From an uncultured Chloroflexia bacterium (lineage in GTDB: Bacteria; Chloroflexota; Limnocylindria; Limnocylindrales; CSP1-4), in contig CAVQRP010000007.1 of assembly GCA_963715295.1 (NCBI GenBank), forward strand, positions 37,330 to 101,329: 64,000 nucleotides of DNA. The letters are read 5' to 3'. The translations under genes were made by a program, and so were the position numbers. The first letter of the stretch is position 1, and every line of letters begins with the position of its first letter. The notes under the pieces are model-generated. The model was not told the DNA's origin, made no database searches, and was given only the letters and a program-made list of their open reading frames with translations. Below, piece after piece: positions 1 through 64,000 of the stretch.

Positions 1-720
1 GAGAACCTGTGGCTCTTCGGCCGCCTCTACCAGCTGCCTTCGGTGGAAGCGAAGCGCCGCGCCAGCGACCTGCTGGAGCAGTTCGACCTTGTCGATGCCG
101 CTGACCGCACCATCAAGACCTACTCGGGCGGCATGCGCCGCCGCCTGGACCTCGCCAGCGCCATCATCGGCCGGCCGCGCCTGTTCATCCTGGATGAGCC
201 GACCACGGGCCTCGATCCGCGCAGCCGCCTGGGCATGTGGGAGGTCATCCGCGGCCTGGTCAAGGAAGGCACCACGCTCTTGCTCACGACCCAGTATCTC
301 GAGGAGGCGGACGAGCTGGCCGACACCATCGCCGTCGTGGACCACGGCAAGATCATCGCCGAGGGCACGGCCAGAGAGCTCAAGCGACAGATCGGCGGCG
401 AACGCATCGAGGTCCATCTCCATCGCACTGAGGACATCCCCTTCGTGGAGGCGGTGCTGGCGCGACACGGTGAGGGTGACATCACCGTCGAGGAGGCCAC
501 GCGTCACGTCAGCATCGCCGCCGGAGGTGGAGCCGAGCGCCTCTTCGGTGTCTTCCGCGAGCTGGACGAGGCCAAGATCGCCGTCGATGACATCGGCCTG
601 CGACGTCCTACGCTCGACGACGTCTTCCTCACGCTCACCGGCCACGTCGCCGAGGAGGCCAGCGACGAGGATACGGCGCACGTCATCCATGCCGAGGACA
701 TCGAGGAAGTAGCCAGATGA
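1..720 (+). CDS. ABC transporter ATP-binding protein (DrrA-like), 5' end truncated by window edge
   Basis: Open frame from base 1. Signature LSGGMRRRL, Walker B LFILDEPTTGLD, and a C-terminal DrrA-like domain. Followed by an ABC-2 permease. Confidence 0.85.
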   Translation, partial: ENLWLFGRLYQLPSVEAKRRASDLLEQFDLVDAADRTIKTYSGGMRRRLDLASAIIGRPRLFILDEPTTGLDPRSRLGMWEVIRGLVKEGTTLLLTTQYLEEADELADTIAVVDHGKIIAEGTARELKRQIGGERIEVHLHRTEDIPFVEAVLARHGEGDITVEEATRHVSIAAGGGAERLFGVFRELDEAKIAVDDIGLRRPTLDDVFLTLTGHVAEEASDEDTAHVIHAEDIEEVAR

Positions 721-778
721 GCTCGAGCGCACGCACCGCCGGGGGCGGATCCGCCAAGCCTGGGACGACGGGCTCATC

Positions 779-1537
779 GTGACGTGGCGCTACCTCAAGC
801 GCATCCCGCGTATCCCGGAGCTGGCCATCTTCGCCATCCTCCAGTCGATCATGTTCGTGCTGCTGTTCACGTTCGTGTTCGGCGGCGCCATCCCCTTGCC
901 TGGTGGGGCCATCTATGCCGAGTACCTGATGCCCGGCATCTTCGTGCAGTCGCTCACGTTCGCATCGGCGACCACTGCCATCGGCATGACCGAGGACCTC
1001 AACAAGGGCATCATCGACCGCTTCCGCTCCTTGCCCATGGCCCGCTCAGCCGTCCTCTTCGGCCGCTCGGTGTCGGACGTCGTCTACAACGGCGGCATCC
1101 TCCTGGTGCTGATGATCAGCGGACTGTTCGTGGGCTGGTCGGTCAACAACGGCATCCCAGCGTTTCTCCTGGGCGTCGCGCTCGCGCTGGCGTACGCCTT
1201 CGTGATGTCGTGGGTGGGCGTTTGGTTGGGACTGCGGCTGCCCAGCGTCGAGGTGGCCCAGCAGGTCTCCTTCATCGTGATCCTGCCGCTGACGTTCATC
1301 TCCAACGTCTTCGTGCCCATCGGGACGCTGCCCGACTGGCTGCAGCCTGTCGCCGCCTGGAACCCCGTCAGCACGCTGACCTCTTCGCTGCGCGAGCTGT
1401 GGGGCAACCCCAATCCCTTCCCTGCCAGCGGCTTGCCGGGAGAGATGCCCATCCTCGTCACGTTGGCCTGGTTCGTCGTGCTGCTGGCGGTCTTCGCTCC
1501 ACTGGGCGTGCGCCGCTACCGCTCCATCAGCCGCTAG
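779..1537 (+). CDS. ABC-2 family transporter permease (DrrB-like)
   Basis: 252 aa with six predicted TM helices and a GTG start. Lies immediately downstream of the ATPase. Confidence 0.85.
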   Translation: MTWRYLKRIPRIPELAIFAILQSIMFVLLFTFVFGGAIPLPGGAIYAEYLMPGIFVQSLTFASATTAIGMTEDLNKGIIDRFRSLPMARSAVLFGRSVSDVVYNGGILLVLMISGLFVGWSVNNGIPAFLLGVALALAYAFVMSWVGVWLGLRLPSVEVAQQVSFIVILPLTFISNVFVPIGTLPDWLQPVAAWNPVSTLTSSLRELWGNPNPFPASGLPGEMPILVTLAWFVVLLAVFAPLGVRRYRSISR

Positions 1538-2435
1538 CCGGGCGACCGGCGAGCGCCGGGGCTGGAGCGCTCACCGCGCGGGCGCTGAGGCCCAGGGCGA
1601 TGCCGACCCCCACGGTGACCGATCCGCCGATGACCACCGGCGTGAGCGTGGTCAGGCCGGGGATGATGCCGGTCAGCGCCGCGGCGATGGGCATGACACC
1701 CGCGAACAGGCCGGCGACGGCCGCGCCCAGGATGCCGACGGCGCCGTACCAGAGCGAGAAGGCGATGGCTGTCTGGACGACCGCCAGGTAGGCCAGGGCC
1801 ATGATGGCGCCGTCATGCATCGGCGGCAGCGACGCGGGACCATCGATGACGACGGCCAGCAGCGCCAGCATCAGGGCCGCGATCCAGCAAGTGTGGATGG
1901 AGACACCGACGGCGCCCAGCCGGCCCAGCACCGGCACCGCCAGCAGCGTGAACGCAGCCTCGCACAGGAGCGCCACCGTCGCCCAGCCGAAGCCCTCGAG
2001 CGTCGAGCGGCCACCACCCTGGACCAGGGCGGCACCGATGACCACGAGGAGGGCGCCGGTGACCAACGTGCGCGGGGGTCGGCGACGCAAGCGGATGGCA
2101 TCAGCCCCCAGGAGCACCAGCGGCACGGCACCGATGAGGATCGCCACGGCCGCGGGCTCCGAGTGCTCCACGGAGCGGATGACCGCGATGTTGAAGAGCA
2201 CCAGGCCGGTCGCAGCCACGCCGGCCAGCCACAGCCAATCACGTCCGTGCGGCCGTGGCAGCGGACGGCGGAGGAACAGCACAGCCGCGACGAGGATGGC
2301 TGCAGCCACGCCGTAGCGCACAGCCTGGGTGGCGAAGACGGGATAGTCGACCAGCTCGGCCGAGACGGTGACGCCGGCTCCGACAGCGAACATCGCGGCG
2401 AAGGCACCGAAGATACCGAAGCCGCGCGCATGCAT
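1527..2435 (-). CDS. EamA/DMT family transporter
   Basis: The ATG at 2435 (MHARGFGIFG...) starts a ~300-aa protein with about 10 TM helices. The longer ORF extension beyond it is antisense to padR. Divergent from the PadR gene. Confidence 0.75.
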   Translation of the reverse strand: MHARGFGIFGAFAAMFAVGAGVTVSAELVDYPVFATQAVRYGVAAAILVAAVLFLRRPLPRPHGRDWLWLAGVAATGLVLFNIAVIRSVEHSEPAAVAILIGAVPLVLLGADAIRLRRRPPRTLVTGALLVVIGAALVQGGGRSTLEGFGWATVALLCEAAFTLLAVPVLGRLGAVGVSIHTCWIAALMLALLAVVIDGPASLPPMHDGAIMALAYLAVVQTAIAFSLWYGAVGILGAAVAGLFAGVMPIAAALTGIIPGLTTLTPVVIGGSVTVGVGIALGLSARAVSAPAPALAGRPASG

Positions 2436-2489
2436 CCCACGACGGTAGCGCCTGTCGCCCTTGATGGGGCCGCCCTGTTGACAGCATGT

Positions 2490-2506
2490 ATATGCTATTA
2501 GCATAT
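2490..2506. promoter_or_regulatory. Perfect 8-1-8 inverted repeat ATATGCTA-T-TAGCATAT (candidate PadR operator), overlapping the padR start codon
   Basis: Perfect palindrome in an unusually AT-rich 45-bp island. TTGACA sits at 2478-2483. It lies between the divergent padR and DMT transporter genes. Confidence 0.4.
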
Positions 2507-2942
2507 GGAGGCTATCGACAGTGCTGCGCGGACGAGCGACAGGACCACCCCGACGGGTTTGGGCTGGAGCACGCGAGGACATCATCACGGCGCGCATCAC
2601 GGTGCACGACGAGGTCGCTGGATCGAGCCGTTCGTGTTGCTGCTGGTGGCTGAGGGACCCACGTACGGCTACAAGATCATCGGTGAGCTCAATGAGCTCG
2701 ACGTGGCGCCGGAGGGCATCGATGTCGGCATGGTCTATCGCACGCTCAGGAGCATGGATGCCGAGGGCCTCGTGGCGACGGAATGGGGCCCGCAGAGCGA
2801 CCAGCCCCGGCGGGAGTACCGCATCACCGACGAGGGGGCGTGCGCCCTCGCGGACTGGCTGGACGTCATGAGTGAACGAAAGCGCCTGATCGAGCACTTC
2901 CTCGATCGCGGCAAGGACATCACAAGACGACAGGGGGAATGA
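2505..2942 (+). CDS. PadR family transcriptional regulator
   Basis: Winged HTH: WIEPFVLLLVAEGPTYGYKI...VYRTLRSMDAEGLV...REYRITDEG. His-rich N-terminal extension. Confidence 0.85.
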   Translation: MEAIDSAARTSDRTTPTGLGWSTRGHHHGAHHGARRGRWIEPFVLLLVAEGPTYGYKIIGELNELDVAPEGIDVGMVYRTLRSMDAEGLVATEWGPQSDQPRREYRITDEGACALADWLDVMSERKRLIEHFLDRGKDITRRQGE

Positions 2943-2943
2943 C

Positions 2944-3276
2944 ATGAGCTGCTATCACCGCTACTACCCGCACGGCTGCGAGCCGCTACCTGCGCCACTC
3001 GAGTGGTACGACGCCTACGGCTATCGCCCGCGGCGGTACCGCGACGATCCCATCGAGATCCGCGGCGAAGACCTCGAGGACGAGGACGAGTGGCCGCGGC
3101 GCCGGCGTGGATCAGGTCGTGGACGCCGGGGCATGACCGGTGACCCGTCCGGCCAGGAGGAGGTGACTGCAGCGTCCCTGCAGGCACAGGCGGCGGCGCT
3201 ACGGGAGCAGCTCACCAGGATCGAGGAGGATCTGAAGAAGCTTGCCGCGGCGCCGGCTGTCGAAACGGCACCCTGA
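2944..3276 (+). CDS. Small PadR-associated protein, DUF5320-like (Gly/Arg-rich, C-terminal coiled coil)
   Basis: Start overlaps the padR stop (ATGA). Cys/His/Tyr-rich N-terminus, RRRRGSGRGRRG motif and a coiled-coil LREQLTRIEEDLKKL tail. Confidence 0.5.
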   Translation: MSCYHRYYPHGCEPLPAPLEWYDAYGYRPRRYRDDPIEIRGEDLEDEDEWPRRRRGSGRGRRGMTGDPSGQEEVTAASLQAQAAALREQLTRIEEDLKKLAAAPAVETAP

Positions 3277-3296
3277 GCGACCACGACCACCCCGCG

Positions 3297-3328
3297 GAAG
3301 ACCCCCGGAGCATCCCCCGGGGGTCTTC
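3297..3328 (+). terminator. Intrinsic terminator hairpin (12-bp GC stem) between convergent genes
   Basis: GAAGACCCCCGG-agcatccc-CCGGGGGTCTTC followed by TCCTGTGTC. Confidence 0.55.
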
Positions 3329-3416
3329 TCCTGTGTCAGCCGGAGGGGCGAAGCGGCGAGGCGCCAGGTTGGCGGAGCTGGGTCCCGAAGGCGCGGCAGC
3401 GACCTGCGAACGCTGA

Positions 3417-4718
3417 CTACGAGCGGGCGGGAGCGGCCGAGTGGGTGCCGCCGCTGCCGTGGCGCAAACGCTGCCAGGCAAACCAGCCGGGGCCAGCCGT
3501 GACCCACAGCAGCGCCAACATGACGATGGCTGACGTGATGCACCACATGCAGGTAGCCCCGATGACGAAGGGCTCCAGGAAGGTCAGGTAGGCCGAGAAG
3601 AGCGTGCCCCCGAAGGCACCTGCTGCCATCAGCACCAGCGCCCAGTCGGCGGCGCTGCCTTTGGCCACGCGCGACACGACCCAGAGTCCGCCGATGAGGA
3701 CATAGCCGAAGACACCGAGCACCCCGATGGGGATGCCGAACAACTGCGCGTACTCGCTCTGCTGGACCGCATTGCAGTCACCCACCGGCCCGCAGACTGC
3801 GCGACTGCCGCTGCTCTCGATGGTGGCGAGGTAGGCCGCTACGCCCATCCCGATGACGACCAACAGCATGACCAGCCAGGACGGGAACGCAGGTAGCGAT
3901 GCGCGCGATGCGAGGACGGGTGCAGCGATGAGCGTCGCCAGGAGAACCAGCAGCACCAGGATTGAGATGCCGTTGCCGACCGGATCACGGCCGATGCGAT
4001 CGAGCGGCGAATCGTCGCTGGCGACGGGCAGAACGGTCGCGTCGCTCTCGTCGTCGCCGCTACCGGGCTCGGCGGCGGCCACGCTGCCGTCCAGCAGGAA
4101 CGGGGCGAGAGCGACATCGAGACCCGGCGCGGGTGGCCACGCGACGCCCTCCCCCGCCAGGCCGGCCTCGACGATGCCGGGCAGGTTGTCAGGGATCTCG
4201 CCCGAGCCGAGGTACCACTCATCTGCGATGTGCAGCAGCGGCACGCCGGGGGCCTCATCGAACCCCAGCGCCTCCGAATCCGCGATGTACATGGCCTGGC
4301 CATCAGGGTGGCTGATGTCGACCATCAACAGCTGGATACGTCCGTTGCTGATCAGGTAGAAGGCCGGTTCTTCGGGCAGCAAGGACTCGTCGAAGTTGAC
4401 GACCCACTCGCCGCCGTTGGCAGCGAAGATGCCCGGCAGCACCTCGGTGATGACGCGGTGGCAGTGGCCGCAGGTGGGCGAGAAGTAGAAGACGCCCTGC
4501 ACGACCGGGCCGCCATCGGCAGGGATGGCGGTGGGCAGCGGCGAGGATGTCACGGCCGGCGCCGTTCCCGCCGGCACCGACCCCGCAGGCACCGCTGCGA
4601 GCGAGGCAGCTGGCTCCGCCGATGGCACGGTCGATGCCTCGTCCTGGGCCAGGGCGGGCGCCGCCAGCAGCGCGAACAGGGCAAGCACGGTCAGCAGGAG
4701 AGTCGTGGTTCGTCGCAT
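3417..4718 (-). CDS. Thioredoxin-like/VKOR fusion protein (disulfide bond formation)
   Basis: Signal peptide; Trx motif SPTCGHCH; C-terminal five-TM VKOR domain with CGPVGDC and CMWC cysteine pairs. Confidence 0.85.
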   Translation of the reverse strand: MRRTTTLLLTVLALFALLAAPALAQDEASTVPSAEPAASLAAVPAGSVPAGTAPAVTSSPLPTAIPADGGPVVQGVFYFSPTCGHCHRVITEVLPGIFAANGGEWVVNFDESLLPEEPAFYLISNGRIQLLMVDISHPDGQAMYIADSEALGFDEAPGVPLLHIADEWYLGSGEIPDNLPGIVEAGLAGEGVAWPPAPGLDVALAPFLLDGSVAAAEPGSGDDESDATVLPVASDDSPLDRIGRDPVGNGISILVLLVLLATLIAAPVLASRASLPAFPSWLVMLLVVIGMGVAAYLATIESSGSRAVCGPVGDCNAVQQSEYAQLFGIPIGVLGVFGYVLIGGLWVVSRVAKGSAADWALVLMAAGAFGGTLFSAYLTFLEPFVIGATCMWCITSAIVMLALLWVTAGPGWFAWQRLRHGSGGTHSAAPARS

Positions 4719-5003
4719 CGTGCCCTAGAGAGTACGTCCCACATCCCCGCTCGGCGATGAGCCACCTGTCGCGATTCCGGACGCCAGCCGGACCTATACG
4801 GCACCTCGCGCCCGGGCACGCAGGGTACCGCCACGAGCAGCGTCGTGATGCAGCAGCAACTTCCGGCGCGACTCGCGGTCGTCGATCGCTCGCGTGTATC
4901 CACTCGCCCACCCGCACGCGGCCAGACGCGCGACAAATGGAAGAAGGCGCGACAAATGGAAAACCCCGGGGGCGGGACCCGGGGTCTTCACGTCAGGAGT
5001 CGT

Positions 5004-5078
5004 TGGTTGCGAGGGACGGATTCGAACCGCCGACCTTCGGGTTATGAGCCCGATGAGCTACCACTGCTCCACCTCGCC
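5004..5078 (-). tRNA. tRNA-Met (CAU), initiator-like
   Basis: 75-nt cloverleaf with anticodon loop CUCAUAA. Three G:C pairs close the anticodon stem, there is a 1:72 G-A mismatch, and CCA is encoded. About 85% identical to E. coli tRNA-fMet. Confidence 0.85.
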
Positions 5079-5293
5079 GAAGCACTATAGCAAAGACCGC
5101 AAGACTTGGCCACTGTCTGTCCGCCACGCCGGGCGGATCGGGAGGGTGCCCGGGCTCGAGCCATGCTTACGCGGCCCTTACACCGTCATCGGCTGTGACA
5201 TACCAGGGAAGGCCATCGTCATCCTCGCCGGACCACTCGGACGGCTGGCGCCCCTCCAGGCGCGCCGACCCCAGACACGAGGTCAACCATACG

Positions 5294-5911
5294 ATGAAGA
5301 ACAACAGGATCCGCCTCGCCGCCATCAGCGGCGCCACACTCGCCCTCGCCGTCGCCGGCACTGCCGGCGTGGCGGCCCACGGCCCGCGCGACGACGACCG
5401 CGGCTTCGGACCCGGCATGGGCGGCCGGATCGAGCGCGGCATGGCCGACATGGGCTTCATGGGTGGCCCGATGCGCGGCCAGATGGGGGCCGCGTTCAAC
5501 GACTTCGAGCGCCGCGAGGTCACGCTCCAGACTGCCACTGGCACCACTGTCCAGCGCGTGGAGAATGGCGTGGTCGACGTCGCGACCGACTCCAGCCTGG
5601 AGTTCTCATTGGGCAGCGGCGAGGTCGTCAGCGTCACGCTTGCCGATGACACCGAGATCGTGGCCTTCAGCGAAGAGACGGTGGAGCGCGGCGGCTGGAG
5701 CCGCCAGCGCATGGTCCCGACCGAGGTTGCGGCCGCCGACATCGCGGCGGGTGCGCAGGTCGTCGTCTGGTCCGCGTCCGAGGACGGCAGCGACTTCGTC
5801 GCCGAGCGCATCGTGATCCAGCCGATGACCGACACCGCGACCGATGATGCCGCACCCGCCGAGGAGCAGGCCACCGACGATTCCGGAGCGACATCGACCA
5901 CCGACGCCTAG
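5294..5911 (+). CDS. Secreted hypothetical protein
   Basis: Signal peptide MKNNRIRLAAISGATLALAVAGTAGVAA and an acidic C-terminus. High GC3. Confidence 0.6.
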   Translation: MKNNRIRLAAISGATLALAVAGTAGVAAHGPRDDDRGFGPGMGGRIERGMADMGFMGGPMRGQMGAAFNDFERREVTLQTATGTTVQRVENGVVDVATDSSLEFSLGSGEVVSVTLADDTEIVAFSEETVERGGWSRQRMVPTEVAAADIAAGAQVVVWSASEDGSDFVAERIVIQPMTDTATDDAAPAEEQATDDSGATSTTDA

Positions 5912-5935
5912 CCGAACACCCCTCCCCCTCACCAC

Positions 5936-5965
5936 GCGACCGCCGGGCCCCTTCCCGGCGGTCGC
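5936..5965. terminator. Bidirectional terminator hairpin (12-bp perfect GC stem)
   Basis: GCGACCGCCGGG-cccctt-CCCGGCGGTCGC between the convergent gene ends 5911 and 5970. Confidence 0.5.
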
Positions 5966-5969
5966 GCCC

Positions 5970-7949
5970 TCATGTCTGGCGCGACCGGGTGAGACCCTTC
6001 ACCTCCAATGGTGCGAAGCCATCGGCCAGCTCGAAGCCGAAGACCTGCGCGTAGAACGACAGCTCGGCTCCCAGCGCGCGTTGCTGGTTGGCCGCCTGGC
6101 GGAAGCCGTGGCCCTCGCCCTCGAAGAGGATGTAGGCGTGCGGCAGACCGTTCTTCTCCAGCGCCGCCACGATGCCCTCGGCCTGGGACGGCGGCACGAT
6201 CCTGTCGTCGGCGCCCTGCATCACCAGGACCGGGCAGGAGATCCGGTCGGCATGGTTGTTGGGGGAACGCTGACGATAGCGTTCTGCCTCCTCCGGGTAC
6301 GGTCCCAGGAGATAGCGGTCGTACTGCGACTCGAATTTGTGGGTCACCGCGGCGAATCCCTCCAGGTCACCCAGGCCATAGAACGACGTCCCGGCGGCGA
6401 AGACGTCCTTGAAGCACAACGTCGCCAGGGTGGTATAGCCGCCGGCGCTGCCGCCGCGGATGGCCATGCGCTTCTCGTCGGCCAGGCCACGCTCGGCCAG
6501 CCATGTGGCGACCGCGGAGCAGTCGTCTACGTCGACGATGCCCCAGTTCTCACGCAGCTGATCACGGAAGGCACGGCCGTAGCCGGTGGAGCCCCCGTAG
6601 TCGACGTCGACCACCGCGAAGCCACGGCTCGTGAAGGCCTGCTTCTCGAGGCTTAGCGACGTCCGGGCCTTGCTGGTGGGACCGCCGTGCGACATCACGA
6701 CCAGGGGTGGTCGCTCCCCGTCGGGCGCTGCCACGTCGCGGTTGGCCGGCGGGTAGTACCAGGCATAGGCGGTGCGATCACCCGACGTCGGGAACTCGAT
6801 GAGCTGCGGCGACGACAGGTAGGCAGCATCGACCTCGAGCTGACTGGCCTCGCGCAGGCGCGCCTCCTCGCCACTCCCAAGGTCGATGCGAACCAGCGCG
6901 GTGTGCCGCGTGGGGCTGCCGGCGATGGCAGTCAGCACCCCGTCACGCACGCGCAGGTAGGCCAGACCGGACTCGGCGAACTCGATCGCCCGTGGCGCCT
7001 GGCCGTCCGAAAGTGACACCAGGCTGGCGCCACCCGGGCCCGCTGGCGAAGGCGAGGATGCTGCCATCGCGGTCGATGTCGTAGTCGGACAGGCCGAAGA
7101 CCCACTGCGGACCGCCGATCTCCGCCTCCATCGGCGCCAGCGGCGGTGGCCTCCGAGGCGCCCTCACGCCAGCGATACAGGTTCCACCAGTCGCTGCGGT
7201 CGGAGACTGAAGAGCAGCGAGCCATCCGGAGCCCACGCGGCTGCAGGATCGACTCTTCAGCGCCGCCGGCGACGTGCGAGCGGCAGCGGCCAATGAGCCG
7301 TCGGCTGCGATCGTGGCGACCCATAGGTCCGTGCCATCCCAGGGCATGCGCGGGAAGTCCCACGTCAGCCAGGCCAGACGTGGAGCCGTCGGCGCTCAGG
7401 ACGGGGTCGGAGTAGAAGTCGTGGCCGCCGGCGAGCTCCACCAGCCCACGGCCGTCAACGGAGACCGCGACGAGCAGGTTGCGCGCCTTGAGTGGCCGAT
7501 CCGTGCTGGTCCTCGACCACCGCGATGACGCGCTCCGCGGGCGGCGTCGATGACCATGTCGGCGAAGCGCAGTGCCGGGTCGGTGACCAGCTCCTCGATG
7601 GCGGCGTCCGGCACTGCGCTTGAGCAGGAGCCGGTTGTCCTCGAACTCGGAGAAGACGATCACGCCATCGCGCACGGTGTAGGCGCCACCGCCGTACTCG
7701 TGGACGCGGGTGCGCACGTTGAGTCCGGGCGCCATGTCGGTGAACGTGCCGTCGGGCGTACGCCGCAGCAGCACGACGCGGCCGGACTCCTCGGGTCGCG
7801 ACTCGAGAAGGTAGATGTCGGCGCCATCGGGCCGTGGCTCGGACAGACCGCGCGCGGAGCCGACGGCCATGTCGACGCTGATCGGAGACGGCCAGGAGCC
7901 GTAGGGAAGTGTCTGCGAATGGCTCCATCGGGCGATGGTACGGCGCCAA
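5970..7949 (-). pseudogene. S9 family peptidase (acylaminoacyl-peptidase / prolyl oligopeptidase), interrupted by several frameshifts
   Basis: The C-terminal hydrolase domain is intact (5970..7067, GGSAGGY, catalytic Ser/Asp/His region). The N-terminal beta-propeller (LPYGSWPSPIS...) is spread over three frames. The N-terminal boundary is approximate. Confidence 0.7.
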
Positions 7950-7969
7950 GGCGCGATACTTGTGGCCGC

Positions 7970-8488
7970 ATGACCGACGTCGTCATCGCACCGGAGCCCG
8001 CGGACAGCCCCGACGTGCGCTGGTGCTTCGGCCAGTACTACGCCGAGCTGGGTCGACGCTTCGGCTACGCCGTCGAGGAGGCCCTGCCGCTGGGGCTCGA
8101 CGAGCTGACGCCGCCGCACGGGCTCGTGCTCATCGCCCGCGAGGCCGGGACGCAGGCCGTCGGCTGCGGCGCCGTGAAGCTCCAGCTGCAGACATCGCCG
8201 AGATCAAGCGCATGTGGGTCGCGCCACGGGTGCGCGGACGCGGTCTCGGCGGCCAGCTGCTGGAGGCCCTCGAGGCCAGCGGTCTGTCAGGCCGGCAAGT
8301 CCGTGGCACGCTTCGAGACGAACGAGGGGCTGGAAGTCGCACTGGCCATGTATCGCGCCCGCGGTTACCGCGACATCGAGCCCTTCAACGACGAGCCCTT
8401 CGCCACCCACTGGCTGGAGAAGGACCTGCTGGCGCGACCGCGCCAGCCTGATGCCAGCCGCGGGTCGAGTTGCCCGGGCAGCCGATGA
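7970..8488 (+). pseudogene. GNAT family N-acetyltransferase, two frameshifts
   Basis: MTDVVIAPEPADSPDVRWCF... in frame A, motif A IKRMWVAPRVRGRGLGGQLLEAL in frame B, then back to A (FETNEGLEVALAMYRARGY). Confidence 0.65.
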
Positions 8489-9633
8489 AGCGCCTGGCCC
8501 GACTGACGCTCTTCGCCGTCGCCGTCCTGGCGGTCCTGCTGGGGGGTGCGTGGGTCCTGCGTGAGCCGCTGCTGGGCCTGGCCGGCATCAGCTTCGACAG
8601 CGGCACACCGGGAGAGACCGTGCTCAGGCTGCGCGACGGTTTCGAGGCGGACGTGTATGCGTCGGGCCTGGACCGGCCCCGCTTCATGGCCGTGGGGCCC
8701 GATGGCACCCTCTTCGTGGCGGAACAGGGCGAGGATCGCGTGCTGGCGCTGCCTGATGGCGATGGCAACGGCGCGGCCGACGAGACGATCGTGGTGGGCA
8801 CCGGATACGACCAGGCACACTCGCTGGCCTTCACCGACGACGGCTCGCTGCTGGTGGCCGGCAGCGGCACGCTCTTCCGGGTGACGCTTGACGAGAAGCT
8901 GCACGAGGTCGGGCGGGAACCGCTCCTGACCTATCCGCGTGGCGGCCAACACTCGACACGCACGATCGTGGTGGCGCCAGATGGCTCGCTGCTGGTGAGC
9001 GTGGGCTCCAGCTGCAACGTCTGTTGGGAGCAGGACGAGGAGCGTGCCGCCATCATCAGCGCACCCGCCGAGGGCGGGACCACGCGCGTGCTCATGCGGG
9101 GCCTGCGCAACGCGGTCGGCGTCGCCGTCGATCCCGCCACCGGCGAGCTCTGGGCCACCAACCACGGTCGGGACCTGATGGGCGACGACCTGCCGCCAGA
9201 GACTGTCTATCGCGTGGTCACCGGCGCCGATGCCGGCTGGCCACGCTGCCACGCCGCGATCATCGTCGACCCCGACTTCGGGACTGAGCCTGATCCGTCG
9301 ACCGGTCTCAGCGGCTGCGAGGGCGTGGCAGAGCCCGCGCTCACCTACCAGGCGCATGCCGCGCCGCTGGGGATCGACTTCTGGCGCGATCACGCCGTCA
9401 TCGCCTTCCATGGTTCGTGGAACCGTTCGGAGAAGGTGGGCTACGAGGTGGTGTGGGTGCCCTGGGACGACGGACCTACCGGCCCGCCGGAGGTGCTGGT
9501 GGGCGGTTTCCTCGACCGCGACAGCGGCGATGCCAGCGGACGCCCGGCTGGCATCATCGTCGGTGCAGATGGTGCGCTCTACATCTCCGACGACAAGGGC
9601 GGCTTCATCTACCGCGTCGACGCCCGGACCTGA
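8485..9633 (+). CDS. PQQ-dependent sugar dehydrogenase (soluble glucose/sorbosone dehydrogenase family beta-propeller)
   Basis: Signal/TM anchor, then GSDH-like motifs (GLDRPRFMAVGPDGTLFVAEQ, GLRNAVGVAVDPATGELWATNHGRD, LYISDD). Confidence 0.8.
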   Translation: MKRLARLTLFAVAVLAVLLGGAWVLREPLLGLAGISFDSGTPGETVLRLRDGFEADVYASGLDRPRFMAVGPDGTLFVAEQGEDRVLALPDGDGNGAADETIVVGTGYDQAHSLAFTDDGSLLVAGSGTLFRVTLDEKLHEVGREPLLTYPRGGQHSTRTIVVAPDGSLLVSVGSSCNVCWEQDEERAAIISAPAEGGTTRVLMRGLRNAVGVAVDPATGELWATNHGRDLMGDDLPPETVYRVVTGADAGWPRCHAAIIVDPDFGTEPDPSTGLSGCEGVAEPALTYQAHAAPLGIDFWRDHAVIAFHGSWNRSEKVGYEVVWVPWDDGPTGPPEVLVGGFLDRDSGDASGRPAGIIVGADGALYISDDKGGFIYRVDART

Positions 9634-9648
9634 CCGACGGTGCGGGTC

Positions 9649-10453
9649 TCACTCGGCGTCGAGCGGGGCCTCGTAGTCGAAGTCGGAGCGTCCGCGGCGC
9701 CAGTAGCCGGTGACCTTGACGGTGTCCGCCGTCAGGCCCGGCTTGTCCAGCAGCACCCGCCGCAGCTCGCGCATCGCCAGCGCCTCGCCGGCGGCCCAGG
9801 CCCAGGTGTCGTTGGCGTAGAGCTCAAGGGCCTGCACGGCTGGGACGAGCTGGTCGGCCTCGGGGTAGCCGCCCTCGGTCAGCCAGCGAACGGAGATGGG
9901 CTGGGCGCATCGCAGCTCGATGAGGTCGTCTTCGCTACCGGCAGCGATCACGACCTGCGCGGTCGCCCCTTCGGGCAGCACGGAGAGCCAGCGCGCGATC
10001 GCCGGCACCGCCGTGAGATCACCGGCGAGCAGGTAGTTGGGATAGCCGTCGGGCATGACCTTGGAGACTGAGCGGGCCGACGACACCGACGCGGTCCCCG
10101 GGCCGGGCGCTGGCGGCCCAGCCGGAAACGGGACCGCCTCCGTGGAGCAGGAAGCGGATATCCAGCTCCCCCGACACAGGGTCGAAGCGCCGCACCGTGT
10201 ACTCGCGCATGGGCGGTCGAGGCTCAGCCCAACGCAGGCGGCCGTCGACGACCTGCGGCAGGACGAGCTTCCCGCTGGTACCCGGGGGGATGATGCCGAC
10301 GTGGTCGGTCGGACTGGGCGTCTCGAAGCCTGCCAGGTCATCGCCGCCCAGCGTCACGAGCTGGTAGCGCGGCGCCGGCCGGGCGGTGCGCACCACCTCC
10401 AGCACGCGGACGTGCGCTGGGTGCTTGATCAGCTGGATGGAACGTGACGACAT
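9649..10453 (-). pseudogene. Siderophore-interacting protein (FAD-binding, ViuB/SIP family), one frameshift
   Basis: The N-terminal FAD-binding_9 half is in one frame (10019..10453) and the C-terminal NAD-binding half in another (9649..10120). Confidence 0.65.
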
Positions 10454-10527
10454 GAGCCCCTCCTCGTTCGGAAGCATAGCCACCACGGTGTAGGCTCGGG
10501 CTCCATCCAGCCTTTGAGGAGCGCACA

Positions 10528-10854
10528 GTGGCGACCGTCCGACCGACCATCCAGGACCTGCGCGAGCCCGTCGAGGTTCCGGCCGACGGCATCCTCAGCC
10601 GCGCCATCCACAACGACGACGATGCACGCGTCGTGCTGTTCTCCTTCGCCGCGGGCCAACAGCTCTCCGACCACACCGCGGCCGTTCCGGTCACGCTGGA
10701 GATCGTCGATGGCGAGGCCGACATCACGCTCGACGCCGAGTCGGTCGAGGGTCGGCCGGGGACCTGGATCCACCTGCCTGCAGACACGCCACACAGCGTC
10801 GTGGCCCGCACGCCCGTGACCATGCTGCTGACGTTGCTCAAGCGTGGACGCTGA
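10528..10854 (+). CDS. Cupin domain protein
   Basis: 108 aa with cupin_2 barrel motifs (LFSFAAGQQLSDHTA...GTWIHLPADTPH). GTG start. Confidence 0.7.
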   Translation: MATVRPTIQDLREPVEVPADGILSRAIHNDDDARVVLFSFAAGQQLSDHTAAVPVTLEIVDGEADITLDAESVEGRPGTWIHLPADTPHSVVARTPVTMLLTLLKRGR

Positions 10855-11347
10855 CGACATCCGGCGACTCCGCCGGGCGGTCCAGGTCGCCGGCCACGCT
10901 CGCGAAACGGGAAATCACCCCTTCGGTGCCGTGCTGGTCGGGGCCACCGGCGAGGTCCTGGCCGAGGCCGGCAATACGGTCGTGACCGAGCGCGACGTCA
11001 CCGGCCACGCCGAACTGAACCTGGTGCGGCTGGCGTCGCGCGCGTACCCCGACGATGTGCTCGCTGGTTGCACCCTCTACAGCAGCGCGGAGCCCTGCGC
11101 CATGTGCGCCGGCGCTATCTACTGGAGCGGTATCGGACGCGTGGTCTATGCCCTTGCTGAACACGACCTGCGCCGCATCACGGGAGCGGATGCGGAGAAC
11201 CCCACCATGAGCATGCCCGTCCGTGCGGTACTGGCGGCGGGACAACGCCCCATCGAGGTGGCTGGCCCGGCCCACCTGCCGGAGGCGACCGCCGTCCACG
11301 ACGGCTTCTGGGATCCCGAGCGCGAGGCCCGGAGCGGGGGGCGCTAG
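10844..11347 (+). CDS. Nucleoside deaminase (CMP/dCMP-type zinc deaminase; TadA/guanine-deaminase-like)
   Basis: HAELNLV ... SAEPCAMCAGAI zinc-binding motifs. GTG start overlaps the cupin gene end. Confidence 0.8.
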   Translation: MDADDIRRLRRAVQVAGHARETGNHPFGAVLVGATGEVLAEAGNTVVTERDVTGHAELNLVRLASRAYPDDVLAGCTLYSSAEPCAMCAGAIYWSGIGRVVYALAEHDLRRITGADAENPTMSMPVRAVLAAGQRPIEVAGPAHLPEATAVHDGFWDPEREARSGGR

Positions 11348-12585
11348 CCGTCGAAGGATGCGTTCGACAACGCTTCCACCAGCTGCCGGTCGGTTTCATC
11401 GATGACGCGGTCGGCGTTGAGGTCGAAGCCTACGGCCGATGCGGGCGATGCCGGCGCCAGACTACCTGAGGCGATCCGCTCGCTGATCGCCGCGGCGTCA
11501 TCGCCGTCTACGTCTCGGTCCCCGTCGATGTCGCCCAGGAGCGGCCCGGTCCATGGCTCATTGCGGACATACAGATAGGGCACGTGAAGCTCGCGTGGGG
11601 TGACGCTGTCGTATCGGACCACCACGCCGGTCGCGTTCAGGTTTCCGCCCAGGTCAACGAACGAGTCAACGCGAAGCAGCGCGCTGGGCCCGTAGGTACC
11701 CAGGAAGCTGAGGCCGGAGCCCGGTAGTGGACCGGCGCTGGTGATGGGCGAAACGACGCAGTCGTCATCAGTCGTCCCCGGCTCCGCGTCCGCTCCATAG
11801 CCGTCCCCGTTGGCTGCCGGGCAACGCCAGCCGGTGAGCACCACGTGCTGCCTCAGGCGCAGTACCTGCACATCCGGGAAGACCGACGAGTCGCCACCAT
11901 GGCGACGGCGCCAGTCGCGGGTGGCATCTCGCGGGCGTGGGCGAACCTCGACCGAGGTCGCGTGGTTCGCCGCGATGACCGTACCGTCCGGGTCCTTGCC
12001 CCAGAGCCCCTTGACACGGATCTCCATGCCGCCGATCTTCGGCTTCGCGGTCACCCGGACCCGATCTCCGCGCGGGGGCGAGATGAGATCGCGGTACTGC
12101 TCGGAATTGACCACCCAGCGCGGGTTCCACGCCGGGCGGCAGACCCCGCCGGAGCAGATCGACGCCGTCGCGGTGAGCGTCTGGCCGGGTAGCGCCAGCA
12201 CGGACTCGAAATCGACCACCGTCTCCGGTTGGTGAGGGAACCCGATGCGTGGCGGCGGCGGCGATACGGCAACCGACGGCGATACGGGAGTAGCCGATGC
12301 GGTCGACGTGACCGCAGCGGGGGCGACAGGCTCAGCCGGATCGCCGCTGCCAACCGAAGGCAGGAAGGTAGCGATAGCGACGAGGGCGAAAGCCAGGACA
12401 GCCAGGCTTGCAGCAACGAAGATCCCGGGCCTCGGCCATGACCCGCGCGTCGTCGGCCGATGTGGCGCCACAGGCGTACGCTTGATACTCGCGGCAACAT
12501 CGGCGTAGATGCCAACCGGGTCGGGCACGCCCGCAGCTGTCTGCTGCAGCCAGGCACGAACGATCGGTGTGACATCCTGGCTCAT
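11344..12585 (-). CDS. Putative anti-sigma factor / membrane protein with C-terminal dockerin-like repeats
   Basis: Start overlaps the ECF sigma stop (ATGA). Single TM; Pro-rich linker; C-terminal DIDGDRDVDGDDAAAIS...DLNADRVIDETD calcium-binding dockerin-type repeats. Confidence 0.6.
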   Translation of the reverse strand: MSQDVTPIVRAWLQQTAAGVPDPVGIYADVAASIKRTPVAPHRPTTRGSWPRPGIFVAASLAVLAFALVAIATFLPSVGSGDPAEPVAPAAVTSTASATPVSPSVAVSPPPPRIGFPHQPETVVDFESVLALPGQTLTATASICSGGVCRPAWNPRWVVNSEQYRDLISPPRGDRVRVTAKPKIGGMEIRVKGLWGKDPDGTVIAANHATSVEVRPRPRDATRDWRRRHGGDSSVFPDVQVLRLRQHVVLTGWRCPAANGDGYGADAEPGTTDDDCVVSPITSAGPLPGSGLSFLGTYGPSALLRVDSFVDLGGNLNATGVVVRYDSVTPRELHVPYLYVRNEPWTGPLLGDIDGDRDVDGDDAAAISERIASGSLAPASPASAVGFDLNADRVIDETDRQLVEALSNASFDG

Positions 12586-13142
12586 CCGCTCACCTCCGGT
12601 GCGGCGGAGCGGCGAAGGGGCCGCTCGGCTCTGATGGCAAGACGCAGCTTCTGCATGGCCCGGCCGAGCCTCGAATGGACCGTACCCTCGCGGATCCCAA
12701 GGGTACGGGCGACCTCCGGGATCGACAGCCCAGCGTAGTGGTGAAGCACCACGACAGCGCGCTGGTCGACCGACAGGCGCCGGAAGGCGCGTTCCAGCTC
12801 ATCACGGTCATGTACCGGCCCAAGGGCGTCTGCGGCCACGTCTTCGTGCTCACCGAACAGCTGTGGCAGCGTTCTTCTCGACCGGCGCGCCTCGGCATAG
12901 CAGGCGTGAACGACGATGCGGTACGCCCAGGCCTCGAACCGGGCCGGATCTCGCAGCGTCCGCAGCTGGCGCCAGATCTCGATGAGGGCCTGCTGCGTGG
13001 CGTCCTGCGCCAAGCCTCGATCGCGGAGGATGGAGAAGGCGACACGATTGAGACGCCCGCCCACGGCTACCGTCAGTCGGGCGAATGCATCCTCGTCCCC
13101 TCGCTGTGCCCGGATGACCAACTCTGGATCCATGCTCTCCAC
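12582..13142 (-). CDS. RNA polymerase sigma-70 factor, ECF subfamily
   Basis: Sigma-70 regions 2 and 4 (IEIWRQL..., SVDQRAVVVLHHYAGLSIPEVARTLGIREGTVHSRL). Confidence 0.85.
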   Translation of the reverse strand: MESMDPELVIRAQRGDEDAFARLTVAVGGRLNRVAFSILRDRGLAQDATQQALIEIWRQLRTLRDPARFEAWAYRIVVHACYAEARRSRRTLPQLFGEHEDVAADALGPVHDRDELERAFRRLSVDQRAVVVLHHYAGLSIPEVARTLGIREGTVHSRLGRAMQKLRLAIRAERPLRRSAAPEVSG

Positions 13143-13220
13143 ACATCGGACGCCCGTGGGTCGGGCACCTTCAATGGTACGAGGGCGTTCAGCCCCCGAA
13201 CCTGTCCCGCGATTCGCGAT

Positions 13221-14447
13221 CTAGAGCGCGGCGTAGTCGACAGGCGGCTCGATCCGCGGCAGATCGGCCGCCATGGCCTCCACGTACTTCTGGGCCGCAC
13301 CGGTGTTGAAGAGGACGACCTGCTCAGCCGGGCCGACCTCGCCACTCCCGACCAGCCGCTCGAGCACGTCAAGACAGGCGGCGGCCTCGGGGCAGAGCGC
13401 GATGCCTTCCAGGCGATCGGCAAGCCGCATCCAGCCCACGATCCGGTCCTCCCTGGCCGCCAGCGCCGCACCGCCTGATTCGCGGACCGCGTCGAGGATC
13501 ATGAAGTCCCCGACCGCCGCCGGCACCCGGATGCCGCTGGCCACGGTGTAGGCGTCGACGGCGGGGTCGGCAAACCGCTTGCCGGCGCTCCAGGCGTCGG
13601 CGATGGGCGCACAACCGTCCGACTGGCAGGCATAGAAGCGGGGCTTGCCCGGTGCATCCAGCCAGCCCAGCGCGTCGAGCTCGCGGAAGGCCTTCCACAT
13701 GCCGATGAGCCCGGTGCCGCCGCCGGTCGGATAGAGGATGACGTCGGGCAGATGCCAGTCGAGCTGGTCCGCCAGCTCCAGGCCCATCGTCTTCTTGCCC
13801 TCGATGCGATAGGGCTCCTTGAGCGTGCTCATGTCGAACCAGCGCATAGCCTGCACGCCATCGCGGACGATGGCGCCACAGTCGTTGATGAGGCCATCCA
13901 CGAGATAGGTGTGTGCGCCGTAGAGCGCGGCCTCGTAACGGTTGACCAGGGGTGTGTCGGACGGCATGAAGACCCAGGCTTCCATGCCGGCCCGCGCGGC
14001 GTAGGCGGAGAGTGCACCCCCGGCGTTGCCCGCGGTGGGGGCCGCGACCCGGTCGATGCCCAGCTCGTGGGCCATGGAGACGGCCATGGCCATGCCACGC
14101 GCCTTGAAGGAGCCGGTCGGCAGACGCGATTCGTCCTTGATGCGCAGGTTGGCGAGGCCCAGCTGGGCGCCGAGGCGAGGGGCATCCAGCAGCGGCGTCA
14201 TGGTCTCGTCGAGCGAGATGCGATGGGCCTGGTCGGCCAGTGGCAGGAGCTCGGCGTAGCGCCACATGTCGGCCGGGCGCTCGCGCAGGGCATCGCGGTC
14301 GACCGAGGCGCGAATGGCATCGAGGTCATAACGCACCCACAGCGGGCGACCGGCATGCGTCGTCTGTACCACCCCCGCGGGCAGCTGCGTGCCGTCGATG
14401 GCGGACTCGAGGTGGCTGACGAAGCAGCGCGAGTCGTTGGTCAGCAT
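13221..14447 (-). CDS. thrC: Threonine synthase (PLP fold-type II)
   Basis: PTGSFKARGMA PLP-lysine motif, MWRYAELLP N-terminal motif, and a Gly-rich loop TGGGTGLIG. The ATG at 14447 is preferred over the longer ORF. Confidence 0.8.
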   Translation of the reverse strand: MLTNDSRCFVSHLESAIDGTQLPAGVVQTTHAGRPLWVRYDLDAIRASVDRDALRERPADMWRYAELLPLADQAHRISLDETMTPLLDAPRLGAQLGLANLRIKDESRLPTGSFKARGMAMAVSMAHELGIDRVAAPTAGNAGGALSAYAARAGMEAWVFMPSDTPLVNRYEAALYGAHTYLVDGLINDCGAIVRDGVQAMRWFDMSTLKEPYRIEGKKTMGLELADQLDWHLPDVILYPTGGGTGLIGMWKAFRELDALGWLDAPGKPRFYACQSDGCAPIADAWSAGKRFADPAVDAYTVASGIRVPAAVGDFMILDAVRESGGAALAAREDRIVGWMRLADRLEGIALCPEAAACLDVLERLVGSGEVGPAEQVVLFNTGAAQKYVEAMAADLPRIEPPVDYAAL

Positions 14448-14617
14448 CTCACCCAGTATCGCCCCCAGCCCGCCTGACCGACCGGCGCCCTCGCGGCAGC
14501 ATGGAGTCTGAATGTCCCGTCGCAGCGTGGCCGGCGGCCCTCGCGGCGGGCAGCGGTATGGCCTCACGCTTGCGGTCCACCCCTGGGCTGCAAGGAATGC
14601 GTCGGAACGTGAGACAG

Positions 14618-15835
14618 ATGGCCATGTCACTGCGCCGCCATCCAGTCCTGGCCGCGCTGCAGCTCGTGGTCGGGGTGGATCTCGTGGTCCTGGCCATCAC
14701 CTCCGACGTCAGCACCGCGGCGCGGCTCGTGGGTGCTGCGGTCGCCATCGCCCTGACCGCCGTCCTCGTCGCGCTCGTGGCCAACGAACGGCCGGTACGC
14801 CGGGGCTCGGCGGCCCTCGTCGGCGGCCTCATCGGCTTCAGCCTCGGTGCCGGCATCGGACCGGTGTGGCTGACCACGACGGGTCTATCGATCGTGGCTA
14901 TCGCCTCGACGGCGGCACTCGTGGCAGGGCTGGCGCTCCTTGTCGCGGCCGGATGGATCCTTATCCGGGCGACCCCACGCTGGTGGCGCCTGGCCGCGCT
15001 GCCGGTCGCCTTCGTGCTGCTCCAGTTCGTGGTCATCCCGCTCGCCGGTGCTGCCTATGGCACGCACCCACCGCAGACACCGGTGGAAGAGCCCAAGCCC
15101 CCGGCCGCCAGCCTGGTCACCTTCGACACTGCCGACGGAGTCGCCTTGGGGGCCTGGTTCACGCCGGGCGACAACGGCGCCACCATCATCCTGCTCCCCG
15201 GGTCAGGCGGGGCGAAGGGGTCGACGGTCGAACACGCGGCCCGCCTCAACGAGCACGGCTACGCGACGCTGGCGCTGGATTCCCGCGGGACAGGCGACAG
15301 TGGCGGGATCGGCAACGCCTGGGGCTGGCACGGCGTGACCGACGTGGCCGCTGCGCTCTCGTGGCTCCACGCCCGGCCGGAGGTCGATCCCCAGCGCATC
15401 GGCGTCCTCGGCCTCTCGATGGGCGGCGAGGTAGCCATCACCGCGGCCGCCACCGACGAGCGTCTGCAGGCCGTGGTGGCCGAGGGCGTGAGCGCACGTG
15501 TCCCCGCCGACATGGGCTATCTGCCGAACGACGTGACCGGCATCATCCAACGCTGGGATGGCGAGCTGATGTGGGCGCTGGCGGGTGTCATGACATCGGC
15601 GTCTCCCCCCATCCCCCTGAGCGAGGCCGTGGCCCTCGCGACTCGCGTTCCGGTGCTGCTCATCGTTGGCAGTGCCGCGGATGAGGCAGCGGCCGCTCCC
15701 CGGTTCGAGCGCGCCGCTCCCGCGCTGGAGACCTGGAAGCTCGCAGATACACCGCACATCCAGTCGCTGGCCCTCCACCCCGACGAGTGGGATGAGCGGG
15801 TCGTCGGCTTCCTGGACGAAGCCCTGGGCACCTGA
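14618..15835 (+). CDS. Membrane-anchored alpha/beta hydrolase
   Basis: About 5 N-terminal TM helices, then an alpha/beta hydrolase fold with GLSMGG nucleophile elbow. Confidence 0.7.
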   Translation: MAMSLRRHPVLAALQLVVGVDLVVLAITSDVSTAARLVGAAVAIALTAVLVALVANERPVRRGSAALVGGLIGFSLGAGIGPVWLTTTGLSIVAIASTAALVAGLALLVAAGWILIRATPRWWRLAALPVAFVLLQFVVIPLAGAAYGTHPPQTPVEEPKPPAASLVTFDTADGVALGAWFTPGDNGATIILLPGSGGAKGSTVEHAARLNEHGYATLALDSRGTGDSGGIGNAWGWHGVTDVAAALSWLHARPEVDPQRIGVLGLSMGGEVAITAAATDERLQAVVAEGVSARVPADMGYLPNDVTGIIQRWDGELMWALAGVMTSASPPIPLSEAVALATRVPVLLIVGSAADEAAAAPRFERAAPALETWKLADTPHIQSLALHPDEWDERVVGFLDEALGT

Positions 15836-15874
15836 AACCGGGGCCTCGCGGCGAGGCAGGGCGCGTGGACCGGC

Positions 15875-16885
15875 TCAGCCGGGACCCGCTGCCAGCGGGT
15901 CGCCGCTCGAGCGGCGGATGACGAGCTCGGTCGGCAGCACGACCTCTCGTGTCTCACCGTTGGGGTCGGCGGTTCGCTCCAGCAGGAGGGCCACGGCACG
16001 GCGGCCGATCTCGACCGCCGGTTGCGCCGCCACCGTCAGGAACGGGAAGGTGACCATCGCCTGTGGCAGGTCGTCGAAGCCCACCACCGCCACATCATCG
16101 GGCACGCGCAGCCCCAGCTCTTCGAGAGCGTGCAGGACGCCGATGGCGATGAAGTTATTGGCTGCGAAGATCGCTGTCGGGCGCGGCTCGGCCTCCATCA
16201 GCGCCAGTGTCATCTCGTGCCCGCTGTCGATGGTGAACGCCCCCTGTCGCACCTGCGGGGCCGGCAGCCTGGCCTCCGCGAGCGCACGGCTGAACCCGAC
16301 CAGGCGGTCCGTCGCAGTCGGGACCGAGGAGGGACCGGTGAGCGCCGCCATGCGACGGTGACCCAGCGCGGCAAGCAGGCGCCCCAGGCCCAGGGCACCG
16401 GCCTCCGAGTCGGCCCGCACCACGTCCACACCGGCCGTTTCCGGTCGACGGTCGACGACGACGAGCGGCACCCCTTGTTCGCGGCACAACGCGGCAGCGT
16501 CGGCGCAGCTGCCTGCCGGGATGAGGAGCAGGCCGTCGATCTGGCGCTGAAGCAGTGTGCGCACGAGCCGGCGTTCTTCGTCTTCGCGCTGGTCGGTGTT
16601 GGCCAGCAGCAGCGAGATGCCCGCCTCGCGCGCAGCCGTCTCCACCCCCTGGGCCAACAGCGTGAAGAAGGGGTTGGTCATATCCGGCATCAGCAGCGCG
16701 ATGGTGTCGGTGCGCCTGGCACGGAGGTTCCGCGCCACGGTATTGGGCACGTAGCCCGTGACGGCCAACGCCTCCACGACACGGGCCCGCGTGGCGGCGC
16801 TGACGGGTCCGGAGTCGTTCACCACCCGCGACACCGTCATGGGTGAGACCCCGGCACGTTTGGCGACGTCGAGCAGCGTGGGCAC
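15875..16885 (-). CDS. LacI family transcriptional regulator
   Basis: N-terminal HTH MPTLLDVAKRAGVSPMTVSRVVN plus a periplasmic-binding-fold effector domain. Last gene of the sugar-nucleotide operon. Confidence 0.9.
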   Translation of the reverse strand: MPTLLDVAKRAGVSPMTVSRVVNDSGPVSAATRARVVEALAVTGYVPNTVARNLRARRTDTIALLMPDMTNPFFTLLAQGVETAAREAGISLLLANTDQREDEERRLVRTLLQRQIDGLLLIPAGSCADAAALCREQGVPLVVVDRRPETAGVDVVRADSEAGALGLGRLLAALGHRRMAALTGPSSVPTATDRLVGFSRALAEARLPAPQVRQGAFTIDSGHEMTLALMEAEPRPTAIFAANNFIAIGVLHALEELGLRVPDDVAVVGFDDLPQAMVTFPFLTVAAQPAVEIGRRAVALLLERTADPNGETREVVLPTELVIRRSSGDPLAAGPG

Positions 16886-16912
16886 GGCCGTTACCGTCGC
16901 AGATCGGGCACG

Positions 16913-17731
16913 TCAGAACCCGCGCAGGTCGGTGCTGGAGCGGGCCGGCAGGCCCGCGTGTGGGATGCGCCGGAGGACCACGTACTCGATGCCATGGTCG
17001 ACGCAGAACTCGCGCTTCTCAGGCTTGTCGCCATCCTCGTTGACGACGTAGTAGCGGGGTCGGATGTGGTCGATCTCGGGTTCCGCGTCCATCCAACCGG
17101 AACCGGACGATACGAGGCAGGTATGCACCGCGCGCATCGACCCGATCATGTAACGGCGCTCTTCTTCGCGCTGCAGGGGGTGGCCCTCCCCTTTGAGCAG
17201 CGCCACGTTGTGATCGCTTCCGACCACCGCGTACAGCGCTCCGTAGGCGGCAGCATCCATGAAGAAGCGGACGTGGCCCGAGTGCAGCCAGTCGAAGCAG
17301 CCGGTGACGACGACGCGCGGCTCACCAGCCGGCGGCGGAGGCGGGTCCCAGATCGGGAACCCCGCACGCTCGGCCGGACCGACGGTCTGGCAGGGCAGGC
17401 CTGCGGCCACGGCGGCGTCACGGACAGCCGTCTCCGCATCCTCTTCACGCACCACGAGCGTGGTGTGTTCAGCCGCCAGGGTGGCGAGATCTGCGGCCAC
17501 GGGCCGCTCGACGATGGCCGCGCCGGTCACCCAGCGGATCGATCGGGCCAGGAACAGGCGCTCGGCGGCTGGGAACGTGGGCCTCGATCCGGTGAGCTCG
17601 GCGACCAGGTCGTCGGACGGGACCCGGACCTGCAGCGGCCCGTGACGGGACGCCGCCTGCAGGAAGCGCACATCGTCGGATCGAAGATCGTCGAGCGTGG
17701 CCTCCACGACGGCCGTGGGCCGGGTGGTCAT
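16913..17731 (-). CDS. Cytidylyl/adenylyltransferase-like nucleotidyltransferase (RfaE-domain-II/TagD-like) with N-terminal extension
   Basis: HxGH motif VVTGCFDWLHSGHVRFF and VGSDHNV...KGE. Overlaps the GHMP kinase stop. Confidence 0.65.
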   Translation of the reverse strand: MTTRPTAVVEATLDDLRSDDVRFLQAASRHGPLQVRVPSDDLVAELTGSRPTFPAAERLFLARSIRWVTGAAIVERPVAADLATLAAEHTTLVVREEDAETAVRDAAVAAGLPCQTVGPAERAGFPIWDPPPPPAGEPRVVVTGCFDWLHSGHVRFFMDAAAYGALYAVVGSDHNVALLKGEGHPLQREEERRYMIGSMRAVHTCLVSSGSGWMDAEPEIDHIRPRYYVVNEDGDKPEKREFCVDHGIEYVVLRRIPHAGLPARSSTDLRGF

Positions 17732-18530
17732 ACGCGAATGGAGATGGAGGTCGAGCCGGGCGGCGGGTCCTCGGACACGACGATGACGTAGCCGCCGCCA
17801 CAGCCGGAGAACATCGCGCCACGGTAGGCGGCGGCGTAGCCTGCCAAGAGGCCCCGCAGGTCCACGCTGATGGCGGGATGCTCATAGACCTGGGGCAGGA
17901 TGGCGCCCCAGGCACGCGAGCACTCGTTGAGCGACGTACCGAGCGCATCAACGTCCATCGCCACGATGGCCTCGTAGCAGTCGCGCCCACTGGCACCCAG
18001 TCGCGCGATCCAGGCGGGGTCGAGATGCTTCACACCCAGTGGGTCGTAGCCGGCGGGTCGCCCTCCGACGGGCAGCAGGTGGATGACGCGTTCGAGCCAC
18101 TCGACGACGGCAGGGTCGGAGGTGGACTCCACGTGTGACGGAAACCAGCCGCCCTCCACGCCGGCGTCGTAGTCGAGCCGGTTGACGCCGGGATAGATCA
18201 TCCCGCACATGTCCTGCGAACCGGACGGGTCGGTCCGACCCTCGTTCTCGGCACGGTAGAGCTCGCGCACGAGGTCGGCCGGCGGCCGATCGGGCAGTGT
18301 GTCCCCCCACAGCCTCATGGCCACCTTGCGCGTGCCGGTGGCCATGCCGCAGCGGTCCATGAAGCGGCACGGTCGGGCAGCAGCGAACCACCACCATCGA
18401 GCCCGGCGGCTCCGGGTTGTGCCGGGACACGAACGGCTGGTCGATCCAGCCGCCGCCAGCTGCAGGCGGTACGGGAGCCGCCGATCGTGTCCTGTAGTGG
18501 CGAGCGCGCCGTGCCGGCTCCGCCGGTCAT
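17728..18530 (-). pseudogene. GHMP family sugar kinase, frameshifted
   Basis: C-terminal GHMP domain GAMFSGCGGGYVIVVS is in frame. The N-terminus (MTGGAGTARSPLQDTIGG...) is in another frame, with the frameshift near 18370. Confidence 0.6.
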
Positions 18531-18535
18531 CGGAT

Positions 18536-19595
18536 CTAGCCCTCGACGACGCGCTTGCCGGCCTTGCGATCGGCATACTGCTGCTCGATCCAGGCGTAGG
18601 TCTCGGCCAGGCCCTCGCGGAGCGGCGTGCTGGGCTCCCAGCCCAGGACCTGCTGGATGAAGGTGTTGTCGCTGTTGCGGCCGGCCACACCCTGGGGCGC
18701 GTCGAGGTCGTACTCGCGCTCGAGCTTCACGCCGGCGATCTCCTCGACGATCGCTGACCAGGTCGTTGATCGAGACCAGCTCGCTCGAGCCCAGGTTGAT
18801 GGGCGTGGCGATCAGGTCGTCGCAGTGCATGATCATGTCGATGCCCTTGACGCAGTCGTCGATGTACATGAAGCTGCGGGTCTGGTCGCCGTCGCCCCAG
18901 ATGTCGATGCGCATGTCGCCGGTGTCCTTGGCCTCGATCACCTTGCGGCAGATGGCGGCCGGCGCCTTCTCGCGGCCGCCGTCCCAGGTGCCGATGCGGA
19001 CCGTAGACGTTGTGGAAGCGGGCGATGGCGGTCTTCAGCCGCGCTCGGCCCAGTACTCCTGGCAGAACATCTCGCGACATCAGCTTCTCCCAGCCGTAGC
19101 CGCGCTCGGCCATGGCCGGGTAGGCATCGGATTCCTTGAGCGCGCGGACGTCGGGGTCCTTCTGCAGGTCGGTGTTGTAGGCGCAGGCCGACGAGGAGAA
19201 GAAGTAGCGCTGGGCGCCGGCCCGGTAGGCGGCCTCGATCATGTGGGTGTTGATGAGGATGCTGCGCAGGCACTCGACGCGGAAGTGCTCGATGAAGCCC
19301 ATGCCGCCCATGTCGGCCGCCAGGTTGTAGACCTCCACCGCGCCCTCGCACGGCCTCGATGGCAGTTGGCCTCCTCGCTCAGGTCCAGGCAGAGGCTCTC
19401 CACGCCGGGCACGCGCTGATACCACTCGGGCAGCGGCTTCTTGTCGATGGCGCGGATGTTGGTGAAGCCCTGCTCGTGGAAGTAGCGCGTCAGCGCCCCG
19501 GCGATGAAGCCGCCCGCGCCGGCGATGACGATCAGGTCGTCCTTGTTGAGGCCCCGCTTGACGTCGCTACCGGGGATGGTGTCGGTGAACTCCAT
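18536..19595 (-). pseudogene. GDP-mannose 3,5-epimerase (GME, extended SDR), at least 3 frameshifts
   Basis: Near-colinear match to plant GME motifs: IAGAGGFIAGAL, NLAADMGGMGFI, FFSSSACAYN, LKESDAYPA..YGWEKL, RFHNVYGP, IWGDGDQTRSFMYIDDCVKG, INLGSSELVSINDL, GVAGRNSDN..LGW. Spread over four ORF frames. Confidence 0.7.
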
Positions 19596-19715
19596 GGCGT
19601 GCGATGTACCTCTCTCTGTGCGGGACCGACCGGTCCGGGCTGTGGCTTGGAGGTTGGCTGGTGCGCTCGTGTGGGCGAAGCGCACGTAGGCGTGGGGTGG
19701 CATTCGATCAGGTCA

Positions 19716-19733
19716 GGTGGTAACGCTACCACT
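19716..19733. promoter_or_regulatory. LacI/GalR-type operator palindrome GGTGGTAACGCTACCACT (16/18 symmetric, central CG)
   Basis: Fits the TGnnAnCGnTnnCA operator consensus. An extra half-site GTTATCACC sits at 19749-19757. About 120 bp upstream of the GME operon start. Confidence 0.45.
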
Positions 19734-19976
19734 CTGGTCGCTGTTAAGGTTATCACCGCCTGTCAAGGGCTGCCGAGGCCACCCGTCGTCGACCCACTGG
19801 ACCGCGAGGCAGACTCCTGTCACAGCGGACCTCGCGGTGGCGGGGCAGGCAGACTGGGGACATGCTCAGGCCCGTCAGTGTCCGTTACGTACGTGACAGT
19901 CGAACGCCACGTCGACGCTGCGGTCCATCGTCGTTTGGCCCTGCCAACCGCAATACCATCGAAGAGGAGCCGGCTG

Positions 19977-20456
19977 ATGGCTGATGCGCTCGTGGAACTG
20001 CTCGAAACACTGGCCCTGCCCTACGAGATCATCCCCTGTGATCCCGCGCTGGCCGATACAGCCGCCTTCTGCGAGAGCTACGGCTACGAGCTCGCCGACT
20101 CGGCCAACACCATCATCGTGGCCGGCAAGTCGGAACCTCCGGTCTACGCCGCCTGCGTGGTCCTGGCCACGACTCGACTCGATGTCAACCGGGCCGTCCG
20201 GGCGCGACTGGGGACCCGACGAGCCTCGTTCGCGGGCGGCGAGGAGACGAAACGGATCACGGGCATGGAGATCGGAGGCGTCACGCCCTTCGGCCTGCCC
20301 GCTGATCTGCCCCTGTGGATCGATGCCCAGGTGATGGACCGCAGCCAGATCATCCTTGGCGGCGGAAGCCGGGAGCGCAAGGTGCTGGGCCCACCGCAGA
20401 TGCTGACGGCACTTGGCGGGGTCGTGGTGAAAGGTCTGGCCAGGGACGCGGAGTGA
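19977..20456 (+). CDS. YbaK/ProX-type aminoacyl-tRNA deacylase domain protein
   Basis: 159 aa YbaK fold (GMEIGGVTPFG). Good SD GAGGAG 8 nt upstream of the ATG. Confidence 0.8.
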   Translation: MADALVELLETLALPYEIIPCDPALADTAAFCESYGYELADSANTIIVAGKSEPPVYAACVVLATTRLDVNRAVRARLGTRRASFAGGEETKRITGMEIGGVTPFGLPADLPLWIDAQVMDRSQIILGGGSRERKVLGPPQMLTALGGVVVKGLARDAE

Positions 20457-20550
20457 CAGACGGGTCGCAGCGGCGTCCAGGCGCACGAGCAGGACCAAGT
20501 ACCATCGGACGACGGTCCGGAAATCGCGGGCACACATCCAAGAGGCAGCG

Positions 20551-20772
20551 GTGAGCAAGAAACAGAAGCACCATACCGAGAGCAGCAAGTCCCACAACGC
20601 GCGACGGGAGCACGACCGCAAGGCGCGCGCTCACAACGACAACGTCTACGCCAGCAGTGGTGGCGTTGGTGGTGGCCGATCGAAGGCGGTCCGCTGGGTC
20701 CTGCTGGGCATCGCCGTCGTGATCGTGGCCTCTCTGACCCTGATGTTCATGGCCGGCTGGATCGAATGGTGA
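20551..20772 (+). CDS. Small basic protein with C-terminal TM helix
   Basis: 73 aa, GTG start, Lys/His-rich N-terminus and a hydrophobic C-terminal helix. Coding potential is moderate. Confidence 0.4.
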   Translation: MSKKQKHHTESSKSHNARREHDRKARAHNDNVYASSGGVGGGRSKAVRWVLLGIAVVIVASLTLMFMAGWIEW

Positions 20773-20841
20773 CTCGGAGCTGCCACCAGGCAGCGGTGTA
20801 GCGACGACTTCAGCCGTCAGCCCCCGGGCAGGCGGAGGCCC

Positions 20842-21577
20842 TCAGCCCAGACCGACGTTGGGCGGCAGGCTGAGCATGAACAGCAGTCCCCCCGCGAAGA
20901 GGACGAGCGCGCCCAGGATCATCGCGACCCGTACGCGCCGCCCCCGGAACTTGGTCCCCACCCCGGCGAAGAAGAGGACCGACGCCATGATGACCGCGAC
21001 GAGGACGAAGTTGTCCCCGGTCTGGTTGGCATCGCCGGCCTTGGCGGTCGCAGCATCGGCATCCAGGTTCAGCTGGCGTGCCTCAGCGCGGGCGACGCCG
21101 GCCGAGGCGTCATATTCGGCCAGGTCAAAGGGGGTTCCCGGCGGGATCTCGCCAGCTGGGGCTGATGCCAGCCAGGAGTCGAAGGCGGGCCTGAACTCGG
21201 GCCTGAGGCGATCCTCGAGCACGACCATGCCGCGGGTGTTGCTTTCGGCCGCCATGATCAGCCAGGTCGCCAGGAACTCCGAATCGACCTCCACGCCCTC
21301 GGCGTAGACCGTGGTGGCCTCCGCCGCCTCGGTGCGCAGCGCCAGCGCCTGATTGGCGGCCTTGGCCTGCTCGCCGCTCCAGCGGGTGGACTGGTATGCG
21401 GACCACGCGGCGATGATCGTGGCGAGGGCCAGGATGGTCGCTGCGAGCAGCTCTACCCAGTCGGTCTTGTCGAAGCGCGTGGCCAGCTCGTCGAGCCGGC
21501 CCTCGACGCGGCTGACCAGCGTCGCCGGGTCGTCGTCGGTGACAACGGGCTGAGGAGCGGGACTATCGTTGGTCATG
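20842..21577 (-). CDS. Hypothetical membrane protein (DUF4337-like topology)
   Basis: N-terminal TM, long Ala-rich coiled segment and a C-terminal double TM. High GC3. Confidence 0.55.
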
Positions 21578-21866
21578 TTGAGGGGCCTGTCGCGCGATGG
21601 GGTCGATCGCTGCAGCGTAGCTTGAGCGGATGGCATCCTGTTCGCCGCCTGGAGCACTGCGTCACGCATGTCGCTGCCGGCCCACTCCCGATGGCTATCA
21701 CACGCGGAGCGACGGACTGACGCGGAAAGACATGCCGCTTGGCCGAGCGCAACCTCGTCAAGGCCCAGCGCGGGTGTCTCCCGTCCCGAACGCCGATCGC
21801 CTTGCGCGACGGGTTAGGCTGGGCGTGTGGGCTCCGCCGTGGGAGCCCAGACAGGAGATGCGGCCC

Positions 21867-22262
21867 ATGCGCTTCGGTGAACTTCGGGGCCTGACGAGCC
21901 TGCCCATCCATCGGCTCCGAGACCAGTTCCGATACGAGGATGTGCTCACCGTCCTGCCGGTGCGAGACGCAGCCACCTCCAGCGAGTCACTCTTCGTCGC
22001 CACTCGCGCGGTGCTTGCCATCCTGACCACGGTGCGCGTGCCGCGTGGGCATTGGATGACCCGCTGGGCGCCATGGGGCTCGGTCCAGATCGTGGATCAG
22101 TCCGGCCCGCCGGGACCGGACGATGATGTGTACCGTCTCAGGGTGCTCGTGGGCGGCCAGATGTTCCACGCTCAGCTGACCGGTGAGACTGGACGCCTTG
22201 CGCTACGGGACTTCGTGATCGCGGTCCGCTCGTCGCGCTCGACGAACGTCGCGCCGCGGTGA
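21867..22262 (+). CDS. Conserved hypothetical protein, paralog A (~131 aa)
   Basis: SD GGAG 9 nt upstream. About 45% identical to the ORF at 23050..23457 (LRGLTSLPI, WMTRWAPW, GE.GR.ALRDFV). Confidence 0.6.
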   Translation: MRFGELRGLTSLPIHRLRDQFRYEDVLTVLPVRDAATSSESLFVATRAVLAILTTVRVPRGHWMTRWAPWGSVQIVDQSGPPGPDDDVYRLRVLVGGQMFHAQLTGETGRLALRDFVIAVRSSRSTNVAPR

Positions 22263-22337
22263 CCCCCCGATGATCCGTCCGATGCTCCTTCGAGCCGCCC
22301 ACTATGCTCAAGGGCGACTTCTATCAAAGGTGGCGAT

Positions 22338-22616
22338 ATGCGGATGACGGACTTTCGAGCAGGCTGGGCCGTGCTGGGCAATGACGGTCGTCAGGTAGGG
22401 ACCGTCAAGAGCGTGGGGCAGAACTACATCCTGACGTCACGGCACGGCTTCTCCGCCGACCTGTACGTCCCCGTTTCGTCGATCGCCAACGTGGAGAACG
22501 AGACCATCCACCTGAACATCACGCAGCGCGACACTGAGCAGATGGGATGGGAGCAGGCTCCGAGAGACGACGAGCTCGAGGCCGGTCCGGAGAGCGACCT
22601 GCACCGGCACGTCTGA
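22338..22616 (+). CDS. DUF2171 (PRC-barrel-like) domain protein
   Basis: 92 aa; pattern GW.V.G.DG..VGTV..V.......S......LYVP.S.I..V....IHLN. SD GGTGG. Confidence 0.75.
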   Translation: MRMTDFRAGWAVLGNDGRQVGTVKSVGQNYILTSRHGFSADLYVPVSSIANVENETIHLNITQRDTEQMGWEQAPRDDELEAGPESDLHRHV

Positions 22617-23049
22617 ACCATCAGGCTGACCCATACGCGTGTAGACACTGACTACGCCGCCTCGCATCAGGTGAGATCCCCACCCGCGGGGTCGGGCTTC
22701 GACCCGGCGAGGGTGCATCCGGTCACCACCATCGAGCTCCAGGCCTCGACATCGATGCGTCTCCGGCTCATGGTCATCGCTGCCGGGAGGGTCGACGACG
22801 ACGCTCACCAAGGGAGACCGGCACTCCCGGCGCCATCTCCTCCCGTCCGGACCGACGACCGCTGTCGCACGATCGATGTGCCGGCGCTGGGTTCTCTTCG
22901 ATGCCACCTCCGTCCGAACGCGGCACGAGCCGACCGCCACCAGGGATGAGTCAGGATCGACGCCGACGCATCGTGGCAACTCCTCTTGGCCCCGTGGCGT
23001 ATCGTGATGTCGCCAGCGTCGCCGTGGCGCCGGCAACGGAGGTGTCGTC

Positions 23050-23457
23050 TTGCAGTTCATGCAGCTCCGAGGCCTTACCAGCCTGCCCATCGATCGGATC
23101 GTCAACCAGTTCAGGAACGAGGACGTGCGTGCGGTCCTGCCGGCCCTTGTCAGGGCCCGCACCGCCGACGTGCTGCTCGTGGCCACCACCCCGGCGCTCG
23201 CCATCGTCATCGCCGACCCACGCGGCCGCGAGGGGCCCTGGATGACCCGGTGGGCCCCGTGGGACACCGTCCGCTTGAGCGATGGGGCCGATCCCTGGAC
23301 CGAGCAGCTCGACGACGAGTACCAGCTGTTCGTCGATGTCGGGCGGGTGCGGTTCGAGTCACGGCTGATCGGCGAGAAGGGCCGCAAGGCCCTGCGGGAC
23401 TTCGTGGTCGCAGCCACGGCCCGACCCGCTCGCGAGACGGCGACACTCCTCGAGTGA
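23050..23457 (+). CDS. Conserved hypothetical protein, paralog B (~135 aa)
   Basis: Paralog of 21867..22262. SD GGAGG 9 nt upstream. TTG or ATG start. Confidence 0.6.
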   Translation: MQFMQLRGLTSLPIDRIVNQFRNEDVRAVLPALVRARTADVLLVATTPALAIVIADPRGREGPWMTRWAPWDTVRLSDGADPWTEQLDDEYQLFVDVGRVRFESRLIGEKGRKALRDFVVAATARPARETATLLE

Positions 23458-23613
23458 GACGGTGCGTCAGCCGCGCTTCGCCTCTGACTCCGTGAACGCC
23501 TGTCAGCGCGCCATGGCCGTCGGCGCGTCGTGGAGGTCGAGCTTGACGGACAGCACGCGCTCTGGATCAGCCCAAACAGGGCCGGACGAACGCGACGCTT
23601 GGCCCGACGGTGC

Positions 23614-24423
23614 CTAGGCCTCGACCAGTTCCGGCTCTTGCTCCAGCGCGCCAGCATCGTCGGTCGACGACGCCTCGGCGCGCTCCTTGACGCCGAGCAT
23701 GTGTTTGCGGGTCATGGCGAAGACGCCGAGCCCCATCATCGGCATGCTCAGCCTCTGCGGCAGACCGGCATCGGCCGTCCAGATGCGGAATCGCTCGATG
23801 AGGCGGGTCTTGCCACCGCTCGCGGGTTCCAGGATGAACGCCCAGGTCCCACGGAACTCCGGCATCGTCATGTCGCCCATGACGCCGGCCACCCGCAGGC
23901 CAGCGGGAGTGTCCGCATCGATGTCGGCGAGCGCTTCGCCGCCCTTCTCCGGGACGGCTGCGTCCATCTGGCTCTGGACCAGTTCGGTGTCCAGGTAGAG
24001 GACGAGGGTCTTCTCAGGCTCCACGACCTTGGCCACGAAGCCGCCACCTGGGTGGGTGGGCACGATATCGCCTTCCACGAGGTCTTGGAACTCCTCGAGG
24101 ACGGTATCGGCGCTGCTGCCTTTCACGTCGAGCTTGTCGTAGCTATACCAGCCGCCGCGCCCATAGCCCATCTGGACGAGCCAGGGCCAGACCTTGGACG
24201 GAGCCGCGTCGAGGACGAGGCTACGGGTCTCCACGATGCCGGGATCCTCGATGAGCTCGTCGCCGGGCAGCGACTTCGCGACATCCGTGGGCACCACACC
24301 CCAGGACTTCTGCTGCTCACGGAGCTGCACGTAGAGGGCTACGGCAAGGCCGGCCAGGAAGGAGAACGCGACGACCTTGAGCCTCATGATGAGCTTGAAC
24401 CCGAACTTGATGGGCCAAAGCAT
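23614..24423 (-). CDS. Hypothetical membrane-anchored protein (SRPBCC-like)
   Basis: 269 aa with an N-terminal TM and high GC3. No specific motif recognised. Confidence 0.55.
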   Translation of the reverse strand: MLWPIKFGFKLIMRLKVVAFSFLAGLAVALYVQLREQQKSWGVVPTDVAKSLPGDELIEDPGIVETRSLVLDAAPSKVWPWLVQMGYGRGGWYSYDKLDVKGSSADTVLEEFQDLVEGDIVPTHPGGGFVAKVVEPEKTLVLYLDTELVQSQMDAAVPEKGGEALADIDADTPAGLRVAGVMGDMTMPEFRGTWAFILEPASGGKTRLIERFRIWTADAGLPQRLSMPMMGLGVFAMTRKHMLGVKERAEASSTDDAGALEQEPELVEA

Positions 24424-24866
24424 GCGGTGATCTCCTCAGCACGGGACAGGATGCGTGACGAGCGTACGCCTCGGAACGAGACCAGTCAGGTGCTGTTCGG
24501 GGCCCACCGTTAGGGCCGGAAGGTGTCACTTCGTCGCCACTGGGCAGGGTCAGCGGACTGGATCGTGCGGAGTCCGTTGCCGGAGGCCTTTCAGGCCCGG
24601 CCGCGGTCGCGCCACGCGGCGTCCGTCGCGAAACACCGGCATCACTCGGGGGTCATCAGATGTCGCTTTCTGCGTCTCGCGATCGACGGTCTCGATCACG
24701 GCGCTATCCCACCAGGCGAGCAGGACCCGTCAGAGGTCCACGCGTCCCACCTCGAAGAGACCGCTCGGCTCTTCGGACGGTGGCAACGGTGTCGGCAGCA
24801 TCAGGTGGCGCGGTCATCGGCCTCCCGACGTGAGACGCCGGGCCGTGCCACGCCTGGGGAGGGTTC

Positions 24867-25706
24867 ATGATCGCGAATGCCGCTCGGACCTGGCTCCTGC
24901 TCTCGATCGGCGCCGCCGCGCTCGCGATGCTGGGCAGCGCGGTGGCGCTGGCGGACCAGCAGGTCTACGACCAGCTGACGACGGCCTTCCTCTCGCAGGC
25001 CCTCGCCCAGGACCTCGTCAACCTCTTCGTCGTCTCGCCGGCGATCATGGTCCTTGCCGCCCTCGCGCTGCGCCGATCGGTCCGTGCGTATCCGCTGTGG
25101 CTGGGCACGCTGCTCTTCACGGTTTACAACTACGTCATCTACGCGGTCGCGATCCCCTTCGGCTCCCTCTTCCTGCTCTGGGTCGCGGTGCTCGGCGCGG
25201 CGCTCTTCGGGCTACTTGGGGGAGCCGCGGCCATCGACCGTGCCGAGGTCCTGGCGCACTATCGCGACCTGCGGACTCCCCGCATCGTCGGGTGGGCCCT
25301 CATCGTGATCGCACTGCTGTTCGGGGCGCTGTGGCTCTCGGAGGACGTGCCCGCGCTGCTGGCTGGGACGCCACCTGCCAGCCTCGCCGAACAGGGGGTC
25401 ATCACGAACCCAGTCCACGTCCTGGACCTGGCCTTCTTCCTGCCCGCTACGCTCCTGGTCGGCGCCGCCTGGCTGCGTGGCAGCGCACGGGCGGGCACGT
25501 TCGCTCCGGCGTTCCTGGTCTTCCTGCTCCTCACAGGCCTTCCGATCATCGTGACGCCGGCGGTGCAAGCGGTGCGTGGCGACGACGCAGCCTGGGGCGT
25601 CATCGTCCCCATCGGGATCATCACGGCTATCGTCGTGGTGCTCCTCGGCTGGCTGATCTCATCGATGGTTCCAGAGGCGACCACGGAGGGCGCCCGTCAG
25701 GATTGA
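24867..25706 (+). CDS. Integral membrane protein (about 8 TM)
   Basis: 279 aa, strongly hydrophobic, SD GGGGAGGG upstream. Confidence 0.6.
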   Translation: MIANAARTWLLLSIGAAALAMLGSAVALADQQVYDQLTTAFLSQALAQDLVNLFVVSPAIMVLAALALRRSVRAYPLWLGTLLFTVYNYVIYAVAIPFGSLFLLWVAVLGAALFGLLGGAAAIDRAEVLAHYRDLRTPRIVGWALIVIALLFGALWLSEDVPALLAGTPPASLAEQGVITNPVHVLDLAFFLPATLLVGAAWLRGSARAGTFAPAFLVFLLLTGLPIIVTPAVQAVRGDDAAWGVIVPIGIITAIVVVLLGWLISSMVPEATTEGARQD

Positions 25707-25969
25707 CGTGGACGTTCCTCGTATGCGTGAAACCTGACGGCCTTCACGGTCCGCCTCTGTCGCGCCAGCATGCGCCCTGTTCGATGCGGTGGCGGCAGCC
25801 TCAGCCCGGGCGCGACAACGCAGGCTCCGATGATTACCGCGGCAAGATCCAGCCATCCATCCGACAGCACCGCGGTCATGCCATCCCTCTGACGTGGCTG
25901 TCAGCGGTCGGCCAAAGGCCGCACCGTGCGAGCTAGAACCTCGCATCCACGCACGAATACCGGGAACTG

Positions 25970-26045
25970 TGGTGAGCCGGCTGGGATTCGAACCCAGGAC
26001 ACGAGGATTAAAAGTCCCCTGCTCTGACCGCTGAGCTACCGGCCC
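25970..26045 (-). tRNA. tRNA-Lys (UUU)
   Basis: 76-nt cloverleaf with anticodon loop CUUUUAA, T-loop TTCGAAT and encoded CCA. Confidence 0.9.
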
Positions 26046-26102
26046 GTCTTTCGGACTCAAGCAGAACAGTAGCGCCGTCGGGGAACCGCCGCGGCGCCAC
26101 CC

Positions 26103-26791
26103 TCAGGAGCAGGCGTCGATCCAGTCGATGTCGAGGGCGAAGTCGCCGTCGATCCCATCGGCGATGATGATGCCGAACTCGCGAGCTGTAGCGGGATCGA
26201 ACGGCGGCGCGTCGACGAGTAGTCCGAACACCGAGGGCACGAGCTGGTCGTACTCCACGGTGGCGATCGCCCAGCCGTCGCTGTCGACAGGACCGATGTC
26301 GAGATCGGCCCGGTGCGACACCAGTCGTCCACGAAACTCGGCAGCATCCTCGAGGGTCAGGCCGTAGGTACGTCCGTCAGGGCGCACGCGCATCTCGATA
26401 CGGCTGGTGTCGACCAGTTCGTCGCCCTCCAGGCGCAGCCTGCCACTCGTGAATCCGCCCCCAGCAGTCACGACGCTACCCTCGAACCGCAGCCGCGACT
26501 CATCGATGAACCCACCGCCGTCGGAGCGGCCACCCATGACGCCGTCGTTCACGACGAACCACGTACCGGTGTCGTCGGCGGTGAAGTCCGTGAGGCGCCG
26601 GCATTCGGCGCTGTCGGTCGCGGCGGGCTGGGTCGACCCCGGGCCGGCTGTCTCCGCTGGTCCGGCCGTGGGGGATGGTGGTGCGGTCGACGGCTCGGCG
26701 CTGGCACCGACGGAGGCGGAGCCGGGGTCAAAGTGAGGGCGGCCAGTGCCACCATCACGACTACACCGCGGGCGAGACGGTTCATCCGCAT
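26103..26791 (-). CDS. CIA30-domain (complex I intermediate-associated protein 30-like) secreted/lipoprotein; N-terminal signal and Pro-rich linker in a different frame
   Basis: The CIA30 domain MNDGVMGGRSDGGGF... is intact (26103..26552). A signal peptide MRMNRLARGVVVMVALAALT plus P-rich linker lies in another frame (26549..26791), implying one frameshift. Confidence 0.55.
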
Positions 26792-26910
26792 AGGGAAACG
26801 GTCATAAGCGAGCGTTCGGACATGGAAACCTCGGACTGATCGATCGGTCAGCCAACGATACCGCTGACGCCTGCTGCGGTGCGAGAAGGCGCGCCCTGCC
26901 CACATACGAG

Positions 26911-26975
26911 GCTGCAGCGCTCAGCCGGAACGGCTCAAAGAGTGCCCTGTCCTGACCGCCGAGCTAGCGGCCCAG
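26911..26975 (-). other. Degenerate tRNA-like remnant (resembles the 5' half of tRNA-Lys)
   Basis: GGGCCGCTAGCTCGGCGGTCAGGACAGGGCACTCTTTGAGCC is about 78% identical to the first 45 nt of the tRNA-Lys at 25970..26045. No T-arm or acceptor 3' strand. Confidence 0.4.
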
Positions 26976-27043
26976 TGATGTCGGCCAGGTCCATGGCTGC
27001 AAAGGGCCGACGACCGGCTCCAGCGGCGGCACCGGCCCCGATC

Positions 27044-28477
27044 CTACTCGGTGGCCGCCGCGGCCTCGGGGGTGATGACGTACGTGCCGACCTCCTGGCT
27101 CATCGGGTCAAGGGCCACGACCCAGGCGCTGCCGTCAGGCGCGAAGTCGAGGTCCGAGATGCAGCTGCCGGCGAGGAACGGCTGCCACGTCTCACCGTCG
27201 AAGCGGGCCACGCCATCACAGGTGCGTCTCCCAGTCCCGGTTGACGGGTCTGTCCCGCTGGCCGCGACGATGGTGGCATTGACCCAGGCGCTGCCGTCGG
27301 GCGCGGCCCTGAGCATGTCGGTGGGGGAGTTCCACTCCCCCCTCTGGCCGCCCCACGTGCCGACCCCGTCGGCTGCCGTGAACGTCGTCCAGCCCTGCTC
27401 GTCGAGTCGGGTGAGGCTCTGGTGCTGCACGAACGGGTCGCCGGCCGTCCACACCGTGCCACCGTCGGGTGTCAAGCCGACCGGATGAGTGAGCGGCGTG
27501 GGATCCCCGGGGTAGTCAGCGGGGGCGGGAAGGACCTGCCACTCCGTGCCGTCGAAGCGCAGGAACGAGACGGACCCGTCCTTGTCCGCCAGGGCCGTGA
27601 GCCAGACGATGCCGTCGTCCGTCACCACGGGTCCGGCCACCCCATGGTTTCCGCCGTCGAAGACATCAGGCCAACTGGTGCACCCGGCCGAGGTCTCGTC
27701 GGTCCAGCAGAGCTCGTGCGACTTGAGCCAGACCCTGCCATCAGCCTGCACCGCGATGGCGTCGAAGTCGCCCTCGACCCGGTGCTCGGCAGGCTCCCAC
27801 GCGCCATCCTCGAAGACTCTGGGAGCGCCGTTCGCGAGGGCCCAGAGCCGACCATCCAGACCGGCGTCGATCTGGCCATCCCAGAACGACACGGGAACGG
27901 GGTCGACGTCCCACGCACGCTCCTGTCCGACTCTATAGAGCCGCAGGCACCTCGACTCGGGGGCGGGCGCGACGCACGCTGCGGTGCGCCAGACGTTGCC
28001 GGCATCGCCCACGATGACGGCTCGCAGCCCGGGGTAGAGATAGTCCGCCCTTGCTGCGCCGAAAGTGAATCGCCTCATCGGGTCCGTCGATGTCGTCAGG
28101 TCGCGGTATCCGTCGTTGATGACCCGGAGGACGCCGGGCTCGACCTCCTCGGTGACCATCGTGGAGAGGAACGCCTTGGTCGTCACCGGGGAGGGTGGCT
28201 CGGTCACCGCCGCCGGGGCCATCTGGTCGCCCCGCTGTGTCGTGAGGATGCCAGCGAGAAGGAAGCCGCCGAACAGCGCCACGATGACGCTGGCGGCGAT
28301 GAACTTGACTGCGGAGAACACGGTGAACCCCCCTGTGTCGAAGTGAGGCAGCCAGGAACGCTGCTGCGGGGTGTCGAGGTCCGGGATCGCCAGCACCTCG
28401 TCGAGGAGTGCCGGCGGCTCGGGGATGCGGCTGCGCGCCTCATAGGTCGCCCGGAGCGCAGTGTCGAGGTCGTTCAT
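27044..28477 (-). CDS. Anti-sigma factor with extracytoplasmic beta-propeller-like domain
   Basis: Start overlaps the ECF sigma stop. Short cytoplasmic N-terminus, one TM, then Trp/Asp/Gly-rich repeats (DGxxW, DGSAWV) over roughly 380 aa. Confidence 0.65.
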   Translation of the reverse strand: MNDLDTALRATYEARSRIPEPPALLDEVLAIPDLDTPQQRSWLPHFDTGGFTVFSAVKFIAASVIVALFGGFLLAGILTTQRGDQMAPAAVTEPPSPVTTKAFLSTMVTEEVEPGVLRVINDGYRDLTTSTDPMRRFTFGAARADYLYPGLRAVIVGDAGNVWRTAACVAPAPESRCLRLYRVGQERAWDVDPVPVSFWDGQIDAGLDGRLWALANGAPRVFEDGAWEPAEHRVEGDFDAIAVQADGRVWLKSHELCWTDETSAGCTSWPDVFDGGNHGVAGPVVTDDGIVWLTALADKDGSVSFLRFDGTEWQVLPAPADYPGDPTPLTHPVGLTPDGGTVWTAGDPFVQHQSLTRLDEQGWTTFTAADGVGTWGGQRGEWNSPTDMLRAAPDGSAWVNATIVAASGTDPSTGTGRRTCDGVARFDGETWQPFLAGSCISDLDFAPDGSAWVVALDPMSQEVGTYVITPEAAAATE

Positions 28478-29043
28478 CGTCGTGTTCCCCGTGTGTCCGC
28501 CTCGTCCAGCACGGAGCGGAGGCGACGCTGAGCGTTGTGAAGACGCGACATGACGGTGCCGGAAGGGACTCCCAGCAGGGTCGCGATGTCATCGACCTTC
28601 AAGTCGCGGTAGTAGCGGAGCGCGAGGACGACCTGGTCGTCGGCCTTCAGTCGGGCCAGACCTGCCTCGATGCGCAACCGCTCAGGTATCGGTGCGATCA
28701 GGTCCGCTGCGGGTATCGACTCGGCGAGCGCGCCATCGTCGGTGATCAGCCTGGAGCCACGGCGGAGGCGATCACGACAGGTGTTGACGACGATACGTCC
28801 GAACCAGGACTCGAACCGCTGCTGGTCACGCAGCGTGCCCCATTTCCGCCATGCAGTGACGAATGCATCGTGGACGGCATCCCTGGCCTCGCTGGGGTCA
28901 CCCAGGATGGCGCTGGCGAGCCGGTAGCTGTCCGAGAGCTGGCGTGTGGCGAGCCGCCTGAAGGCGACCGCCTTCTCGTCGGCTCGCACGCCCTGCGCCC
29001 GATGGCCAGCGACTTGATCGTCCAGAGCCTGCCTCGTCGTCAT
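28474..29043 (-). CDS. RNA polymerase sigma-70 factor, ECF subfamily
   Basis: Regions 2 and 4 (FVTAWRKW, LALRYYRDLKVDDIATLLGVPSGTVMSRLH). Confidence 0.85.
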   Translation of the reverse strand: MTTRQALDDQVAGHRAQGVRADEKAVAFRRLATRQLSDSYRLASAILGDPSEARDAVHDAFVTAWRKWGTLRDQQRFESWFGRIVVNTCRDRLRRGSRLITDDGALAESIPAADLIAPIPERLRIEAGLARLKADDQVVLALRYYRDLKVDDIATLLGVPSGTVMSRLHNAQRRLRSVLDEADTRGTRR

Positions 29044-29269
29044 GGTGACCGGGTGCGTCGGCACCCGTCGTTCGGCTTCCACAATGACATGACGATCGGC
29101 GAACCGAAAACATTCATCCGCAGCTGGAGGAGATGAAACGCGAATACGGTGACGCCCCGGTCTCGATCGTCGCTATCCCAACGCGTGGCGCGCCCTGGGA
29201 GCCAAACCGCTCGAAGACCCATTGCGACCAAGCGCCTTGTCGAACCCCGTTGACCGGGGAAGTGGGGGC

Positions 29270-30809
29270 ATGGAAGATAGCCACATGGACGAAAGGCTGG
29301 GCGGCCGGTCGACGATCTGGACCCGTCGCCGCTCGCGCCTCGTGGTGGGCGCGTTGATCTTCGCGCTGGCGCCATCGACCGCACTCCCCTTCCTGGTGCC
29401 CGACCTCGCCGCCGTCGCTCGCGCGGACGAGACGTCCGGTCTCTGCGCCGCCAAGCTCGGGCCCTTGCGCCTGGAAGAGGACGCCATGGGCGGTGAGGAC
29501 GGCCCCGGAGGTTGGTCGTGGGTGCGCTGCAGGTATGACGATCCGAGGAAGGGCATCGCCGACTACGCCTCGATCCACGTCACGTGGGTCGAGCCGGGCA
29601 ATCCGAAGCTCGAGTCCGAAATCCACGTGGCGGTACTACTGCCAGACGGGTGACAATCGTGCAGCTGGCCGGCACGACCCTGACGGGTGGGACAAGGTCG
29701 ACTACTCGCTCGTAGGCGAGCGGCACATCGTGGCCTACTGGAGGGCCACCGAGGAGAAGGCCCGCAAACCTGCCAAGAAGCTGGCCGGGCGATTGCATGC
29801 CGCGTTCAAGGACCGTGCCGCCCCGTGTCCGGAGCGTCTGGAGCCGGGGGCGCCGCGGGCGGGCCAGACGGTGACGATCGTGCTGGTGGGCGACCGCGTC
29901 GACGCGCTCAGCGCCGGCGGTGGCGTGGGTGCCGTCATCGACCTCGAGCCCGATGAACGCAATAACCTCGTCGTCTGGGGCAACGGCGAGGTCATCACCG
30001 ACGAATACGTCGGCGCGCGCGGGGTCGTGACCGAGATCGGCCCAGTGGCGACGGGACGGGATGGCGAACGGGCCGTGCTGGTAACGGTCGAGGTCTGGCC
30101 GGATGGCTCGGACGCTGTGCCGGAGCCCGAGGCGACCGCTGTGCCGGAGCCCGAGGCGACCGCTGTGCCGGAGCCCGAGGCGACCGCTGTGCCGGAGCCC
30201 GAGGCGACCGCTGTGCCGGAGCCCGAGGCGACCGCCTGTGCCGGAGCCCGAGGCGACCGCCGTGCCGGAGCCCGAGGCGACCGCCGTGCCGGAGCCCGAG
30301 GCGACCGCCGTGCCGGAGCCCGAAGCGACCGCCGTGCCGGAGCCCGAGCGACCGCCGTGCCGGTGGACGTCGACGGAGTCATCCGCGACATCACCTCACA
30401 GGTGGAGGCTGCCGGGCGTGCCGGAAGTGGGACCGTCGAGGTGAGTGCCGAGGTCATCGCGGGGTTGGCGCGCCTGGTCCCGGACACCGTCACGTGGGTC
30501 CAGCTGCGCGAAGGCAACGCCGAGATCGGCCTCCGGGGTGCCAAGTGGCCGAGCGTCATCCTCGCCCCGCGCATCGACCCGACGACAGGCCAGGTGTCGG
30601 TCGCGGTCGTCGTCGAGGTGAACCTGCCCGTCGTAGGGTCGACGGAGCTGAACGTCAGGCCTCTGCTCGACACGGCCGAGCCGGAGATGTCGAAGCTTCT
30701 GCGTGACGCCGAGGAGGTGATCAACTCGATGGCAGCGGATGTCGGGCTACGGGTCTCCGAGATCAGCATCACGGCCGAGGGCGTGCGAGCGATAGCGTCT
30801 ACCGACTGA
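29270..30809 (+). pseudogene. Repeat-containing membrane-anchored protein with (AVPEPEAT)n array; three frameshifts in this assembly
   Basis: N-terminal TM (LVVGALIFALAPSTALPFLVP). Frame switches at ~29650, and a compensating +1/-1 pair lies inside the tandem repeat. The C-terminal ~150-aa domain has no recognised motif. Confidence 0.55.
30114..30365 (+). repeat. Tandem 24-bp repeat x ~10.4 (GCYGTGCCGGAGCCCGAGGCGACC), encoding AVPEPEAT
   Basis: Ten head-to-tail units. Unit 6 carries +1 C and unit 10 carries -1 G; otherwise only C/T wobble differences. Confidence 0.9.
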
Positions 30810-30955
30810 GGTAGCCCCATGAGACTGGTGCGTCCGACATCGCCTTGATCGCGGGCGGCGCGACTGGCAGCTGACGAGCCCGCCACCGCCCGCTGACGCC
30901 CCGCCAGGGGGCGTAGGGTCTCCCCACGACAACCCCATGAGGTCAGAGTCCCACC

Positions 30956-32087
30956 ATGACGGTCGAGGTCACCAGCAAGCTGACGGGGGAATGGATGACG
31001 CCCCGCCGACGGTTCCTGTCGGCGTTGTTCCGAGGCCACGTCGATCGAGGTGCCGGCCTGCAGCCTGAGCTCTGTCGCGACGGTGGAGCTGATGGACCTC
31101 GTGCGACGCCCCCTTCCCGGAGGCGCACCTCGACCCAGAGATGATGGCGCGCCTCGCCGCCACCTCCCACGAGGTGCTGGGCATGGACACGATCATGCCG
31201 GTGTGGCACTCGCAGCTCGAATCGGACGCCCTGGGCGGCGCCACCGACTGGGCCGCGAAGGACAACTGGCCATCGCCCTCGAAGTTCATGATCAGCCGAG
31301 CCCGACCAGGTCAACGTGCCCGACGACTTCGTCGAGCAGCCCACGATCAGGACCGTCACGGGCGCGATGCGCATCCTCCGCCGCCGCTTCCCTGACGTCG
31401 CCATCGTGGGCAAGGTCTACGGACCCTGGTCGGTCGCCTACCAGATGGTCGGGATCGAACCGTTCCTCATGGATACGATCCTGGATCCTGACAAGGTGCG
31501 CCGCTACCTGGATGCGTTCCTGCCGGCCTGCATCGCAGTCCGCGCACGCCCAGTTCGAGGCCGGTGCTGACGCCGTGATGTGGGCCGACCACACCACCGG
31601 CGACCTGTGCAGCGCGGAGACCTACCGCGACTTCCTGCTCGAGATGCACCAACGGATCACCCAGGAGATCGGTGGGCCCGGCGTCTTCCACTGCTGCGGC
31701 AAGACCATCGACCGCGTGCATCTCTTCGCCAACGCCGGTTGGGACTGCTTCCACTTCGAGTCGCAGGTCGACGCGCGCGAGGCGCGGGCGGCCGCCGGGG
31801 AGCGGATGTCCCTGTTCGGCAACCTCAACAACCCAACGCTCCTGTACAAGGGCACGGCCGACGATGTCTACCAGGCCTGCTGGGATCTCATGGACGCGGG
31901 CGTCGACGGCCTGGCGCCGGAAGGATCCGTGCCACTGATGACGAGGAAGGAGCCACTGCAGGCTATCGCCAGAGCGGCCAGCGATTGGGCCGCCCAGCAT
32001 CGCCATGGTGGTCAGTTCGTGGTGAAAGCGGAGCAGCCTGCTGCCGAGGTCGCCGCCGGCGGGCGAAGGGCGGACGAGAAGACGTAG
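30956..32087 (+). pseudogene. Uroporphyrinogen decarboxylase (URO-D)/MtaA-like family protein, at least 3 frameshifts
   Basis: N-terminus MTVEVTSKLTGEWMTPRRRFLSALFRGHVDRGA, middle IRTVTGAMRILRRRFPDVAIVGKVYGPWSVAYQMVGIEPFLMD and C-terminus AGADAVMWADHTTGDL...FHCCGKT are each in different frames. Confidence 0.6.
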
Positions 32088-32153
32088 GGGTAACAGTCCC
32101 GCCGCCGCAGCGCGGGCTTGCTGGCCCGTGCCTCCGCCCGGGACACTCAGGGC

Positions 32154-33237
32154 CTAGCCGGCGTACCGTCCATGTTCGCGCACCGTCTCGTACAGAGCGA
32201 TGATGTTCTCGAGGGGCGTTTCGGGCAGGACGTAGTCGTGGCTGGGGGACGCGATGTAGCCACCACCCGGCATCATGATGTCGAGCACCTCGCGGGTCCT
32301 GGTCCTCACCAGGTCGGGCGTGCCCTGGATCAGGACGAACTGGGTGTCGATGCAGCCGTTCAGACGATCTTGTCGCCGAACGCAGCCTTGAGCTCGGACG
32401 GGTCCATGCCCCTGGCCGATGGCTGGAGGGCCTGCAGACCATCCAGCCCGATCTCGATCATGGCCGGGATGAGGGGCACGAAGCCGCCGCAGCAGTGCAT
32501 CATCACCTTCAGCCCGTAGTCATGGCCGAGGTCGACCAGCCGCTTCAGGTGCGGCAGGTAGAACCGCCGGAACATGGCTTCGCCCATCAGCGGCCCGTTC
32601 ATGCCGCCGAAGTCGTTGCCGATGAAGAAGATGTCCATGAGGTCGGCGGCGGCGTCGAAGATGCGCTGGCTGACGCCGAAGTAGTAGTCGACGATGTGCC
32701 CGAGCAGGGCATCGACCAGCTCCGGCTCCTCGTACGTCTTGACGATGAGGTTCTCCATGTCGAGCAGGTCGAAGGCGTCGTGCCAGAACGGCGACCAGTC
32801 GCCGCCGAGGATGGCGTACTCGCCCTGCCAGCGCTCGATCTCGGCCCTGATGCCGGACACGCTCATCCAGGCGGGATCGGGCCAGGCGTAGTCGTGGATC
32901 TCGCTCGAGCGTGGCGCCGGCCAAGGGGTGTTCACGGGGCATGCCGTAGCCGTAGCCGTGCCGCTCCACGCCGAACGGCGTCCGATACGTCGAGCCCGGG
33001 GCCAGGTCGGCATCCGGACCGAACTCCGGCGGGCCCGCATAGGTCGCGTACACACGTCGGAAGTCATCACCCAGGAAGACCGACAGCGCTTCGTCATCCT
33101 CCAGTCCCAGGTGATCGATCAACGAGCTGCCGGGTCTCAGGGGCAGCGCCCAGCCATGCCGGCACACGATCCGGTTCCTCGAAGGCGAACGCAGCCAGCA
33201 CGCGTTCCCTGGAAGTCATCGGCCGAGCGTGCGACAT
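32154..33237 (-). pseudogene. Second URO-D/MtaA-like family protein, at least 3 frameshifts
   Basis: AAGGAGG SD plus MSHARPMTSRERVLAAFAFEEPDRVPAW N-terminus. Middle AILGGDWSPFWHDAFDLLDMENLIVK...MHCCGGFVP and C-terminus IMMPGGGYIASPSHDYVLPETPLENIIALYETVREHG are in shifted frames. Confidence 0.6.
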
Positions 33238-33301
33238 TGCGCCTCCTTGCTTCAGAGCATCATCGCCCCGACCTCACGACGTCAGGCCGAGCGGCACCTC
33301 A

Positions 33302-33541
33302 TCACGCAGCCACACGCGAGGCTCCAGCATGCCCGAAGACCTGGGTCACGAACGGCGAGGTCATGGCCCTGACCAGGGCACTGTAGCCCAGGTGGAACCG
33401 GAGCTGGGCTCCCACGAGCGGCGATGTCGACCCGCAATCCAGGACGAGGTGGTCGCTGCTGGCGCCGATGATCGCGGTCCCTGGTGGCGCGACCAGACTG
33501 CTGCAGTCGGTGTCCTGCTCTCCGATCGCGAGGATCGCCTG
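33302..33541 (-). CDS. Small ORF resembling the C-terminal beta-domain of alanine-racemase-fold proteins (possible gene remnant)
   Basis: 79 aa with high GC3 (~85%). SSDHLVLDCG...GAQLRFHLGYSALVRAMTSPFV resembles the racemase C-terminal region. No N-terminal TIM-barrel part is present. Confidence 0.3.
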   Translation of the reverse strand, partial: QAILAIGEQDTDCSSLVAPPGTAIIGASSDHLVLDCGSTSPLVGAQLRFHLGYSALVRAMTSPFVTQVFGHAGASRVAA

Positions 33542-33777
33542 CATCCTCTCTCCGTTGCGCTCGGGTCGCGCAGCCGTGACGAGGGACAGGGCGCGCTCAG
33601 CCACCCGGCCATCCCCGGTCCGAGCAGGCGGGCCTGCTAGGCACGTACTCGGCGGCGATGTAGCATGCATAGGCCAAACAGACGCTGGACAAGCGCGTGA
33701 CACGCGCGAAAAGCATCCAGCCGCGCAGGCAAGCATCCCCGCGCGTCCAGCGAAGGCACTCGTAGAGGAGGTCCAGA

Positions 33778-35073
33778 TGTCAACACCGATCATCCGTGGG
33801 GCGGCCGTGCTCGCTTCGACGGTGGCACTGGTGGCGCTCATGGCGCTACCCGTTGCCACGGCAGCACAGGACGAGAACGCCAAGGTTCGCGTCCTGCATG
33901 GCTCCGGCGATGCCCCGGCCGTCGATGTCTACGCCGGCAAGAACCGCGTCGTGGAAGGCCTCGAGTTCGCCTCCATCACGCCGTACCTGGAGGTTCCCGG
34001 CGGCGAGTACCGCATCCGGGTCGTGCCGGCCGGCGCATCGCTGGAGGAAGGCCCCGTCGTCATCGACGCCAAGCTCGCCTTCGACGGTGGGACCGCGACC
34101 ACCGTGGCCGCCACCGGCAGCCTGGCCGAGGGCATCATCCCGCAGGTCCTGCTCGATGACCCCAGCCCCAGCGTGGAGAACGCTCAGGCTCGCGTCGTCC
34201 ACTTCGCCTACGACGCCCCGGCAGTAGACATCGTGCCCGTCGACGGCGACCCCCTTGTCACCGACCTGGCCTACCCGGACAACTCAGGGTATGCCGACGT
34301 GCCCCCGGGCAGCTACACGCTGGAGGTCCGCGCCGCCGGCAGCCCCGACGCGGTGGTCACGCTACCGCCCCATCGACGTCGCGGCCGGCACCAGTTCGAG
34401 CGCCTTCGCGGTGGGCAGCCTGGAGGCTGGAACCTTCACCGTCGTCCCGGCGCTCGACGCGTCGATCCCGACCACGGCCACGCTGCGGGTGCTGCACGCG
34501 TCGCCCGACGCACCGCCGGTCGACGTCGTCCTCAACGGCGTGCGTGTCTTCGGCAACCTGCCGTTCGGCCAGAGCTCCATCGTACTCACGGTCCCGGTCG
34601 GTGAGAACCAGCTCCAGATCATCCCCTCCGGTGGCTTGCTCGAGGACAGCCCCGTGGTCATCGATGCCACGCTGCCCTTCGAGGGCGGCACGCAGACGAC
34701 CGTCATCGCCAGCAACAGCCTGGAGAACATCGAGGCCACCGTCGTAGCCGACGACCTCGAGACCAAGGCCAAGCGGGCCCAGATCCGGGTGGGCCACCTC
34801 AGCGCCGATGCTCCCAACGTGGACATCGCCCCCGACGGCTCCAAGTCCAAGGACGCCCTGCTCAAGGGCGTCGCCTACGGCACGGTGTCGGACTACCTGA
34901 CCGTCAAGGGCGGCGAGTACGACCTCGATGTTCGGGAACCGGGCACCAGGAACGTCATCGCCGACCTGGCCGCCCTCCAGCTCGAGAAGGGCACGAACTA
35001 CAGCGCCTACGCCATCGGCTCCCCAGCCGACGGCAGCTTCCAGGTCGTGCTGCTGGTGGACGCCACCTCCTAG
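33778..35073 (+). pseudogene. Secreted DUF4397 domain protein (three internal ~105-aa repeats), one frameshift
   Basis: Signal peptide, then three repeats of VRVLHASPDAPAVDVY...GEY...V..AG. Frameshift near 34370. SD GAGGAGG. Confidence 0.7.
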
Positions 35074-35302
35074 CCAGCCACCCTCGAACGCGCCACAGGA
35101 CCCCGGTCGATGGCCGGGGTCCTTGTTTGCCTGGTGCCGGCGTCCAACCGTTGGTCACCGCCCGGTTGGCCGAAACGTCCTAGTGACCCCACACGACCAC
35201 ACGCCCGATGATGCATCAGGCCCGAAGTTCATCCGGGACCGCACTCATCGAACGCCCGTAGCCTGCCTGTCGGGCCACGTACCGGCAACGGAGACAACCG
35301 TC

Positions 35303-36325
35303 GTGATCGATTCCCTCACGGTCCCTCCCGGCACCGCCCACCTGGGCAAGACCGCCGCCGCCCTTGACCTGGGCAGCGCGCGCATCCTGGTAGCCGATCG
35401 CGACGTGATGAGCCATCGCGTGATCGCGTCGATGCTGGAACAAGCGGGCTACGACACCGTCATCCAGTCGGACGGCGCTGCCGTCCTGAACGCCCTCGAG
35501 GCACACGCCATCGATGTGGTGCTGCTCGACATCGGCATCGCCGATGCCGATGGTGGCGACCTGATGCAACGCATCCACCGGGATCGACGCTACGTCGACC
35601 TGCCCATCGTCGTACTCAGCAGCCCCAGCCATCACGATGCCGCGATGGCTTCGCTGGGACGCGGCGCGGACGACGTCATCAGCAAGCCCATCGACCCCCA
35701 CTTCCTGCTGGCACGCATCAAGGCCGCGCTGCGTACTCGGCGAGCCCTCCTGGGCATGGAGGCGGCGCACCAGGTCATCAGCACGCTGGCCAACGAGATG
35801 AACGCGCGCGACACCGACATCCAGCGCCACACCGAGCGCATCGGGAAGTACGCGTCGGAGCTGGGACACCGGCTCGGCCTGTCAGCGGCCGATCTCCACG
35901 CTGTCGCCTACAGCATCCTGCTGCATGATCTGGGTCGCATCGGCATCTCCGAGTCCATCCTGCTCAAGCAGGGACCCCTGACCAACGACGAGCGTGATGC
36001 GGTACGTCGCCACACCGAGATCGGTGAGCGCATCGCCGCGCCACTGCACGGCGCCGACCGCTTCGGGCCCATCATCCGCCACCATCACGAGCGCTGGGAC
36101 GGCATGGGCTACCCGGATGGGCTCGTGGGCGAGCAGATCCCCACCGGCGCACGCATCATCGCCGTCGTCGACGCCTTCGACGCCATGACACAGTACCGAC
36201 CCTACCGCGATGCGCTCTCGATCTCAGAGGCCATCGAGGAGCTGCGCCGTGAGCGCGGTCGCCAGTTCGACGGTCAGCTGGTCGATGAGTTCGTGCGCGT
36301 GATCGAATGGGACGGCTTGGCCTGA
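35303..36325 (+). CDS. Response regulator with HD-GYP phosphodiesterase output domain
   Basis: REC domain (ILVADRD..., D-box) plus HD-GYP motifs HDLGRIGI and HHERWDGMGYP. GTG start with SD GGAGA. Confidence 0.85.
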   Translation: MIDSLTVPPGTAHLGKTAAALDLGSARILVADRDVMSHRVIASMLEQAGYDTVIQSDGAAVLNALEAHAIDVVLLDIGIADADGGDLMQRIHRDRRYVDLPIVVLSSPSHHDAAMASLGRGADDVISKPIDPHFLLARIKAALRTRRALLGMEAAHQVISTLANEMNARDTDIQRHTERIGKYASELGHRLGLSAADLHAVAYSILLHDLGRIGISESILLKQGPLTNDERDAVRRHTEIGERIAAPLHGADRFGPIIRHHHERWDGMGYPDGLVGEQIPTGARIIAVVDAFDAMTQYRPYRDALSISEAIEELRRERGRQFDGQLVDEFVRVIEWDGLA

Positions 36326-36526
36326 TCCGACCCAGCCCCCGGGCCTGAGCGACGCCCCTCGGTCCTCACCTGGTCCCGCGCCAGCGGTGGCCTGGTCCCG
36401 CGCCGGAAGCATGCTATCCTTGTGCTTGGCGCACCCTGCGCCGTTAGCACGCGCGGCAACACTGACTCCCTCTCATCGGCCACGGCGAGATAGTTTCGCT
36501 GGGTCGCTCGAGAAGGAGTCTTTTCA

Positions 36527-36856
36527 ATGGATACGATGACCGACAAGGCGCTGACCTGCGCCGACTGCAACAGTGAGTTCATGTTCACCGCGAGTGAGCA
36601 GGACTTCTACGCTGAGCGACAGTTCAGCGAACCCCGCCGCTGTCCCTCCTGCCGGGCCTCGCGCAAGCTGGCCCGCGGTGGCTCAGGCGATCCCGACCGC
36701 GCCGGGGGCTACTCCGGCGGTGGTGGCTCTCGCGAGATGTTCAGCACCACCTGCTCCAGCTGCGGCCGAGAAGCCCGCGTCCCGTTCCAGCCGACCGGGT
36801 CCAAGCCCGTCTACTGCAGCGATTGCTTCACGTCCCAGCGCCAAAGCTACCGATAA
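36527..36856 (+). CDS. Tandem zinc-ribbon protein (zf-trcl-like, 2 x CxxC...CxxC)
   Basis: CADCNSEFMFTASEQDFYAERQFSEPRRCPSCR and CSSCGREARVPFQPTGSKPVYCSDCF. SD AAGGAG. Confidence 0.75.
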   Translation: MDTMTDKALTCADCNSEFMFTASEQDFYAERQFSEPRRCPSCRASRKLARGGSGDPDRAGGYSGGGGSREMFSTTCSSCGREARVPFQPTGSKPVYCSDCFTSQRQSYR

Positions 36857-36869
36857 GGAGCCGGCGGCC

Positions 36870-37169
36870 ATGTTCTCGCTTACCTCGAACGCCACGACCG
36901 AGCTCAAGGCCGCCCGTATCGCGTCAGGCATCCCGGACACCTGGGGCATCCGCTTCTTCGCGCCCATCGCGGGGAAAGCGGGTGTCACCTTCGCGTTCGT
37001 CGACTCACCCCAGCCGAACGACATCGTGGGTGGCTCGGTCCAGCTCAGAACGTACGTCGCCACCGACGTCAACGAGCGCATCGGTGACGCCACGGTCGAC
37101 TTCAAGACGATCGACGGTCGTCCCAACATGACGATCCGGCCCTACCTCGCGGGTCGCGCCCGCAAGTAG
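36870..37169 (+). CDS. HesB/IscA-like domain protein lacking the C-terminal Cys pair
   Basis: 99 aa, SD AGGAG. HesB-like pattern (LTSNATTELK..., GIRFFAP, TFAFVD, VDFKTIDG), but no CGCG-type ligands. Confidence 0.5.
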   Translation: MFSLTSNATTELKAARIASGIPDTWGIRFFAPIAGKAGVTFAFVDSPQPNDIVGGSVQLRTYVATDVNERIGDATVDFKTIDGRPNMTIRPYLAGRARK

Positions 37170-37227
37170 CTTCGCGCGTCGCCGGAACGCGACCGCCGCG
37201 ACCGCGCGACTGTGGCATCGTGTCCGC

Positions 37228-38313
37228 ATGGACGAGCTGCTAGCGCTGCCCCTTCGACTGCCACCCAACCGCGTGTACCGCTTCTACCGTGGCGGCGCAC
37301 TCATCGACCGCTTCCGTGGCGCGCCCGCGCCCAGGGACGACGTCTTCCCCGAGGACTGGGTCGGCTCGACCACGGCAGCCATCAATCCGCCTGAGCACAC
37401 CTACGCCGGCGAAGGTCTCAGCAGCGTCGACGTCGGCGGGCGCTCCGTGCTGATCTCTGAGCTGCTCCGCGAGCGCCCCGAGGAGGTGGCCGGAGCCGCC
37501 ATCGTCGAGCGCTACGGCCCCACCACGGCCCTGCTGGTCAAGCTCCTGGACGCCGGTTCGCGACTGCCCGTCCACGTCCATCCTACGCGTGACCTGGCGC
37601 GCCAGATCTTCGACTCGCAGTTCGGCAAGGCGGAAGCCTGGGCCATCGTCGCCACGCGCCACATCGAGGGCCAGCTGTCACCACGCGTCTGGCTCGGCTT
37701 CCGCGAGGACGTCTCGCGCGAGCAGCTGCTGGCCTGGATCGAGCAGCAGGACACCGACGCCATCCGGGGCGCCATGAACGAGGTGGAGGTGAAGCCCGGC
37801 GACGCGGTCTTCGTGCGGCCCGGCCTGCTCCACGCCACCGGCGCCGGTGTCTTCCTCGTCGAGGCCCAGGAGCCGACCGACTTCTCCATCGTGGCCGAGT
37901 ACAAGGGCTACCCCATCGCGCCCGACGAGGCCCACATGTTCCAGGGCTGGGAGACGATGATCGACATCATCGACCGCGGCATCGTCGATGCCGCCGAGCT
38001 GGATCGGCTCATGCCGACACCGCGACGTGTGGCCGGCAACGACACCGAAGGCTGGTCCGAAGACGATGTCTGGGGCGCGCAGAGCGACCCCTACTTCAAG
38101 GCCTTCAGGCTCGTCGTCGATGGCGCTGTGGCGTGGCCGCATGCGGGCGTCTACTCGGTCGTCATCGTGACCGAGGGCGCGGGCGTGGCCGAGACCGCAC
38201 ACGGGAGCCTGGAACTCCGAGCCGGTGACACGTTCGCGATGCTGGCGGCCACGGTACCGACCACCATCAGCGGCAACCTGCAGCTGCTGGTGACCACACC
38301 CTCCTTCGCCTAG
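37228..38313 (+). CDS. Mannose-6-phosphate isomerase, type I (cupin)
   Basis: PMI-I motifs: LVKLLDAGSRLPVHVHP, AEAWAIV, VFVRPGLLHATGAGVFLVEAQEPTD. Confidence 0.8.
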   Translation: MDELLALPLRLPPNRVYRFYRGGALIDRFRGAPAPRDDVFPEDWVGSTTAAINPPEHTYAGEGLSSVDVGGRSVLISELLRERPEEVAGAAIVERYGPTTALLVKLLDAGSRLPVHVHPTRDLARQIFDSQFGKAEAWAIVATRHIEGQLSPRVWLGFREDVSREQLLAWIEQQDTDAIRGAMNEVEVKPGDAVFVRPGLLHATGAGVFLVEAQEPTDFSIVAEYKGYPIAPDEAHMFQGWETMIDIIDRGIVDAAELDRLMPTPRRVAGNDTEGWSEDDVWGAQSDPYFKAFRLVVDGAVAWPHAGVYSVVIVTEGAGVAETAHGSLELRAGDTFAMLAATVPTTISGNLQLLVTTPSFA

Positions 38314-38424
38314 TTCCCGACGCCGCCGGTACCTGCCGGTAGTACGGCCGGCGTGGGTGAGGTGCGGTGGTTCCATGACCAAAGGGTTAGTACGACGGTC
38401 GCCTTCGGCCCGCTACAGTCACCA

Positions 38425-38989
38425 CATGGCTGAGCGGACGCTGTACGAAGTGCTGATGCTGCATCCGACCGCGACGATCGAGGTGATCAACGCGGTCTAT
38501 CGCGCACTGGCCAAGCAGCACCATCCTGACTACGCGGGGCCCGAGGGCGCCACCATGATGGCGCAGATCAATGAGGCCTACGCCATCCTCAGCAACCCGG
38601 AGAAACGCACCCGCTACGACGAGATCATCGGCAAGTCGAAGGATGGCCAGCTGGTGGGTCATGCGCGCCAGTCGATGCCCGGCGCCACCAACCTCAAGTA
38701 CGAGGGTGGTTCCTGGGCCGTGCGTCCCAAGACCGAGCCCACGCCGGCGTCAGCCTCATATGGCGAAGCCGGTCCCCCTCCGGCCTATCCACCGGCCTCC
38801 GGGAGCGTGCTCTCCTTCGGTCGCTACCGCGGGTGGGCGCTGGCGCAGGTGGCCGCCTACGACCGCAACTATGTCGAATGGCTGAGCCGCACCATGGCCG
38901 GCCGCACGTACACACACGAGCTCAAGCGGGTCTTGAGCCAGGTCAGCCAGCAGCCGCAGCAGTACCAGTCCTCGGCCTCGAGTCGCTAG
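38425..38989 (+). CDS. J-domain (DnaJ-like) protein
   Basis: YEVLMLHPTATIEVINAVYRALAKQHHPDY J-domain with HPD. C-terminal domain unknown. Confidence 0.7.
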
Positions 38990-39015
38990 GACCGCGGCGC
39001 GAGCTGCGCCAGGCG

Positions 39016-40564
39016 CTACGAGGCGGTCGCCTCGCTCCGGCGGTAGACGACCCCTTCGCCATCCTCGAACCGCAGCTCCCAGCCCGGGTCGGCCTCGATG
39101 AAGGGCCGCAACTGCTCGTCGGCCGCACTGATAGCGACAAGCGTCACCTCCCAGCGGTCGAGGATGTCGGTCCAGTCGGCCCGGCCCCCGATGACGTGCA
39201 GGTAGTCGCCCCAGATCTGGGCATCGAACAGCTCGATGCGCGTGTCCACCATGACCGGCACACCTGGTACCGCCAGCTCGAACCACGAGCCCCACTTCTG
39301 CTCGGCGAAGAGGCGGTCAGCCGGCGTGGCCTCAGCCAGGAGCGTCTCGGTCACACCGCGAGGCGCGTAGCGCACCACGTCCTCTGGCCCGTAGAGTGGA
39401 TGCATGGGCTTCCAGAAGGGCAGCACCGCCACGGCCAGCACGCCCGCCAGCAGGGCGATGGCCGTGTAGCCGACGCCACGCGGCCGATCGAGCCTCGCCT
39501 CGCCCAGGCGGTGACCACGCACGACCAGACCGTCCACGAGGATGGCCACGATGGGTGCCGCGCCGATGGCCCACCAGATCGAGTTGCGCACAGCCATCAG
39601 GCCGAGCAAGGCCAGCCCGGCCAGCCACAGCAGCTGCAGCCACGAGATGACGCGGCCGCGGATAGAGCAGCAACCCCAGCACGAGCGCCACCGAGACGAA
39701 GAAGAAGATCCCGGTGGGCGTCTGCAGCGTGGGCGCCTGCCACTCGGTGACGAGCTTGGCGATGAGCGGGTTGCTGGAGAGCTCCACGACGTAGGCCCAC
39801 ATGTCCAGGCCCCAGGGATGGACGAGCGTGGCCAGCACGCTCAGCACGCCCACGCTCAGGGTGATCGCGGCGAGGCGCGACCGAGCGACCAGATCCTCGA
39901 GGAAGGCCAAGCCGATGGCGGCCCAGCCGATGAAGAAGGAGCCGTGGGTGTTGCCCCAGGCGATCATGAGCAGCGGCAGGAGCCACAGCAGCAGCGGGTG
40001 CTTGCGCCGCCAGGCGAGGATCGCCATGAGCGCCGCGAAACAGAGCACGCCGAAGGTCTGCGACCGTAGCGCCAGGTTGGTGGCCGCCACCACGAAGCTG
40101 CCCAGCGTCACCAGCGAGGCGATGACCTGGCTGGTGCCGCTCGCTCGGCAGGCGGCGTAGACGAGCCCGAAGGTGAGCCCGATGAGCGCAGCGCGCAACA
40201 GGAGCAGCCCGGCCCAGCCACTGGCGTCGAAGACAGCAGCGAAGATGATGCTGGCGCCCCACTGCTGGTTGACCCAGGGCTCGCCCAGGACGGTGAAGGT
40301 GAACGGATCGCTCTCGACGATGCCGCCGGCTTCGAACATCAGCCGGCCGGCCTGGACCTGGTAGGCGATGTCGCCGGTGATGACGGGCGCGAGCATGGAG
40401 GCGACGGCGGGCAGACAGATCGCCAACAGCAGGAATAGCTGCCCGCGGCTGATGGCCCAACGCGACGATGGGGCCGGCGGAGAGGAGTCGGCGGGGTCGG
40501 TGGGGACCGGTCGCCGGGCGCGGGCAGACGTGTCCGGCATCTCGTGCTGAGCCATCGACGGCAC
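39016..40564 (-). pseudogene. Polytopic membrane protein (GT-C-type glycosyltransferase-like), one frameshift
   Basis: About 11 TM in 39650..40564 and a C-terminal soluble domain in 39016..39609 in a shifted frame. WGNTHGSFFIGW motif. Confidence 0.55.
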
Positions 40565-40657
40565 CGTACGACGTGACCAACCCTACCGGACCGGACCCGA
40601 AGGTACCGCCACGACCCTGACGAGCAGGGCCGCTGGGCATCGCCGGCCTCGCGGTCG

Positions 40658-40993
40658 CTAGCCGGCCGGGCGGAAGATCAGGCGCAAGACGAAGAGCGTG
40701 AACCAGGCGGCGACGCCCCAGAAGAGCATCGCCACCAGCACCACCGGCTCGAACTCCTCGGGCCCGCTGATGCTGCTGTCACCTACTTGCGCGAGGTCCT
40801 GCGCCAGGCCAGTGATCTCGAACCGCTCCGCGATGGCCTCGACCGGCAACAGCCACACATCGGTGATGTCCAGCAGCGTGGGCACGTACTCGAGGAGGCC
40901 CTCCGGCACCTCCACGAACGGCAGCACCAGTCGCATCACGAGTGTGATCTGGACGAAGGCGAAGAAGAGGCCGGCGAGGCGGATGACGAGCAC
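40658..40993 (-). CDS. YggT family membrane protein
   Basis: 111 aa with a two-TM YGGT topology. Confidence 0.65.
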   Translation of the reverse strand: MLVIRLAGLFFAFVQITLVMRLVLPFVEVPEGLLEYVPTLLDITDVWLLPVEAIAERFEITGLAQDLAQVGDSSISGPEEFEPVVLVAMLFWGVAAWFTLFVLRLIFRPAG

Positions 40994-41054
40994 GCGCCCA
41001 GTCTACGCACCGGGCTGGCCGGCGTTCGCGGCGCGGCCATCGTAGAGTCGACCG

Positions 41055-41579
41055 ATGCCGAGCTCCACCTCCACCATCGTGCTCGTGGGCATGATGGGCA
41101 GCGGCAAGACGTCGGTGGGACGGGCGCTCGCGGAACGCAGCGGCTGGCACTACCTGGACAATGACGAGCTGGTCCGCTCGGTCAGCGGGCGTGCCCCCGA
41201 GGTGATCGACGCGAACGAGGGTGCGGACGCGCTGCATCAAGCCGAAGCTGCTGCCCTGCGGCACGCTCTGGCGATGCCGCCACCGCTCATCGTCGGAGCC
41301 GCCGCCTGGGTCGTGATGGACCCCGCGTCGGCGGCGCTGCTGCGCGCGGCGCCGGCGGTGGTCTACCTGCGCGCGCGGCCGGAGACGCTGCGGGCACGCA
41401 TCGGGACCGGAGCGGGTCGGCGTGACGATGCCACCGACCTCGCCTGGCTACGCGCCCGTCACGGCGAGCGTGATGCCGCGTACCGGGCGCTTGCGGACCT
41501 GACCGTCGATACCGATGCCCTGGGGGCTGCGGCCGTCGCCGGGCGCATCCTGGAGGCATTGGAGCTCGGCAGCGGCTAG
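41055..41579 (+). CDS. aroK: Shikimate kinase
   Basis: P-loop VLVGMMGSGKTSVGRALA and an NMP-kinase fold, 174 aa. Confidence 0.85.
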   Translation: MPSSTSTIVLVGMMGSGKTSVGRALAERSGWHYLDNDELVRSVSGRAPEVIDANEGADALHQAEAAALRHALAMPPPLIVGAAAWVVMDPASAALLRAAPAVVYLRARPETLRARIGTGAGRRDDATDLAWLRARHGERDAAYRALADLTVDTDALGAAAVAGRILEALELGSG

Positions 41580-42776
41580 CCCGGCGGCGGGTCGGCGGCG
41601 CTCAGGCGCTCGCCCTGGCCGCTCGTCAGGAAGTCGGCCATCCGGTCCAGCGCCGTGGAAAGGTTGGCTTCCGAGTTCGCGTACGACACGCGTAGATGCC
41701 CGCTGGCGACGCGCCCGAAGGCAGTGCCAGCCAGGACGCAGACGCCGGCTTCGTCGAGCAATCGGGCAGCCAGCGTGGCGCCATCCATGCCTGTGCCGCT
41801 GACGTCGGGGAATGCGTAGAAGGCGCCGTGCGGCATCGGCGCGGTCACGCCGGGGAGCGCGTCGAGGCCCTCCACCATGAGCGCCCGCCGCGTGCGGAAC
41901 TCGGCCGCCATGGCATCGACCGGATCTTGTGGCCCGCTCAGCGCCTCGACACCAGCCAGCTGTGCGTAGGTGGCGGTGCAGGAGACGGTGTTGATGAGCA
42001 GGCGCTCGAAAGCCGCTACCAACGGAGCCGGCACGATGCCCCAGCCCAGGCGCCAGCCGGTCATGGCGTAGGCCTTGGAGAGGCCATCGAGAACGATGGT
42101 GCGCTCCGCCATGCCGTCGATGGCAAGGATGGAGTGGTGGTCGCTCTCATAGACGAGCCGCGAGTAGATCTCATCGCTCAGCACGACCAGGTCGTTGGCG
42201 ATGGCGACTGCGGCGATGCCCTCCAGGTCGTGCCGGGTGAGCACGGAGCCGGTGGGGTTCTGGGGGCTGTTGATGACCAGCAGTCGCGTGCGAGGCGTCA
42301 CCAGCGCGCGCAGCTCGTCGAGGTCAAGCCGGAAATCGTTGCACATCCGGAGCGGGATCGGGACCGGGGTGGCACCCAGGAAACGGGTCATCGACTCATA
42401 GATGGGGAACCCCGGATCGGGCACGATGACCTCGTCGCCGGGACCTGCGAGCGCCATCAGCGCGAACGCCACGACGGGCTTGGCGCCCGGCGTGACCACG
42501 ACACGATCAGGGCTGACCTCCACACCTCGTCGCCGGCTGAAGTCGGCGGCGATGGCTTCACGGAAGTCGGGCACGCCCAGTGGTGGCGCATAGTGCGTGT
42601 GGCCATCGGCCATGGCGCGGTGGGCGACCTCGACCACGTTGGGCGGCGTGCGGAAGTCGGGCTCCCCGATGTGCAGGCTGATGATGTCGCGGCCGGCAGC
42701 TGCCAGGACGCGAGCGCGGGCCCCCGCCTCGAACGCCGACTCGGTGCCGATGTCCTGCATGCGCCCGGCCAATCTC
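41576..42776 (-). CDS. Pyridoxal-phosphate-dependent aminotransferase (class I, aspartate aminotransferase-like)
   Basis: GEPDF, NSPQNPTG, SKAYAMTGWRLG (PLP lysine). Start MRLAGRMQDI at 42776. Confidence 0.85.
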
Positions 42777-42868
42777 ATGGCGCCGACTCTAGCGCCCGTG
42801 CGAGGTCGTGTCCGGCGCACACCGGCGCGTTCGCACGCCGTAGCCGTCGTGCATGCGAGAATCGGGAC

Positions 42869-43255
42869 GTGACCAGCTATTACGATCTCGCTGCCGCCAA
42901 CGGGCGGCTGGAAGACCTGCGCTCGATGCTGTCGGATCTGCGCGATGATCGCGATGCCATCGCCTCGGCCCAGCTGCGCATCGGGCAGTTGGTGGTCGAG
43001 GACGATCGCGCTGCTGTCGAACGCGAGCAGGAGCAGATGGCCCAGACCGTGCGACGGATGGAGCGGACGGTACGCCAGCTCGATGCCTGGGGCGTCGCCC
43101 TGCGGGACATCGCTACCGGCCTGGTCGACTTCCCTGCCCTCGCCTCCGGCCGGCCCATCTGGCTGTGCTGGCGACTGGGCGAGGATGACATCGCCTTCTG
43201 GCATGAGCTTGACGCCGGTATCGCCGGCCGCAAACCCCTGATCGAGTTGGAGTAG
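42869..43255 (+). CDS. DUF2203 family protein
   Basis: 128 aa, GTG start. Conserved C-terminal RPIWLCWRLGEDDIAFWHELDAGIAGRKPL. Only the 3' part of the long ORF 41696..43255 is used. Confidence 0.6.
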   Translation: MTSYYDLAAANGRLEDLRSMLSDLRDDRDAIASAQLRIGQLVVEDDRAAVEREQEQMAQTVRRMERTVRQLDAWGVALRDIATGLVDFPALASGRPIWLCWRLGEDDIAFWHELDAGIAGRKPLIELE

Positions 43256-43257
43256 CA

Positions 43258-43635
43258 ATGTCCTTCCTTCGCAGCCTGATGGGCGGCGGTGTCCCCGCCG
43301 TGACCGTGCAGCAAGCCGCCGAGATGCAAGGCACCGATGGCGTCGGCGCCCTGATCATCGACGTGCGCGAGCCCAACGAATACACGCAGATCCGCGCCAA
43401 GGGTGCCGTGCTGCTGCCGCTGGGCCGCCTCAACAGCTTCGTCAAGGAGCTGCCTCGCGACCGCGAGCTGCTGATGATGTGCCGTACCGGTGGCCGCAGC
43501 CAGAACGCGACCCAGTTCCTGCAGGCGCAGGGGTTCGAGAACGTGACCAACGTCAGCGGCGGCATCGTGGCCTGGCACGCCGCCGGCTTGCCCACCACCT
43601 CGGGCGATCCAGAGCCGGGCGAAGGCGCCTTCTAG
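43258..43635 (+). CDS. Rhodanese-like sulfurtransferase domain protein
   Basis: Active-site loop CRTGGRS. Start lies 2 nt after the DUF2203 stop. Confidence 0.85.
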   Translation: MSFLRSLMGGGVPAVTVQQAAEMQGTDGVGALIIDVREPNEYTQIRAKGAVLLPLGRLNSFVKELPRDRELLMMCRTGGRSQNATQFLQAQGFENVTNVSGGIVAWHAAGLPTTSGDPEPGEGAF

Positions 43636-43917
43636 GAGCGACCCACCGCCGTCGAGCCGGGCCGACTCCTGGAGCGGGGCGGCATCCTGCTTCGGCGTGG
43701 CCTCAGCGGGCGCGAGCCTCAGCTGCGCACGCTGATGGCCGATGACACCGCTGACCCAGCCTTCGCGATCTACCGTCGCGAACCGTAGAGGCAGCGGGAT
43801 GGTGCCACCGGCCAGCCCGTGGGCGAGGACGCAGGGGCTGTCGCCCGGCGCTGCGAAGAGGAGGAAAGGAGCCTGCAGGTCCGCTGAGCGACGGTCCGGG
43901 GCTCAGCGGGCGGATAG

Positions 43918-45411
43918 CTACGAGCGGTAGCGCTCCTCCGGTGGCATGGGCAGCCGGCCACGTGAGAGCTTCGACAGCACGCGCTTGCTCGACTCGGGCC
44001 GCGAGAGCGCGATGCCGATGATGATCAGGATGACGAAGTTGGTCATACCCACGCCCATGGCGTTGAGGTAGCCCAGCTGCTGGCCGACCTCACCCTGGAT
44101 CGCCAGTGCCGGGATGGTGGCGCCGGCGATCCCCAGCTGGAAGAAGGGCGGGCGCGGGGAGATGGCTGCGCGCAGCGACCCATCGGTGGGTCCATCGGGT
44201 GTCTCTCCGCCGAACACGAAGGCCTGTGACCCCACACCGGCGATCGGCGCGTCGGCGGTCGCGACCGGCAGGTCGGTCTGCTCGAGGCTCTGCCAGCCGT
44301 CGTAGTTGCCGGTGGTCGTGTCGGGCACGGCCCACAGGACCGACGTCTGCGGCAGACCCTCGGCATCGAAGCCACCGATGACATAGATGGCACCGTTGGC
44401 GTTGAAGACGCTAGCGTCGGTGAGCGCCTGCGGCAGAGCCTGGTCCGCGGGGGCGACGCCCCAACCGACCAGCTGCCCGGCTTCGTCGGTGGCCGGCTCG
44501 CCGTCGACCAGCTCCAGGCGGAAGACGGTGTCGGTGGCGCCATCGGGGCCCTCGCCGCCGACCACGTACATGAAGTCAGCGATGGACGAGGCCACCATGC
44601 CCGCGCGCGGCTCCGGCAGGGCCAGGCCTTCCAGCGGCGCCCATGGCTGCAGGGTGTCACCGGCTCCTTCGACCCAGGCGATGTAGGCGCCGTCGGTGGG
44701 CTCGCCGTTGACGTCCCGGCCACCCACCAGCACGAAGCCGCCGGTACCGAGGATGACCCCGGCGCCACTCAACGGCTGCGGCAAGGTCAGCTCTTCGGTG
44801 CGGTTCTCGCCGTCGGCAAGCACCCAGCCGGTGAGCACGCCTTCTTCGATGACGCCCTCGTAGACGGTGTCGGTCGGGGCACCGGCGCCATCGAGGCCGC
44901 CGATGAGGTAAGGGACGCCGGAGAACGTGGCCAGGGCGGCGTCCGTGCGCGGCGCCGGTAGTGCCGGTCCGCTGGTCCAGCCGGTCAGGTTCCCCTCCTC
45001 GGTCACATTCGTGACAAGGACTTCGTCGCTGGCGCTGCCATCCACGTCGCCGCCGATGACGTACACGGCGGTACCCGACTGGTACACCGCCGAGCCAGCG
45101 CGCGCTGAGGGCATCGCCAGCTGCGCCGGCGATGTCTGCCACGGCAGGGTGGCACCAGCAGGTGCGGGACAAGGCAGGTTTTCATTGTCGGCCGGGCACA
45201 GGTTGACGATCGAGGCGAAGTTGTAGCCCACCGAGATGGTGGTGCTGGTGGTGAAGTAGTAGGCCCAGTTGGGAACCACGCCGAGCATGAAGATGATGAT
45301 CAGGAACCAGAAGGCCGCCTTCAGCCCGGCCCAGGTCCAGCCATCGGCGTCGAACAACCCGAAGGCGGCGCGGCGGCGGGTGGCGCCCTGCGGGAGTGCT
45401 TGCTGTGCCAC
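43918..45411 (-). CDS. Kelch-repeat beta-propeller membrane protein (last gene of cytochrome bc operon)
   Basis: N-terminal TM, about 6 Kelch-like blades (YVIGG, YLIGG, FVLVGG, YVVGG, YVIGG, FVFGG) and a C-terminal TM. Confidence 0.7.
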   Translation of the reverse strand: MAQQALPQGATRRRAAFGLFDADGWTWAGLKAAFWFLIIIFMLGVVPNWAYYFTTSTTISVGYNFASIVNLCPADNENLPCPAPAGATLPWQTSPAQLAMPSARAGSAVYQSGTAVYVIGGDVDGSASDEVLVTNVTEEGNLTGWTSGPALPAPRTDAALATFSGVPYLIGGLDGAGAPTDTVYEGVIEEGVLTGWVLADGENRTEELTLPQPLSGAGVILGTGGFVLVGGRDVNGEPTDGAYIAWVEGAGDTLQPWAPLEGLALPEPRAGMVASSIADFMYVVGGEGPDGATDTVFRLELVDGEPATDEAGQLVGWGVAPADQALPQALTDASVFNANGAIYVIGGFDAEGLPQTSVLWAVPDTTTGNYDGWQSLEQTDLPVATADAPIAGVGSQAFVFGGETPDGPTDGSLRAAISPRPPFFQLGIAGATIPALAIQGEVGQQLGYLNAMGVGMTNFVILIIIGIALSRPESSKRVLSKLSRGRLPMPPEERYRS

Positions 45412-45426
45412 GTTCCTCTCCTGCCC

Positions 45427-46620
45427 CTAGCCCTGGATCACGATGTTGCCGTGCATGGTCGTGTAGTGACCCGGCACCGTGCAGGCGAACTGCAGGTTGG
45501 CGCCATCCTCCGGCACCGTCCAGGTGATGGTCTGCTCACCGCTCTGCCAGGTCGGGATGCCGTCGTCCGTCTCGGCATTGGGTGTGCTTAGTGCGTCCGC
45601 TGCTCCGATCCAGAAGTTGTGGTCGAAGCCAGCCACGTTGTCGACGACGAACTCGATGGTCTCGCCGGGCACCACGTCGATCTGTGGGACGACGGCGCCC
45701 GACTCATCGGTGAACTGCAGGTTGGACGTGGCCTGGAGGCGGATCACACGCGGCGCATCGGTGGACCCGCCATCGATGGCCACCGGCGTGGCAGCGGGGT
45801 CGACCGGTGGTGGCGTAGCGGCCGTGGCATCACCGCCGCCGCTGACACCACCGGGGTTCTTCCAGCAGTCAGGCACGGGCGTGTCCTCGGGGCCGGGCTG
45901 CCAGTTCGGATCACGCCAGCCAGCGACCTGCTCCGGCGGCGGGGCCTCTGCCGCCGCTTCGCCATGCGACGCCGGCGCGTGTTCGAAGATGATGTCGTTG
46001 CTCGCATTCAGCCAGACGATGAGCTCCTCGACCTGGCGATAGTTGAGCGGGCCGTTGGGCTGCAGCCAGGGCGCCATCAGGCTGTTGGGGTCGCCACACA
46101 CGTAGCGGCCGCCGACGGTGAGCACGTTCTCGAGGTAGCCGGGGTTGAGGTGACCCGTCCCGGAATCGCCCGCAGGCGTGAGCACGTTGTACAGCTTGGC
46201 CTGGTCGTTGAGTCGCGGGCCGATCCCACCCTGGCCTTCAGCGCCGTGGCAGGTGGCGCAGTTGGCGATGTAGAGCTCGTAGCCGCGCGCGACATCGGTG
46301 ACGTACTGGGCGTCGGCCTCCGCCGCCAGGCGGCCCTCGGTGCCGAGGGCCGGCACGCCGCTTTCGTAGAACCAGTAGACCGGGATGAAGAGCGCCACGA
46401 CCAGGATGGCCAGGAAGACCACGTTGCGAGCGTTGGCGCTTTGGCGAACGATCTGCGCGGAGCGCTCCTCGGTCAGCTCGACGCTGTGCGCGCGTGGCCC
46501 GGCGGAGAAGCGCTCGACGTCGCGGCTCTCACCCTCGACCGGGACCAGGGGCGATTCCGGCCGTCCGACCTCGTCAGACCCCCGGGGCGCGAGCTCCTTG
46601 CCGCCCTTGTCCTCGCTCAT
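45427..46620 (-). CDS. Membrane-anchored cytochrome c - cupredoxin (type-1 copper) fusion protein
   Basis: TM helix, CATCHG haem c motif, then a plastocyanin-like site HNFW ... CTVPGHYTTMHG (His, Cys, His, Met ligands). Confidence 0.8.
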   Translation of the reverse strand: MSEDKGGKELAPRGSDEVGRPESPLVPVEGESRDVERFSAGPRAHSVELTEERSAQIVRQSANARNVVFLAILVVALFIPVYWFYESGVPALGTEGRLAAEADAQYVTDVARGYELYIANCATCHGAEGQGGIGPRLNDQAKLYNVLTPAGDSGTGHLNPGYLENVLTVGGRYVCGDPNSLMAPWLQPNGPLNYRQVEELIVWLNASNDIIFEHAPASHGEAAAEAPPPEQVAGWRDPNWQPGPEDTPVPDCWKNPGGVSGGGDATAATPPPVDPAATPVAIDGGSTDAPRVIRLQATSNLQFTDESGAVVPQIDVVPGETIEFVVDNVAGFDHNFWIGAADALSTPNAETDDGIPTWQSGEQTITWTVPEDGANLQFACTVPGHYTTMHGNIVIQG

Positions 46621-47285
46621 ATGCAGCCCGTCGGCGACTTGGCCGGGATGAGACCAGGCTGGCCCAGCGCCACCGGCAGCGAGCCGAGCGAGATCGTGCT
46701 GGTATCGACGACGAGCTGACCATCCTGCACGCTATGCGGGAAGCGATCGAGACCGCGCGGCGCAGGGCCCAGCTCCTTGACCTTGGTGCCCAAGCGGTCG
46801 TAGCGCGAACCGTGGCAGGGGCATTCGAACCAGTAGTTCGACTCGCAGAAGTTGGGCTTGCAGCCCAGGTGTGGGCACTTCTGGTACATCGTCCACACGT
46901 TGGTGACGTCGCCCTTGCCGTCAGACGACTCACCGTTCAGGAAGCCCAGGTTGGGGTCCTGGAGGACGACGAAGGTGCGTGCGGCGGGGAAGTACGAGGG
47001 CGCACCGTCCTTGAGCGTGAGACCCGCGACCTCCGGGTTATCGGAGACGGTCTGGAAGTCGCCCAGGTTGATCTGGCCACCGAAGCCGCGGGCAAGGTTG
47101 GGCCAGAGGAAGCCCAGGGTGCCGGCACCGACCTCGAGCAGCCATAGCGCGACCGCCGCACCGATGGAGCGACGGATAAGCTGCCGACGCGTCAAGCCAC
47201 CGGTCCTGCCGCTGCGCATCTCACGCAGGACGGGCTCGGTCAGTGCTCCGGGCTCTTGCGAACGAGTCAGCTTCCAGTTGCCCAT
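46617..47285 (-). CDS. Rieske [2Fe-2S] subunit of cytochrome bc/b6f-type complex
   Basis: Tat motif RRQLIRRS plus CPHLGC...CPCHGS cluster boxes. Confidence 0.9.
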   Translation of the reverse strand: MGNWKLTRSQEPGALTEPVLREMRSGRTGGLTRRQLIRRSIGAAVALWLLEVGAGTLGFLWPNLARGFGGQINLGDFQTVSDNPEVAGLTLKDGAPSYFPAARTFVVLQDPNLGFLNGESSDGKGDVTNVWTMYQKCPHLGCKPNFCESNYWFECPCHGSRYDRLGTKVKELGPAPRGLDRFPHSVQDGQLVVDTSTISLGSLPVALGQPGLIPAKSPTGCI

Positions 47286-47292
47286 CGTGCCC

Positions 47293-47934
47293 CTACAGTG
47301 CGAAGAAGAAGCCCTCCCACGGCATCGTCCAGGCGTAGCCCGGGCCGCGGAAGAAGGCGCCCAAGAAGGTGATGGTCAGGCCAGCACCCATGATGATGGT
47401 GAAGAGCATCACGCTGGTCTTGCGGTCGGACGGACGAGGCGAGCCGCCGTCGCCCCGGGGGCCGCGATCGATGAACGGGATCAGTGCCGCACCCACGAGG
47501 ATGACCGTCGGGGCCAGTACGCCGGCGACGGTGGGGTGGAAGTAGGCCAGCAGCTCCTGCAGGCCCACGAAGTACCAGGGTGCCTTGGCCACGGCGGGAG
47601 TGACGTTGCCGTTGGCCAGCTCCTCCAGCGGCGCGTTGATGAAGATGCCCATGAGGATCAGGAAGATGCTCATCATGGCCGCGGCGAAGAACTCGATCGA
47701 GAGCAGGTGCGGCCACGTCATGACCGTATCGTCCGGTTCCTTCTGGACGCGGACGACGGCGTCCTGTTTGACCAGGGCCAGCAGCCGGTAGGGCTTGGCG
47801 GCCATGGGCACGCGCTGCTTGTCGATCTCCGTCGTGCGCCGCTCCGGCGGCGACGCAGGCAGCGTGCTCCGTCGCTCCGGCGTTGACGTCGGGGCTGAGG
47901 CGGGGACCTGGGGGTGCTTGGTCTCTTCGCTCAT
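47293..47934 (-). CDS. Cytochrome b C-terminal-domain subunit (subunit IV / PetD-like)
   Basis: Three TM helices and a PEWY-like region (APWYFVGLQELL). Confidence 0.8.
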   Translation of the reverse strand: MSEETKHPQVPASAPTSTPERRSTLPASPPERRTTEIDKQRVPMAAKPYRLLALVKQDAVVRVQKEPDDTVMTWPHLLSIEFFAAAMMSIFLILMGIFINAPLEELANGNVTPAVAKAPWYFVGLQELLAYFHPTVAGVLAPTVILVGAALIPFIDRGPRGDGGSPRPSDRKTSVMLFTIIMGAGLTITFLGAFFRGPGYAWTMPWEGFFFAL

Positions 47935-47949
47935 GGGTGCTCGTTCGGT

Positions 47950-48678
47950 CTACAGCGGACCGCTGATACCTCCGTCCTTGCGAATGCGCCAGAAGTGCAC
48001 GGCCAGGAACAGGGCCGCCACCAGCGGCATGAGGATCACGTGCAGGACGTAGAAGCGTAGGAGGGTGTTCTGACCCACCTCGATGCCACCCAGCAGCAGC
48101 AGCTGGCTGGGCGTGTTGAACAGCGGCGCGAAGGTGGCCATGTTGGTGCCGATGGTGATGGCCCAGAAGGCGATCTGGTCCCACGGCAGCAGGTAGCCGG
48201 TGAAGGAGAGGAAGACGGTCAGCAACAGCAGCACCACGCCGACCACCCAGTTGAACTCACGCGGTGGCTTGTAGGCGCCGTGGTAGAAGACACGCATCAT
48301 GTGCAGGAAGACGAAGAACACCATCAGGTGGGCGGCCCATCGGTGGATGTTGCGAGCCAGCAACCCGAAGGGAACCTCTGCCTGGATGCGCAGGATGTCC
48401 GAGTAGGCCTGGGTGGCCGAGGGCACATAGAAGAACATCAGGTAGACGCCCGTCACGGTCAGCACCAGGAAGAAGAAGAAGGAGAGCCCGCCCAGGCAGA
48501 AGGTATAGGCGAACTTGACCGCGTGCTGCCGCACTCGCACCGGGTGCAGGTGCAGGAACACGTTGTTCATCACGGCCATGGCGCGCGATCGCTCGTCGTT
48601 GGGGTAGGGCTGTCGGAAGATCGACCGGAACGCCGCGCTACGGCGGATCGACTGATCGACGCGCTCGAGGAAGCTCAA
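47950..48678 (-). CDS. Cytochrome b6-like subunit (N-terminal four-helix haem b domain, PetB/QcrB-like)
   Basis: Haem-ligand His pairs in helices B and D (HLHP...H and [16 protein letters not shown]). TTG start overlaps the upstream stop. Confidence 0.9.
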
Positions 48679-50546
48679 CGCCGTGTCACCGTCATCGAGG
48701 AATGACCCCCTGCCTCTGCCTGGTTACCGACACCAGCCAAGCCCAGCTGGGTGTCCCGGTACGACTCCTTGTAGAGCCTACCGTCCTCACTGATCTCCTG
48801 CATCTCGAAGCGTTCCATGGTGATGGCATCGTAGGGGCAACGCTTCACGCAAAGCGCACAGCGGATGCAACGTTCCTCGTCGAGGACCATGGCCGCGCCC
48901 TGGGTCCAGCCGTAGCCGTCGACCAGCTCGGGCAGCGCTCCCTCGGATCTCATCTGGTTCACGTCGATCATGTGGATGACGCCTTCGGGGCACACGTCCG
49001 CACAGGCGCCGCAAAGCACGCAGCGGAAACCATCGAACCAGATGTTGTAGTTGCACATCAGGCAGCGCGTGGACTCGGTGACGGCCTGGTCGGTGGTGTA
49101 GCCCAGCTCGGAGATGGTGCTGAAGTTCACCTTGGGGTCAGCCGAAGGCAGGCGCGCGTCCACTGGCAGGACGGGGATGTGCTGACGCGGCAGGACGTCA
49201 TACAGCTCGGGCATGTCGTGGCGCCAGGAGCTGACGATGCGCACGTTGGCGTCCACCGCCACCGTCGAGCGACCCGACAGGTAGCGGTCGATGGCATAGG
49301 CGCACTTCTTGCCGTGGCCGGCCGATTCGATGAGCGTCGTGGGGCCGGTCACGAAGTCGCCGCAGGCGAAGACGCCGCGCACGTTGGTGGCGTAGGTGCC
49401 GGGATCGACACGCATGCGGCCACGATTGATCTGGAAGCTGGCATCGACGGGCAGGAACGTGTTGTCGGCGGCCTGGCTGACCGCGGGGATGACGGTCTGC
49501 GCCGGCACCACGTACTCGGAACCCTCGATGGGCACCGGGCGGCGGCGACCGCTGGCGTCAGGCTCGCCCAGCTTGTTGCGCACGAACCGGACGCCGCTGA
49601 TGTTGCCGTTCTCATCCCCGATGATCTCCACCGGACTGACGAGGAACTCCATGCTCACACCTTCGCGCTCGGTCTCGCCCAGCTCCTCCTCGTCCACGAC
49701 CAGCTCGGAGCGCGTGCGGCGGTAGGCGATGGTGACGTTCCTGGCGCCGTGCCGCAGGCTCGTACGCGAGCAGTCCATGGCCGTGTAGCCGCCGCCGATG
49801 ATGACGACGTCGGTGCCGACCGCGACCTCCTCACCGAGGTTGGCGCGCTTCATGAAGTCGACGCCGTACTGGATGCCGTTGAGATCGTTGCCGGGGACGT
49901 CGAGTGGCACCGCGTTCATGGCGCCGGCGCAGATGGCCACCGCGTCGTACTGCGCCTGCAGCTCCTCGAAGGTGATGTCGCGTCCCACGCGGACGTTGAA
50001 GCGGAACTCCACCCCCAGGCGCTCGACGAGCCGGAAGTCCATCTCGATGGCTTCGCGCGGAAGACGGAACGCCGGCACGCCCACCAGCAGCGTGCCGCCG
50101 GCCATGGGCAGCTCGTCGAAGACGGTGACCTGGTGGCCGGCCACGGCCAGCTCGCGCGCGACCGCCAGGCCGGCGGGCCCGGCACCCACGACCGCCACGC
50201 TGGTGTCGCGGGGGGTGATGAGCGGCATCTCGTCGGGGATGCCCGACTGGGCGTGCCATTCGACGAGGAAGCGCTTCATCGCGCGGATGGCCAGGGGCCG
50301 ATCGATGTCGCCACGCCGGCAGGCGCGTTCGCACGGTGCCGAGCACACGTAGGCGCACATGGCGGCGACCGGGTTGGGTTCACGCGAGAGGATGTAGCCC
50401 TCCTCGAAGCGACCCTCCGCCGCGAGGTTCAGGTAGCCGCGACAGTTGGTGCCCACCGGACACGCTTCCTGGCACTCGATGTTGCACTGCAGCCAGGACG
50501 CGTCCACAGGCTGGACGAGGAACTCCTGGCCGGTGTCGATGACCAC
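48675..50546 (-). CDS. GltD-like NAD(P)H-dependent FeS flavoprotein with extra C-terminal 2x[4Fe-4S] ferredoxin domain
   Basis: N-terminal Cys clusters, FAD and NAD(P) Rossmann motifs ([26 protein letters not shown]), and C-terminal CLMCNYN...[12 protein letters not shown] and [12 protein letters not shown]. Confidence 0.8.
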
Positions 50547-50760
50547 GCTGGATCGAACCCCCTCACGACGGGTGTTGGGACTGACTGGTCGGCCTCATGG
50601 CCCGAGTGCGAGCGAATTTACCATCCGAGGGCCGAGCCGTGCGTGATCGATGAGCGCAGATATACGACTTTGGCCGCGGCCGTTCGCTTCCGGGCGCCGC
50701 CGCAGCCAGCGATCTCCAGCCGGGACCTTCTGCCTGTTGACCACGCCCCTGCTGCCCCGT

Positions 50761-51941
50761 ATGTTCCTGCTCATGAGCACACCTGCGGGGGTGTCCGAAG
50801 CGCATCCTGCCGACGGCTGTGCCGAGATGCGGGCCGAGGTCGGCCGGACCTGTCGCGAGGCGCACGAAGCCAGGGCCGCGCATGAGGCCGCCGCTGCCAA
50901 CACACACGAGCTGCGGCGGGAGCTCGTCGCCAGCCAGCACCGGCAAGCGGAGGCGGCTGTCGCGGCCGACCCCCAGTTCCGTAGCGCCGACAAGAAGGCC
51001 GCTCGTGACACCTACCAGCTGGCGCGATACGCGGCCCAGTCGGAAGACGAGATCCGCGAGGCCACGGCAGCCTGGGCCCAGGCCGTCGATCGCATCAACC
51101 GTGCCGGTCGACTGGCCCAGCGCGCGGCGGCGCAGGCCAAGGCTGCCGTCGCCAGCGTGGAATCATCGCTGCACGAGGCCGAGCAGGCGGAGCGAAGTGC
51201 GCGCATCACGGCCGAGCGGGCTGAAGGCGACTGCCTCGATGCTCGCGTTCGCCTGGCCGCGTGCGAGGAAGAAGCGGCCGCTCCGGCGGAGGCAGCCAGC
51301 GCGACCGTGTTCGAGCCGCACGCGGCTACCGGAGGCCACGCCATCGCCGTCAGCCCCACCGAGCGCATGTCACCCCTGGTCATCGAATTGATGGTCAGCG
51401 CCGACCGACGCGCGCTCGAGCTGGCGGCGAACGATGTCGCGGCACGCACCGGCTGCTCGCCGGCGGAGGCGCAGCTGCAGCTGCAGGAGCTGGTCGATGC
51501 CATCGTCTCGGCCGCGGCCGAGGAGGGCTTCCTCATCTTCGACAGCGACCATCGCTTCTGGGCCACGCTCACCTTCGAAGAGGCGCGCGATGTCATCGCC
51601 GCGCTGGCGCGGCTCGGCTTCAGCTTCGCCCCCAGCGAGGGCTGGTACGCGGGACGCGCGCCGGCGCCGGCGGACCTGTCGATGGCACTGGCCTACGCCG
51701 GACTGGACGCGCGCAACATGCGCGACCTGCCCGACAGCGAGGATCTGCGCCAGTTGCCCGGCTCCATCGGTGTCGATGGGCGAGCCTACCTCGCGGCCCG
51801 GGCACCATCCCTGGCCATGGACCAGCTGGTGAGCGCCCTGGGCGTCGCGCCGAGCCGCTCGAGCTGCTGTGGAACGAGTGGGGCCAGGTGCGTCCGGTGC
51901 TGTTGACCGACCGGCACGACCTCGGCAGCCTGCCCGGCTGA
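50761..51941 (+). CDS. Hypothetical Ala-rich coiled-coil protein (C-terminus probably frameshifted)
   Basis: About 390 aa with high GC3. The last ~40 aa likely continue in the frame of ORF 51261..51941. Confidence 0.45.
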
Positions 51942-51952
51942 GCTCGTCGAGA

Positions 51953-52698
51953 GGGTTCCGAGCCGCAGCTAGCGGAAGATCGACGACGGCGAAGTCTTCT
52001 CCAGCAGTGGCGCCGATGGCTGCGCCCGAGATGCGGGCGCGTTCACGCACCTCATCGGCCATGCGCTCGGGCTCGACCAGCTGGCTGGCATGGGCGGACA
52101 GTGCGCGCAGCTTGGCCGGCAGCGTCTCGCTGATGTCGACGACGACGTTGGGTTGGTCGCTCCAGAAGAGATACAAGCGGCCGACCCGGTGTGGCTGGAG
52201 CCCCTCCGCTATGACCAGGTGCGGAAAGGCCATGGGGTTGCGCGCGGCCGGGTAGACCGCGTCGATAGCGGCTGCACCGGCCGCACGATGGTCGACGTGG
52301 TTCACGCTGCCGTCCGGGTGGATCAGCACCCGCGGGTCAAGGGTGACGACGGCATCGGGAGCGAAGGTACGGATGATGCGCACGAGCTGCTCACGCAACG
52401 CCAGGTCGTTGGCGAGGGCACCATCGGGGCGATGCAAGAACGTCACCGCCTCGTAGCCGACGATGCCGGCAGCGGCACGCTGCTCTGCTTCGCGCATGGC
52501 GGCGACGGCCAGCGGGTCGGCTGACGCATCGTCGGCGCCGGCATCGCCGCTGGTACAACACACCAGCTGGGCCACACTACCCTCAGCGACCCAACGGGCC
52601 ACGCTGCCGGCGGCCGCGAAGTCAGCATCGTCAGGGTGCGCCACGATGACCAGCGGTCGCCGGGGCCGCTCGACATGGGCGCGAAGGTCGGCCGTCAT
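51953..52698 (-). CDS. PIG-L/LmbE family N-acetylglucosaminyl deacetylase
   Basis: PLVIVAHPDDADF and HVDHRAAG motifs. Start MTADLRAH. The 3' boundary is uncertain because the ORF runs on as antisense of the convergent gene. Confidence 0.65.
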
Positions 52699-52873
52699 CG
52701 AGCCCTGCGCGACGGGGCCGCGCAACCTGTCGTGGCGCCGCTGCGGAAACGAACACTAAAAAAGTGCTTGATTCCTGCGGCAGGCGCGCTATGCTCTCTC
52801 GATGGCGTCGCTCGTCTCCCCCCACGAGCGACGTCTTTTCCTGTCCCGGGGACTCCCGCGCCGACCCGCCGCA

Positions 52874-53365
52874 TCAGGCTGAGGCTGCCGAGCGGAGGGT
52901 CGCCAGGACCTCGGCGGCGTGGCCCTCCACCTTGACCCTGGGCCACACGTGCGCGACGCGGCCCTGGGGATCGATGAGGAACGTGCTGCGGCCGATGCCG
53001 AAGTACGTCTTGCCGTAGTTCTTCTTCTCGACCCAGACCCCGTACCGCTCTGCCACGGCATGATCAGGATCGGCCAGCAGGGGGAAGGTCAGCCCGTGCT
53101 CGGCCTTGAACCTGGCCTTGGAGTCGGCGTCGAGGACACTGACGGACCAGACCGTGGCCCCTGCGGCCTCGAAGTCGGATGTCAGGTCGCGGAACTCGCA
53201 GACCTCGGTGGTGCAGCCAGAGGTGAAGTCCTTGGGATAGAAGAACAGCACCACCCAGCGGCCGCGCTCGGCGGCCAGCTCGCGGACGGTGCCGGCGTCG
53301 TCGGTGAGCGAGAACGCCGGAGCAGGCTCGCCGACGGCGGGGAGGGTGGGAGCGTTATCGGTCAT
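52874..53365 (-). CDS. bcp: Peroxiredoxin Bcp (thiol peroxidase)
   Basis: FYPKDFTSGCTTE peroxidatic Cys motif, 163 aa. Confidence 0.85.
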   Translation of the reverse strand: MTDNAPTLPAVGEPAPAFSLTDDAGTVRELAAERGRWVVLFFYPKDFTSGCTTEVCEFRDLTSDFEAAGATVWSVSVLDADSKARFKAEHGLTFPLLADPDHAVAERYGVWVEKKNYGKTYFGIGRSTFLIDPQGRVAHVWPRVKVEGHAAEVLATLRSAASA

Positions 53366-53399
53366 GCACGGAAGGGTAGCGCTGTCGCGTCGCGGATGA

Positions 53400-54423
53400 C
53401 GTGGGCACTGCCCGGCTGCACGCTCAGTCCGGATCGGCTCCCCCGGCGCCGGGAGCTCGCCCTCGCGGGCTTCCACGTGGAGGCGGGGGGCATCGGGGAC
53501 GTCCACCACGAGCAGGACGTGATCGCCGCGGAAGCGTCGCGCGGATACGTGCCCCGCGATGGGACCGGCCGGATCGGCCACCAGGCCGGCGGGACGCAGC
53601 ACGACCAACACCTCTTCCCCGGTCCTGGTGGCGCGCGGGGCCGGATCGGCCACCTCGGCGGGCAGGTCACCCCAGGGCGTGTGCAGCACACGCTGGTCCA
53701 GCACACCCGACGTGATGTTGCGAAAGCCCAGGAAGCGGGCCGTCCACTCGTTGGGCGGTCGCGTCCAGAGCTCCTCGGGCGTGCCGTCGGCAAGGGTCCG
53801 CCCGGCTCGCAGCAGGACCACGCGGTCGGCCACCGACAGGGCCTCGTCCTGATCGTGGGTGACGTAGATGACCGTGAGGCCCAGCTCACGGAAGATCCTC
53901 GCAGCTCATCGGGCAGGCGCTCGCGCAGGGCCCGGTCGAGCGACCCCATGGGCTCGTCCAGCATCAACAGCCGCGGTCGCGGGGCCAGGGCGCGTGCCAG
54001 TGCCACCCGCTGCTGCTCGCCACCGGACAGCTGGGAGACCGGGCGCCGTTCAGCGCCGGACAGCCCCACCAGCTCGAGCAGCTCGGCTACCCGACGCCGG
54101 ACAGCCGCACCGCCCTCCCCTTGCATCCGTAGGCCGAAGGCGATGTTCTGGCCCACGTCCCGGTGCGGGAACAGGGCGTAGTCCTGGAACATCAGCCCGA
54201 CCCCACGCTCGTGTGGCGGCACTCCAGCCAGGTCGCGGCCGGCGAGCCGGATCGAGCCGCTGCGTGGCACCTCCAACCCGGCGACCACCCGTAGCAGCGT
54301 CGACTTGCCGCCGCCGCTGGGACCCAGCACGCACAGCAGCTCAGCGCTCGACACCGCCAGGCTGACGTCCTGCAGCACATCGACCTCGGCGTAACCGGCG
54401 CTCAGACCCTCGACCTCGAGCAT
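53400..54423 (-). pseudogene. ABC transporter ATP-binding protein (thiamine/Fe3+ importer type, TOBE C-domain), at least 2 frameshifts
   Basis: Walker A GPSGGGKST, LSGGEQQRVALARAL and LLMLDEP in frame 1. H-loop and TOBE regions are in frames 2/3. The 3' end is approximate. Confidence 0.7.
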
Positions 54424-54430
54424 GTGCCTC

Positions 54431-56128
54431 CTAGAACGGCTGTGGCCCGCTGCCGCGCAGGCGCTCGATGAGCAGGACCGCGGTCGCGGTGAGCAGCATC
54501 AGCACGACCGCCAGCGCCATGGCCGTGGCGAAGCTGGCGGCACCGGGCTGGCCCAGCAAACGGTAGATGGCCACAGGGATGGTGACGCTGTCGGGCCGCG
54601 CGATGAAGAGCGTGGCGCCGAACTCGCCCAGCGACACCGCGAAGGCGAAGCCGGCCCCGACCAGGGCGGCGCGGGCAAGGATGGGCCCATCGACCTCGCG
54701 CCAGGCTCGCGCCGGCGGCGCGCCCAGGACCGCCGCGGCCTCGCGCAGGCGGTCGTCGATGGAGCGGATGACGGGCACCACCGCGCGCAGCACGAAGGGC
54801 AAGGCGATGAGCGCGTGGGCGATGGGGATGAGCAGCACCGAGGTGCGCAGGTCCAGTGGCGGCGAGTCGAGCGAGACCAGGAAGCCGAAGCCGACGATGA
54901 CCGCCGACGTGCCCAGCGGCAGCATGATGAGAGCATCCAGCCCGCGCGCCAGCCAGCCGCGCCGGTAGCCCACCGCCGCCGCCGCGAGCAGGCCCAGCGT
55001 GCCGGCGATGAGCGTGGTGATGGCGGCGAAGGTGAGCGAATCGGCCACGGCCTGCAGCGGCGCAGCCGACAGGCGCAGGCGCGGATCGGCCTGCAGCAGG
55101 GCCGCGTATGCCCCGACGCCGTAGCCCCCGGGTCCGGCCAGCGAGCGCTCCAGCAGCATCAGCAGAGGCGTCAGCATGAAGACCAGCGTGGCGCCCAGGA
55201 TGAGCCAGACCACGTTGCGCTCGCGGCCGGGACGCGGCGGGCGAGCGGTCTCGGCCGAGGCGCGCAGACGCTGCTGGAACGCGAGGTGCTCCTGCGCGCG
55301 AGCGCTGCCGAGCAACAGCACGAAGACGCCCACCATCTGCAGGATGGTCAGCGCCGCTGCCGTGGGCAGGTCCAGCAGGATGGCCGTCTGGCGGTAGATC
55401 TCCACTTCCAGCGTGGTATCGCGCGGACCGCCCAGCAGCAGCACCACGCCGAAGGAGGTGACGGTGAACAGGAACACGATCGAGGCGGCCGAGATGACCG
55501 CCGGGCGCAGTAGCGGCCAGGTGACCTCGCGGAAGGCACGCCAACCGCTGGCACCCAGCATGCGCGCCGCCTCTTCCGTGCGTGGATCGACGTGCGCCCA
55601 TATGCCGCCGACGAGCCGGATGATGACCGAGACGTTGTAGAAGACATGCGCCACCAGGATGGCCCCGACCGATCCGTCGAGGCGCACCTGCGGGATGTCG
55701 GGCCCGAAGATGACCTCGGCCAGGGCGTTGACGGGGCTGCGGGGGCCCAGCAGCGCCAGGAAGGCGGAGCCGACCACGACCGTGGGCAGCACGAACGGCA
55801 CCACCGTCAATGCGCGCATGACACGCTTGCCGCGGAACTCGAAGCGAGCGAACACCCACGCCACCGGCAGCCCCAGCAGCAGCGTGAGCAGCGTGGAGAG
55901 GCTTGCCAGCGCCAGCGTGAAGATGACCGTGTCCAGCACGAACGGCTGCTGCCACGCCTCCACCAGGCCGCCGGGCGCGACGGCACCGTCGGGCGCGATG
56001 CCGAGCGCCAGGATGTTGGCCACCGGCCACAGGAAGAAGAGCCCCAGGAACGCCAGCGGCCCCAGCGCCAGCAGCAGGGCCCAGCGACGGCTCAGCGCAG
56101 GACGATGTCGGTCCACTCGCGGATCCAC
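54431..56128 (-). CDS. ABC transporter permease, fused two-domain (ThiP/FbpB type, ~12 TM)
   Basis: 565 aa with two MetI-like domains, each with an EAA-type loop. Confidence 0.85.
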   Translation of the reverse strand: MDPRVDRHRPALSRRWALLLALGPLAFLGLFFLWPVANILALGIAPDGAVAPGGLVEAWQQPFVLDTVIFTLALASLSTLLTLLLGLPVAWVFARFEFRGKRVMRALTVVPFVLPTVVVGSAFLALLGPRSPVNALAEVIFGPDIPQVRLDGSVGAILVAHVFYNVSVIIRLVGGIWAHVDPRTEEAARMLGASGWRAFREVTWPLLRPAVISAASIVFLFTVTSFGVVLLLGGPRDTTLEVEIYRQTAILLDLPTAAALTILQMVGVFVLLLGSARAQEHLAFQQRLRASAETARPPRPGRERNVVWLILGATLVFMLTPLLMLLERSLAGPGGYGVGAYAALLQADPRLRLSAAPLQAVADSLTFAAITTLIAGTLGLLAAAAVGYRRGWLARGLDALIMLPLGTSAVIVGFGFLVSLDSPPLDLRTSVLLIPIAHALIALPFVLRAVVPVIRSIDDRLREAAAVLGAPPARAWREVDGPILARAALVGAGFAFAVSLGEFGATLFIARPDSVTIPVAIYRLLGQPGAASFATAMALAVVLMLLTATAVLLIERLRGSGPQPF

Positions 56129-57141
56129 TCCTCGCGCCCGGCGTCGATGGCCGCAGGCTGGAGGCTCAAAGGCGCCGAGGGCACCAGCGCGTGCTGTTCG
56201 AAGACCTCCGGCAGGGCCACGTCGGACCGCGCCGGGTACACGTACATGGCCAGCGGCAGCTCGGCCTGCACCTCCGGCGACAGCAGGTAGTCGATCAGCG
56301 CAGCGGCCAGCTCCGGTTCTCTGGTGCCGCGCAGGATGCCGGCGAACTCGACCTGGCGAAAGCAGCCCGCGTCGATCGCCGCCGTCGGGGATTCGGTCGC
56401 ATCCGGGCCGGCCCCCAGGAATTCGGCGGCCGGACTGGAGGCATACGACACCACGATGGGCAGGTCGCCCTCGCCGGAGCCGCCGGAGAAGCGTGAGAAG
56501 TACGCCCCTTCCCAGTCGGCCGCAACCGCCACGTCGTTGGCACGCAGGTCGGCCCAGTACGCGGCCCAGCCGGTCTCGGGATCCTCGCCGAAGTGCGCCA
56601 CCGTCGCCAGCAGGAAGGCCAGGCCGGGTGACGAGGTCGCCGGATTCTCGACCACCAGCTGACCGGCCAGCGCCGGGTCGGCCAGGTCTTCCAGGCTCGT
56701 CGGAAGGGGCAGACCGTCCTCACCGAAGGCGGAACGATCGATGTTGAGACAGACATCGCCGAAGTCGATGGGCGTCACGCGGTGCTGCGGGTCCAGCTGC
56801 AGCTCGGGGGGCACGCTGGCCAGCGCCTCCGATCTATACGGCTCGAACAGGTCGGCCTCCAGGGCGCGTGAGAGGAAGGTGTTGTCGACGCCGTAAAGGA
56901 CGTCGGCCAGCGGCCGGTCGGCAGTGAGGATGGCCTGGTTGACGACGGCGCCGGCATCGCCCGCCGGCAGCAGCTTGACGTCAACGTCGTGTGCCGCCTC
57001 GAACGCCTCCATCACCCCGGGTGGCAGCAGGAACGAGTCGTGCGTCAGCAGCGTCAAGGTGCGCTCCTGTGCCGCCAGCGGTGAGGCGCTCAGCAGCACC
57101 AGCCCGGCGGCGAGCGTGGCGACGATGCGGGTGCGGATCAT
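56092..57141 (-). CDS. ABC transporter periplasmic substrate-binding protein (thiamine/Fe3+ family)
   Basis: Signal peptide and an SBP_bac_1 fold, 349 aa. Confidence 0.85.
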   Translation of the reverse strand: MIRTRIVATLAAGLVLLSASPLAAQERTLTLLTHDSFLLPPGVMEAFEAAHDVDVKLLPAGDAGAVVNQAILTADRPLADVLYGVDNTFLSRALEADLFEPYRSEALASVPPELQLDPQHRVTPIDFGDVCLNIDRSAFGEDGLPLPTSLEDLADPALAGQLVVENPATSSPGLAFLLATVAHFGEDPETGWAAYWADLRANDVAVAADWEGAYFSRFSGGSGEGDLPIVVSYASSPAAEFLGAGPDATESPTAAIDAGCFRQVEFAGILRGTREPELAAALIDYLLSPEVQAELPLAMYVYPARSDVALPEVFEQHALVPSAPLSLQPAAIDAGREEWIREWTDIVLR

Positions 57142-57836
57142 GCCTGGTCCTCCTGTCGCTCTGCGTTGCGGTCGGTGTGGACCAGCAAGAGTCGGCCACG
57201 TCGGCTGGACACCCGGGCGCTGCGCCCGAGCAGCTCATTGGAAAGGCCTCGCGATGGACCCAGGCTGAGGGTCTCGTCTCGGAGCGCGAAACGAAGCCCC
57301 TCGGTGCTGACGCCGGTCACGTTGCGGTCGAGCGCGAAGAGAGAGACGAAATCACCCGGCTGGCCCTCGATGCCTGCCTCGGCGGGGCCGTCGTGGCTGC
57401 CACTGCGCCAGATGCGCGAACCGTGCCCGGCGATGACCACCTCGACCCCGTCCAGGCGCGGATCGGCCAGCAGCAGCAGGTTGGCCAGACTGTGCTCGGG
57501 CCGCGTCTCGCCGAGGGCGCCCAGGATGGTGAGGCGATGGTGCCCAGCCTCGAGCGCCGTGAGCAGGCACAGCTCCATGTCGCTCTCGTCCTTGTCCGGC
57601 GACGCCACCCGCAACTCCACGCCCATCGATTCGAGCCGCGCACGGTCGGCGCTGCTCAACGAGTCGAAGTCGCCCACGACCACATCGGGAACGAGGCCGG
57701 CCTGGAGGACCCGCGCGGCGCCGCCATCGGCCGCGATCAGGCTGGGACTGGAACCGGCCCCGGCGACCAGCTCGGCGAGCAGCGCCTGGTCCACGTCACC
57801 GTCGGCGATGATCAACGCGTGAGTGGGCCTGGCCAT
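57138..57836 (-). CDS. Thiamine pyrophosphokinase
   Basis: ALIIADGD ... VVVGDFDS TPK catalytic motifs. First gene downstream of the TPP riboswitch. Confidence 0.8.
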   Translation of the reverse strand: MARPTHALIIADGDVDQALLAELVAGAGSSPSLIAADGGAARVLQAGLVPDVVVGDFDSLSSADRARLESMGVELRVASPDKDESDMELCLLTALEAGHHRLTILGALGETRPEHSLANLLLLADPRLDGVEVVIAGHGSRIWRSGSHDGPAEAGIEGQPGDFVSLFALDRNVTGVSTEGLRFALRDETLSLGPSRGLSNELLGRSARVSSRRGRLLLVHTDRNAERQEDQA

Positions 57837-57878
57837 GGACGTCGAAGCCTCCGTCTGGACGGGACGGAGGCTGCGTCA

Positions 57879-57966
57879 TCGACTCCCTTCGCCGGTACGA
57901 ACCGGATCAGGTTCCGAGGGTCTGCGGCTGTCCCGCACTCTCAGCGCCGCGAGGGCGCTCCCCTGT
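57879..57966 (-). promoter_or_regulatory. TPP (thiamine pyrophosphate) riboswitch, THI-box aptamer
   Basis: Minus-strand RNA: GGGGAGCGCCC...CUGAGA...ACCCUCGGAACCUGAUCCGGUUCGUACCGGCGAAGGGA. It is followed by the hairpin GCCUCCGUC-ccgucca-GACGGAGGC (57847..57871), which sequesters the SD GGAGG 11 nt before the AUG. Confidence 0.85.
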
Positions 57967-58037
57967 CCCATCTGTGGTTGTATCGAGGATGCTACACCAC
58001 GGGCCGAGCAGGCCCGATGTCATAGACTCCGGGTGCC

Positions 58038-58580
58038 ATGCCCGACCCCGCCCATCCAGCCCACCAACGCGTCATCGACGCGGCCCGCCAACGCGGTGTC
58101 GAGATCGAGATCGTCACGTTCGACGAGTCCACGCACACCGCCCAGGAAGCGGCCGCTGCCATCGGCGTGCAGCTGGGCCAGATCGTCAAGAGCCTGGTCT
58201 TCATGGCGCCCATCGATCCCGCTCGCGACGATGGCGAGCAGGAGCCGGTCATCGCCCTGGTGCGCGGCTCCGACCGAGTGGACATCGCCAAGCTGGCCAC
58301 CGTCAGCGCCCGACCGCGCATGCGCCGGGCCAACGCCGACGAGGCCAACGCGGCCACCGGCTTCGCCATCGGCGGCATCCCGCCCTTCGGTCACCGCCGG
58401 CGCATCGCCGTGGTGATGGATCCCGCCCTCGATGGCTACGAGGAGGTGTGGGCCGCGGCCGGCACCGCGACAGCCGTCTTCGCCATCGCGCCCGCCACGC
58501 TGGCGATGCTGTCCGATGCCCTCGTCGCACCCTGCGCCGAGGAACCGGCGGCGGCCGACCCAGGCGCGAGCCCGTCGTGA
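58038..58580 (+). CDS. YbaK/ProX-type aminoacyl-tRNA deacylase domain protein (second copy)
   Basis: YbaK fold (KSLVFMA, GFAIGGIPPFGH). Confidence 0.8.
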   Translation: MPDPAHPAHQRVIDAARQRGVEIEIVTFDESTHTAQEAAAAIGVQLGQIVKSLVFMAPIDPARDDGEQEPVIALVRGSDRVDIAKLATVSARPRMRRANADEANAATGFAIGGIPPFGHRRRIAVVMDPALDGYEEVWAAAGTATAVFAIAPATLAMLSDALVAPCAEEPAAADPGASPS

Positions 58581-59146
58581 GCGAGGTGCAGCGCGCCAAC
58601 ATCGGCTATCCCGGCGGCCTGGCGGCGCGCTATCGCTGGGGCAGCTCGGGATCGGCCGCAGACGTGTTCGCGCTTTCCGAGAGCGGCGGCGTGTTGACTG
58701 ATCATGCCGGTCTCGCCGGTGGCGATCCGGTCCGCATGTGTCGCGCCGAGCTGCGGGTGGAGGGTCCGCTGGGCACGTGGACGGCGCGCCTCGCCTCGCC
58801 CGTGTTCGACGAGCCCGGGGGGCTGCTGTGGGACACGGAGGCGCAGCTGGTCGTCAAGTACGGCTTCCGTGTCTACGGCCTGGCCAGCCGCACCGGCGAG
58901 CTGCGCTGGACGCACCTCTCCGGGACACCCATCGTGGCCGTCCTGGGCTCGCCGCGCCTGCCCCATGTCATCGTGCAGAGCGAGGTGGAGACCCTGGCCC
59001 TGGGTCCTGTGGGCGAGGTGCGCTGGCGCGTGGCCCACAGCGACGTCATCGCCGCTGCCGAGCTGGTGGCTGGAACGCTGACGGTGACCAGTTACGGAGG
59101 CGACGTCGTGGCCTTCGAACCGGGCACTGGACGAGCCCTGCGGTGA
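58577..59146 (+). CDS. Hypothetical protein
   Basis: 189 aa; GTG start overlaps the upstream stop (GTGA). High GC3 and no recognised domain. Only this 3' part of the long ORF 57974..59146 is coding-like. Confidence 0.5.
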   Translation: MSEVQRANIGYPGGLAARYRWGSSGSAADVFALSESGGVLTDHAGLAGGDPVRMCRAELRVEGPLGTWTARLASPVFDEPGGLLWDTEAQLVVKYGFRVYGLASRTGELRWTHLSGTPIVAVLGSPRLPHVIVQSEVETLALGPVGEVRWRVAHSDVIAAAELVAGTLTVTSYGGDVVAFEPGTGRALR

Positions 59147-59354
59147 GGCCTGTGGACGAACGGTGGAAAGGTCGGTGCGTACTGACACCACATACCCCCT
59201 GGGTACCGTTGACCAGCGGCTACGTCGGCGCCTACGGTCGGCCTCGACCCGAAGGGGCCCAGGAACCGACTAACGGCCAAGATGACATCACGGCCCACGT
59301 CGTGTGGCAGGTTCCTTCGGGTCGTTGCCTGTCTGCCGCATCCGCCCCGCGCGC

Positions 59355-60081
59355 ATGATCGGATCCCTCTTCCTGGTGGCCGGCCTGGTCGCCGCCGTGG
59401 TCGGCTGGCTCCTGTTGCGACGAAGCGGCTCCGGCTGGCGAGTCGGACGGCTCCTCTCCGCGGCGCCGCAGCGCAGCCTGGCGGAGGCGGCCGAGATCGC
59501 CGCACGTGGTGAGCCTGCCTACATCCGTCTGCATGGCCGCGTCGACAGCGACGAGGAGTTCCCCGGCGACGACGACAAGCCCATCGTCTTTCGGCGCCGA
59601 CGGCTGCAGGCGCGGAGCGGCCGCTCAGGCTGGCAGACGTTCGACGACGAGCGACTGGCGGTGCCGTTCGGGCTGGCTGCGCGAGGCGACCGCGTGGTCA
59701 TCGACAGCGACGCACTCGGCCGACGGCCTCGTGGTCGTGCCACGCGAGTCGGTGGGTGTCGCGGCCGACCTGACCGAGGACGCCGTCAGCGGGCCCCTGC
59801 CGGCGCTGGCGCCCGACACGCCGGTGCGTCTGCGCATCGAGCAGGTGTCGACGGTCGACCACGCCACCGCCGCGGGCGTGCCTGCCCTCTCGGCAGACGG
59901 CTCGGTCGTGCTGGGCCCGGGGCTCGGACGACCCCTGCTGCTGACCACGCTCGAGCTCGACGAGGCCATGCGCGTGCTGGCGTCCGAGCGGCGGCGAGAG
60001 CTGCTCCTGGCGTCGGGCCTGCTCGTGACTGCTCCGGGCCTGGTCGCGATCGGGCTCATCCTTCTCGTGCTGGTTCAGTGA
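59355..60081 (+). pseudogene. Membrane-anchored hypothetical protein, one frameshift (~59720)
   Basis: N-terminal TM MIGSLFLVAGLVAAVVGWLLL. The C-terminal half continues in the frame of ORF 59506..60081 and ends in a second TM. Confidence 0.5.
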
Positions 60082-60092
60082 GGACGCGCTCA

Positions 60093-60344
60093 CGGGTGCC
60101 GGTGGACGGCCTCCTCATCGCCCTTGCCGCGGTCATCCTGCTGGCCGCCCTGGCGATCGCCGTGGAGCCCACGGCACTGCCACCGACACTGCCGCCGGTG
60201 CTCGAAGGCGGTGACCTGCGCTCGGAAGGGGCCGGTCCCGGACTGGTCGGCAATCCGCTGCTGATCCTCGGCGCGGTCGTGGTGCTGGGCATTGGCACGG
60301 TCCTGGTCACGCTCGTCGTGGCCCGTCTGGCGCGCCGGGTCTAA
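60093..60344 (+). CDS. Small two-TM membrane protein
   Basis: GTG start; LIALAAVILLAALAIA and LLILGAVVVLGIGTVLVTLVVA helices. Confidence 0.4.
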   Translation, partial: RVPVDGLLIALAAVILLAALAIAVEPTALPPTLPPVLEGGDLRSEGAGPGLVGNPLLILGAVVVLGIGTVLVTLVVARLARRV

Positions 60345-60456
60345 GCCGACGGTGCCGCCTGGCACCACGGTCGGCCCTCCCGGTACGGAACTCCCATATG
60401 AGGAGTTGTGAGGTTCACACACCATCACAGCAGCGGACCTCCCGCCTTCGGTTGCG

Positions 60457-62389
60457 TTGACTTGCCAGCATGATGAATCACCCGCCGCCTCCACCTCGCT
60501 ACCCATCACCAAGGCCGCCCGCCTGCTTGGTGTGCACCCCAATACCCTGCGTGCGTGGGCCGATGAGGGGCGCGTGCGCTGCTTGCGCGTCAACAGCCGC
60601 GGCGATCGACGTTTCCTCGTCGACGACCTGCGGGCCTTCATGGCGGCCAGGGAGAACGCGCCCTCGCCCCAGGATCGATCGCGAAGCCCAGATCGAATCC
60701 ATCGCCAAGCTGGGCACTCGGCTCAACCATCTGAGCAGCGTGACCGAGATCGGTGCAGCCATCTGCCTGGAGCTGCGCCAGCTCATCGAATATCACAACG
60801 TGCGCGTCTACCGCGTCGAGGGCAAGGAGGTCGTGCCGGTCGCCTGGCGCGGTGAGCTCAGCGCCTACACCGGCGAGGACGGGGAGCAGCTGCGGCTGCG
60901 CGTGGGTGAGGGCATCACCGGCTGGGTCGCCGAGCACGGTGTGGCCCAGTACCTGCCTGATGCCGCGCGTGATGCCCGTGGCGCCCAGGTGCCCGGTACC
61001 GAGGCGGACCTGCCTGAGTCCATGCTGGTGGCGCCCATGACCTACGAGGACGAGACGATCGGCGTCATCGTCCTGTCCAAGCTGGGACTCGACCGGTTCG
61101 CGCCCGATGACCTGCGCTACCTGGGCATCTACGCCGCCATCGCCGCCCAGGCCATGGTCAACGCCGACATCAGTGAACGGCTGCAGGCGCAGGCGGGCGC
61201 GCTCGACCGGCAGCTGCGCAGCCAGGCCGAGCTGCTGCGCGTCACCGAACGGATCCTCACCAACCTGGATCCGGCCGCCGTGGTGGCAGAGATCGCCGAC
61301 AGCCTGGCGGGACTCATCCCGGTGGACACGCTCGGTATCTACGTGCACGAGCCGGCGCAGCGCAGACTGACCCCGCTGCTCGCGCGGGGCGTGGGAGCGA
61401 CAGAGTTCATGGCGCGACGCCTGCCCGACTCGGGTGCGGTGGTGTCGGAGGTGCTGGCCACGGGAGAGGCTCGCAGCGTCAGCCGCGGTGGTCGCGGCAG
61501 CCGCAGTGGCGTCAAGCCGGCGGCACTCATCCTGGCGCCCTTGCGCGGGCGGGAGCGAGCGCTCGGGATCCTGCACCTCAAGCGCCTCGGTGAAGGCGCC
61601 GTCTTCGATCCACGCGAGCTGGACCTGGTGCGTCTGTTCGCGGCTCACGTATCGATCGCGCTGCAGAACGCGCTCGTCCATCGGATGGTCGAGCTGCGCG
61701 CACAGACCGACGCACTGACCGGGCTGCGGAACCAGGGCACCTTCCGCGATGACCTGCTGCTGAGCGTGGCTCGCGGACAGCCCTTCGCACTGCTCATGCT
61801 CGACCTCGACGACTTCAAGTCCTACAACGACCGTCACGGGCACGAGGCCGGCAACGCCCTGCTGAAGGACATCGCCAGGGCCATCGGGGGAGCCTGCCGT
61901 GAGACCGACCGCGTCTACCGCTACGGCGGCGACGAGTTCTGCCTGATCCTGCCAAGGACGTCCGTGGACGCTGCCGTCGACGTGGCCGAGCGCGTCCGCG
62001 GCGCCATCCGCGAGGTGCCCGGCAGCGGCGGCTCTGAGGCTCGATTGCGCTGCTCGATCGGCGTCGCCGCCTATCCCGACGACGCCGTCGATCGCGAGGA
62101 GCTGCTGCTGGCGGCCGACCGCGCGCTCTACGCTGCCAAGCGTGCCGGCCGCGACCGGGTCGGCACCGCTGCAGATGGGCTGGCGTTGGCGGCCGAGTTC
62201 GTGCCCCCCCGCACACCGGTCGACGGTCCCGATCCCGAGGCGCTGGCAGCGGGAGCAGCACCTGCCGTGGCGCTGGCGGAGGCCACTCTAAATGCCAACG
62301 GGCCCATCAGCGATGCCGTCGGGCAGGTGGCGGCATCGGCGGTGGCGGAGGCATCCCTGGTGGCGGAGGTGTCGGGCGCACGATCGTGA
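60457..62389 (+). pseudogene. Diguanylate cyclase: MerR-type HTH + two GAF domains + GGDEF; one frameshift near 60670
   Basis: HTH ITKAARLLGVHPNTLRAWADEGRV in frame A. GAF, GAF and GGDEF (RYGGDEFCLIL, active GG(D/E)EF) in frame B (60470..62389). Confidence 0.7.
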
Positions 62390-63257
62390 TGATCGAGTCG
62401 AGCGTCACCCCGTAGCGCTCCACGGCCGAACCCTGGTGGACCGAGAGCGCGACCCGGCCATACGAATCGGCGGTGAGCAGCGGAGCGCCCTCGGGCACAT
62501 CACCGAAGGTACGCGCCCACGTGGCCGACACCTCGCGCATGGCCGAGCCCTCGCCCAGCTGCAGCAGGATGTGCTCGCCAAGGCGCAGATCCGGTAGCGC
62601 CGCCAGCAGGTCATCGGCCAGGGCCGAGAGCTTGACGTTGCCGAAGCTGTCGAGGTAGATGGCCTGCGCTCGCAGCCGCCCGGCACGGATGTCGGGACGC
62701 GGCCACTCCAGGTCCAGCAGCCGTCGAGGATCGACGGCCCGACCCAGCTCCTCGATGGGCACGCCGTCGGCCAGGTGCGCGGCGGCAGGGGCGAAGACGT
62801 CGCGTCCGTGGAAGGAGCTGGAGACGTCAGGCAGCGCGTAGCGCGCGTTCTCCAGCAGGTGCACGTGGGTGATGCCGCCGAGGCGGGCGGCGGCCGGCAT
62901 CAGCAGGCCGTTGTCGGGGCCGACGAGGTAGTCGCCGCGTAGCGTCTCGATGGCGATGCCCTCGCGCGCGGTGCCGACACCGGGATCGACCACCGCCACG
63001 TGAGCGCCGATGGGCAGGTAGGGCACCGCGCTCCAGAGCAGCAGCGCACCATCGCGGATGGCGAACTTGTCGACGTCGTGCGCAAGGTCCACCACGGTGG
63101 CCCGGGGACAGATGCCGGCCACGACCGCGCGCATGATGCCGGCCGAGGGGTCGCGCGTCCCGAAGTCGCTGAGCAGGCTCACGAAGGGCGGGCGCCGAGG
63201 CCCGTCGAGCATCGGCCGCGCCGGCGTGGTGACGGTGTGGGTGTAGGTGGGTGCCAT
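62307..63257 (-). CDS. SAM hydroxide adenosyltransferase (DUF62; fluorinase/chlorinase superfamily SAM hydrolase)
   Basis: FVSLLSDFGTRDPSAGIMRAV, VVDPGVG, GPDNG and SFHGRDVFAPAAAHL motifs. The Pro-rich tail overlaps the convergent GGDEF gene end. Confidence 0.8.
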   Translation of the reverse strand: MAPTYTHTVTTPARPMLDGPRRPPFVSLLSDFGTRDPSAGIMRAVVAGICPRATVVDLAHDVDKFAIRDGALLLWSAVPYLPIGAHVAVVDPGVGTAREGIAIETLRGDYLVGPDNGLLMPAAARLGGITHVHLLENARYALPDVSSSFHGRDVFAPAAAHLADGVPIEELGRAVDPRRLLDLEWPRPDIRAGRLRAQAIYLDSFGNVKLSALADDLLAALPDLRLGEHILLQLGEGSAMREVSATWARTFGDVPEGAPLLTADSYGRVALSVHQGSAVERYGVTLDSIITIVRPTPPPPGMPPPPPMPPPARRHR

Positions 63258-63313
63258 GGCTCCCGATGGTACGCGGGCGGCGAGAAGCACGGCGGCGGTA
63301 TGCTGCCGTGTGG

Positions 63314-63986
63314 ATGACCGAGCATGCCACCGACCGCCGCCTGATGCGCCTGCTGGCGGTGGTCCTGGTGGTCCTGTGGGCCGCCATCGCCATCGCCATC
63401 GCCACCGCCTATCGGCCGGGCGGACCGATCGACATCGTGGTCGCCCTGGCCTGCTTCGTGCCCGTGCTCGTCGCCGATGCCGGCGTCGTCTGGCCCGCCG
63501 GCGGCCTGTCCTCACGTCATCGCGCCGCGCTGGTGTGGGTCTGGATCGCGAGCCGTGCTCTTCGCCATCCCCGTCCTCTACGGCGTCGCCAGCACGCTCG
63601 CAGCAGATGGGCCGCAGAGCCTGGTGCCGTCGTTCGAGGAGGCCTACGCGGCGGTGCTGGCGCTGGCGCCGATGGCGTTCTTCAGCGTCGTCGGCCTGGT
63701 CCACCAGCGGCGCAGCGTCCAGCCGCTGGAGCGACGCGCGACGTGGGCGACGGCGGGCCTGGCCGTGCTCCTGACGGCAGTCGTCGGGCTCGCCTTCGTC
63801 TTCGTGGCCGTGGTCAACGACCAGACGCTGCGGCAGGCGGAGCCCAGCGGCTCGCGCTTCGGGCCCACCGACCCCGACCTGGAGCCACCCTTCTGCGACG
63901 AGCGCGTCGCCCTGGGCCCGGCTGCGGTCATCACCATGGAGGCGGAGTCGAGCCTCGACAACGAGCCGCGGGACGCGCCCTCCTGA
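63314..63986 (+). pseudogene. Hypothetical membrane protein (about 5 TM), one frameshift near 63555
   Basis: N-terminal MTEHATDRRLMRLLAVVLVVLWAAIAIAIA... is in the frame that stays open to the window end. The remainder is in the frame of ORF 63477..63986. Confidence 0.45.
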
Positions 63987-64000
63987 ACGGTCAGCGGAGC

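Follow-up and report, generated by a model that had tools for sequence, protein, structure and literature searches.

A LacI-linked operon with a GDP-mannose 3,5-epimerase-type enzyme, a fucokinase-like protein and a tandem nucleotidyltransferase: a possible GDP-sugar route for L-galactose-type sugars

A four-gene operon, encoded entirely on the minus strand, lies between positions 15875 and 19733 of the window, the 64-kb stretch of soil Chloroflexota DNA analysed here (69% GC). Its gene order is epimerase, kinase-like protein, nucleotidyltransferase and LacI repressor, and the single-strand arrangement agrees with the initial annotation of the locus. The features, with the evidence behind each assignment, are the following:

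18536..19595, minus strand: gene for a GME-type GDP-hexose 3,5-epimerase (phmmer against the PDB, motifs, Pfam Epimerase)
17728..18530, minus strand: gene for a predicted fucokinase-like anomeric sugar kinase (AF2 fold, Foldseek, FKP motifs)
16913..17731, minus strand: gene for a tandem cytidylyltransferase-fold nucleotidyltransferase (Pfam PF01467, AF2 fold)
15875..16885, minus strand: gene for a LacI/GalR-family repressor (Pfam LacI HTH and Peripla_BP_1/3/4)
19716..19733, no strand: predicted LacI-type operator, an 18-bp near-palindrome (motif conserved at related promoters)
19749..19757, minus strand: putative auxiliary operator half-site GGTGATAAC (read from the sequence)

The epimerase (∼352 residues after frame correction) is, judging from its sequence, an enzyme of GDP-mannose 3,5-epimerase (GME) type, with a predicted activity on GDP-mannose, GDP-L-galactose or GDP-L-gulose. 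It is ∼50% identical to Arabidopsis GME across 324 residues (2c59, E=2e-77, 264 bits, phmmer against the PDB), and the next family, GDP-fucose synthase, follows at E=8e-25. Pfam returns an Epimerase match, and scores on the NCBIfam models for Fcl, GalE and heptose epimerases fall far under their cut-offs (50 bits against 275 for the heptose-epimerase model). The hallmarks of GM35E enzymes are a GxxGxxG motif, a Tyr-x3-Lys pair, a Cys acid, a Lys base and an Arg near the Cys, with GMER carrying a His in place of the Lys base (PMC8787198, PMC6678494). The catalytic Cys, Lys, Tyr-x3-Lys and Arg are all present here, and the motifs GAGGFIAG, SSAC, YGWEK, GGREKAPAA and GVAGRNSDN align with Arabidopsis GME residues. 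The frame-corrected protein thus groups with GME, as the initial annotation had claimed in calling it plant-type, and not with GalE or HldD.

The frame correction implied by that annotation can be mapped precisely. Compared with an intact ortholog and 14 relatives, the epimerase gene carries six uncompensated 1-nt indels, namely insertions near 19371, 19349, 19075, 18997 and 18755 and a deletion near 19037; orthologs elsewhere have an intact frame. The kinase gene contains approximately five further indels within its first ∼170 nt, between 18476 and 18368, which the initial annotation had not recorded. These ∼11 frame-breaking indels are probably nanopore consensus or assembly errors. A rather unlikely alternative is that the locus is a decaying remnant in this genome, with the epimerase and kinase genes true pseudogenes and the operon non-working. 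Beyond the indels themselves, decay is favoured by 19 private changes in the epimerase at first or second codon positions that are invariant elsewhere, where most relatives have one to five, and by the fact that they extend from end to end of the gene and also occur ahead of the first indel. However, the damage ends sharply, leaving the last 630 nt of the kinase and the 1.8 kb of transferase and LacI genes clean, and isolated frameshifts occur elsewhere in the window. The nanopore MAG project behind this genome supplied 37 such loci, six of them with a broken epimerase frame (kinase in one, CT domain in two, LacI in one), and no short-read assembly shows a broken epimerase frame. Such a distribution is what consensus errors would give if reads from coexisting relatives were mapped to the stretch that is conserved best. 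The metagenome scan contained no near-identical strain, the closest having 73% protein identity. The practical lesson would be that nanopore MAG consensus errors accumulate, within a locus, in the gene that is conserved best.

The kinase-like protein (267 residues; 267 to 270 in the family) has more than 7,300 homologs, counted as sequence clusters, all unnamed and without a Pfam match. Because searches against Pfam and NCBIfam gave no match at E≤0.01 and a PDB sequence search was likewise empty, it was placed only by fold and by a short motif alignment; its sequence reaches FKP at only E∼0.9, and GHMP_kinases_C is reached only by distant fused relatives (P0353, 29 bits). The AF2 model of the ortholog P0002 (pLDDT 81.6, pTM 0.83) indicates a GHMP-kinase fold, its top Foldseek matches being the heptose kinases HddA and WcbL, the FKP fucokinase and galactokinase (probability 1.0, TM 0.52 to 0.59). 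This predicted fold is consistent with the GHMP sugar kinase named in the initial annotation. The motif YRLQ[LM]AGGWIDQP aligns with FKP RIDMAGGWTDTP, and R-x6-W-x-D and G-x-Q-D match FKP sugar-binding and catalytic residues, the latter by motif spacing and not by a tool alignment. In FKP, R592, W599, D601 and G759-x-Q761-D762 contact fucose O1, the C3-OH and the C4-OH and stack on C4-C6 (PMC11982464). R22, W29, D31, G104, Q106 and D107 are invariant in 30 sequences, and AGGW-x-D is the fucokinase form of the motif, not the heptokinase form. The phosphate-loop equivalent, an invariant Gly/Thr-rich GMATGTR, departs from the GHMP motif II PxGSGLGSS.

The nucleotidyltransferase (272 residues, frame intact) is composed of two tandem domains: an N-domain (17731..17324) that lacks HxGH, and a C-domain (17323..16913) with HSGH, which is invariant in the family alignment. 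The C-domain also has the C-terminal motif RSSTDLRGF. PF01467 (CTP_transf_like) matches residues 142 to 209 with 40.6 bits (gathering cut-off 21), and this match and the motif together support the earlier description as an HxGH nucleotidyltransferase. The best NCBIfam match, rfaE_dom_II (TIGR02199), scores 63.4 bits and does not reach its cut-off of 181.5; on this score, orthology to heptose-1-P adenylyltransferase (rfaE domain II/HldC) was rejected. The AF2 model (pLDDT 89.7) aligns over its full length with the human tandem-CT enzyme ECT (TM 0.74 to 0.76), and HldC ranks among the closest single-domain folds. These features suggest a tandem-domain pseudo-dimer with a dead N-domain and a C-domain that is predicted to be active. 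The family comprises more than 5,700 sequence clusters and is unannotated. Its characterised HxGH relatives use CTP or ATP as the nucleotide, and we know of no GTP-using member.

The LacI repressor (336 residues, intact) has the expected helix-turn-helix (PF00356, residues 3 to 48) and periplasmic-binding-protein-like effector domain (PF00532/PF13377, residues 59 to 327), in keeping with its earlier assignment, and scores under every NCBIfam equivalog cut-off. Orthologs with 57 to 83% identity occupy the same operon in Chloroflexota, and the loci related to the operon are Chloroflexota MAGs. The near-perfect 18-bp palindrome that had been noticed ∼120 bp upstream of the first gene, GGTGGTAACGCTACCACT at 19716-19733, lies 121 nt before the epimerase ATG and was not reported by a general repeat search. 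Its 14-bp core (19718-19731, TGGTAACGCTACCA on the plus strand, with a central CG) fits TGGTA-N-CG-N-TACCA and is the sole exact match to TGGTANCGNTACCA in the window; allowing up to two mismatches, five matches were found against 0.64 expected, a number reached in none of 100 shuffles. Conservation at orthologous promoters had been set beforehand as a test of the palindrome, and 38 of the 40 related loci with a LacI ortholog carry the motif no more than 220 nt upstream of the gene that opens the operon, which argues for a real operator. Moreover, 58 of the 72 motif sites in 1.04 Mb of loci are located at epimerase or lacI promoters. Judged from this conservation, the palindrome is a genuine operator to which the LacI repressor is predicted to bind. 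The extra half-site noted ∼25 bp away, GGTGATAAC, was found 24 nt upstream of the palindrome and is identical to one arm at eight of nine positions; in relatives, a second full or partial site is often 16 to 23 nt away (L005, L026, L048, L050). A TTGACA hexamer lies at 19761-19766, and a consensus scan of the upstream region found no sigma-70-type promoter.

The initial annotation had described GME as rare in bacteria; the linked epimerase-kinase-transferase module is instead common, occurring in at least 435 species-level genomes and conserved across at least six phyla. Of the 90 loci that span 8 kb or more, all contain the kinase, 85 the epimerase and 80 the CT domain. In six loci a Pfam Fucose_pyrophosphorylase gene takes the place of the CT enzyme, a swap seen in Acidobacteriota; the two never occur together, and this replacement points to a GDP-sugar product. 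Distant relatives join the CT and kinase domains in a single polypeptide, in one case with a mutarotase as well. ManC (mannose-1-P guanylyltransferase) is linked in 26 of the 90 loci, placed within the operon or, in divergent orientation, on the other side of the operator region, and the other neighbors include a sugar ABC importer (19), FucI (14), FucU mutarotase (13), GH29 fucosidase (13), NUDIX (7) and an aldo/keto reductase. These counts come from tblastn with Pfam-checked representatives, as simple ORF calls gave many antisense shadow ORFs at this high GC. Within the 64-kb window itself, neither ManC, a transporter, a mutarotase or a fucosidase nor a NUDIX exit enzyme was found. We found no description of this operon in the literature.

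What each protein is by fold or family, its catalytic motifs, the conserved gene order, the conserved operator and the neighborhood are established here; the substrate, the nucleotide, the direction of flux and the effector are inferred. In this scheme, for and against which we see the case as evenly balanced, the repressor-gated operon would activate an imported L-galacto-configured sugar and epimerise it at the nucleotide-sugar level. The kinase would phosphorylate the anomeric carbon, giving L-galactose-1-P or a close analogue; the transferase C-domain would join the sugar-1-P to a nucleotide, most likely GTP, to give GDP-L-galactose; and the GME-type epimerase, working in the thermodynamically favored direction, would yield GDP-D-mannose, from which, in relatives, a linked ManC or NUDIX enzyme may free mannose-1-P for central metabolism. 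The LacI protein would bind TGGTA-N-CG-N-TACCA at the promoter and presumably leave it in response to the sugar or an intermediate of the pathway. The GME equilibrium disfavors GDP-L-galactose, so the reverse direction is downhill, and FKP itself phosphorylates L-galactose, giving GDP-L-galactose. Several observations speak against the pathway: characterised HxGH enzymes use CTP or ATP and none is known to use GTP, the kinase has an atypical phosphate loop and was missed by Pfam, the window lacks the partner genes seen elsewhere, and the epimerase and kinase frames are broken in this genome. L-galactose is, moreover, rare although the module is very common, and GH29, FucI and FucU are usually taken as L-fucose genes.

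The same enzymes could instead serve biosynthesis, which we consider unlikely. The kinase and transferase would then recycle external L-fucose or L-galactose to a GDP-L-sugar, as FKP does in Bacteroides, and the epimerase and ManC would balance GDP-mannose and GDP-L-galactose pools for envelope-glycan glycosyltransferases. FKP-type salvage is already established as biosynthetic, the characterised bacterial GME adjoins a glycosyltransferase, distant members of the kinase family are fused to glycosyltransferases (P0304, P0311), and ManC could equally provide GDP-mannose. However, across 160 loci no glycosyltransferase was a recurrent neighbor of the orthologous module, and partners such as LacI, an ABC importer, fucosidase, mutarotase and FucI form a catabolic pattern. 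Less probable still is an L-fucose-specific route through GDP-L-fucose, in which the GME-like enzyme would produce GDP-D-rhamnose (6-deoxy-D-mannose) or a related 6-deoxyhexose. The kinase does retain the Trp that stacks on fucose C4-C6, and the classic fucose genes GH29, FucU, FucI and aldo/keto reductase adjoin the module, but GDP-D-rhamnose has no known catabolic exit, as it lacks the 6-OH for phosphomannomutase, the frequent linkage of ManC and NUDIX suits GDP-mannose better, and loci with FucI have a fucose pathway already.

The initial annotation had proposed a salvage route for an L-galactose-, L-fucose- or heptose-like sugar; the kinase signature and the neighborhood favor the first two, and the heptose option is disfavored because the kinase carries an L-fucokinase signature and the neighborhood is of the fucose/L-galactose type. 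A heptose-type activation similar to HddA/HldC/HldD, with ADP- or GDP-heptose as the product, was dropped on model scores and gene context as highly improbable. It could draw on the heptose kinases among the top fold matches of the kinase and on the rfaE domain II and HldC matches of the transferase, but the epimerase is matched far better by GME than by the heptose-epimerase model, the rfaE_dom_II score of 63 bits compares with a cut-off of 181, the AGGW-x-D motif is fucokinase-like, and no heptose or LPS-core genes were found near the module in the 90 loci.

The L-galactose scheme differs from each of the known systems that it resembles. GMEs are known as biosynthetic enzymes, acting in ascorbate (vitamin C) and cell-wall formation in plants and in bacterial glycans, LPS and antibiotics. 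The epimerase shares its NAD motif, Tyr-x3-Lys, Cys, Lys and Cys-tuning Arg with plant GME and with MfGM35E of Methylacidiphilum fumariolicum. Whereas the MfGM35E gene adjoins a glycosyltransferase gene, the GME gene here comes first in an operon under LacI repression, shared with kinase and transferase genes, and its neighborhood is of the sugar-uptake and glycosidase type, a setting that implies a reverse, catabolic or salvage direction. As in Bacteroides FKP and plant FKGP, an anomeric kinase of GHMP fold, sharing the residues that contact the sugar, would act first and nucleotide activation would come next; L-galactose, too, is accepted by FKP, and the Acidobacteriota module uses an FKP-type pyrophosphorylase gene. 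Unlike FKP, however, the kinase is ∼70 residues shorter, the activating enzyme is usually of the HxGH cytidylyltransferase fold and not an FKP N-domain, and an epimerase is attached (85 of 90 loci). The logic of kinase, nucleotidyl transfer, epimerisation and sugar-1-phosphate release under a LacI/GalR repressor is that of the Isselbacher (pyrophosphorylase) variant of the Leloir pathway for D-galactose, with GDP in place of UDP, a 3,5-double epimerase in place of a 4-epimerase, and L-galactose/D-mannose in place of D-galactose/D-glucose; none of the operon proteins is orthologous to GalK, GalT or GalE. HldE and HddA-HddC likewise combine a sugar kinase, a small HxGH nucleotidyltransferase and an SDR epimerase, but their equivalog models fail here, the epimerase is GME-type and not HldD-type, and the context is fucose-like and not LPS core. 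Human ECT/Pcyt2 also holds two cytidylyltransferase folds per chain as a pseudo-dimer, but identity is 18 to 19%, the N-domain here lacks HxGH, and the likely substrate is a sugar-1-phosphate.

We advance, tentatively and at somewhat less than even confidence, the broader proposal that L-galactose, and possibly L-gulose, is catabolised by bacteria that live in soil and freshwater and belong to at least six phyla, via an undescribed GDP-sugar pathway, comprising a GME run ‘backwards,’ a new family of fucokinase-like kinases, an HxGH nucleotidyltransferase that would be the first to use GTP, and a dedicated LacI switch. If true, this would be a new nucleotide-sugar catabolic route leading from an L-sugar to mannose metabolism, a GDP-series counterpart of the Leloir pathway, and would assign a function to each of two large protein families that lack annotation, those of the kinase-like protein and the transferase, whose enzymes would serve to make GDP-L-galactose and other L-sugar nucleotides. 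It would also account for how uncultured members of the Chloroflexota, Acidobacteriota and Verrucomicrobiota, abundant in soil, handle the L-galacto-configured sugars of plant and microbial glycans.

Six-frame translation of 19760..15860 recovered four genes in a row, all on the minus strand; their order, the palindrome and the half-site are as described in the initial annotation.

Features of the operon and its upstream region
19757..19749: half-site GGTGATAAC, 24 nt beyond the palindrome on its upstream side, with a TTGACA hexamer just upstream
19716-19733: palindrome GGTGGTAACGCTACCACT, 121 nt upstream of the epimerase start
19595 (ATG)..18536 (stop), minus strand: SDR epimerase gene
18530..17728, minus strand: kinase-like gene, 267-270 aa
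17731..16913, minus strand: nucleotidyltransferase gene, 272 aa
16885..15875, minus strand: LacI-family regulator gene, 336 aa

The kinase stop and the transferase start overlap as ATGA. In the window, as in most related loci, the transferase is a single fused ORF of ~270 aa; the closest intact relative (L001/L002, L001 coordinates 8801-9618) has it split into two overlapping gene calls, one of 141 aa and one of 131 aa.

The first gene had been read as a plant-type GDP-mannose 3,5-epimerase (GME, or GM35E), and this assignment is borne out. The frame-corrected protein matches Arabidopsis GME at E=2e-77 over residues 22 to 345, with GDP-fucose synthase as the next family (8e-25). The protein scores far under the cut-offs of the NCBIfam Fcl, GalE and ADP-heptose 6-epimerase models, and no grouping with GalE or HldD was seen. 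All of the diagnostic features that separate GM35E from neighbouring families are present, namely the glycine motif, Tyr-x3-Lys, a catalytic Cys with a Lys base in place of His, and the Arg that lowers the pKa of the Cys (PMC8787198, PMC6678494).

The kinase-like protein has no sequence match in Pfam, NCBIfam or PDB. Its family is tight and counts >7,300 sequence clusters, every one annotated as hypothetical. Structurally, the AlphaFold model of an intact ortholog (P0002, pLDDT 81.6) finds its best matches among GHMP kinases: heptose kinases, galactokinase and the fucokinase half of FKP, the Bacteroides L-fucokinase/GDP-L-fucose pyrophosphorylase (probability 1.0, TM 0.52-0.59). In a profile search, the invariant motif YRLQ[LM]AGGWIDQP aligns with FKP RIDMAGGWTDTP. 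The FKP crystal structure puts Arg592 beside the anomeric oxygen and has Trp599 stacking against fucose C4-C6; Asp601 contacts the C3 and C4 hydroxyls, and Gly759, Gln761 and the essential Asp762 round off the site (PMC11982464). An invariant G-S-Q-D in the kinase family reproduces the spacing of this second residue group, a match by motif spacing only. The phosphate loop, GMATGTR, is atypical. FKP itself accepts L-fucose, L-galactose and D-arabinose, and yields GDP-L-galactose (PMC11982464). Given the GHMP fold, the FKP sugar-site motif and the substrate range of FKP, the protein is best described, from sequence and model, as a short, divergent, putative anomeric kinase of the L-fucokinase type.

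Pfam CTP_transf_like matches the transferase in its C-terminal half only, which has an HSGH motif and ends in RSSTDLRGF, a strictly conserved stretch. In relatives, the N-terminal half gives a weak alignment to the same cytidylyltransferase (CT) fold, but it has lost both histidines. Modelled at full length (pLDDT 89.7), the protein superposes on a tandem-CT pseudo-dimer, human ethanolamine-phosphate cytidylyltransferase (TM 0.74-0.76). Single-domain fold matches include HldC and TagD. Orthology to rfaE/HldC was ruled out, at 63 bits against a cut-off of 181.

At least 435 loci encode the kinase in a species-level genome scan and >400 encode the transferase in a metagenome scan, and the epimerase-kinase-transferase order is kept in Chloroflexota, Verrucomicrobiota, Planctomycetota, Latescibacterota, Armatimonadota and others. 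Carriers include cultured Limisphaera strains (L066/L071) and Opitutaceae. Gene counts over 90 loci of at least 8 kb each, with families checked by Pfam, place the kinase in 90/90, the epimerase in 85/90, the CT domain in 80/90 and LacI in 60/90. Accessory genes comprise the mannose-1-phosphate guanylyltransferase ManC (26/90), a CUT2-type sugar-binding protein (19/90), the L-fucose isomerase FucI (14/90), a GH29 alpha-L-fucosidase (13/90) and the FucU mutarotase (13/90); none of these or other accessory genes lies within the 64-kb window. A Fucose_pyrophosphorylase-domain protein occurs in 6/90 loci, all six without the CT enzyme, so that a GDP-forming pyrophosphorylase replaces the transferase there. 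ManC is encoded either next after the transferase or divergently across the operator-bearing intergenic region. Directly 3' of ManC, seven verrucomicrobial-type loci (L051, L070, L074, L077, L142, L143, L145) encode a NUDIX hydrolase, which may be a GDP-sugar pyrophosphatase providing an irreversible exit.

Distant relatives of the kinase are fused to the CT domain, once with an L-rhamnose-type (rhaM) mutarotase in front, and some are fused to glycosyltransferases. The fusion proteins (P0246, P0261, P0259, P0289, P0348, P0286, P0353, P0304 and P0311) comprise CT+kinase, rhaM+CT+kinase, PNP_UDP_1 phosphorylase+CT+kinase, and GT2 or TcdA/B-like glycosyltransferase+kinase arrangements. Because of these fusions, the kinase/CT pair looks like a general, unannotated sugar-activation cassette. 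Two loci carry a divergent paralog pair (L065 5578-6696 and L072 10663-11427, both minus strand; kinase-like ~33% and CT ~49% identity) a few kb from the main module and on the opposite strand, a possible sister system that activates a different sugar.

The regulator carries HTH and effector domains (Pfam). The window contains a single occurrence of the degenerate pattern TGGTA-N-CG-N-TACCA, at 19718-19731, and the usual form in relatives is the perfect palindrome TGGTAACGTTACCA. Allowing up to one mismatch, a scan of 1.04 Mb from 80 genome loci gives 72 sites: 43 lie no more than 220 nt ahead of the epimerase and 15 precede the lacI ortholog. The palindrome is thus conserved in orthologous promoters: a site precedes the first operon gene in 38 of the 40 loci that have both epimerase and lacI, one of the two exceptions being lost to a contig end. 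Where lacI heads the operon, the site is located in front of lacI instead (L027, L034, L038, L048, L050). A second site is a recurrent feature, placed either at a distance of 16-23 nt or shortly ahead of lacI. The operator is often preceded, at 4-20 nt, by a TTGACA or TGGACA hexamer; a promoter scan of the upstream region identified no promoter. The arrangement, as read from sequence, fits repression by promoter occlusion. The pre-lacI sites, TGGTTACGTTACCA or TGCTAGCGTTACCA, lie 20-50 nt before the lacI start (L013 8664, L015 8632, L017 8622, L022 8226, L030 8622; also L018, L028, L029 and L032) and suggest lacI autoregulation through an internal promoter; the window has a weak half-site at this position.

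The epimerase lacks a single continuous reading frame in the window. When aligned with 14 relatives and with the intact ortholog L001/L002 (3.7 kb at 80.6% nucleotide identity), this gene shows six uncompensated 1-base indels (insertions near 19371, 19349, 19075, 18997 and 18755; a deletion near 19037). The kinase gene has about five more within its initial 170 nt (~18476, ~18455, ~18386, ~18375, 18368); its other 630 nt and the transferase and LacI genes (1.8 kb) are free of them. These breaks are probably artefacts, arising as consensus errors. The relatives are mostly nanopore MAGs from one project ('MFD' isolate label), and among 37 such loci the epimerase is frame-broken in six (L004, L013, L015, L026, L040, L044), the CT domain in two, and the kinase and LacI in one each; in short-read assemblies the epimerase is never broken. 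No other gene of the locus comes close to the conservation of the epimerase (74-88% protein identity between phyla), so reads of co-occurring relatives could plausibly have cross-mapped onto it during polishing and caused its errors. Frame errors appear concentrated in this most conserved gene. A doubtful alternative is real decay, with epimerase and kinase as true pseudogenes here: the window epimerase carries 19 private first- or second-codon-position substitutions at sites invariant in 14 relatives, spread over the entire gene, against 1-5 in most relatives and 14 in one long-branch relative. Private-substitution counts in the kinase, transferase and LacI genes are unremarkable. The metagenome scan found no near-identical strain.

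Isolated frame changes at two other places in the window also speak for an artefact. A membrane-protein gene (39019-40582, minus strand) consists of two long overlapping same-strand ORFs, the second frame starting from ~39.64 kb; this looks like an isolated 1-base frameshift of the type expected of long-read consensus errors. A 24-nt tandem repeat (10.5 copies, 97% matching; 30113-30363, plus strand) within ORF 29358-30806 translates as EPEATAVP, then ARGDRRAG, then back, with two frame changes inside the array, and the preceding ORF 29153-29650 may belong to this gene, read in a different frame.

The initial interpretation of a sugar-activation route gated by a LacI regulator is supported and sharpened, and we regard the finding as real. 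What the data show is the fold- and motif-level identity of the four proteins, their invariable co-occurrence, the kinase-transferase fusions, the pyrophosphorylase replacement, the link to a GDP-mannose enzyme and the conserved operator; the substrate and the route are inferred from these. The module would act on an L-galacto-configured sugar, taking it through the sugar-1-phosphate and GDP-L-sugar to GDP-D-mannose and mannose-1-phosphate. L-galactose would be the substrate with a complete route into glycolysis, and because the GME equilibrium favours GDP-mannose, conversion of GDP-L-galactose to GDP-mannose would be downhill in the catabolic direction. GTP is the assumed nucleotide, on the grounds that a pyrophosphorylase can stand in for the transferase and that ManC is linked; we know of no GTP-using HxGH enzyme, a weak point of this assumption. 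The fucose-type neighbour genes would also suit a route from L-fucose to GDP-D-rhamnose, yet that product has no known exit, and we consider this route quite improbable. The same genes keep alive a purely biosynthetic salvage role, which appears unlikely.

A full-text literature search found no description of this operon. The sole characterised bacterial GME, from Methylacidiphilum, has a glycosyltransferase gene as its neighbour, and the role given to it is in LPS synthesis. Known bacterial L-galactose catabolism proceeds via L-galactose dehydrogenase (PMC12632266). The proposed catabolic module resembles FKP salvage and Leloir/Isselbacher-type epimerisation joined together. The kinase and the transferase each form a new subfamily, and the GME-type epimerase is used in an unreported context, a finding relevant to carbohydrate biochemistry and soil microbiology.

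Follow-up and report, generated by a model that had tools for sequence, protein, structure and literature searches.

This locus raises two questions: whether an ECF sigma factor and its membrane partner control the divergently oriented gene beside them, and whether the tandem repeat in that gene makes it a contingency (length-variable) locus, as the initial annotation proposed. The window, meaning the whole stretch of Chloroflexia DNA that was analysed (64,000 nucleotides), holds the locus at positions 27044 to 30809. On balance, we think it rather likely that the locus comprises two adjacent, probably independent units, namely an autoregulated sigma operon and a gene for a secreted protein with a repeat linker, the latter gene being split by errors. 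The features of the first unit are:

28474..29082, minus strand: ECF (group IV) sigma factor of 202 aa, starting at GTG 29082 (Pfam and NCBIfam).
29091..29116, minus strand: predicted autoregulatory ECF-type promoter of the sigma operon (motif conserved among paralogues).
27044..28477, minus strand: putative anti-sigma factor, 477 aa (context, AF2/Foldseek and co-variation).

The sigma factor matches Sigma70_r2 (3e-14, aa 49-111) and r4_2 (1e-10, aa 136-187) in Pfam, and the NCBIfam model sigma70-ECF (TIGR02937) with 74.2 bits against a cut-off of 42.9; with sigma-2 and sigma-4 domains only and a score above the cut-off, it falls in the ECF (group IV) class. Its start was placed at GTG 29082: the sequence GTGGA is kept in paralogues, and the internal ATG of the window (29043) is replaced by AAT in one of them (L036).

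A comparison of the regions upstream of paralogous sigma genes revealed a candidate promoter, TGAAT-N17-CGTC, with the -35 TGAAT at 29116..29112, the -10 CGTC at 29094..29091 and a spacer of 17 nt. The motif recurs, at a fixed distance, in front of the genes of 10 sigma paralogues (50-82% identity). A position weight matrix (PWM) built from 11 paralogous sites recovered held-out sites in the loci L029 and L067, and the site at 29116-29091 on the minus strand is the only one in the window to exceed shuffle noise; each locus has one copy. Its AAC-like -35 and CGTC-like -10 are those of an autoregulatory ECF promoter, which it is predicted to be. Since the GTG start lies only 8 nt downstream of the -10, the transcript of the sigma gene would be near-leaderless. 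Regular-expression searches for GGAAC/GAAC...CGT promoters had found nothing, and the TGAAT/sAAy...CGTC form emerged only from the paralogous comparison. The closest relatives of the neighbouring membrane protein (L001 and L002) were uninformative for this alignment because their sigmas are just 32-34% identical to that of the window. A scan of 26800-31200 for the sigma-70 consensus gave no promoters. The paralogous comparison defines a promoter motif for one ECF subfamily that is expanded in Chloroflexia.

The start of the membrane protein gene overlaps the sigma stop codon by 4 nt (ATGA). The protein begins with a cytoplasmic N-terminus of about 50 aa with two helices, crosses the membrane once (TM helix, aa 54-78) and carries a beta-propeller on the extracytoplasmic side. 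Its AF2 model (pLDDT 79, pTM 0.75) gave 383 PDB fold matches at E<=1e-3, with propellers on top, and Foldseek aligned the ectodomain with the PknD sensor (1rwl/1rwi) and with BT4663 (4a2m), each at probability 1.0, which identifies the fold as a beta-propeller. Members of the family also match Reg_prop and Vgb_lyase weakly. On these points Pfam/NCBIfam, AF2 and Foldseek agree with the initial annotation, which had described an ECF sigma paired with a membrane protein bearing a propeller-like sensor.

Whether this protein is an anti-sigma factor must be judged on other grounds. Pfam and NCBIfam gave no domain match for it, anti-sigma models matched none of 32 family members, and in the AF2 model two short helices precede the TM segment where class I anti-sigma factors (ASD/zf-HC2/RskA) have a four-helix domain. 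Across paralogues, however, similarity in the N-terminal 85 aa goes along with similarity of the sigmas; for the ectodomain there is no such relation. The 4-nt overlap, the single TM helix and the co-variation of the N-terminus with sigma fit an anti-sigma factor in the functional sense, and it is from such context that the product is putatively assigned. The short N-terminus would hold sigma at the membrane protein, the propeller ectodomain would sense an extracytoplasmic cue, and sigma, once released, would transcribe its own operon from the TGAAT-N17-CGTC promoter.

Sigma/membrane-propeller pairs number dozens in these uncultured Chloroflexia genomes, and two modules, sigma plus N-terminus and TM plus sensor, are shuffled between paralogues. 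This is evidence that such putative anti-sigma factors evolve by recombining sigma-binding modules with different sensor modules, and it is the most reusable lead from this locus. The pair resembles the known ECF/membrane anti-sigma pairs sigma-E/RseA and SigW/RsiW (Casas-Pastor et al. 2021, PMC7826278) in having a sigma with sigma-2 and sigma-4 only, in its translational coupling to a single-pass membrane protein and in its autoregulatory AAC/AAT...CGTC-type promoter, here predicted. It differs from them in its short cytoplasmic part (about 50 aa), for which two helices are predicted and zf-HC2/RskA gave no match, and in its beta-propeller sensor, its module shuffling and the massive expansion of its family in Chloroflexia MAGs. 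The sensors of the Reg_prop/PknD type, such as those of the BT4663 hybrid two-component system (4a2m) and M. tuberculosis PknD (1rwl), have the same fold (probability 1.0) and share the "PDGxxW...RFDGxxW" blade repeats, the extracytoplasmic position and the attachment to a signalling protein. Sequence identity to BT4663 and PknD is nevertheless 10-16%, and the output here would be the sequestration of sigma rather than a kinase.

The second unit, on the opposite strand, comprises:

29270..29653, plus strand: first part (5') of the repeat-protein gene, encoding 127 aa in the assembly (P0122; GC3 0.8-0.9).
29635..30809, plus strand: rest of the repeat-protein gene (ORF and GC3), running from the remaining N-domain through a small beta domain and the linker to an alpha/beta domain of about 150 aa at the C-terminus.
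30114..30363 (from 30113 according to TRF), plus strand: 24-bp tandem array, 10 units and a 10-nt partial unit, native frame AVPEPEAT.

Is this gene a target of the adjacent sigma, with an array whose length is tuned by slippage? The gene and the regulator proposed for it are divergent neighbours, ECFs and their targets are often encoded together (PMC7826278), and a distant homologue (P0130, at L007/L008/L009) also sits beside a sigma and TM-propeller pair. Yet the conserved promoter of the sigma has no copy facing the repeat gene: the predicted site is on the minus strand before sigma itself, and nothing on the plus strand (29081-29300) scores above 1.6 bits with the PWM. Searches with the GGAAC/GAAC...CGT expression, of the kind that the initial annotation had recommended, and with relaxed expressions found nothing toward the repeat gene. 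Moreover, none of the 76 paralogous sigma/anti-sigma loci has a member of the repeat family within 6 kb, and the repeat-family loci L003, L004 and L006 have unrelated neighbours, so that neither motif nor conserved linkage places the gene in the regulon of the adjacent sigma.

The array, for its part, is a length-variable candidate in that its near-identical units imply recent expansion. It lies inside the ORF, and its period of 24 bp (8 codons) alters neither frame nor promoter spacing. Because this period is a multiple of three, gain or loss of units can alter the length of the linker, whereas on/off switching by copy number, as at a contingency locus, is impossible. ECF control and contingency behaviour are thus both unsupported, and we regard as quite improbable the reading that combines them. 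Against the independence of the repeat gene, sigma/propeller pairs adjoin two of about five independent repeat-family loci (that of the window and that of P0130), which is more than a rough estimate of 6% chance per locus would give, so that some functional link may exist between the family and such pairs.

As to the protein itself, the first ORF encodes a signal peptide or N-terminal anchor and the first half of a Cys-containing N-domain. The initial annotation took the protein to be TM-anchored; the hydrophobic N-terminal segment is there, but its ORF is in another frame than the repeat, and the segment is followed by ARA|DE, so that a cleavable signal peptide appears as likely as an anchor. 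The public annotation of the repeat ORF (P0001) starts at GTG 29730 and gives 359 aa without a signal peptide. Three single-base edits convert the two fragments into one ORF of 512 aa. Its product would start with a signal peptide and continue with an N-domain containing four conserved cysteines, a small beta domain, an acidic linker rich in Pro and Glu and, at the C-terminus, an alpha/beta domain. The expectation that the flanking frames could be joined after indel correction is borne out by homologues as well: the alignments of P0123-P0130 cover query residues 21-308 or comparable ranges and cross the junction of the two ORFs at residues 122/123.

These homologues were found by an exhaustive HMMER search and are distant (33-39% identity). 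An ordinary homologue search returned only the window's own protein, both with the repeats, when it was swamped by repeat words, and without them. Neither 5.8 billion clusters nor 1.84 billion representatives contained a relative above 39% identity, the databases searched held no second strain, and a search of JGI metagenomes with a sub-alignment of the family gave only a duplicate of L004. Among the homologues, W106, C124 and C186 are invariant, whereas the linkers are P/E/T/D-rich, variable in length and, save for small duplications, non-repetitive. The protein has no Pfam match and no PDB fold match; in its AF2 model the domains have pLDDT 70-89 and the repeat linker, with pLDDT below 50, is disordered. 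Taken together, these data define a small, rare, uncharacterised family of two-module proteins, predicted to be secreted or on the surface, with a duplication-prone linker.

The array within this linker was detected by TRF with period 24, 10.5 copies, 97% match and a score of 444, and nine copies with at most three mismatches were observed where none is expected by chance; the claim of a recent, nearly perfect array of ten 24-bp units in the divergent neighbour is therefore sound. Units 1-5 are identical and start with GCT (GCTGTG...), and units 6-10 start with GCC. The unit was probably amplified recently in the lineage of the window by slippage or unequal recombination, and the array is possibly a block of five units duplicated once. 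The outcome, (AVPEPEAT)10, would be an extended spacer able to change in length without loss of frame; in the model it is a disordered linker, rich in Pro and Glu, that connects two globular modules. In this it is like the P/E-rich spacers of TonB ((EP)n/(KP)n), the trypanosome procyclin EP repeat, the SPRR/cornifin octapeptide and the PT linkers of glycoside hydrolases: a P/E-rich unit, here of 8 residues, recurs head to tail and is predicted to be disordered or extended between globular modules of an exported protein. The likeness is without homology, the AVPEPEAT unit and its flanking domains belonging to an uncharacterised family, and matches of the repeat to Cornifin, PARP, TonB and ClfB were rejected as compositional. 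Like simple-sequence contingency loci, which are phase-variable genes with short repeats, the array consists of near-identical tandem units inside the coding sequence of a secreted or surface protein; unlike them, it has a period in which slippage alters length and not frame, and the frame changes that are present are single-base indels and not gains or losses of units.

This brings us to the three frame breaks:

29624..29635, plus strand: frameshift site 1, +1 base, after the ESEIH codons and ahead of the conserved YYC codons.
30234..30240, plus strand: frameshift site 2, +1 base, GCCTGTG at the boundary between GCT-type and GCC-type units.
30343..30350, plus strand: frameshift site 3, -1 base, CCCGAG-CGACC in place of CCCGAGGCGACC, in unit 10.

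At site 1, a Viterbi frame tracker switches at 29634/29635, with W106 before and C124 after the switch, and dropping one G near 29630 restores the frame. In the array, unit 6 (30234-30258) has 25 nt (GCCTGTG...) and unit 10 (30331-30353) has 23 nt. The initial annotation had all ten units encode AVPEPEAT, which holds for the native frame; as assembled, only five do so, the next five reading (C/R)AGARGDR, a basic frame (AGARGDRR) set by the +1 in unit 6 and the -1 in unit 10, after which the original frame returns. Two single-base corrections put the whole array in frame as a coding, VNTR-type linker.

One explanation of the two array indels is that they are real and compensating, and that the protein has an acidic block, (AVPEPEAT)5, followed by a basic one, (AGARGDRR)~4.5, of inverted charge. 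The frame is indeed restored exactly after 110 nt, both frames are open, and the net charge is -10 in the first block and +9 in the second. However, GC3 follows the AVPEPEAT frame throughout units 6-10, and the differences between units (GCT/GCC, GAG/GAA) are synonymous in that frame, so units 6-10 evolved in it; in addition, a third, uncompensated frameshift severs the signal peptide, and the assembly is prone to indels. This explanation is accordingly held to be highly improbable. Very doubtful indeed is its extension, in which the +1/-1 pair is real and single-base slips where units meet would move blocks of units between the acidic (-2 per unit) and basic AGARGDRR (+2 per unit) frames while the C-terminal domain stays in frame; were it true, frame switching would alter the charge of a surface-protein stalk, a behaviour distinct from classical on/off phase variation.

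Another explanation is that all the indels are real and that the gene is a pseudogene, decaying along with two URO-D genes downstream. The three indels in 1.5 kb of the repeat gene exceed the background of about 0.25 per kb, the URO-D genes add at least three more breaks, and the resulting cluster, at least six breaks in 29.6-33.2 kb, could also mean a decaying region; furthermore, a singleton without a close relative is what would be expected of a dispensable accessory gene. Nevertheless, every segment keeps its coding signature (GC3 0.8-0.97), there is no stop derived from a substitution, and all the changes are single-base indels, the error mode of Nanopore consensus sequences. The base inserted in unit 6 looks like a superposition of the GCT and GCC unit variants and would then be an artefact. 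Distant, unrelated genes of the window are broken alike. Frame splits verified with Pfam affect the two URO-D genes (one of them at profile positions 40-102 / 104-190 / 190-343), an epimerase gene and the gene of a siderophore-interacting protein (SIP). Decay is therefore considered unlikely.

Probably, the three 1-nt breaks are instead Nanopore consensus errors, because other genes in the window are split and because related MAGs, with which the window is presumed to share its assembly method, are Nanopore-only (Flye --nano-hq and one Medaka round, without short-read polishing; PMC12313526); their paralogous genes show 18 frame changes over 73 kb, or about 0.25 per kb. The "perfection" of the repeat, which comes from a demonstrably indel-prone consensus, is likewise to be treated with caution. 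Indeed, the locus serves mainly as a caution that, in Nanopore-only MAGs, single-base indels in tandem repeats and their neighbouring genes mimic pseudogenes, "compensated frameshifts" and truncated ORFs.

Two minor points concern the frame breaks. At the N-terminal break, a reading as two G-homopolymer deletions via the third frame (LLPDG-VTIVQLAGTTLTGG-DKVDY) was rejected in favour of one +1 near 29630, since the conserved Cys (YYCQTGDN) is in the downstream frame. Further frame switches are suspected in the window at 7-8 kb, 36-38 kb, 59-60 kb and 63-64 kb.

The locus comprises an ordinary ECF pair adjoining an orphan secreted protein whose linker is a tandem repeat, in an indel-prone assembly. 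From the initial annotation, the pairing of the regulators and the recency of the repeat stand; its "ECF target" and "contingency locus" are unsupported. The pair, in a window of 67-72% G+C, comprises:

28474-29082, minus strand: ECF sigma gene (Pfam Sigma70_r2, 3e-14; Sigma70_r4_2, 1e-10)
27044-28477, minus strand: putative anti-sigma gene, 477 aa, its start overlapping the sigma stop by ATGA

The sigma also matches the NCBIfam sigma70-ECF model at 74 bits (cut-off 42.9), while the 477-aa protein has no match in Pfam or NCBIfam. An AlphaFold model of the latter, built on an alignment of 32 homologues (mean pLDDT 79, pTM 0.75), begins with two short helices, followed by a long one at residues 54-78, corresponding to the hydrophobic segment FSAVKFIAASVIVALFGGFLLAGIL, and an all-beta domain that Foldseek classes as a beta-propeller (probability 1.0); the top matches of this ectodomain are the PknD sensor (1rwl/1rwi), the designed Pizza propellers and the periplasmic sensor BT4663 (4a2m). 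Since this fold is accompanied by family matches (weak Reg_prop matches in 8 of the 32 family members, and Vgb_lyase in 8/32), the proposed pairing of an ECF sigma with a propeller anti-sigma holds. A second ECF sigma, at ~12642-13220 on the minus strand, shares 39% identity with the first and 44% with a sigma adjoining P0130, a distant homologue of the repeat protein, in locus L007.

The divergent repeat gene (29270-30809, plus strand) is split between frames in the assembly:

29270-29653, plus strand: ORF of 127 aa with the hydrophobic N-terminus (P0122), in a frame other than that of the repeat ORF
from GTG 29730, plus strand: publicly annotated repeat ORF of 359 aa (P0001)

The hydrophobic N-terminus of the TM-anchored protein described initially is that of the 127-aa ORF. 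When 1.84 billion representatives were searched exhaustively with HMMER, using the joined query without its repeats, no more than ten proteins reached E<=1e-3, and two of these are fragments from the window itself. The rest (P0123-P0130; 328-522 aa, 32-39% identity) give alignments that cross the ORF junction, such as query 21-308 with P0124 11-308 and query 43-263 with P0130 27-263, and in which an invariant W106 lies before the first break and an invariant C124 and C186-P187 after it. This first break is one extra base near 29624-29635. Using a Viterbi frame tracker trained on the window's long ORFs, frame switches were placed at 29634/5, 30237/8 and 30347/8. Three single-base edits (-G, -C, +G) join the flanking frames into one ORF of 512 aa, in which AVPEPEAT occurs as ten perfect units.

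The array itself (30113-30363; TRF period 24 bp, 10.5 copies, 97% matches, score 444) outscores every other tandem repeat of the window by a wide margin, the remainder scoring <=55; nine unit matches within three mismatches were observed, against 0 expected by chance. Its units are:

30114-30233, plus strand: units 1-5, identical, GCTGTGCCGGAGCCCGAGGCGACC
30234-30258, plus strand: unit 6, 25 nt, GCCTGTG...
plus strand: units 7-8, beginning GCCGTG
plus strand: unit 9, with a GAG>GAA change
30331-30353, plus strand: unit 10, 23 nt, CCCGAG-CGACC

The assembled ORF reads (AVPEPEAT)5, then CAGARGDRRAGARGDRR..., and regains the original frame at AVPVDVDG, so that of the ten near-identical AVPEPEAT units described initially, the recent 24-bp array is confirmed and the assembled frame yields the peptide in five only. 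All ten nevertheless evolved as AVPEPEAT, because the GCT/GCC and GAG/GAA differences between units are synonymous in that frame only, and GC3 tracks it across units 6-10. The same two observations argue against a real compensated frame switch inside the array, which we regard as very improbable. In the shifted frame, the units at 30234-30353 read AGARGDRR, which is basic and contains an RGD tripeptide (block charge +9, versus -10 for (AVPEPEAT)5); this pattern is almost certainly coincidental. The substructure of five GCT-type and five GCC-type units, together with an alternative TRF period of 121 bp, suggests that a five-unit block was duplicated once.

As to the origin of the three indels, other genes of the window are broken likewise, as confirmed by Pfam profile coordinates that run on consecutively from one frame to another:

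9652-10594, minus strand: siderophore-interacting protein, FAD_binding_9 and SIP in separate frames
18318-19566, minus strand: NAD-dependent epimerase, profile 67-181 and 180-227
31093-32087, plus strand: URO-D (uroporphyrinogen decarboxylase/MtaA-like) protein directly downstream of the repeat gene, profile 40-102, 104-190 and 190-343 in three frames
32157-33118, minus strand: second URO-D (MtaA-like) protein, profile 134-265 and 282-346

The first two place indels throughout the window. Two overlapping ORFs at 33387-35073 (plus strand) also carry pairs of DUF4397 domains in different frames and may together form a four-domain gene that a further frameshift has divided. The anti-sigma gene has its closest relatives in MAGs labelled "uncultured Chloroflexia" and MFDxxxxx.bin, whose contigs are called contig_N; MFD MAGs are part of Microflora Danica, a long-read catalogue that is Nanopore-only and was assembled with Flye --meta --nano-hq and one Medaka round (PMC12313526). 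Among paralogous anti-sigma genes of the MFD loci L010-L085, 15 of 67 have collinear frame changes (18 in 73 kb, 0.25/kb); either a Nanopore consensus problem of a general kind is responsible, or pseudogenisation is widespread in what is an expanded family. Finally, the inserted base of unit 6 lies exactly where GCT-type meets GCC-type, and GCCTGTG holds both variants, as could arise from the consensus caller if reads were misaligned inside the repeat. On the basis of these frame-split neighbours, Nanopore-only relatives, paralogue frame changes and merged unit variants, the indels are probably a consensus artefact. Against this reading, their density, three per 1.5 kb, is above the 0.25/kb background, and with the URO-D genes they make up a local cluster of at least six breaks in ~3.5 kb (29.6-33.2 kb), as a decaying region would also show; given the similarly broken genes elsewhere and the Nanopore-only origin of the relatives' MAGs, we consider a true pseudogene unlikely.

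The repeat protein belongs to a tiny, uncharacterised family, with no close relative in the collections searched (the 1.84 billion representatives included). Pfam finds no domain across its members, the Cornifin/PARP matches to the repeat being compositional and rejected as such; the PDB yields no relative by sequence and no match by fold (best E = 0.07). Its members share an architecture of five parts:

part 1: N-terminal signal-like segment, in the window RRRSRLVVGALIFALAPSTALPFLV...ARA|DE, with predicted cleavage at ARA|DE
part 2: alpha/beta domain with four conserved cysteines
part 3: small beta domain, TTIVLSGG...VIREEFIG...VLVTVEV
part 4: variable-length linker, rich in P, E, T, D and A
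part 5: C-terminal alpha/beta domain, ~150 aa

Homologue linkers are non-repetitive save for tiny duplications (24 bp x 1.9 in L007, for example); that of the window is the ten-unit array, with predicted disorder (pLDDT <50 at residues 285-360 of the AlphaFold model). The best-supported reading is that a lineage-specific tandem amplification built or extended an acidic, Pro-rich spacer between two exported modules. A unit eight codons long would, when gained or lost, alter spacer length and not expression, in the manner of a VNTR; a contingency locus with on/off switching does not fit a 24-bp unit. The recent repeat beside the regulator pair (97% matches, units 1-5 identical) is real.

Control of this gene by the sigma was assessed from the sigma's own promoter. 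A comparison of the regions upstream of sigma paralogues in fetched loci (46-82% identical to the window sigma) revealed a bipartite motif, sAAy(n)TTy - 17/18 nt - CGTC, whose spacing from a GTGGA start, itself conserved, is fixed. The window copy is TGAATGTTTTCGGTTCGCCGATCGTC on the minus strand:

29116-29112 (-35) and 29094-29091 (-10), minus strand: putative sigma promoter, with GTG 29082 eight nt downstream

This start is supported by L036, which has AAT at the position of the internal ATG 29043, and the sigma transcript is thus probably near-leaderless. The motif lies ~8 nt before GTGGA in the window (29080-29116, minus strand) and in L017, L020, L029, L032, L036, L048, L049, L051, L052, L067, L071, L079 and L080, which suggests such transcripts in this Chloroflexia ECF subfamily. 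A PWM of 11 sites recovered held-out sites that precede further paralogues, in L029 (23.9 bits) and L067 (24.7 bits); each locus has exactly one such site, always preceding the sigma, and in the window only the sigma's own site rises over shuffle noise.

On the plus strand between the sigma promoter and the repeat gene, the best PWM score is 1.6 bits and relaxed patterns have no match; nor did GGAAC/GAAC...CGT searches of the intergenic region find the ECF-type promoter anticipated there. Relatives of the repeat protein are absent within +/-6 kb of all 76 anti-sigma-family loci. The initial designation of the repeat gene as an ECF target is therefore not supported by these sequence comparisons. 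Family genes at L003 and L004/L086 follow and overlap genes for secreted proteins (187/198 aa) to which they are translationally coupled:

L003 260-823; L004 1301-1897; L086 508-1326: preceding, overlapping genes, no Pfam match

These proteins, of which there are two versions with 31-35% identity between them, may be the true partner of the family; a counterpart is absent from the window. The neighbours in L006 are unrelated. Only at the P0130 locus (L007/L008/L009) is the family gene followed by an ECF sigma and a TM-propeller protein, the latter sharing 25% identity with that of the window. Since ECF sigmas are dense (two in the 64-kb window, three apiece in two paralogous loci of 17 kb), chance adjacency is not negligible (roughly ~6% per locus, or p ~0.03 for 2/5 loci), and synteny is of little help on ECF control. 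At L007 4145-6248 and L008 4900-7003, the P0130-linked sigma has no region-4 match and an off-frame-looking tail, and the 420-aa propeller protein after it begins at its own TM segment; the layout, identical in two independent short-read assemblies, may reflect a genuine frameshift or a mis-called start.

The 477-aa protein is not assigned to class I ASD, because anti-sigma domain models match neither it nor the 32 family members and its cytoplasmic part is only ~50 residues. It is likely, however, to act as an anti-sigma, given its translational coupling and an N-terminus that tracks the partner sigma: its first 85 residues show 45-67% identity in exactly the loci where the sigma shows 48-56% (L017, L020, L032, L048, L051 and L052), several of which carry other ectodomains. 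Conversely, P0004, a close relative in L002/L012, is 84% identical to the window protein, gap-free, over residues 50-477 (TM and propeller), whereas residues 1-49 are unrelated and the partner sigmas only 34% identical, the breakpoint falling sharply at the cytoplasm/membrane boundary. Paralogous anti-sigma factors have here exchanged a sigma and N-terminus module against a TM and sensor module, and this swap at the membrane boundary, though outside the question of the repeat and its ECF neighbour, is the most interesting observation made. A single MAG, MFD09779.bin.2.210, supplies at least 12 loci of the anti-sigma family.

Follow-up and report, generated by a model that had tools for sequence, protein, structure and literature searches.

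Respiratory chains differ most in the way electrons leave the quinol-oxidizing complex. In the solutions known so far, electrons leave via a cytochrome c, either soluble or membrane-anchored, via a blue copper protein that is a separate molecule, or via an additional haem that has been fused to the complex. Built-in carriers include the dihaem QcrC of the actinobacterial III2IV2, the cytochrome c domain on subunit II of caa3, and the anchored cytochrome cy; among these, we know of none in which a type-1 cupredoxin is linked to haem c on the side of complex III. For separate type-1 copper proteins, sulfocyanin SoxE in the SoxM complex of Sulfolobus is a case comparable to halocyanin of Haloarchaea. 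According to PMC3509893, halocyanin is encoded together with a split-b (b6-like) Rieske/cytochrome b complex, and was proposed to be the acceptor of that complex and the donor to an oxidase. A further precedent, as given in PMC10873879, is auracyanin, which accepts electrons from Alternative Complex III (ACIII). A full-text literature search, with most subscription journals outside its scope, returned no description of a haem c–cupredoxin fusion subunit, and such a fusion has apparently not been described. The protein presented here would represent a new type of exit, with haem c and blue copper carrier in one anchored chain and one to three flexibly tethered copper modules.

The window, i.e., the whole 64-kb stretch of DNA analyzed, contains a cluster of six genes in the order NfnB/GltD-like protein, cytochrome b6, subunit IV, Rieske protein, fusion protein, and Kelch protein, with the fusion gene in fifth position (Table 1). 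For synteny, orthologue loci from 80 species were compared, and the six-gene order was kept in every locus with a sufficiently long contig. The Rieske gene lies directly upstream of the fusion gene in 79 of these 80 loci; genes for the subunit IV-like and the Kelch protein were found in 77 loci each, and the NfnB/GltD-like gene in 69, the other 11 loci being situated on truncated contigs. A scan for promoters and terminators gave no informative signal in this sequence of 69% GC.

Table 1. Coordinates of the gene cluster and of features within the fusion protein (positions in the window; res, residues of the protein).
Feature	Position	Strand	Basis or remark
NfnB/GltD-like NAD(P)H-FAD protein, soluble	48675..50546	(-)	Pfam, NCBIfam; first gene, overlaps b6 start
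Cytochrome b6-type subunit	47950..48678	(-)	PF00033, 2.6e-46
Subunit IV-like (cytochrome b C-terminal) membrane protein	47293..47934	(-)	PF00032; ExtQ-like 2.3e-12
Rieske [2Fe-2S] subunit	46617..47285	(-)	PF00355; TAT signal LTRRQLIRRS; box II CPCHGSRY
Cytochrome c–cupredoxin fusion gene	45427..46620	(-)	Intact ORF, 397 aa + stop
Cytoplasmic N-terminal extension, res 1-60	46441..46620	(-)	No Pfam match
Single TM helix, res 66-86, predicted signal-anchor, N-in/C-out	46363..46425	(-)	Kyte-Doolittle, AF2
Class I c-type cytochrome domain, res 100-212	45985..46323	(-)	PF13442, PF00034
Haem-binding motif Cys121-Ala-Thr-Cys124-His125	46246..46260	(-)	Regex
Met182, putative axial haem ligand	46075..46077	(-)	In SLMxxW...LNYRQVEELIxW segment
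Trp/Pro-rich segment GWRDPxWxPxPxxTPxPxCWxxP, res 234-256	45853..45921	(-)	Conservation 0.75; flanks 0.40-0.42
Low-complexity flexible tether, res 257-289	45754..45852	(-)	Composition, conservation, pLDDT
Predicted type-1 copper cupredoxin, auracyanin-like, res 290-397	45430..45753	(-)	AF2, Foldseek, PF00127, phmmer
His334, first copper ligand (FDHNF)	45619..45621	(-)	Aligns with auracyanin B His-Asn (gvqHNW)
Copper loop Cys380-Thr-Val-Pro-Gly-His385-Tyr-Thr-Thr-Met389	45454..45483	(-)	Regex; Cys380, His385, Met389 = ligands
Kelch beta-propeller membrane protein	43918..45411	(-)	Pfam Kelch families; immediately downstream of fusion

The genes around the fusion indicate a Rieske/cytochrome b complex of unusual composition. 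The NfnB/GltD-like protein combines an N-terminal Fer4_20 domain with a C-terminal 2x[4Fe-4S] ferredoxin domain, lacks any hydrophobic segment, and matched NfnA 9n5u (1.1e-110), 9bov/9bp5, 8oh5, NfnI 5jca, and FwdF 5t5i in the PDB. The cytochrome b6 subunit matched cytochrome b6 of the b6f complex (5.2e-52), with tfCLGG aligned to fyCLGG, and retains the CLGG cysteine, to which haem ci/cn is bound in b6f. It also scored 292.8 bits against the NCBIfam ExtP model (cut-off 290); we regard the name ExtP as a misannotation here, despite a score just over the cut-off. Automatic naming masks the architecture of the locus more generally, as the NCBI name of the fusion protein is "c-type cytochrome" and the b6 subunit would pass as "ExtP". 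Hydrophobic segments of the subunit IV-like protein are located at about residues 75-107, 128-157, and 173-195. The top PDB chains for the Rieske protein are Kustd1480 (9rk3, 1.3e-14) and Kuste4569 (9rk4, 5.9e-12) from anammox bacteria, and the b6f Rieske protein follows at 3.6e-8. In the Kelch protein, two TM segments (25-54 and 446-472) flank the propeller, and we consider it a candidate accessory subunit. A role of this protein as redox partner is unlikely, its conserved residues being structural ones plus C72/C81, with no conserved cluster of His, Cys, or Tyr. The preliminary description had let the electrons come from the bc complex. A Rieske/cytochrome b operon is indeed present; however, its cytochrome is b6-type, it includes an NfnB-like gene, and it resembles the NAD(P)-linked complexes of anammox bacteria. 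Because of the NfnB-like subunit and the anammox-like Rieske protein, the complex as a whole may be something other than a conventional quinol:carrier oxidoreductase. Regex searches detected no CuA, COX1, or cytochrome bd motifs in the 64-kb window and no terminal oxidase motifs within 10 kb of the 80 orthologue loci (1.3 Mb).

The fusion itself is real and kept in about 200 species. The fusion protein is 100% identical to database protein P0001 and has more than 1300 homologues, all from Chloroflexota MAGs, many of which carry the name Limnocylindrales; its architecture is conserved throughout an uncultured, environmentally abundant class of this phylum. A conserved cytoplasmic stretch comes first and is followed by a single TM helix and a class I cytochrome c domain; a tether rich in Gly, Ala, Thr, Pro, and Ser then leads to the type-1 copper cupredoxin at the C-terminus. 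That one polypeptide joins a monohaem cytochrome c to a cupredoxin, as proposed beforehand, is borne out by the intact ORF, by Pfam matches for the haem domain and to PF00127, and by the cupredoxin fold. The strings CATCHG, GFDHNFW, and FACTVPGHYTTMHG, on which this proposal had been based, were all recovered from the ORF, and a search for a stop codon or frameshift separating the two domains found none; translation of the plus strand across 45427..46620 is interrupted by a stop. The start codon overlaps the Rieske stop codon as described (ATG 46620-46618 and TGA 46619-46617, as ATGA). CXXCH occurs once in the fusion protein and is absent from the reading frame of the Kelch protein. All conservation values refer to a set of 74 sequences, i.e., the protein from the window and 73 species-level orthologues.

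A Kyte-Doolittle scan revealed one hydrophobic segment (residues 61-89, core 66-86) upstream of the haem motif, in agreement with the claim that CATCHG follows an N-terminal TM anchor. The AF2 model places a helix at residues 51-87, and an Arg/Asn-rich flank is found on its N side. As there is only one N-terminal TM helix, the haem and copper domains should both lie outside the membrane, and from topology rules together with the extracytoplasmic maturation of haem c we infer a P-side location of the haem domain. The N-terminal extension is conserved as well: residues 31-65 (VERFSAGPRAH..LTEERSAQIVRQSANARN) reach a mean column conservation of 0.75, the level of the haem domain, with R37, F38, P42, L49-E51, R53, V58-S61, and R65 being invariant. 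A pure carrier role does not account for this conserved cytoplasmic N-terminus.

For the haem domain, the full-length scan gave matches above the curated gathering cut-offs of both PF13442 (29.1 vs. 27 bits) and PF00034 (28.1 vs. 21.3 bits), which corroborates the cytochrome c assignment of the preliminary description. In orthologues, the haem HMM covers residues 109-203 or the entire PF00034 model. The CXXCH motif and Met182 are invariant in 74 of 74 sequences. Met182 is the probable sixth (axial) haem ligand, judging from its invariance and its position in the region covered by PF13442/PF00034 in orthologues. His157 is likewise highly conserved, and bis-His ligation may be an alternative. 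Cys175 in the haem domain and Cys252 in the Trp/Pro-rich segment are both invariant and may form a disulfide. AF2 modeled the haem domain unreliably, with pLDDT values of 40-65 in the full-length protein and a mean of 37 in a separate run on residues 88-262 with 32 sequences. The region weakly resembles the corresponding haem region of actinobacterial QcrC. Families or structures of cytochrome c1 or f were absent among the matches, which were solely generic class I and QcrC-like; the domain is therefore better viewed as a functional analogue than as a homologue of c1/f, comparable to the c subunits of Actinobacteria and Thermus.

The C-terminal domain was modeled with pLDDT values of mostly 81-96 (means of 10-residue blocks, residues 281-397). 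In a Foldseek search of the PDB, auracyanin A (2aan) was the top match (7.7e-7), followed by auracyanin B (1qhq), azurins, plastocyanins, and rusticyanin; the top matches had E-values of about 1e-6 and a probability of 1.00, and the model shows the Greek-key beta-sandwich of cupredoxins. Auracyanin A was also the top match in phmmer (2.9e-4). Concerning the Pfam family proposed beforehand, Copper-bind, the isolated domain passes the cut-off of PF00127 (25.6 vs. 21.2 bits, E 1.7e-5), but the scan of the full-length protein at E<=0.01 reported no cupredoxin match; precomputed PF00127 matches are present on several orthologues. The ligand loops could be aligned to those of auracyanins A and B and azurin, and the copper loop CTVPGHYTTM aligns residue for residue with CTVPGHYPLM of auracyanin A. 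His334, Cys380, and Met389 are invariant in 74 of 74 sequences; His385 is found in 71 of 74 aligned columns, and the remaining three sequences have a shorter C-x2-H-x2-M loop in which the His is still kept. Coincidence does not account for motifs conserved to this degree. Careful alignment of the 74 sequences thus leaves none of the four copper ligands missing, and the type-1 site claimed earlier stands with all of them, but its spacing is Cys-x4-His-x3-Met and not His-x4-Met. Sequence and modeled fold together identify the domain as a predicted type-1 copper cupredoxin of the plastocyanin/azurin family (PF00127). We rejected auracyanin proper and use the name auracyanin-like, because a cytochrome c is part of the same chain and the gene belongs to a Rieske/b6 operon. 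Membership in the CopI and rusticyanin families was rejected as well, the NCBIfam scores being far under the cut-offs and the match confined to the copper loop.

Both domains are connected by a tether of 19-41 aa (median 27) that consists of Gly, Ala, Thr, Pro, and Ser to 78%, has a conservation of 0.42 in the orthologue alignment, and falls below a pLDDT of 50 in the AF2 model. Including the tether, the haem and cupredoxin domains are approximately 80 residues apart. Furthermore, orthologues hold one, two, or three tandem cupredoxins, and some of the second domains carry the loop variant CTxPGHYAAGM, with a length as in auracyanin B. The preliminary description had proposed a short intramolecular wire. 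A relay from haem to copper out of the complex is the natural reading, as both centers reside on one polypeptide whose gene is translationally coupled in a Rieske/cytochrome b operon; a fixed haem–Cu distance is, however, unlikely with a disordered tether of variable length. Since the tether is disordered and variable and one to three cupredoxins occur in tandem, a tethered mobile carrier fits better than a rigid wire. The cupredoxin also has lipoprotein-like homologues that stand alone and comprise one to three domains, which is what one would expect of a carrier module. In a sister group, the same haem module is joined to an unrelated domain of the Cupredoxin_1 type (PF13473, 3.8e-13; pairwise E 0.48), which suggests that the pairing of haem c with type-1 copper was selected at least two times.

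We consider it probable that electrons leave a b6-type Rieske/cytochrome b complex on the P side through the fusion protein, which would make this protein a functional equivalent of c1 or f with a built-in tethered carrier. Quinol would be oxidized at the Qo site, and electrons would pass from the Rieske cluster to the anchored haem c domain (His125/Met182). From there, the type-1 copper of the auracyanin-like cupredoxin on its flexible tether of 19-41 residues would be reduced, and the reduced cupredoxin would swing to a nearby acceptor, most probably a terminal oxidase (at its CuA or haem site) or a different reductase on the P side. The data show the domain composition, the conservation of the ligands, the fold, the linkage in the operon, and the nature of the tether; the topology, the order of Rieske cluster, haem, and copper, the direction of flow, and the kind of acceptor are inferred. 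The fusion would hold the carrier at the membrane in a 1:1 stoichiometry. Chloroflexota are commonly held to have no closed periplasm, so a carrier fusion could be useful in these organisms.

The operon also allows a reading in which the complex is NAD(P)-linked as in anammox bacteria, and carries out bifurcating quinol oxidation or the reverse, with NAD(P)H feeding the Qi side. One electron would travel uphill via the b haems, haem ci, and four iron–sulfur clusters to the FAD of the NfnB-like protein and on to NAD(P)H, and the haem c–copper chain would be the strongly oxidizing outlet that pays for this uphill branch; the fusion would thus supply a high-potential sink, beyond a plain link between complexes III and IV. 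The NfnB/GltD-like gene, which overlaps the b6 start, is the first of the cluster and occurs in every sufficiently long locus, and the haem ci cysteine is retained in cytochrome b6. Among the matches of the NfnB-like protein, 9bov/9bp5 and 5t5i are homologues used for modeling the NAD(P) reductase subunits of Kuenenia, and the protein shares its PDB homologues with those reported for Kuste4570. The Rieske protein is nearest to Kustd1480 and Kuste4569, well ahead of b6f Rieske proteins, and its Ser/Tyr pair (CPCHGSRY) is linked to a high potential, as in Kuste4569 with +303 mV. Bifurcation has already been proposed in print for such complexes (PMC12954380). However, the mechanism is itself unproven in the anammox complexes, which use multihaem cytochromes and not a monohaem domain with copper; easier routes to NAD(P)H are open to an aerobic heterotroph, and gene adjacency is no proof that the flavoprotein physically joins the membrane complex. 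We hold this reading to be unlikely. Slightly more doubtful still is its extension to the group as a whole, namely that Limnocylindria-type Chloroflexota run an anammox-like NAD(P)-linked Rieske/b6 complex with a haem c and tethered copper outlet, in which the pull of the copper branch drives bifurcation or NAD(P)H enters the Q cycle. If true, the copper branch, and ultimately O2 or nitrate, would drive quinol-based bifurcation to NAD(P)H, or NAD(P)H would enter the Q cycle, and such chemistry would reach common aerobes beyond a specialized anaerobe, with copper in place of multihaem cytochromes.

Electrons could also run in the opposite direction, with the cupredoxin as inlet from an extracytoplasmic donor such as Fe(II) or a P-side dehydrogenase via haem c into the complex, possibly with reverse electron flow to NAD(P)+. 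In Acidithiobacillus, a rusticyanin–cytochrome c chain collects electrons from Fe(II). Electron transfer by type-1 copper and haem c is reversible, weak similarity to rusticyanin was seen with NCBIfam and Foldseek, and an NAD(P)-binding subunit is part of the same operon. Against this, auracyanin and azurin outrank rusticyanin among the matches, the conserved cluster lacks a gene for a donor enzyme, a conserved metal site of His, Cys, or Tyr is absent from the Kelch protein, and the lineages, which inhabit soil, sediment, and fresh water, are described as heterotrophs with nitrate-respiratory and terminal-oxidase modules (PMC13212565); we deem an inlet function quite improbable. Even less credit is due to the idea that the cupredoxin is just an accessory part of a cytochrome c subunit and handles copper (CopI-like) or is purely structural. 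NCBIfam CopI does match residues 364-395 with E 8.4e-8, and some natural cupredoxin-fold domains bind no copper; but that match reaches 32 bits against a cut-off of 280 and is limited to the copper-loop region, the four type-1 ligands are kept family-wide, even where a different cupredoxin type replaces the domain, no copper-sequestering tract rich in His or Met is evident, and the operon context is respiratory. Finally, as the source is a metagenome-assembled genome and several database homologues carry frameshifts (e.g., P0169, P0190, P0193), adjacent genes might have been merged by sequencing error during assembly or gene calling. The comparative data refute such an artefact, which has a vanishingly small probability: some 70 genomes at species level, obtained independently in many projects, show the same unbroken frame, the window contains neither stop nor frameshift, the linker stays in frame at varying lengths, and both of its sides are conserved at the protein level.

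Beyond the electron-output role that we favor, the fusion offers a natural system for studying tethered inter-domain electron transfer from haem to copper. Moreover, it points to Rieske/cytochrome b6 complexes that carry an NfnB-like NAD(P)H module and form a family beyond the anammox bacteria; in this family, the proposed bifurcation from quinol to NAD(P) would be accessible to experiment with a less complicated partner on the P side.

Among known systems, auracyanins A and B of Chloroflexus and Roseiflexus are the best PDB matches of the copper domain, come from the same phylum, are membrane-bound as well, and act directly downstream of a quinol oxidase; auracyanin A shares the copper loop CTVPGHYxxM. 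However, identity is only about 24%, and auracyanins are separate proteins with a lipid or helix anchor and ACIII as partner, whereas the cupredoxin described here is fused and belongs to a Rieske/b6 complex. As in QcrC, caa3, and cytochrome cy, a mobile carrier gives way to a domain attached to a respiratory complex, but those systems pair haem c with haem c or with CuA. The halocyanin cluster of Haloarchaea likewise encodes a type-1 copper protein with a split-b Rieske/cytochrome b complex; as described (PMC3509893), halocyanin is separate and soluble and comes without a cytochrome c, whereas copper follows haem c on the same polypeptide in our case. Three- and four-domain copper nitrite reductases with tethered cytochrome c and/or cupredoxin domains likewise connect a class I cytochrome c covalently to type-1 copper in a cupredoxin fold, and their tether shapes electron delivery (PMC13324648, PMC6278305); they include a NirK variant of Chloroflexi (PMC8756737). 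These enzymes are soluble and catalytic and contain type-2 copper; the fusion protein has no catalytic domain and is associated with a quinol-oxidizing membrane complex.

Regarding the complex as a whole, Geobacter ExtOPQ (Rieske/cytochrome b/subunit IV-like) is similar in that the b6 subunit matches ExtP and the subunit IV-like protein matches ExtQ. The extHIJKLMNOPQS cluster, as listed in PMC5877670, differs by its multihaem cytochromes, a porin-like protein, and a rhodanese, with neither a cupredoxin nor an NfnB-like gene among the listed genes. The anammox complexes Kuste4569-4574 and Kustd1480-1485 share the NfnB-like reductase, for which four Fe-S clusters are predicted, cytochrome b6, subunit IV, the Rieske protein, and the haem ci cysteine (PMC12954380). 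On their P side, however, these complexes have cytochromes c with six or eight haems, along with an HAO-like protein, whereas here this slot is taken by the monohaem–cupredoxin fusion and a Kelch membrane protein, in organisms of oxic soils and waters.

The fusion gene (45427-46620) encodes a single polypeptide, as claimed in the preliminary description: it is one intact open reading frame (397 codons and a stop, minus strand), with no hidden stop or frameshift between the two domains. The plus strand of the same interval is interrupted by a stop, and long antisense open reading frames in this region (e.g., 45619-46719, plus strand) are probably a by-product of the 69% G+C content. All three strings quoted earlier were recovered from the minus-strand translation, i.e., the haem motif string IANCATCHGAEG with Cys121, Cys124, and His125, VAGFDHNFWIG with His334, and LQFACTVPGHYTTMHGNIVIQG with Cys380, His385, and Met389. 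The overlap with the upstream Rieske gene was likewise confirmed, as the fusion's ATG (46620-46618) and the Rieske TGA (46619-46617) share the sequence ATGA (46620-46617), and the N-terminal TM anchor ahead of the haem motif appeared as a single hydrophobic segment. One detail had to be corrected: the His-x4-Met spacing given for the copper loop is wrong, and the loop reads Cys-x4-His-x3-Met.

Features of the fusion protein (residue numbers) and of genes in and next to its operon (window positions)
Feature	Position	Strand	Details
N-terminal part	residues 1-60		presumably cytoplasmic
TM helix	residues 66-86		hydrophobicity scan (one segment, 61-89) and predicted structure
Class I cytochrome c domain	residues ~100-212		Pfam profiles
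Cys175	46096-46098	-	haem domain, RYVCGD; invariant (74/74)
Variable stretch	residues 213-233
Trp/Pro-rich conserved segment	residues 234-256		ends at invariant Cys252
Cys252	45865-45867	-	conserved CW segment; invariant (74/74)
Tether	residues 257-289		low conservation, predicted disorder
Cupredoxin	residues 290-397		pLDDT mostly 81-96 (10-residue blocks)
NfnB/GltD-like NAD(P)H-FAD protein	48675-50546	-	soluble, 623 aa, four predicted [4Fe-4S] sites
Cytochrome b6	47950-48678	-	nearest: b6 of b6f complexes (5.2e-52)
Rieske	46617-47285	-	twin-arginine (TAT) motif LTRRQLIRRS; box II CPCHGSRY
Kelch propeller protein	43918-45411	-	497 aa; TM helices 25-54 and 446-472 flank the propeller
Rhodanese, small, single-domain	43258-43635	+	PF00581 (4.5e-17); ~280 bases past operon end, opposite strand

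Pfam profiles supported both cofactor domains above their cut-offs, in line with the preliminary assignment. The haem domain scored 29.1 bits with PF13442 (cut-off 27) and 28.1 with PF00034 (cut-off 21.3), and in orthologues the profiles covered residues 109-203 or almost the complete PF00034 model; the cupredoxin searched by itself reached 25.6 bits with PF00127 (cut-off 21.2). Conservation was assessed for the fusion protein and 73 full-length species-level orthologues. Cys121, Cys124, His125, Cys175, Met182, Cys252, His334, Cys380, and Met389 show no variation across the 74 sequences, whereas His385 aligned in 71, the other three having a shorter C-x2-H-x2-M loop in which the His is retained; the four proposed copper ligands are thus present throughout. 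The invariant Met182, within SLMxxW, is likely the axial haem ligand, and Cys175 and Cys252 may form a disulfide that pins the start of the tether onto the haem domain. Residues 31-65 (46426-46530, minus strand; VERFSAGPRAHSVELTEERSAQIVRQSANARN) have a mean column identity of 0.75, equal to that of the haem domain, and matched no family; they may touch the complex on its N-side face, or else the NfnB-like subunit.

Every tested defining feature of a type-1 copper cupredoxin was present in the C-terminal domain, which is predicted to be one from sequence and structural model. In a Foldseek search of the PDB, auracyanin A (2aan, 7.7e-7) came top and auracyanin B (1qhq) next, followed by azurins, plastocyanins, and rusticyanin, and auracyanin A was again best in the sequence search against the PDB (2.9e-4). 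The copper loop CTVPGHYTTM aligns at every residue with CTVPGHYPLM of auracyanin A, and fdHNFw is the counterpart of vqHNWv in auracyanin B. Models for CopI and rusticyanin were rejected, their matches being weak, confined to the loop, and far under cut-off.

A protein 100% identical to the fusion protein is publicly deposited, and a search at E ≤ 1e-3 retrieved over 1300 homologues, named "c-type cytochrome" by NCBI and, automatically, "cupredoxin-like copper-binding protein" and "mono/diheme cytochrome c family protein" by JGI. When each species was represented by a single genome, 197 encoding loci were obtained, all but one with Chloroflexota names and many named Candidatus Limnocylindrales. 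The exception is L052, a locus with the full operon filed under the Acidobacteriota name "Candidatus Sulfotelmatobacter sp."; mis-binning of a Chloroflexota contig is the probable cause.

Gene order was identical in each fetched locus with a sufficiently long contig: NfnB/GltD-like, cytochrome b6, subunit IV, Rieske, fusion, and Kelch, present in this order in 69, 73, 77, 79, 80, and 77 of 80 loci, with contigs ending early where genes are absent. Gaps within the window's operon are -4, 15, 7, -4, and 15 bases, the stop of the first gene, NfnB/GltD-like, overlapping the cytochrome b6 start; the flanking genes (rhodanese, aminotransferase, shikimate kinase, PIG-L deacetylase, and peroxiredoxin) are unrelated. 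The cytochrome b6 retains the CLGG Cys, whose counterpart in b6f complexes covalently attaches haem ci/cn. It also scored 292.8 bits against the NCBIfam equivalog ExtP (Geobacter "selenite/tellurite reduction operon cytochrome"; cut-off 290), and automatic naming would probably mislead here. The Kelch gene lies directly 3' of the fusion gene in 77 of 80 loci; conservation of its product comprised structural residues and the pair C72/C81 only, with no candidate metal site, so a scaffold or accessory subunit is more likely than an acceptor. It is possibly a new subunit of this kind.

The Rieske protein and the flavoprotein indicate the type of parent complex. The best PDB matches of the former were 9rk3 (Kustd1480, 1.3e-14) and 9rk4 (Kuste4569, 5.9e-12), its nearest solved relatives, ahead of b6f Rieske proteins (3.6e-8); its CPCHGSRY box contains the Ser/Tyr pair associated with high redox potential. 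In Kuenenia stuttgartiensis, 9rk3 and 9rk4 each belong, as the Rieske subunit, to a Rieske/cytochrome b complex that contains an NAD(P) oxidoreductase; for these two complexes NAD(P)H formation via quinol bifurcation was proposed, and 9bov/9bp5 and 5t5i served as structural homologues for modelling their NAD(P) reductase subunits (PMC12954380). The NfnB/GltD-like protein shares domain make-up and PDB homologues with these subunits, matching NfnA (9n5u, 1.1e-110), 9bov/9bp5, and 5t5i. Both sets of matches therefore place the parent complex in the anammox-type NAD(P)-linked Rieske/cytochrome b class, of which the whole operon, judged by sequence, may be a non-anammox member. However, the anammox complexes contain multihaem cytochromes, in whose stead the operon encodes the monohaem-copper fusion.

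The number of copper modules varies. Orthologues of ~550 aa carry two cupredoxins in tandem (species loci L005, L007, L010, and L020), and locus L013 encodes a 723-aa orthologue with three, all with complete ligands; the database homologues P0002, P0005, P0007, and P0015 are also multi-cupredoxin (two or three). Spacers between tandem cupredoxins are ~40-50 residues long and acidic or of low complexity, and some second cupredoxins have an auracyanin B-like loop, CTxPGHYAAGM (C-x4-H-x4-M). The MAG MFD09964.bin.2.136 holds two complete six-gene operons, one with a single (L023) and one with a double cupredoxin (L005). A distant sister group (L078-L080, P0136, and P0182) shares the operon and the haem module (~45-50% identity), but its C-terminal domain is Cupredoxin_1 (PF13473, 3.8e-13; loop CxVHPNM), with no pairwise similarity detected to the fusion protein's cupredoxin (E 0.48). 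Another cupredoxin family was apparently swapped in, and the pairing of haem c with type-1 copper was therefore kept through replacement. Stand-alone proteins (P0223, P0240, P0247, P0251, P0138, P0150, and P0130) contain one to three auracyanin-like modules 45-50% identical to fusion residues 265-395, several with lipoprotein-like signal/Cys N-termini; one module of P0130 has degenerate ligands (STVPCLYYTM). This variation points to the cupredoxin being a carrier module.

We consider it fairly probable that, in the Rieske/b6 complex, the fusion protein takes the outlet role of c1/f and has its carrier built in. Electrons would pass from the Rieske cluster to the membrane-anchored haem c, then to the type-1 copper on the tether, and finally to an external acceptor. 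Of the short electron wire envisaged in the preliminary description, the haem-to-copper outlet is thus favoured and the rigid form disfavoured: the tether measures 19-41 residues across species (median 27), consists of 78% Gly/Ala/Thr/Pro/Ser, is poorly conserved, and is predicted at pLDDT <50, and because of this composition, disorder, and variability, together with the variable number of copper modules, we prefer a swinging carrier. The tether would let the copper domain reach several nm (up to ~7-14 nm extended, by our own estimate of roughly 3.5 Å per residue). No oxidase signatures, which might have pointed to the acceptor, were detected either in the window or around the orthologues of the 80 fetched loci. 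Domain composition, ligands, fold, operon linkage, and tether properties follow directly from the data; sidedness, the order and direction of electron transfer, and the acceptor are inferred.

A less likely, though still appreciable, alternative is that the haem c-copper chain provides the oxidising arm of a bifurcating complex linked to NAD(P), or that the complex is NAD(P)H-fed; this fits the same anatomy and departs from the outlet reading only in the purpose of the complex. That the fusion protein serves as an inlet for electrons from an external donor appears improbable, and a copper-handling or structural role of the C-terminal domain, with its conserved ligands, more so. A fusion by assembly artefact was ruled out by the unbroken frame between the domains and the conservation across 74 species-level sequences, its probability being practically negligible.

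A full-text search with partial coverage of the literature found no description of the subunit. The fusion in itself is a modest surprise; what adds to its value is that it is conserved throughout a class that is abundant yet uncultured, and that it belongs to an NAD(P)-linked complex of anammox-like type. Its nearest functional relatives include auracyanin with Alternative Complex III and the built-in carriers of actinobacterial QcrC and of caa3 with its fused cytochrome c. Also among them are the haloarchaeal halocyanin-Rieske/cytochrome b cluster (PMC3509893) and copper nitrite reductases with a tethered cytochrome c or cupredoxin (PMC13324648). In contrast to the fusion protein, none of these systems includes a Rieske/cytochrome b complex whose outlet subunit pairs haem c with type-1 copper.

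Follow-up and report, generated by a model that had tools for sequence, protein, structure and literature searches.

Why would a GltD-like flavoprotein be encoded in direct contact with the cytochrome b6 of a quinol:cytochrome c oxidoreductase? The question is raised by a locus in a 64,000-nucleotide stretch of DNA from an uncultured Chloroflexia bacterium (the window), in which a six-gene operon runs in the order flavoprotein, cytochrome b6, subunit IV, Rieske protein, cytochrome c-cupredoxin protein and Kelch protein (Table 1). The first-pass annotation had described the first product as a GltD/NfnB-like protein, with FeS, FAD and NAD(P) domains and an additional C-terminal ferredoxin domain, whose stop codon overlaps the TTG start of the cytochrome b6 gene. 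Pfam domains scoring over their cut-offs bear out this architecture, and the overlap can be read directly from the junction: on the minus strand it runs ...CGTTGAGC..., with the flavoprotein stop codon TGA at 48677-48675 and the cytochrome b6 start codon TTG at 48678-48676, and the genes overlap by 4 nt (48675-48678).

Table 1 Features of the flavoprotein-cytochrome b6 locus, in window coordinates
Feature	Coordinates	Strand	Basis
NAD(P)(H)-binding FeS flavoprotein	48675..50546	minus	Pfam, NCBIfam, PDB sequence search, alignments, AF2 model, Foldseek
Cytochrome b6, 242 aa, TTG start	47950..48678	minus	Pfam PF00033 158 bits, chloroplast b6 alignment, relatives' alignment
Subunit IV-like protein, 213 aa, Qo motif APWY	47293..47934	minus	Pfam Cytochrom_B_C, alignment, motif count
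Rieske [2Fe-2S] protein, 222 aa	46617..47285	minus	Pfam, PDB matches
Membrane-anchored mono-haem cytochrome c with C-terminal cupredoxin-like domain	45427..46620	minus	Pfam, NCBIfam, auracyanin match
Kelch-repeat beta-propeller protein, 497 aa	43918..45411	minus	Pfam Kelch families
Divergent intergenic region, 214 bp, presumed operon promoter	50547..50760	.	Sequence read

The flavoprotein reading frame starts with GTG, about 11 nt downstream of a GAGGGGG Shine-Dalgarno-like run, and encodes 623 residues, in which Pfam detects Fer4_20 (19-102), Pyr_redox_2 (116-409) and Fer4/Fer4_7 (508-584). An N-terminal FeS domain, with six cysteines that are invariant in our alignments (C25, C29, C64, C68, C72 and C76), is followed by Rossmann domains for FAD and NAD(P), by a linker that is conserved (430-490) and by the C-terminal ferredoxin domain, whose 2x[4Fe-4S] cysteines are C509/512/515/519 and C560/563/566/570; the tail (599-623) is disordered, and C495 and C498 are additionally invariant in the alignments. 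The best matches in the PDB sequence search are NfnABC/StnABC and NfnB chains (E 1e-110 to 1e-85), including 9bov_A, identical in sequence to 9bp5, at 4.5e-106, while 5t5i_F matches at 3.5e-12. The AF2 model (pLDDT 88.6, pTM 0.88) leads to the same families in Foldseek, with 9bov_A ranked first, 8oh5_C and 9n5u_A as further top matches, and E-values for the NfnABC/StnABC and NfnB chains of 3e-52 to 4e-42. Of the types in the GltD/NfnB/SudA assignment, NfnB is the closest fit: by sequence as well as fold, the protein resembles NfnB and the NADP(H)-binding subunit of NfnABC/StnABC more than it does GltD, SudA or DPD.

None of the NCBIfam models in this superfamily claims the protein: TIGR01316, TIGR01317 and TIGR01318 give 346.2, 229.5 and 283.2 bits against cut-offs of 471.75, 447.7 and 482.95, and NF009410 (PRK12771) gives 428.3 bits, under its cut-off of 516, over a nearly full-length alignment (residues 22-578 with model positions 47-563 of 566). 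An identity as GltD or NfnB proper was rejected on these scores together with the lack of a GltB/NfnA-type partner gene. The genome also encodes other GltD/NfnB-like paralogs, for example at G000:C13:6121-7374 (40% identity).

Further along the operon, the cytochrome c-cupredoxin start overlaps the Rieske stop by 4 nt. The cytochrome c-cupredoxin protein matches Pfam Cytochrom_C/Cytochrome_CBB3 at 109-144 with a single CxxCH motif (CATCH), and its cupredoxin-like end matches NCBIfam CopI at 364-395 and, weakly, auracyanin A at 342-395 (E 0.0044). In this order of bacteria, the Kelch gene closes the operon: among same-order loci of sufficient length, most have it behind the cytochrome c gene. 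In families f3, f4 and f5, none of the 20 loci yielded a Kelch gene. A conserved gene starts divergently on the plus strand at 50761. Using a sigma-70 consensus, which may not fit this phylum, we found neither a promoter-like nor a terminator-like site at 48675-48700; by the same consensus, no sigma-70-like site was found on the minus strand in the divergent region upstream of the flavoprotein gene, where the operon promoter is presumed to lie. The scan of 43000-52000 returned one promoter-like site (plus strand, 50737-50765) and two terminator-like sites where shuffled sequences give 0.5 and 2.6, which is nothing beyond chance.

Matching contigs from RNA libraries are at most a weak hint of operon expression. 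In four sediment RNA-library runs, 5-8% of the sampled words are present, and two contigs match with 0 differences, one of 163 nt spanning the stop/start junction (48615-48777) and one of 191 nt from a metatranscriptome library covering 50368-50558 including the flavoprotein start. Most RNA-library contigs are only 85-95% alike and, therefore, come from relatives; such contigs cannot prove one transcript, and the libraries may contain DNA.

The membrane and Rieske subunits carry the signatures of a haem-cn-containing complex with a high-potential outlet. Cytochrome b6 has four histidine ligands for the b haems (H112, H126, H213 and H228), and C61 of its CLGG motif lies opposite Cys35 of chloroplast b6, the haem-cn cysteine; C61, G63 and G64 are invariant among 17 sequences. 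The cytoplasmic N-terminal extension is conserved in the same 17 sequences, with R22, Y25, P26, H43 and H52 invariant and H45 almost invariant. Relatives support the TTG start and, with it, the long form of the protein: they conserve its first 35 residues and have ATG or GTG at the position equivalent to TTG. In subunit IV, A118, P119, W120 and Y121 form an invariant APWY motif in the alignment, and APWY is present in 115/132 scanned loci. The Rieske protein contains box I CPHLGC and box II CPCHGSRY, which is of the S-Y type, as are 72 of the 75 loci in which box II was found (the other three being S-F). Its best PDB matches, 9rk3_A (1.3e-14) and 9rk4_A (5.9e-12), are ahead of the best b6f Rieske protein (3.6e-8). 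These two structures are the anammox Rieske proteins Kustd1480 and Kuste4569, with measured potentials of +303 and +335 mV (Hauser et al. 2025, PMC12954380); they belong to the two anammox complexes with a flavoprotein of this sort (Kuste4570 and Kustd1483). Moreover, S-Y and APWY-coupled Rieske proteins have been classed as mid-plus to high potential (Kao & Hunte 2014, PMC4122944); by signature, the Rieske protein encoded here would also be of the high-potential type. The automatic name ExtP for cytochrome b6 would be an over-annotation: the score of 292.8 for NF040969 is just over the cut-off of 290, and a selenite/tellurite reduction (ExtP/ExtQ) operon was rejected on the membrane partner, subunit IV, which reaches 47.3 against 150 for ExtQ (NF040970).

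If the flavoprotein works with this complex, the two should be found together in relatives, and the first-pass annotation had regarded an unlinked gene in all related genomes as evidence to the contrary. Instead, the linkage is conserved throughout the class (Limnocylindria as named by the sources), which supports the functional connection with the bc genes proposed at the outset. A flavoprotein ortholog (E<=1e-120) is present in 130/151 genomes of the class, and cytochrome b6 directly follows it in 125/128 ortholog loci fetched, comprising 12/12 loci of the same genus, the window's own included, 29/29 additional loci from families f1 and f2, 20/20 loci of families f3, f4 and f5, and 64/67 same-type loci of a species-representative scan, where two of the three exceptions lie at contig ends (the related-loci scan was seeded from a 7-sequence alignment). 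The 4-nt stop/start overlap recurs in 7/8 f1/f2 loci and 11/11 f4 loci, and spacing in the seven f3/f5 loci lies between a 1-nt overlap and a gap of 21 nt. The flavoprotein is absent from 9/9 genomes of genus g6 and 2/2 of genus g7; no cytochrome b6 ortholog was found in the 5/5 g6/g7 genomes searched, four of which also lack COX1. Even streamlined genomes of 1.0-1.4 Mb retain the flavoprotein at 78-79% identity, the level also seen between families whose Rieske proteins share only about 50%.

This cytochrome b6 is the sole Cytochrome_B match in genomes G000, G007 (95% complete) and G025 (93% complete). In a set of five genomes, NrfD, the marker for alternative complex III (ACIII), was found in none, and COX1, NuoD, NuoF and the transhydrogenase subunit PntB were each found in all five. 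The cytochrome b6-type complex is, therefore, the only recognisable complex III in near-complete relatives. As for the quinone, MenB of the menaquinone pathway scores over its cut-off only in G001 and G007, both of the genus from which the window comes, and the futalosine pathway marker PF02621 is found in 0/5 genomes.

Outside the class, three Nitrospinota/Nitrospirota genomes contain clusters of Rieske protein, b6, subunit IV, multihaem cytochrome c and flavoprotein, in which b6 has the same N-terminal extension; in other phyla, then, the flavoprotein-bc linkage is kept and the gene order is different. Homologs of the same architecture with 36-44% identity are found beside sulfite reductase/PAPS reductase, complex I or 2-oxoacid:ferredoxin oxidoreductase genes, or alone, and only 1/13 of these loci have a cytochrome b nearby. 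Longer homologs carry OYE, DHODH, TPP-enzyme or molybdopterin modules as fusion partners, and a cytochrome b domain is present in none of the 15 longer representatives scanned. In the best tree (68 rows), bc-linked flavoproteins form two clades and not one, although a single clade is not rejected (AU p 0.213; 35 rows, LG+G4).

Altogether, these sequence features and gene contexts support a reading in which the flavoprotein is a bound subunit that exchanges electrons with the b-haem chain, to which we assign a probability of roughly three in four; most likely, it would be an n-side subunit that connects NADP(H) with the chain of low-potential haems. The physical binding, the electron transfer and its direction that we infer would take the following form. 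The flavoprotein would sit, as a peripheral subunit, on the cytoplasmic (n) side of an APWY-type Rieske/cytochrome b6 complex, with an FeS chain, two clusters in the N-terminal part and two in the C-terminal ferredoxin domain, joining FAD/NAD(P)(H) to haems bL, bH and cn. At the Qo site, menaquinol would be oxidised and one electron would pass via the high-potential Rieske protein and the cytochrome c-cupredoxin protein to a haem-copper oxidase, while the second would enter the b haems and continue either to an n-side quinone, as in an ordinary Q cycle, or along the FeS wire to FAD and NADP+. By the latter route, some of the surplus driving force would be conserved in NADPH. Because the complex is the only complex III, the ordinary Q cycle must persist. 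This full model, including net NADP+ reduction by the bound subunit, we put forward tentatively and at somewhat less than even odds; the NAD(P)H-linked reverse electron flow or confurcating arrangement hinted at in the first-pass annotation is likewise treated here as a hypothesis.

A high-potential Rieske protein combined with menaquinone has been argued to leave the b haems low enough in potential to reduce NAD(P)+ (Hauser et al. 2025, PMC12954380). With the potentials given in that paper (menaquinone -70 mV, NAD(P) -320 mV and Rieske about +300 mV), we estimate that about 370 mV is released per quinol, against a cost of about 250 mV, to which the electrical work for carrying an electron to the n side has to be added; NADP+ reduction would therefore be only marginal at normal membrane potential. 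We suggest that the branch would operate near equilibrium and be reversible. Since PntB is present in 5/5 genomes, NADPH is also obtainable in other ways.

In a rival explanation with the opposite direction, the binding would be the same and electrons would flow from NAD(P)H through FAD and the FeS wire to haems cn/bH and on to menaquinone at the n side, giving a built-in NADPH:menaquinone reductase that could be viewed as a hard-wired analog of the chloroplast b6f-bound ferredoxin:NADP+ reductase in cyclic flow. For most characterised GltD, NfnB and DPD modules, NADPH is the electron donor, and some contexts of the 36-44% identity homologs suggest an NADPH-input role: they adjoin NADPH-consuming partners such as sulfite reductase, and the fusions to OYE, DHODH, TPP-enzyme and molybdopterin modules are those of a general NAD(P)H input module. 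The invariant CLGG haem-cn cysteine implies that an n-side quinone site is plausibly kept, the association of ferredoxin:NADP+ reductase with b6f cited by Dibrova et al. 2017 (PMC5600118) offers a precedent, and the reaction would run downhill by about 250 mV without charge crossing the membrane (estimated from the potentials in PMC12954380). Yet the same 250 mV would be wasted despite the presence of complex I with NuoF and of PntB, the flavoprotein is retained even in the streamlined genomes, and neither the high-potential S-Y Rieske protein nor APWY would be needed. For Kuenenia, Hauser et al. 2025 (PMC12954380) judged this direction unlikely on energetic grounds, and we consider it somewhat unlikely here.

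Alternatively, the flavoprotein might never dock onto b6, and be a soluble NAD(P)H:ferredoxin-type oxidoreductase merely co-transcribed with the bc genes for redox maintenance, cofactor assembly or regulation. The family is promiscuous in gene context, no fusion to cytochrome b occurs among the 15 longer homologs scanned, and the same-type locus L139 has a paralog, not cytochrome b6, after the flavoprotein gene. What makes this explanation improbable in our view is that linkage holds across five families, and in other phyla despite the changed gene order, that the start/stop overlap is conserved, that the flavoprotein is lost together with cytochrome b6, that every flavoprotein-linked b6 has the N-terminal extension, and that the flavoprotein is so much better conserved between families than the Rieske protein. 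An ordinary GltD, NfnB or SudA that adjoins bc genes by chance would share the Pfam domains and the NCBIfam labels gltA (346 bits) and gltD_gamma_fam (283 bits), but those scores lie below the curated cut-offs, such proteins are about 460-490 aa long and lack the extra C-terminal ferredoxin domain, the operon has no GltB-, NfnA- or SudB-type partner, and the genome has other GltD/NfnB-like paralogs; we regard this explanation as highly improbable.

It is tempting to speculate further, although we think it unlikely to hold in full, that across the class the sole complex III is a quinol:cytochrome c/NADP+ bifurcating machine that turns surplus Rieske driving force into NADPH, and that a second NfnABC-like NADP(H) module replaces NuoG in the complex I operon, so that the respiratory chain would be wired to NADP(H) twice. 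Qo bifurcation that reduces NAD(P)+ by a Rieske/cytochrome b complex has been a proposal since 2013, and its examination has been confined to anammox bacteria, slow growers that have two further complexes besides; here, it would concern the sole complex III of widespread soil and freshwater aerobes, and the anammox hypothesis would then describe a widespread respiratory design rather than an anammox peculiarity. The simpler high-potential side, with one haem c and a copper domain, would make a cleaner system for testing bifurcation, and the genera that lost flavoprotein and cytochrome b6 together provide a natural comparison set. More immediately, the locus is a warning against the automatic names "glutamate synthase beta subunit-like", "formate dehydrogenase beta subunit" and "ExtP".

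The partner is less unexpected than it had seemed in the first-pass annotation, since anammox planctomycetes provide a published example of this arrangement, and a looser form of it has been described for other subfamily-G cytochromes b. Anammox Rieske/cytochrome b complexes with an NAD(P)-oxidoreductase subunit were described by Kartal 2013, as cited in PMC12954380. In Kuenenia, the operon-encoded flavoprotein Kuste4570 resembles NfnABC (9bp5) and FwdF (5t5i) in fold (Hauser et al. 2025, PMC12954380), and co-migration of the flavoprotein with the complex was reported in work cited there. The systems have in common a split b6 and subunit IV with the haem-cn cysteine, a high-potential-type Rieske protein, the anammox ones being the closest in the PDB, and an operon-encoded, predicted cytoplasmic flavoprotein resembling NfnABC (9bp5/9bov) plus an FwdF-like polyferredoxin, Kuste4570 being compared by its published description. 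H43 of cytochrome b6, invariant here, has the same number as His43 of Kuste4571, which has been proposed as an additional haem b ligand (PMC12954380) and to which it may correspond. They differ in host, an aerobic Chloroflexota bacterium rather than a planctomycete; in number, the complex here being the sole complex III and the anammox one being one of three; in gene order, the flavoprotein coming first only here; and in the high-potential partner, a mono-haem c-cupredoxin with a Kelch protein here and a hexa-/octahaem cytochrome or HAO-like protein in anammox bacteria. In agreement with the last point, the operon encodes no hexa-/octahaem cytochrome c and has one CxxCH only.

The locus shares the APWY Qo motif and the S-Y Rieske type with the APWY clade, whose listed members include Chloroflexi, Planctomycetes, Nitrospirales and delta-proteobacteria (Kao & Hunte 2014, PMC4122944). 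Judging from motifs, the cytochrome b would belong to subfamily G of the short cytochromes b, which are accompanied by large NAD(P)-binding FeS proteins, encoded in the same operon in some planctomycetes and close by "in many other cases" (Dibrova et al. 2017, PMC5600118). The portions of PMC4122944 and PMC5600118 drawn on here make no mention of this class, of class-wide conservation or of sole-complex status, and their supplements may list relatives; our literature searches surfaced no paper describing a flavoprotein-bc operon in this class. Because the arrangement has already been published (Kartal 2013, Dibrova 2013/2017, Hauser 2025) and is biochemically uncharacterised, we regard the locus as a known kind in a new host lineage.

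Among characterised flavoenzymes, the NADP(H) subunit of Bfu-type NfnABC/StnABC (9bov_A, 9n5u_A and 8oh5_C) has the same succession of FeS domain, FAD, NAD(P) and ferredoxin-like region, in chains that are longer (950-1180 aa) and carry extra domains, and NfnB of NfnAB (4ylf_B, 5jca_L) shares the FeS domain, FAD and NAD(P) parts. In contrast to these enzymes, the operon here has no HydB/NuoF-like or NfnA-like partner, the partner being a membrane cytochrome. Finally, the ferredoxin:NADP+ reductase bound to chloroplast and cyanobacterial b6f (Zhang et al. 2001, cited in PMC5600118) is, like the subunit proposed here, an NADP(H) flavoenzyme on the n side of a haem-cn b6 complex, but has an unrelated flavoenzyme fold and no FeS wire, is not operon-encoded and works via soluble ferredoxin.

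Our results argue that the 623-aa NAD(P)(H)-binding FeS flavoprotein encoded ahead of cytochrome b6 is physically and electronically coupled to the cytochrome b6/Rieske complex, a reading to which we give odds of about three in four. The genes lie in a window with a G+C content of ~69%, from an assembly of 3.0 Mb that is 66.5% complete, and because an intergenic region and a divergently transcribed gene precede it, the flavoprotein gene is the first of the operon. Its TGA stop codon (48677-48675) overlaps the TTG start codon of cytochrome b6, as the first-pass annotation had stated. A consensus scan found neither a promoter-like nor a terminator-like site at this junction; the shared promoter proposed for the 214 bp upstream of the flavoprotein gene did not emerge either, the scan of 43000-52000 giving nothing over chance. 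Of the 80 loci in our species scan, 49 likewise have the divergent gene at this site on the other strand. Facing this gene, a 451-codon frame at 51370-52725 (-) carries a PIG-L domain (residues 25-156), and for most relatives the alignment is confined to residues 17-250; since the remainder overlaps the plus-strand gene, the real PIG-L gene is probably shorter.

Operon of the flavoprotein and its upstream neighbors in the window
Feature	Position	Strand	Remarks
Flavoprotein	48675-50546	-	Open frame, 623 codons, GTG start
Cytochrome b6	TTG start 48678-48676	-	242-codon frame
Subunit IV	47293-47934	-	Tightly spaced downstream, same strand
Rieske protein	46617-47285	-	Tightly spaced downstream, same strand
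Mono-haem cytochrome c with C-terminal cupredoxin-like domain	45427-46620	-	Tightly spaced downstream
Kelch-repeat protein, 497 aa	43918-45411	-	Last operon gene
Intergenic region	50547-50760		Upstream of flavoprotein GTG
Divergent gene, 381 aa	50761-51906	+	Without Pfam match; conserved

The linkage to cytochrome b6 is real, conserved and more than chance. Cytochrome b6 directly follows the flavoprotein gene in 12/12 same-genus loci (the window's own counted), in all 29 further loci of families f1 and f2, and in 20/20 fetched loci of families f3, f4 and f5. The species scan, with one genome per species, agrees: 64 of the 67 same-type loci (at least 75% identity) among the 80 kept have this order, the exceptions being two contig edges (L117, L135) and one locus, L139, with a paralog next. 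In L139 (1159-4893; record titled Candidatus Limnocylindrales) an ortholog of 77% identity is followed by a complex-I-type paralog copy, which may reflect a rearrangement or an assembly join. Two loci under other titles, L070 (Candidatus Dormiibacterota; flavoprotein 85% and cytochrome b6 89% identical to the window's) and L075 (Candidatus Sulfotelmatobacter; 84% and 83%), seem more likely to be mis-binned contigs than cases of transfer. When the start codon closest to the expected site is taken, the two genes overlap by 4 nt in 7/8 f1/f2 loci, the eighth abutting, and in 11/11 f4 loci; in the seven f3/f5 loci they range from overlapping by 1 nt to standing 21 nt apart. As the aligned blocks are separated by 68 and 158 nt in two of the 12 same-genus loci, the overlap is common, not universal. 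Among same-order loci with enough sequence to contain it, most have the Kelch gene at the operon's end; no Kelch protein was detected in the 20 f3, f4 and f5 loci. An ortholog of the flavoprotein (E<=1e-120) occurs in 130/151 genomes of the class, a tally that takes in five genomes flagged unpublished (G103, G123, G132, G147, G158), all with a match and used for this tally alone. It is absent from the genera g6 (0/9) and g7 (0/2), whose genomes are 91-95% complete. Among five g6/g7 genomes searched, no cytochrome b6 ortholog was found (best matches 27-35% identical), COX1 is missing in four, and the fifth has a different cytochrome b adjoining its oxidase. This joint absence indicates that the flavoprotein, this cytochrome b6 and the oxidase-linked chain are present or absent as a set.

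The predicted GltD/NfnB-like architecture with a C-terminal ferredoxin domain was confirmed by Pfam, with Fer4_20 (19-102), Pyr_redox_2 (116-409) and a 4Fe-4S dicluster domain (508-584) all over cut-offs, and by a PDB sequence search led by the NADP(H)-binding subunits of NfnABC/StnABC (9n5u_A, 1e-110; 9bov_A, 4.5e-106; 8oh5_C, 8e-91), followed by NfnB (4ylf_B, 1e-89; 5jca_L, 3e-85) and, lower, GltD (7e-65) and DPD (4e-26). Foldseek returned the same order of relatives with an AlphaFold2 model built from a 46-sequence alignment (pLDDT 88.6, pTM 0.88; tail 599-623 disordered). No NCBIfam model reached its cut-off, the best being PRK12771 (428 vs 516). The 46 homologs share cysteines that fit a pair of clusters in the N-terminal domain and form two CxxCxxCxxxCP motifs in the C-terminal one; an RCxxC pair at 494-498 is invariant. 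A YRRTR stretch after the second Rossmann strand may be a sign of NADPH preference.

Cytochrome b6 keeps the four haem-b histidines and the cysteine of CLGG, the equivalent of which binds haem cn in b6f, and R22, Y25, P26, H43 and H52 are invariant in its cytoplasmic N-terminal extension. Relatives start with ATG or GTG at the equivalent site, supporting the long, TTG-started frame. Subunit IV has APWY where PEWY stands otherwise. Box II of the Rieske protein is CPCHGSRY, of the S-Y type, which a pattern scan recovered in 72 of the 75 loci (out of 132) with a box II, the other three being S-F. Its closest solved relatives are the Kuenenia Rieske proteins 9rk3 (1.3e-14) and 9rk4 (5.9e-12), ahead of those of b6f (3.6e-8); potentials of +335 and +303 mV are given for the two in Hauser et al. 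2025 (PMC12954380). The cytochrome c subunit is a fusion in which a membrane anchor and a single CATCH haem site are joined to a blue-copper-like domain at the C-terminus, with C..H....M near residue 380; this domain weakly matches auracyanin A (E 0.0044) and is also matched by the NCBIfam CopI model.

In the window's own assembly and two other genomes (G007, G025), this cytochrome b6 is the only Cytochrome_B family match; NrfD-type alternative complex III was found in 0/5 genomes, and COX1, NuoD and NuoF are each present in 5/5. Ordinary respiration from quinol to cytochrome c must therefore run through this complex. The quinone is probably menaquinone, as MenB is over its cut-off in two same-genus genomes. 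In the window's own assembly the COX1 match (C7:18788-20116, lying ~17 kb ahead of the window) is broken up into four pieces in different frames, which may be due to frameshifts or assembly errors; relatives have one intact frame.

How might electrons flow? With the potentials quoted by Hauser et al. (PMC12954380) for menaquinone (-70 mV), NAD(P) (-320 mV) and the Rieske centre (~+300 mV), we estimate that the high-potential branch would release ~370 mV per quinol and the low-potential branch would need ~250 mV plus the electrical work of electron transfer to the n side, making NADP+ reduction feasible only near equilibrium. Sending all low-potential electrons through NAD(P)H to complex I would, by our reckoning, demand about six charges per two electrons to cytochrome c, beyond the available energy. 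We therefore favor a side branch, in which the Q cycle would be retained, fitting the invariant haem-cn cysteine, and the flavoprotein would link the b haems reversibly to NADP(H), the redox state of the pools deciding the net direction. In the rival reading, the link would instead let NADPH feed the complex at the n-side site. Given coupling, we lean slightly to net NADP+ reduction because a high-potential Rieske centre is combined with menaquinone and the APWY motif, because the flavoprotein is strongly conserved even in genomes of 1.0-1.4 Mb, and because complex I and PntB are present for the opposite job.

Beyond the class, flavoprotein identity falls steeply, from 83% to 48% and below among 50%-identity representatives. 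Same-architecture homologs (35-44% identity) account for 13 of the 80 species-scan loci, 12 of them with no cytochrome b within the available flanks; Pfam annotation of 11 revealed complex I genes, a sulfite reductase/PAPS reductase/ATP sulfurylase set, 2-oxoacid:ferredoxin oxidoreductase and otherwise seemingly unrelated neighbors. These varied neighbors, together with fusions in longer homologs, indicate that the module serves generally as an NAD(P)(H)-to-FeS adaptor. In two genomes titled Nitrospinota and one titled Nitrospirae, the genes run Rieske, b6, subunit IV, multihaem c, flavoprotein; the flavoprotein-linked b6 there has the N-terminal extension (alignment begins at residue 3 to 17), and the other cytochrome b copies of these genomes align only from residue 48-61 on. 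The proposed phylogeny placed the flavoproteins encoded beside Rieske/cytochrome b genes in two clades of a 68-row tree (separating branch SH-aLRT 96), and forcing one clade (35 rows, LG+G4) costs 15.2 log-likelihood units at an AU p of 0.213, so that single recruitment is neither shown nor excluded. Outside the window, a complex I operon of the same assembly (C1:478500-490500) encodes NuoD, NuoH, NuoE-like and NuoF, then NuoJ and NuoL, with an 876-aa protein in the NuoG position whose N-terminal 2Fe-2S domain is joined to a GltD/NfnB-like FAD/NAD(P) module and to a 2x[4Fe-4S] domain, a set like that of the NfnABC large subunit. Most of the 41 genomes searched have frames of 673-986 aa that are 36-39% identical to the window flavoprotein.

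NAD(P)H-linked electron exchange with the complex, as first suggested for this locus, is a reasonable idea; it is less unexpected than supposed, the literature having anticipated it. Hauser et al. 2025 (PMC12954380) describe the Kuenenia complexes together with the proposal of Kartal et al. 2013 that bifurcation at the Qo site lifts one electron to NAD(P)+, by way of the b haems, perhaps a further haem b ligated by His43 of the b6 subunits, and then four FeS clusters. The APWY clade, defined by Kao & Hunte 2014 (PMC4122944), takes in Chloroflexi, Planctomycetes and Nitrospirales, with none characterised according to these authors, who tie the motif to mid-plus to high-potential Rieske proteins. 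Short cytochromes b of subfamily G are found together with sizeable NAD(P)-binding FeS proteins, their genes being in proximity "in many other cases" (Dibrova et al. 2017, PMC5600118). A full-text literature search found nothing on the arrangement in this class; supplements of these papers may list relatives. The system belongs to a kind already in print and biochemically uncharacterised, from which it differs in its aerobic host, its role as sole complex III, its flavoprotein-first gene order with stop/start overlap, and its cytochrome c-cupredoxin and Kelch partners.
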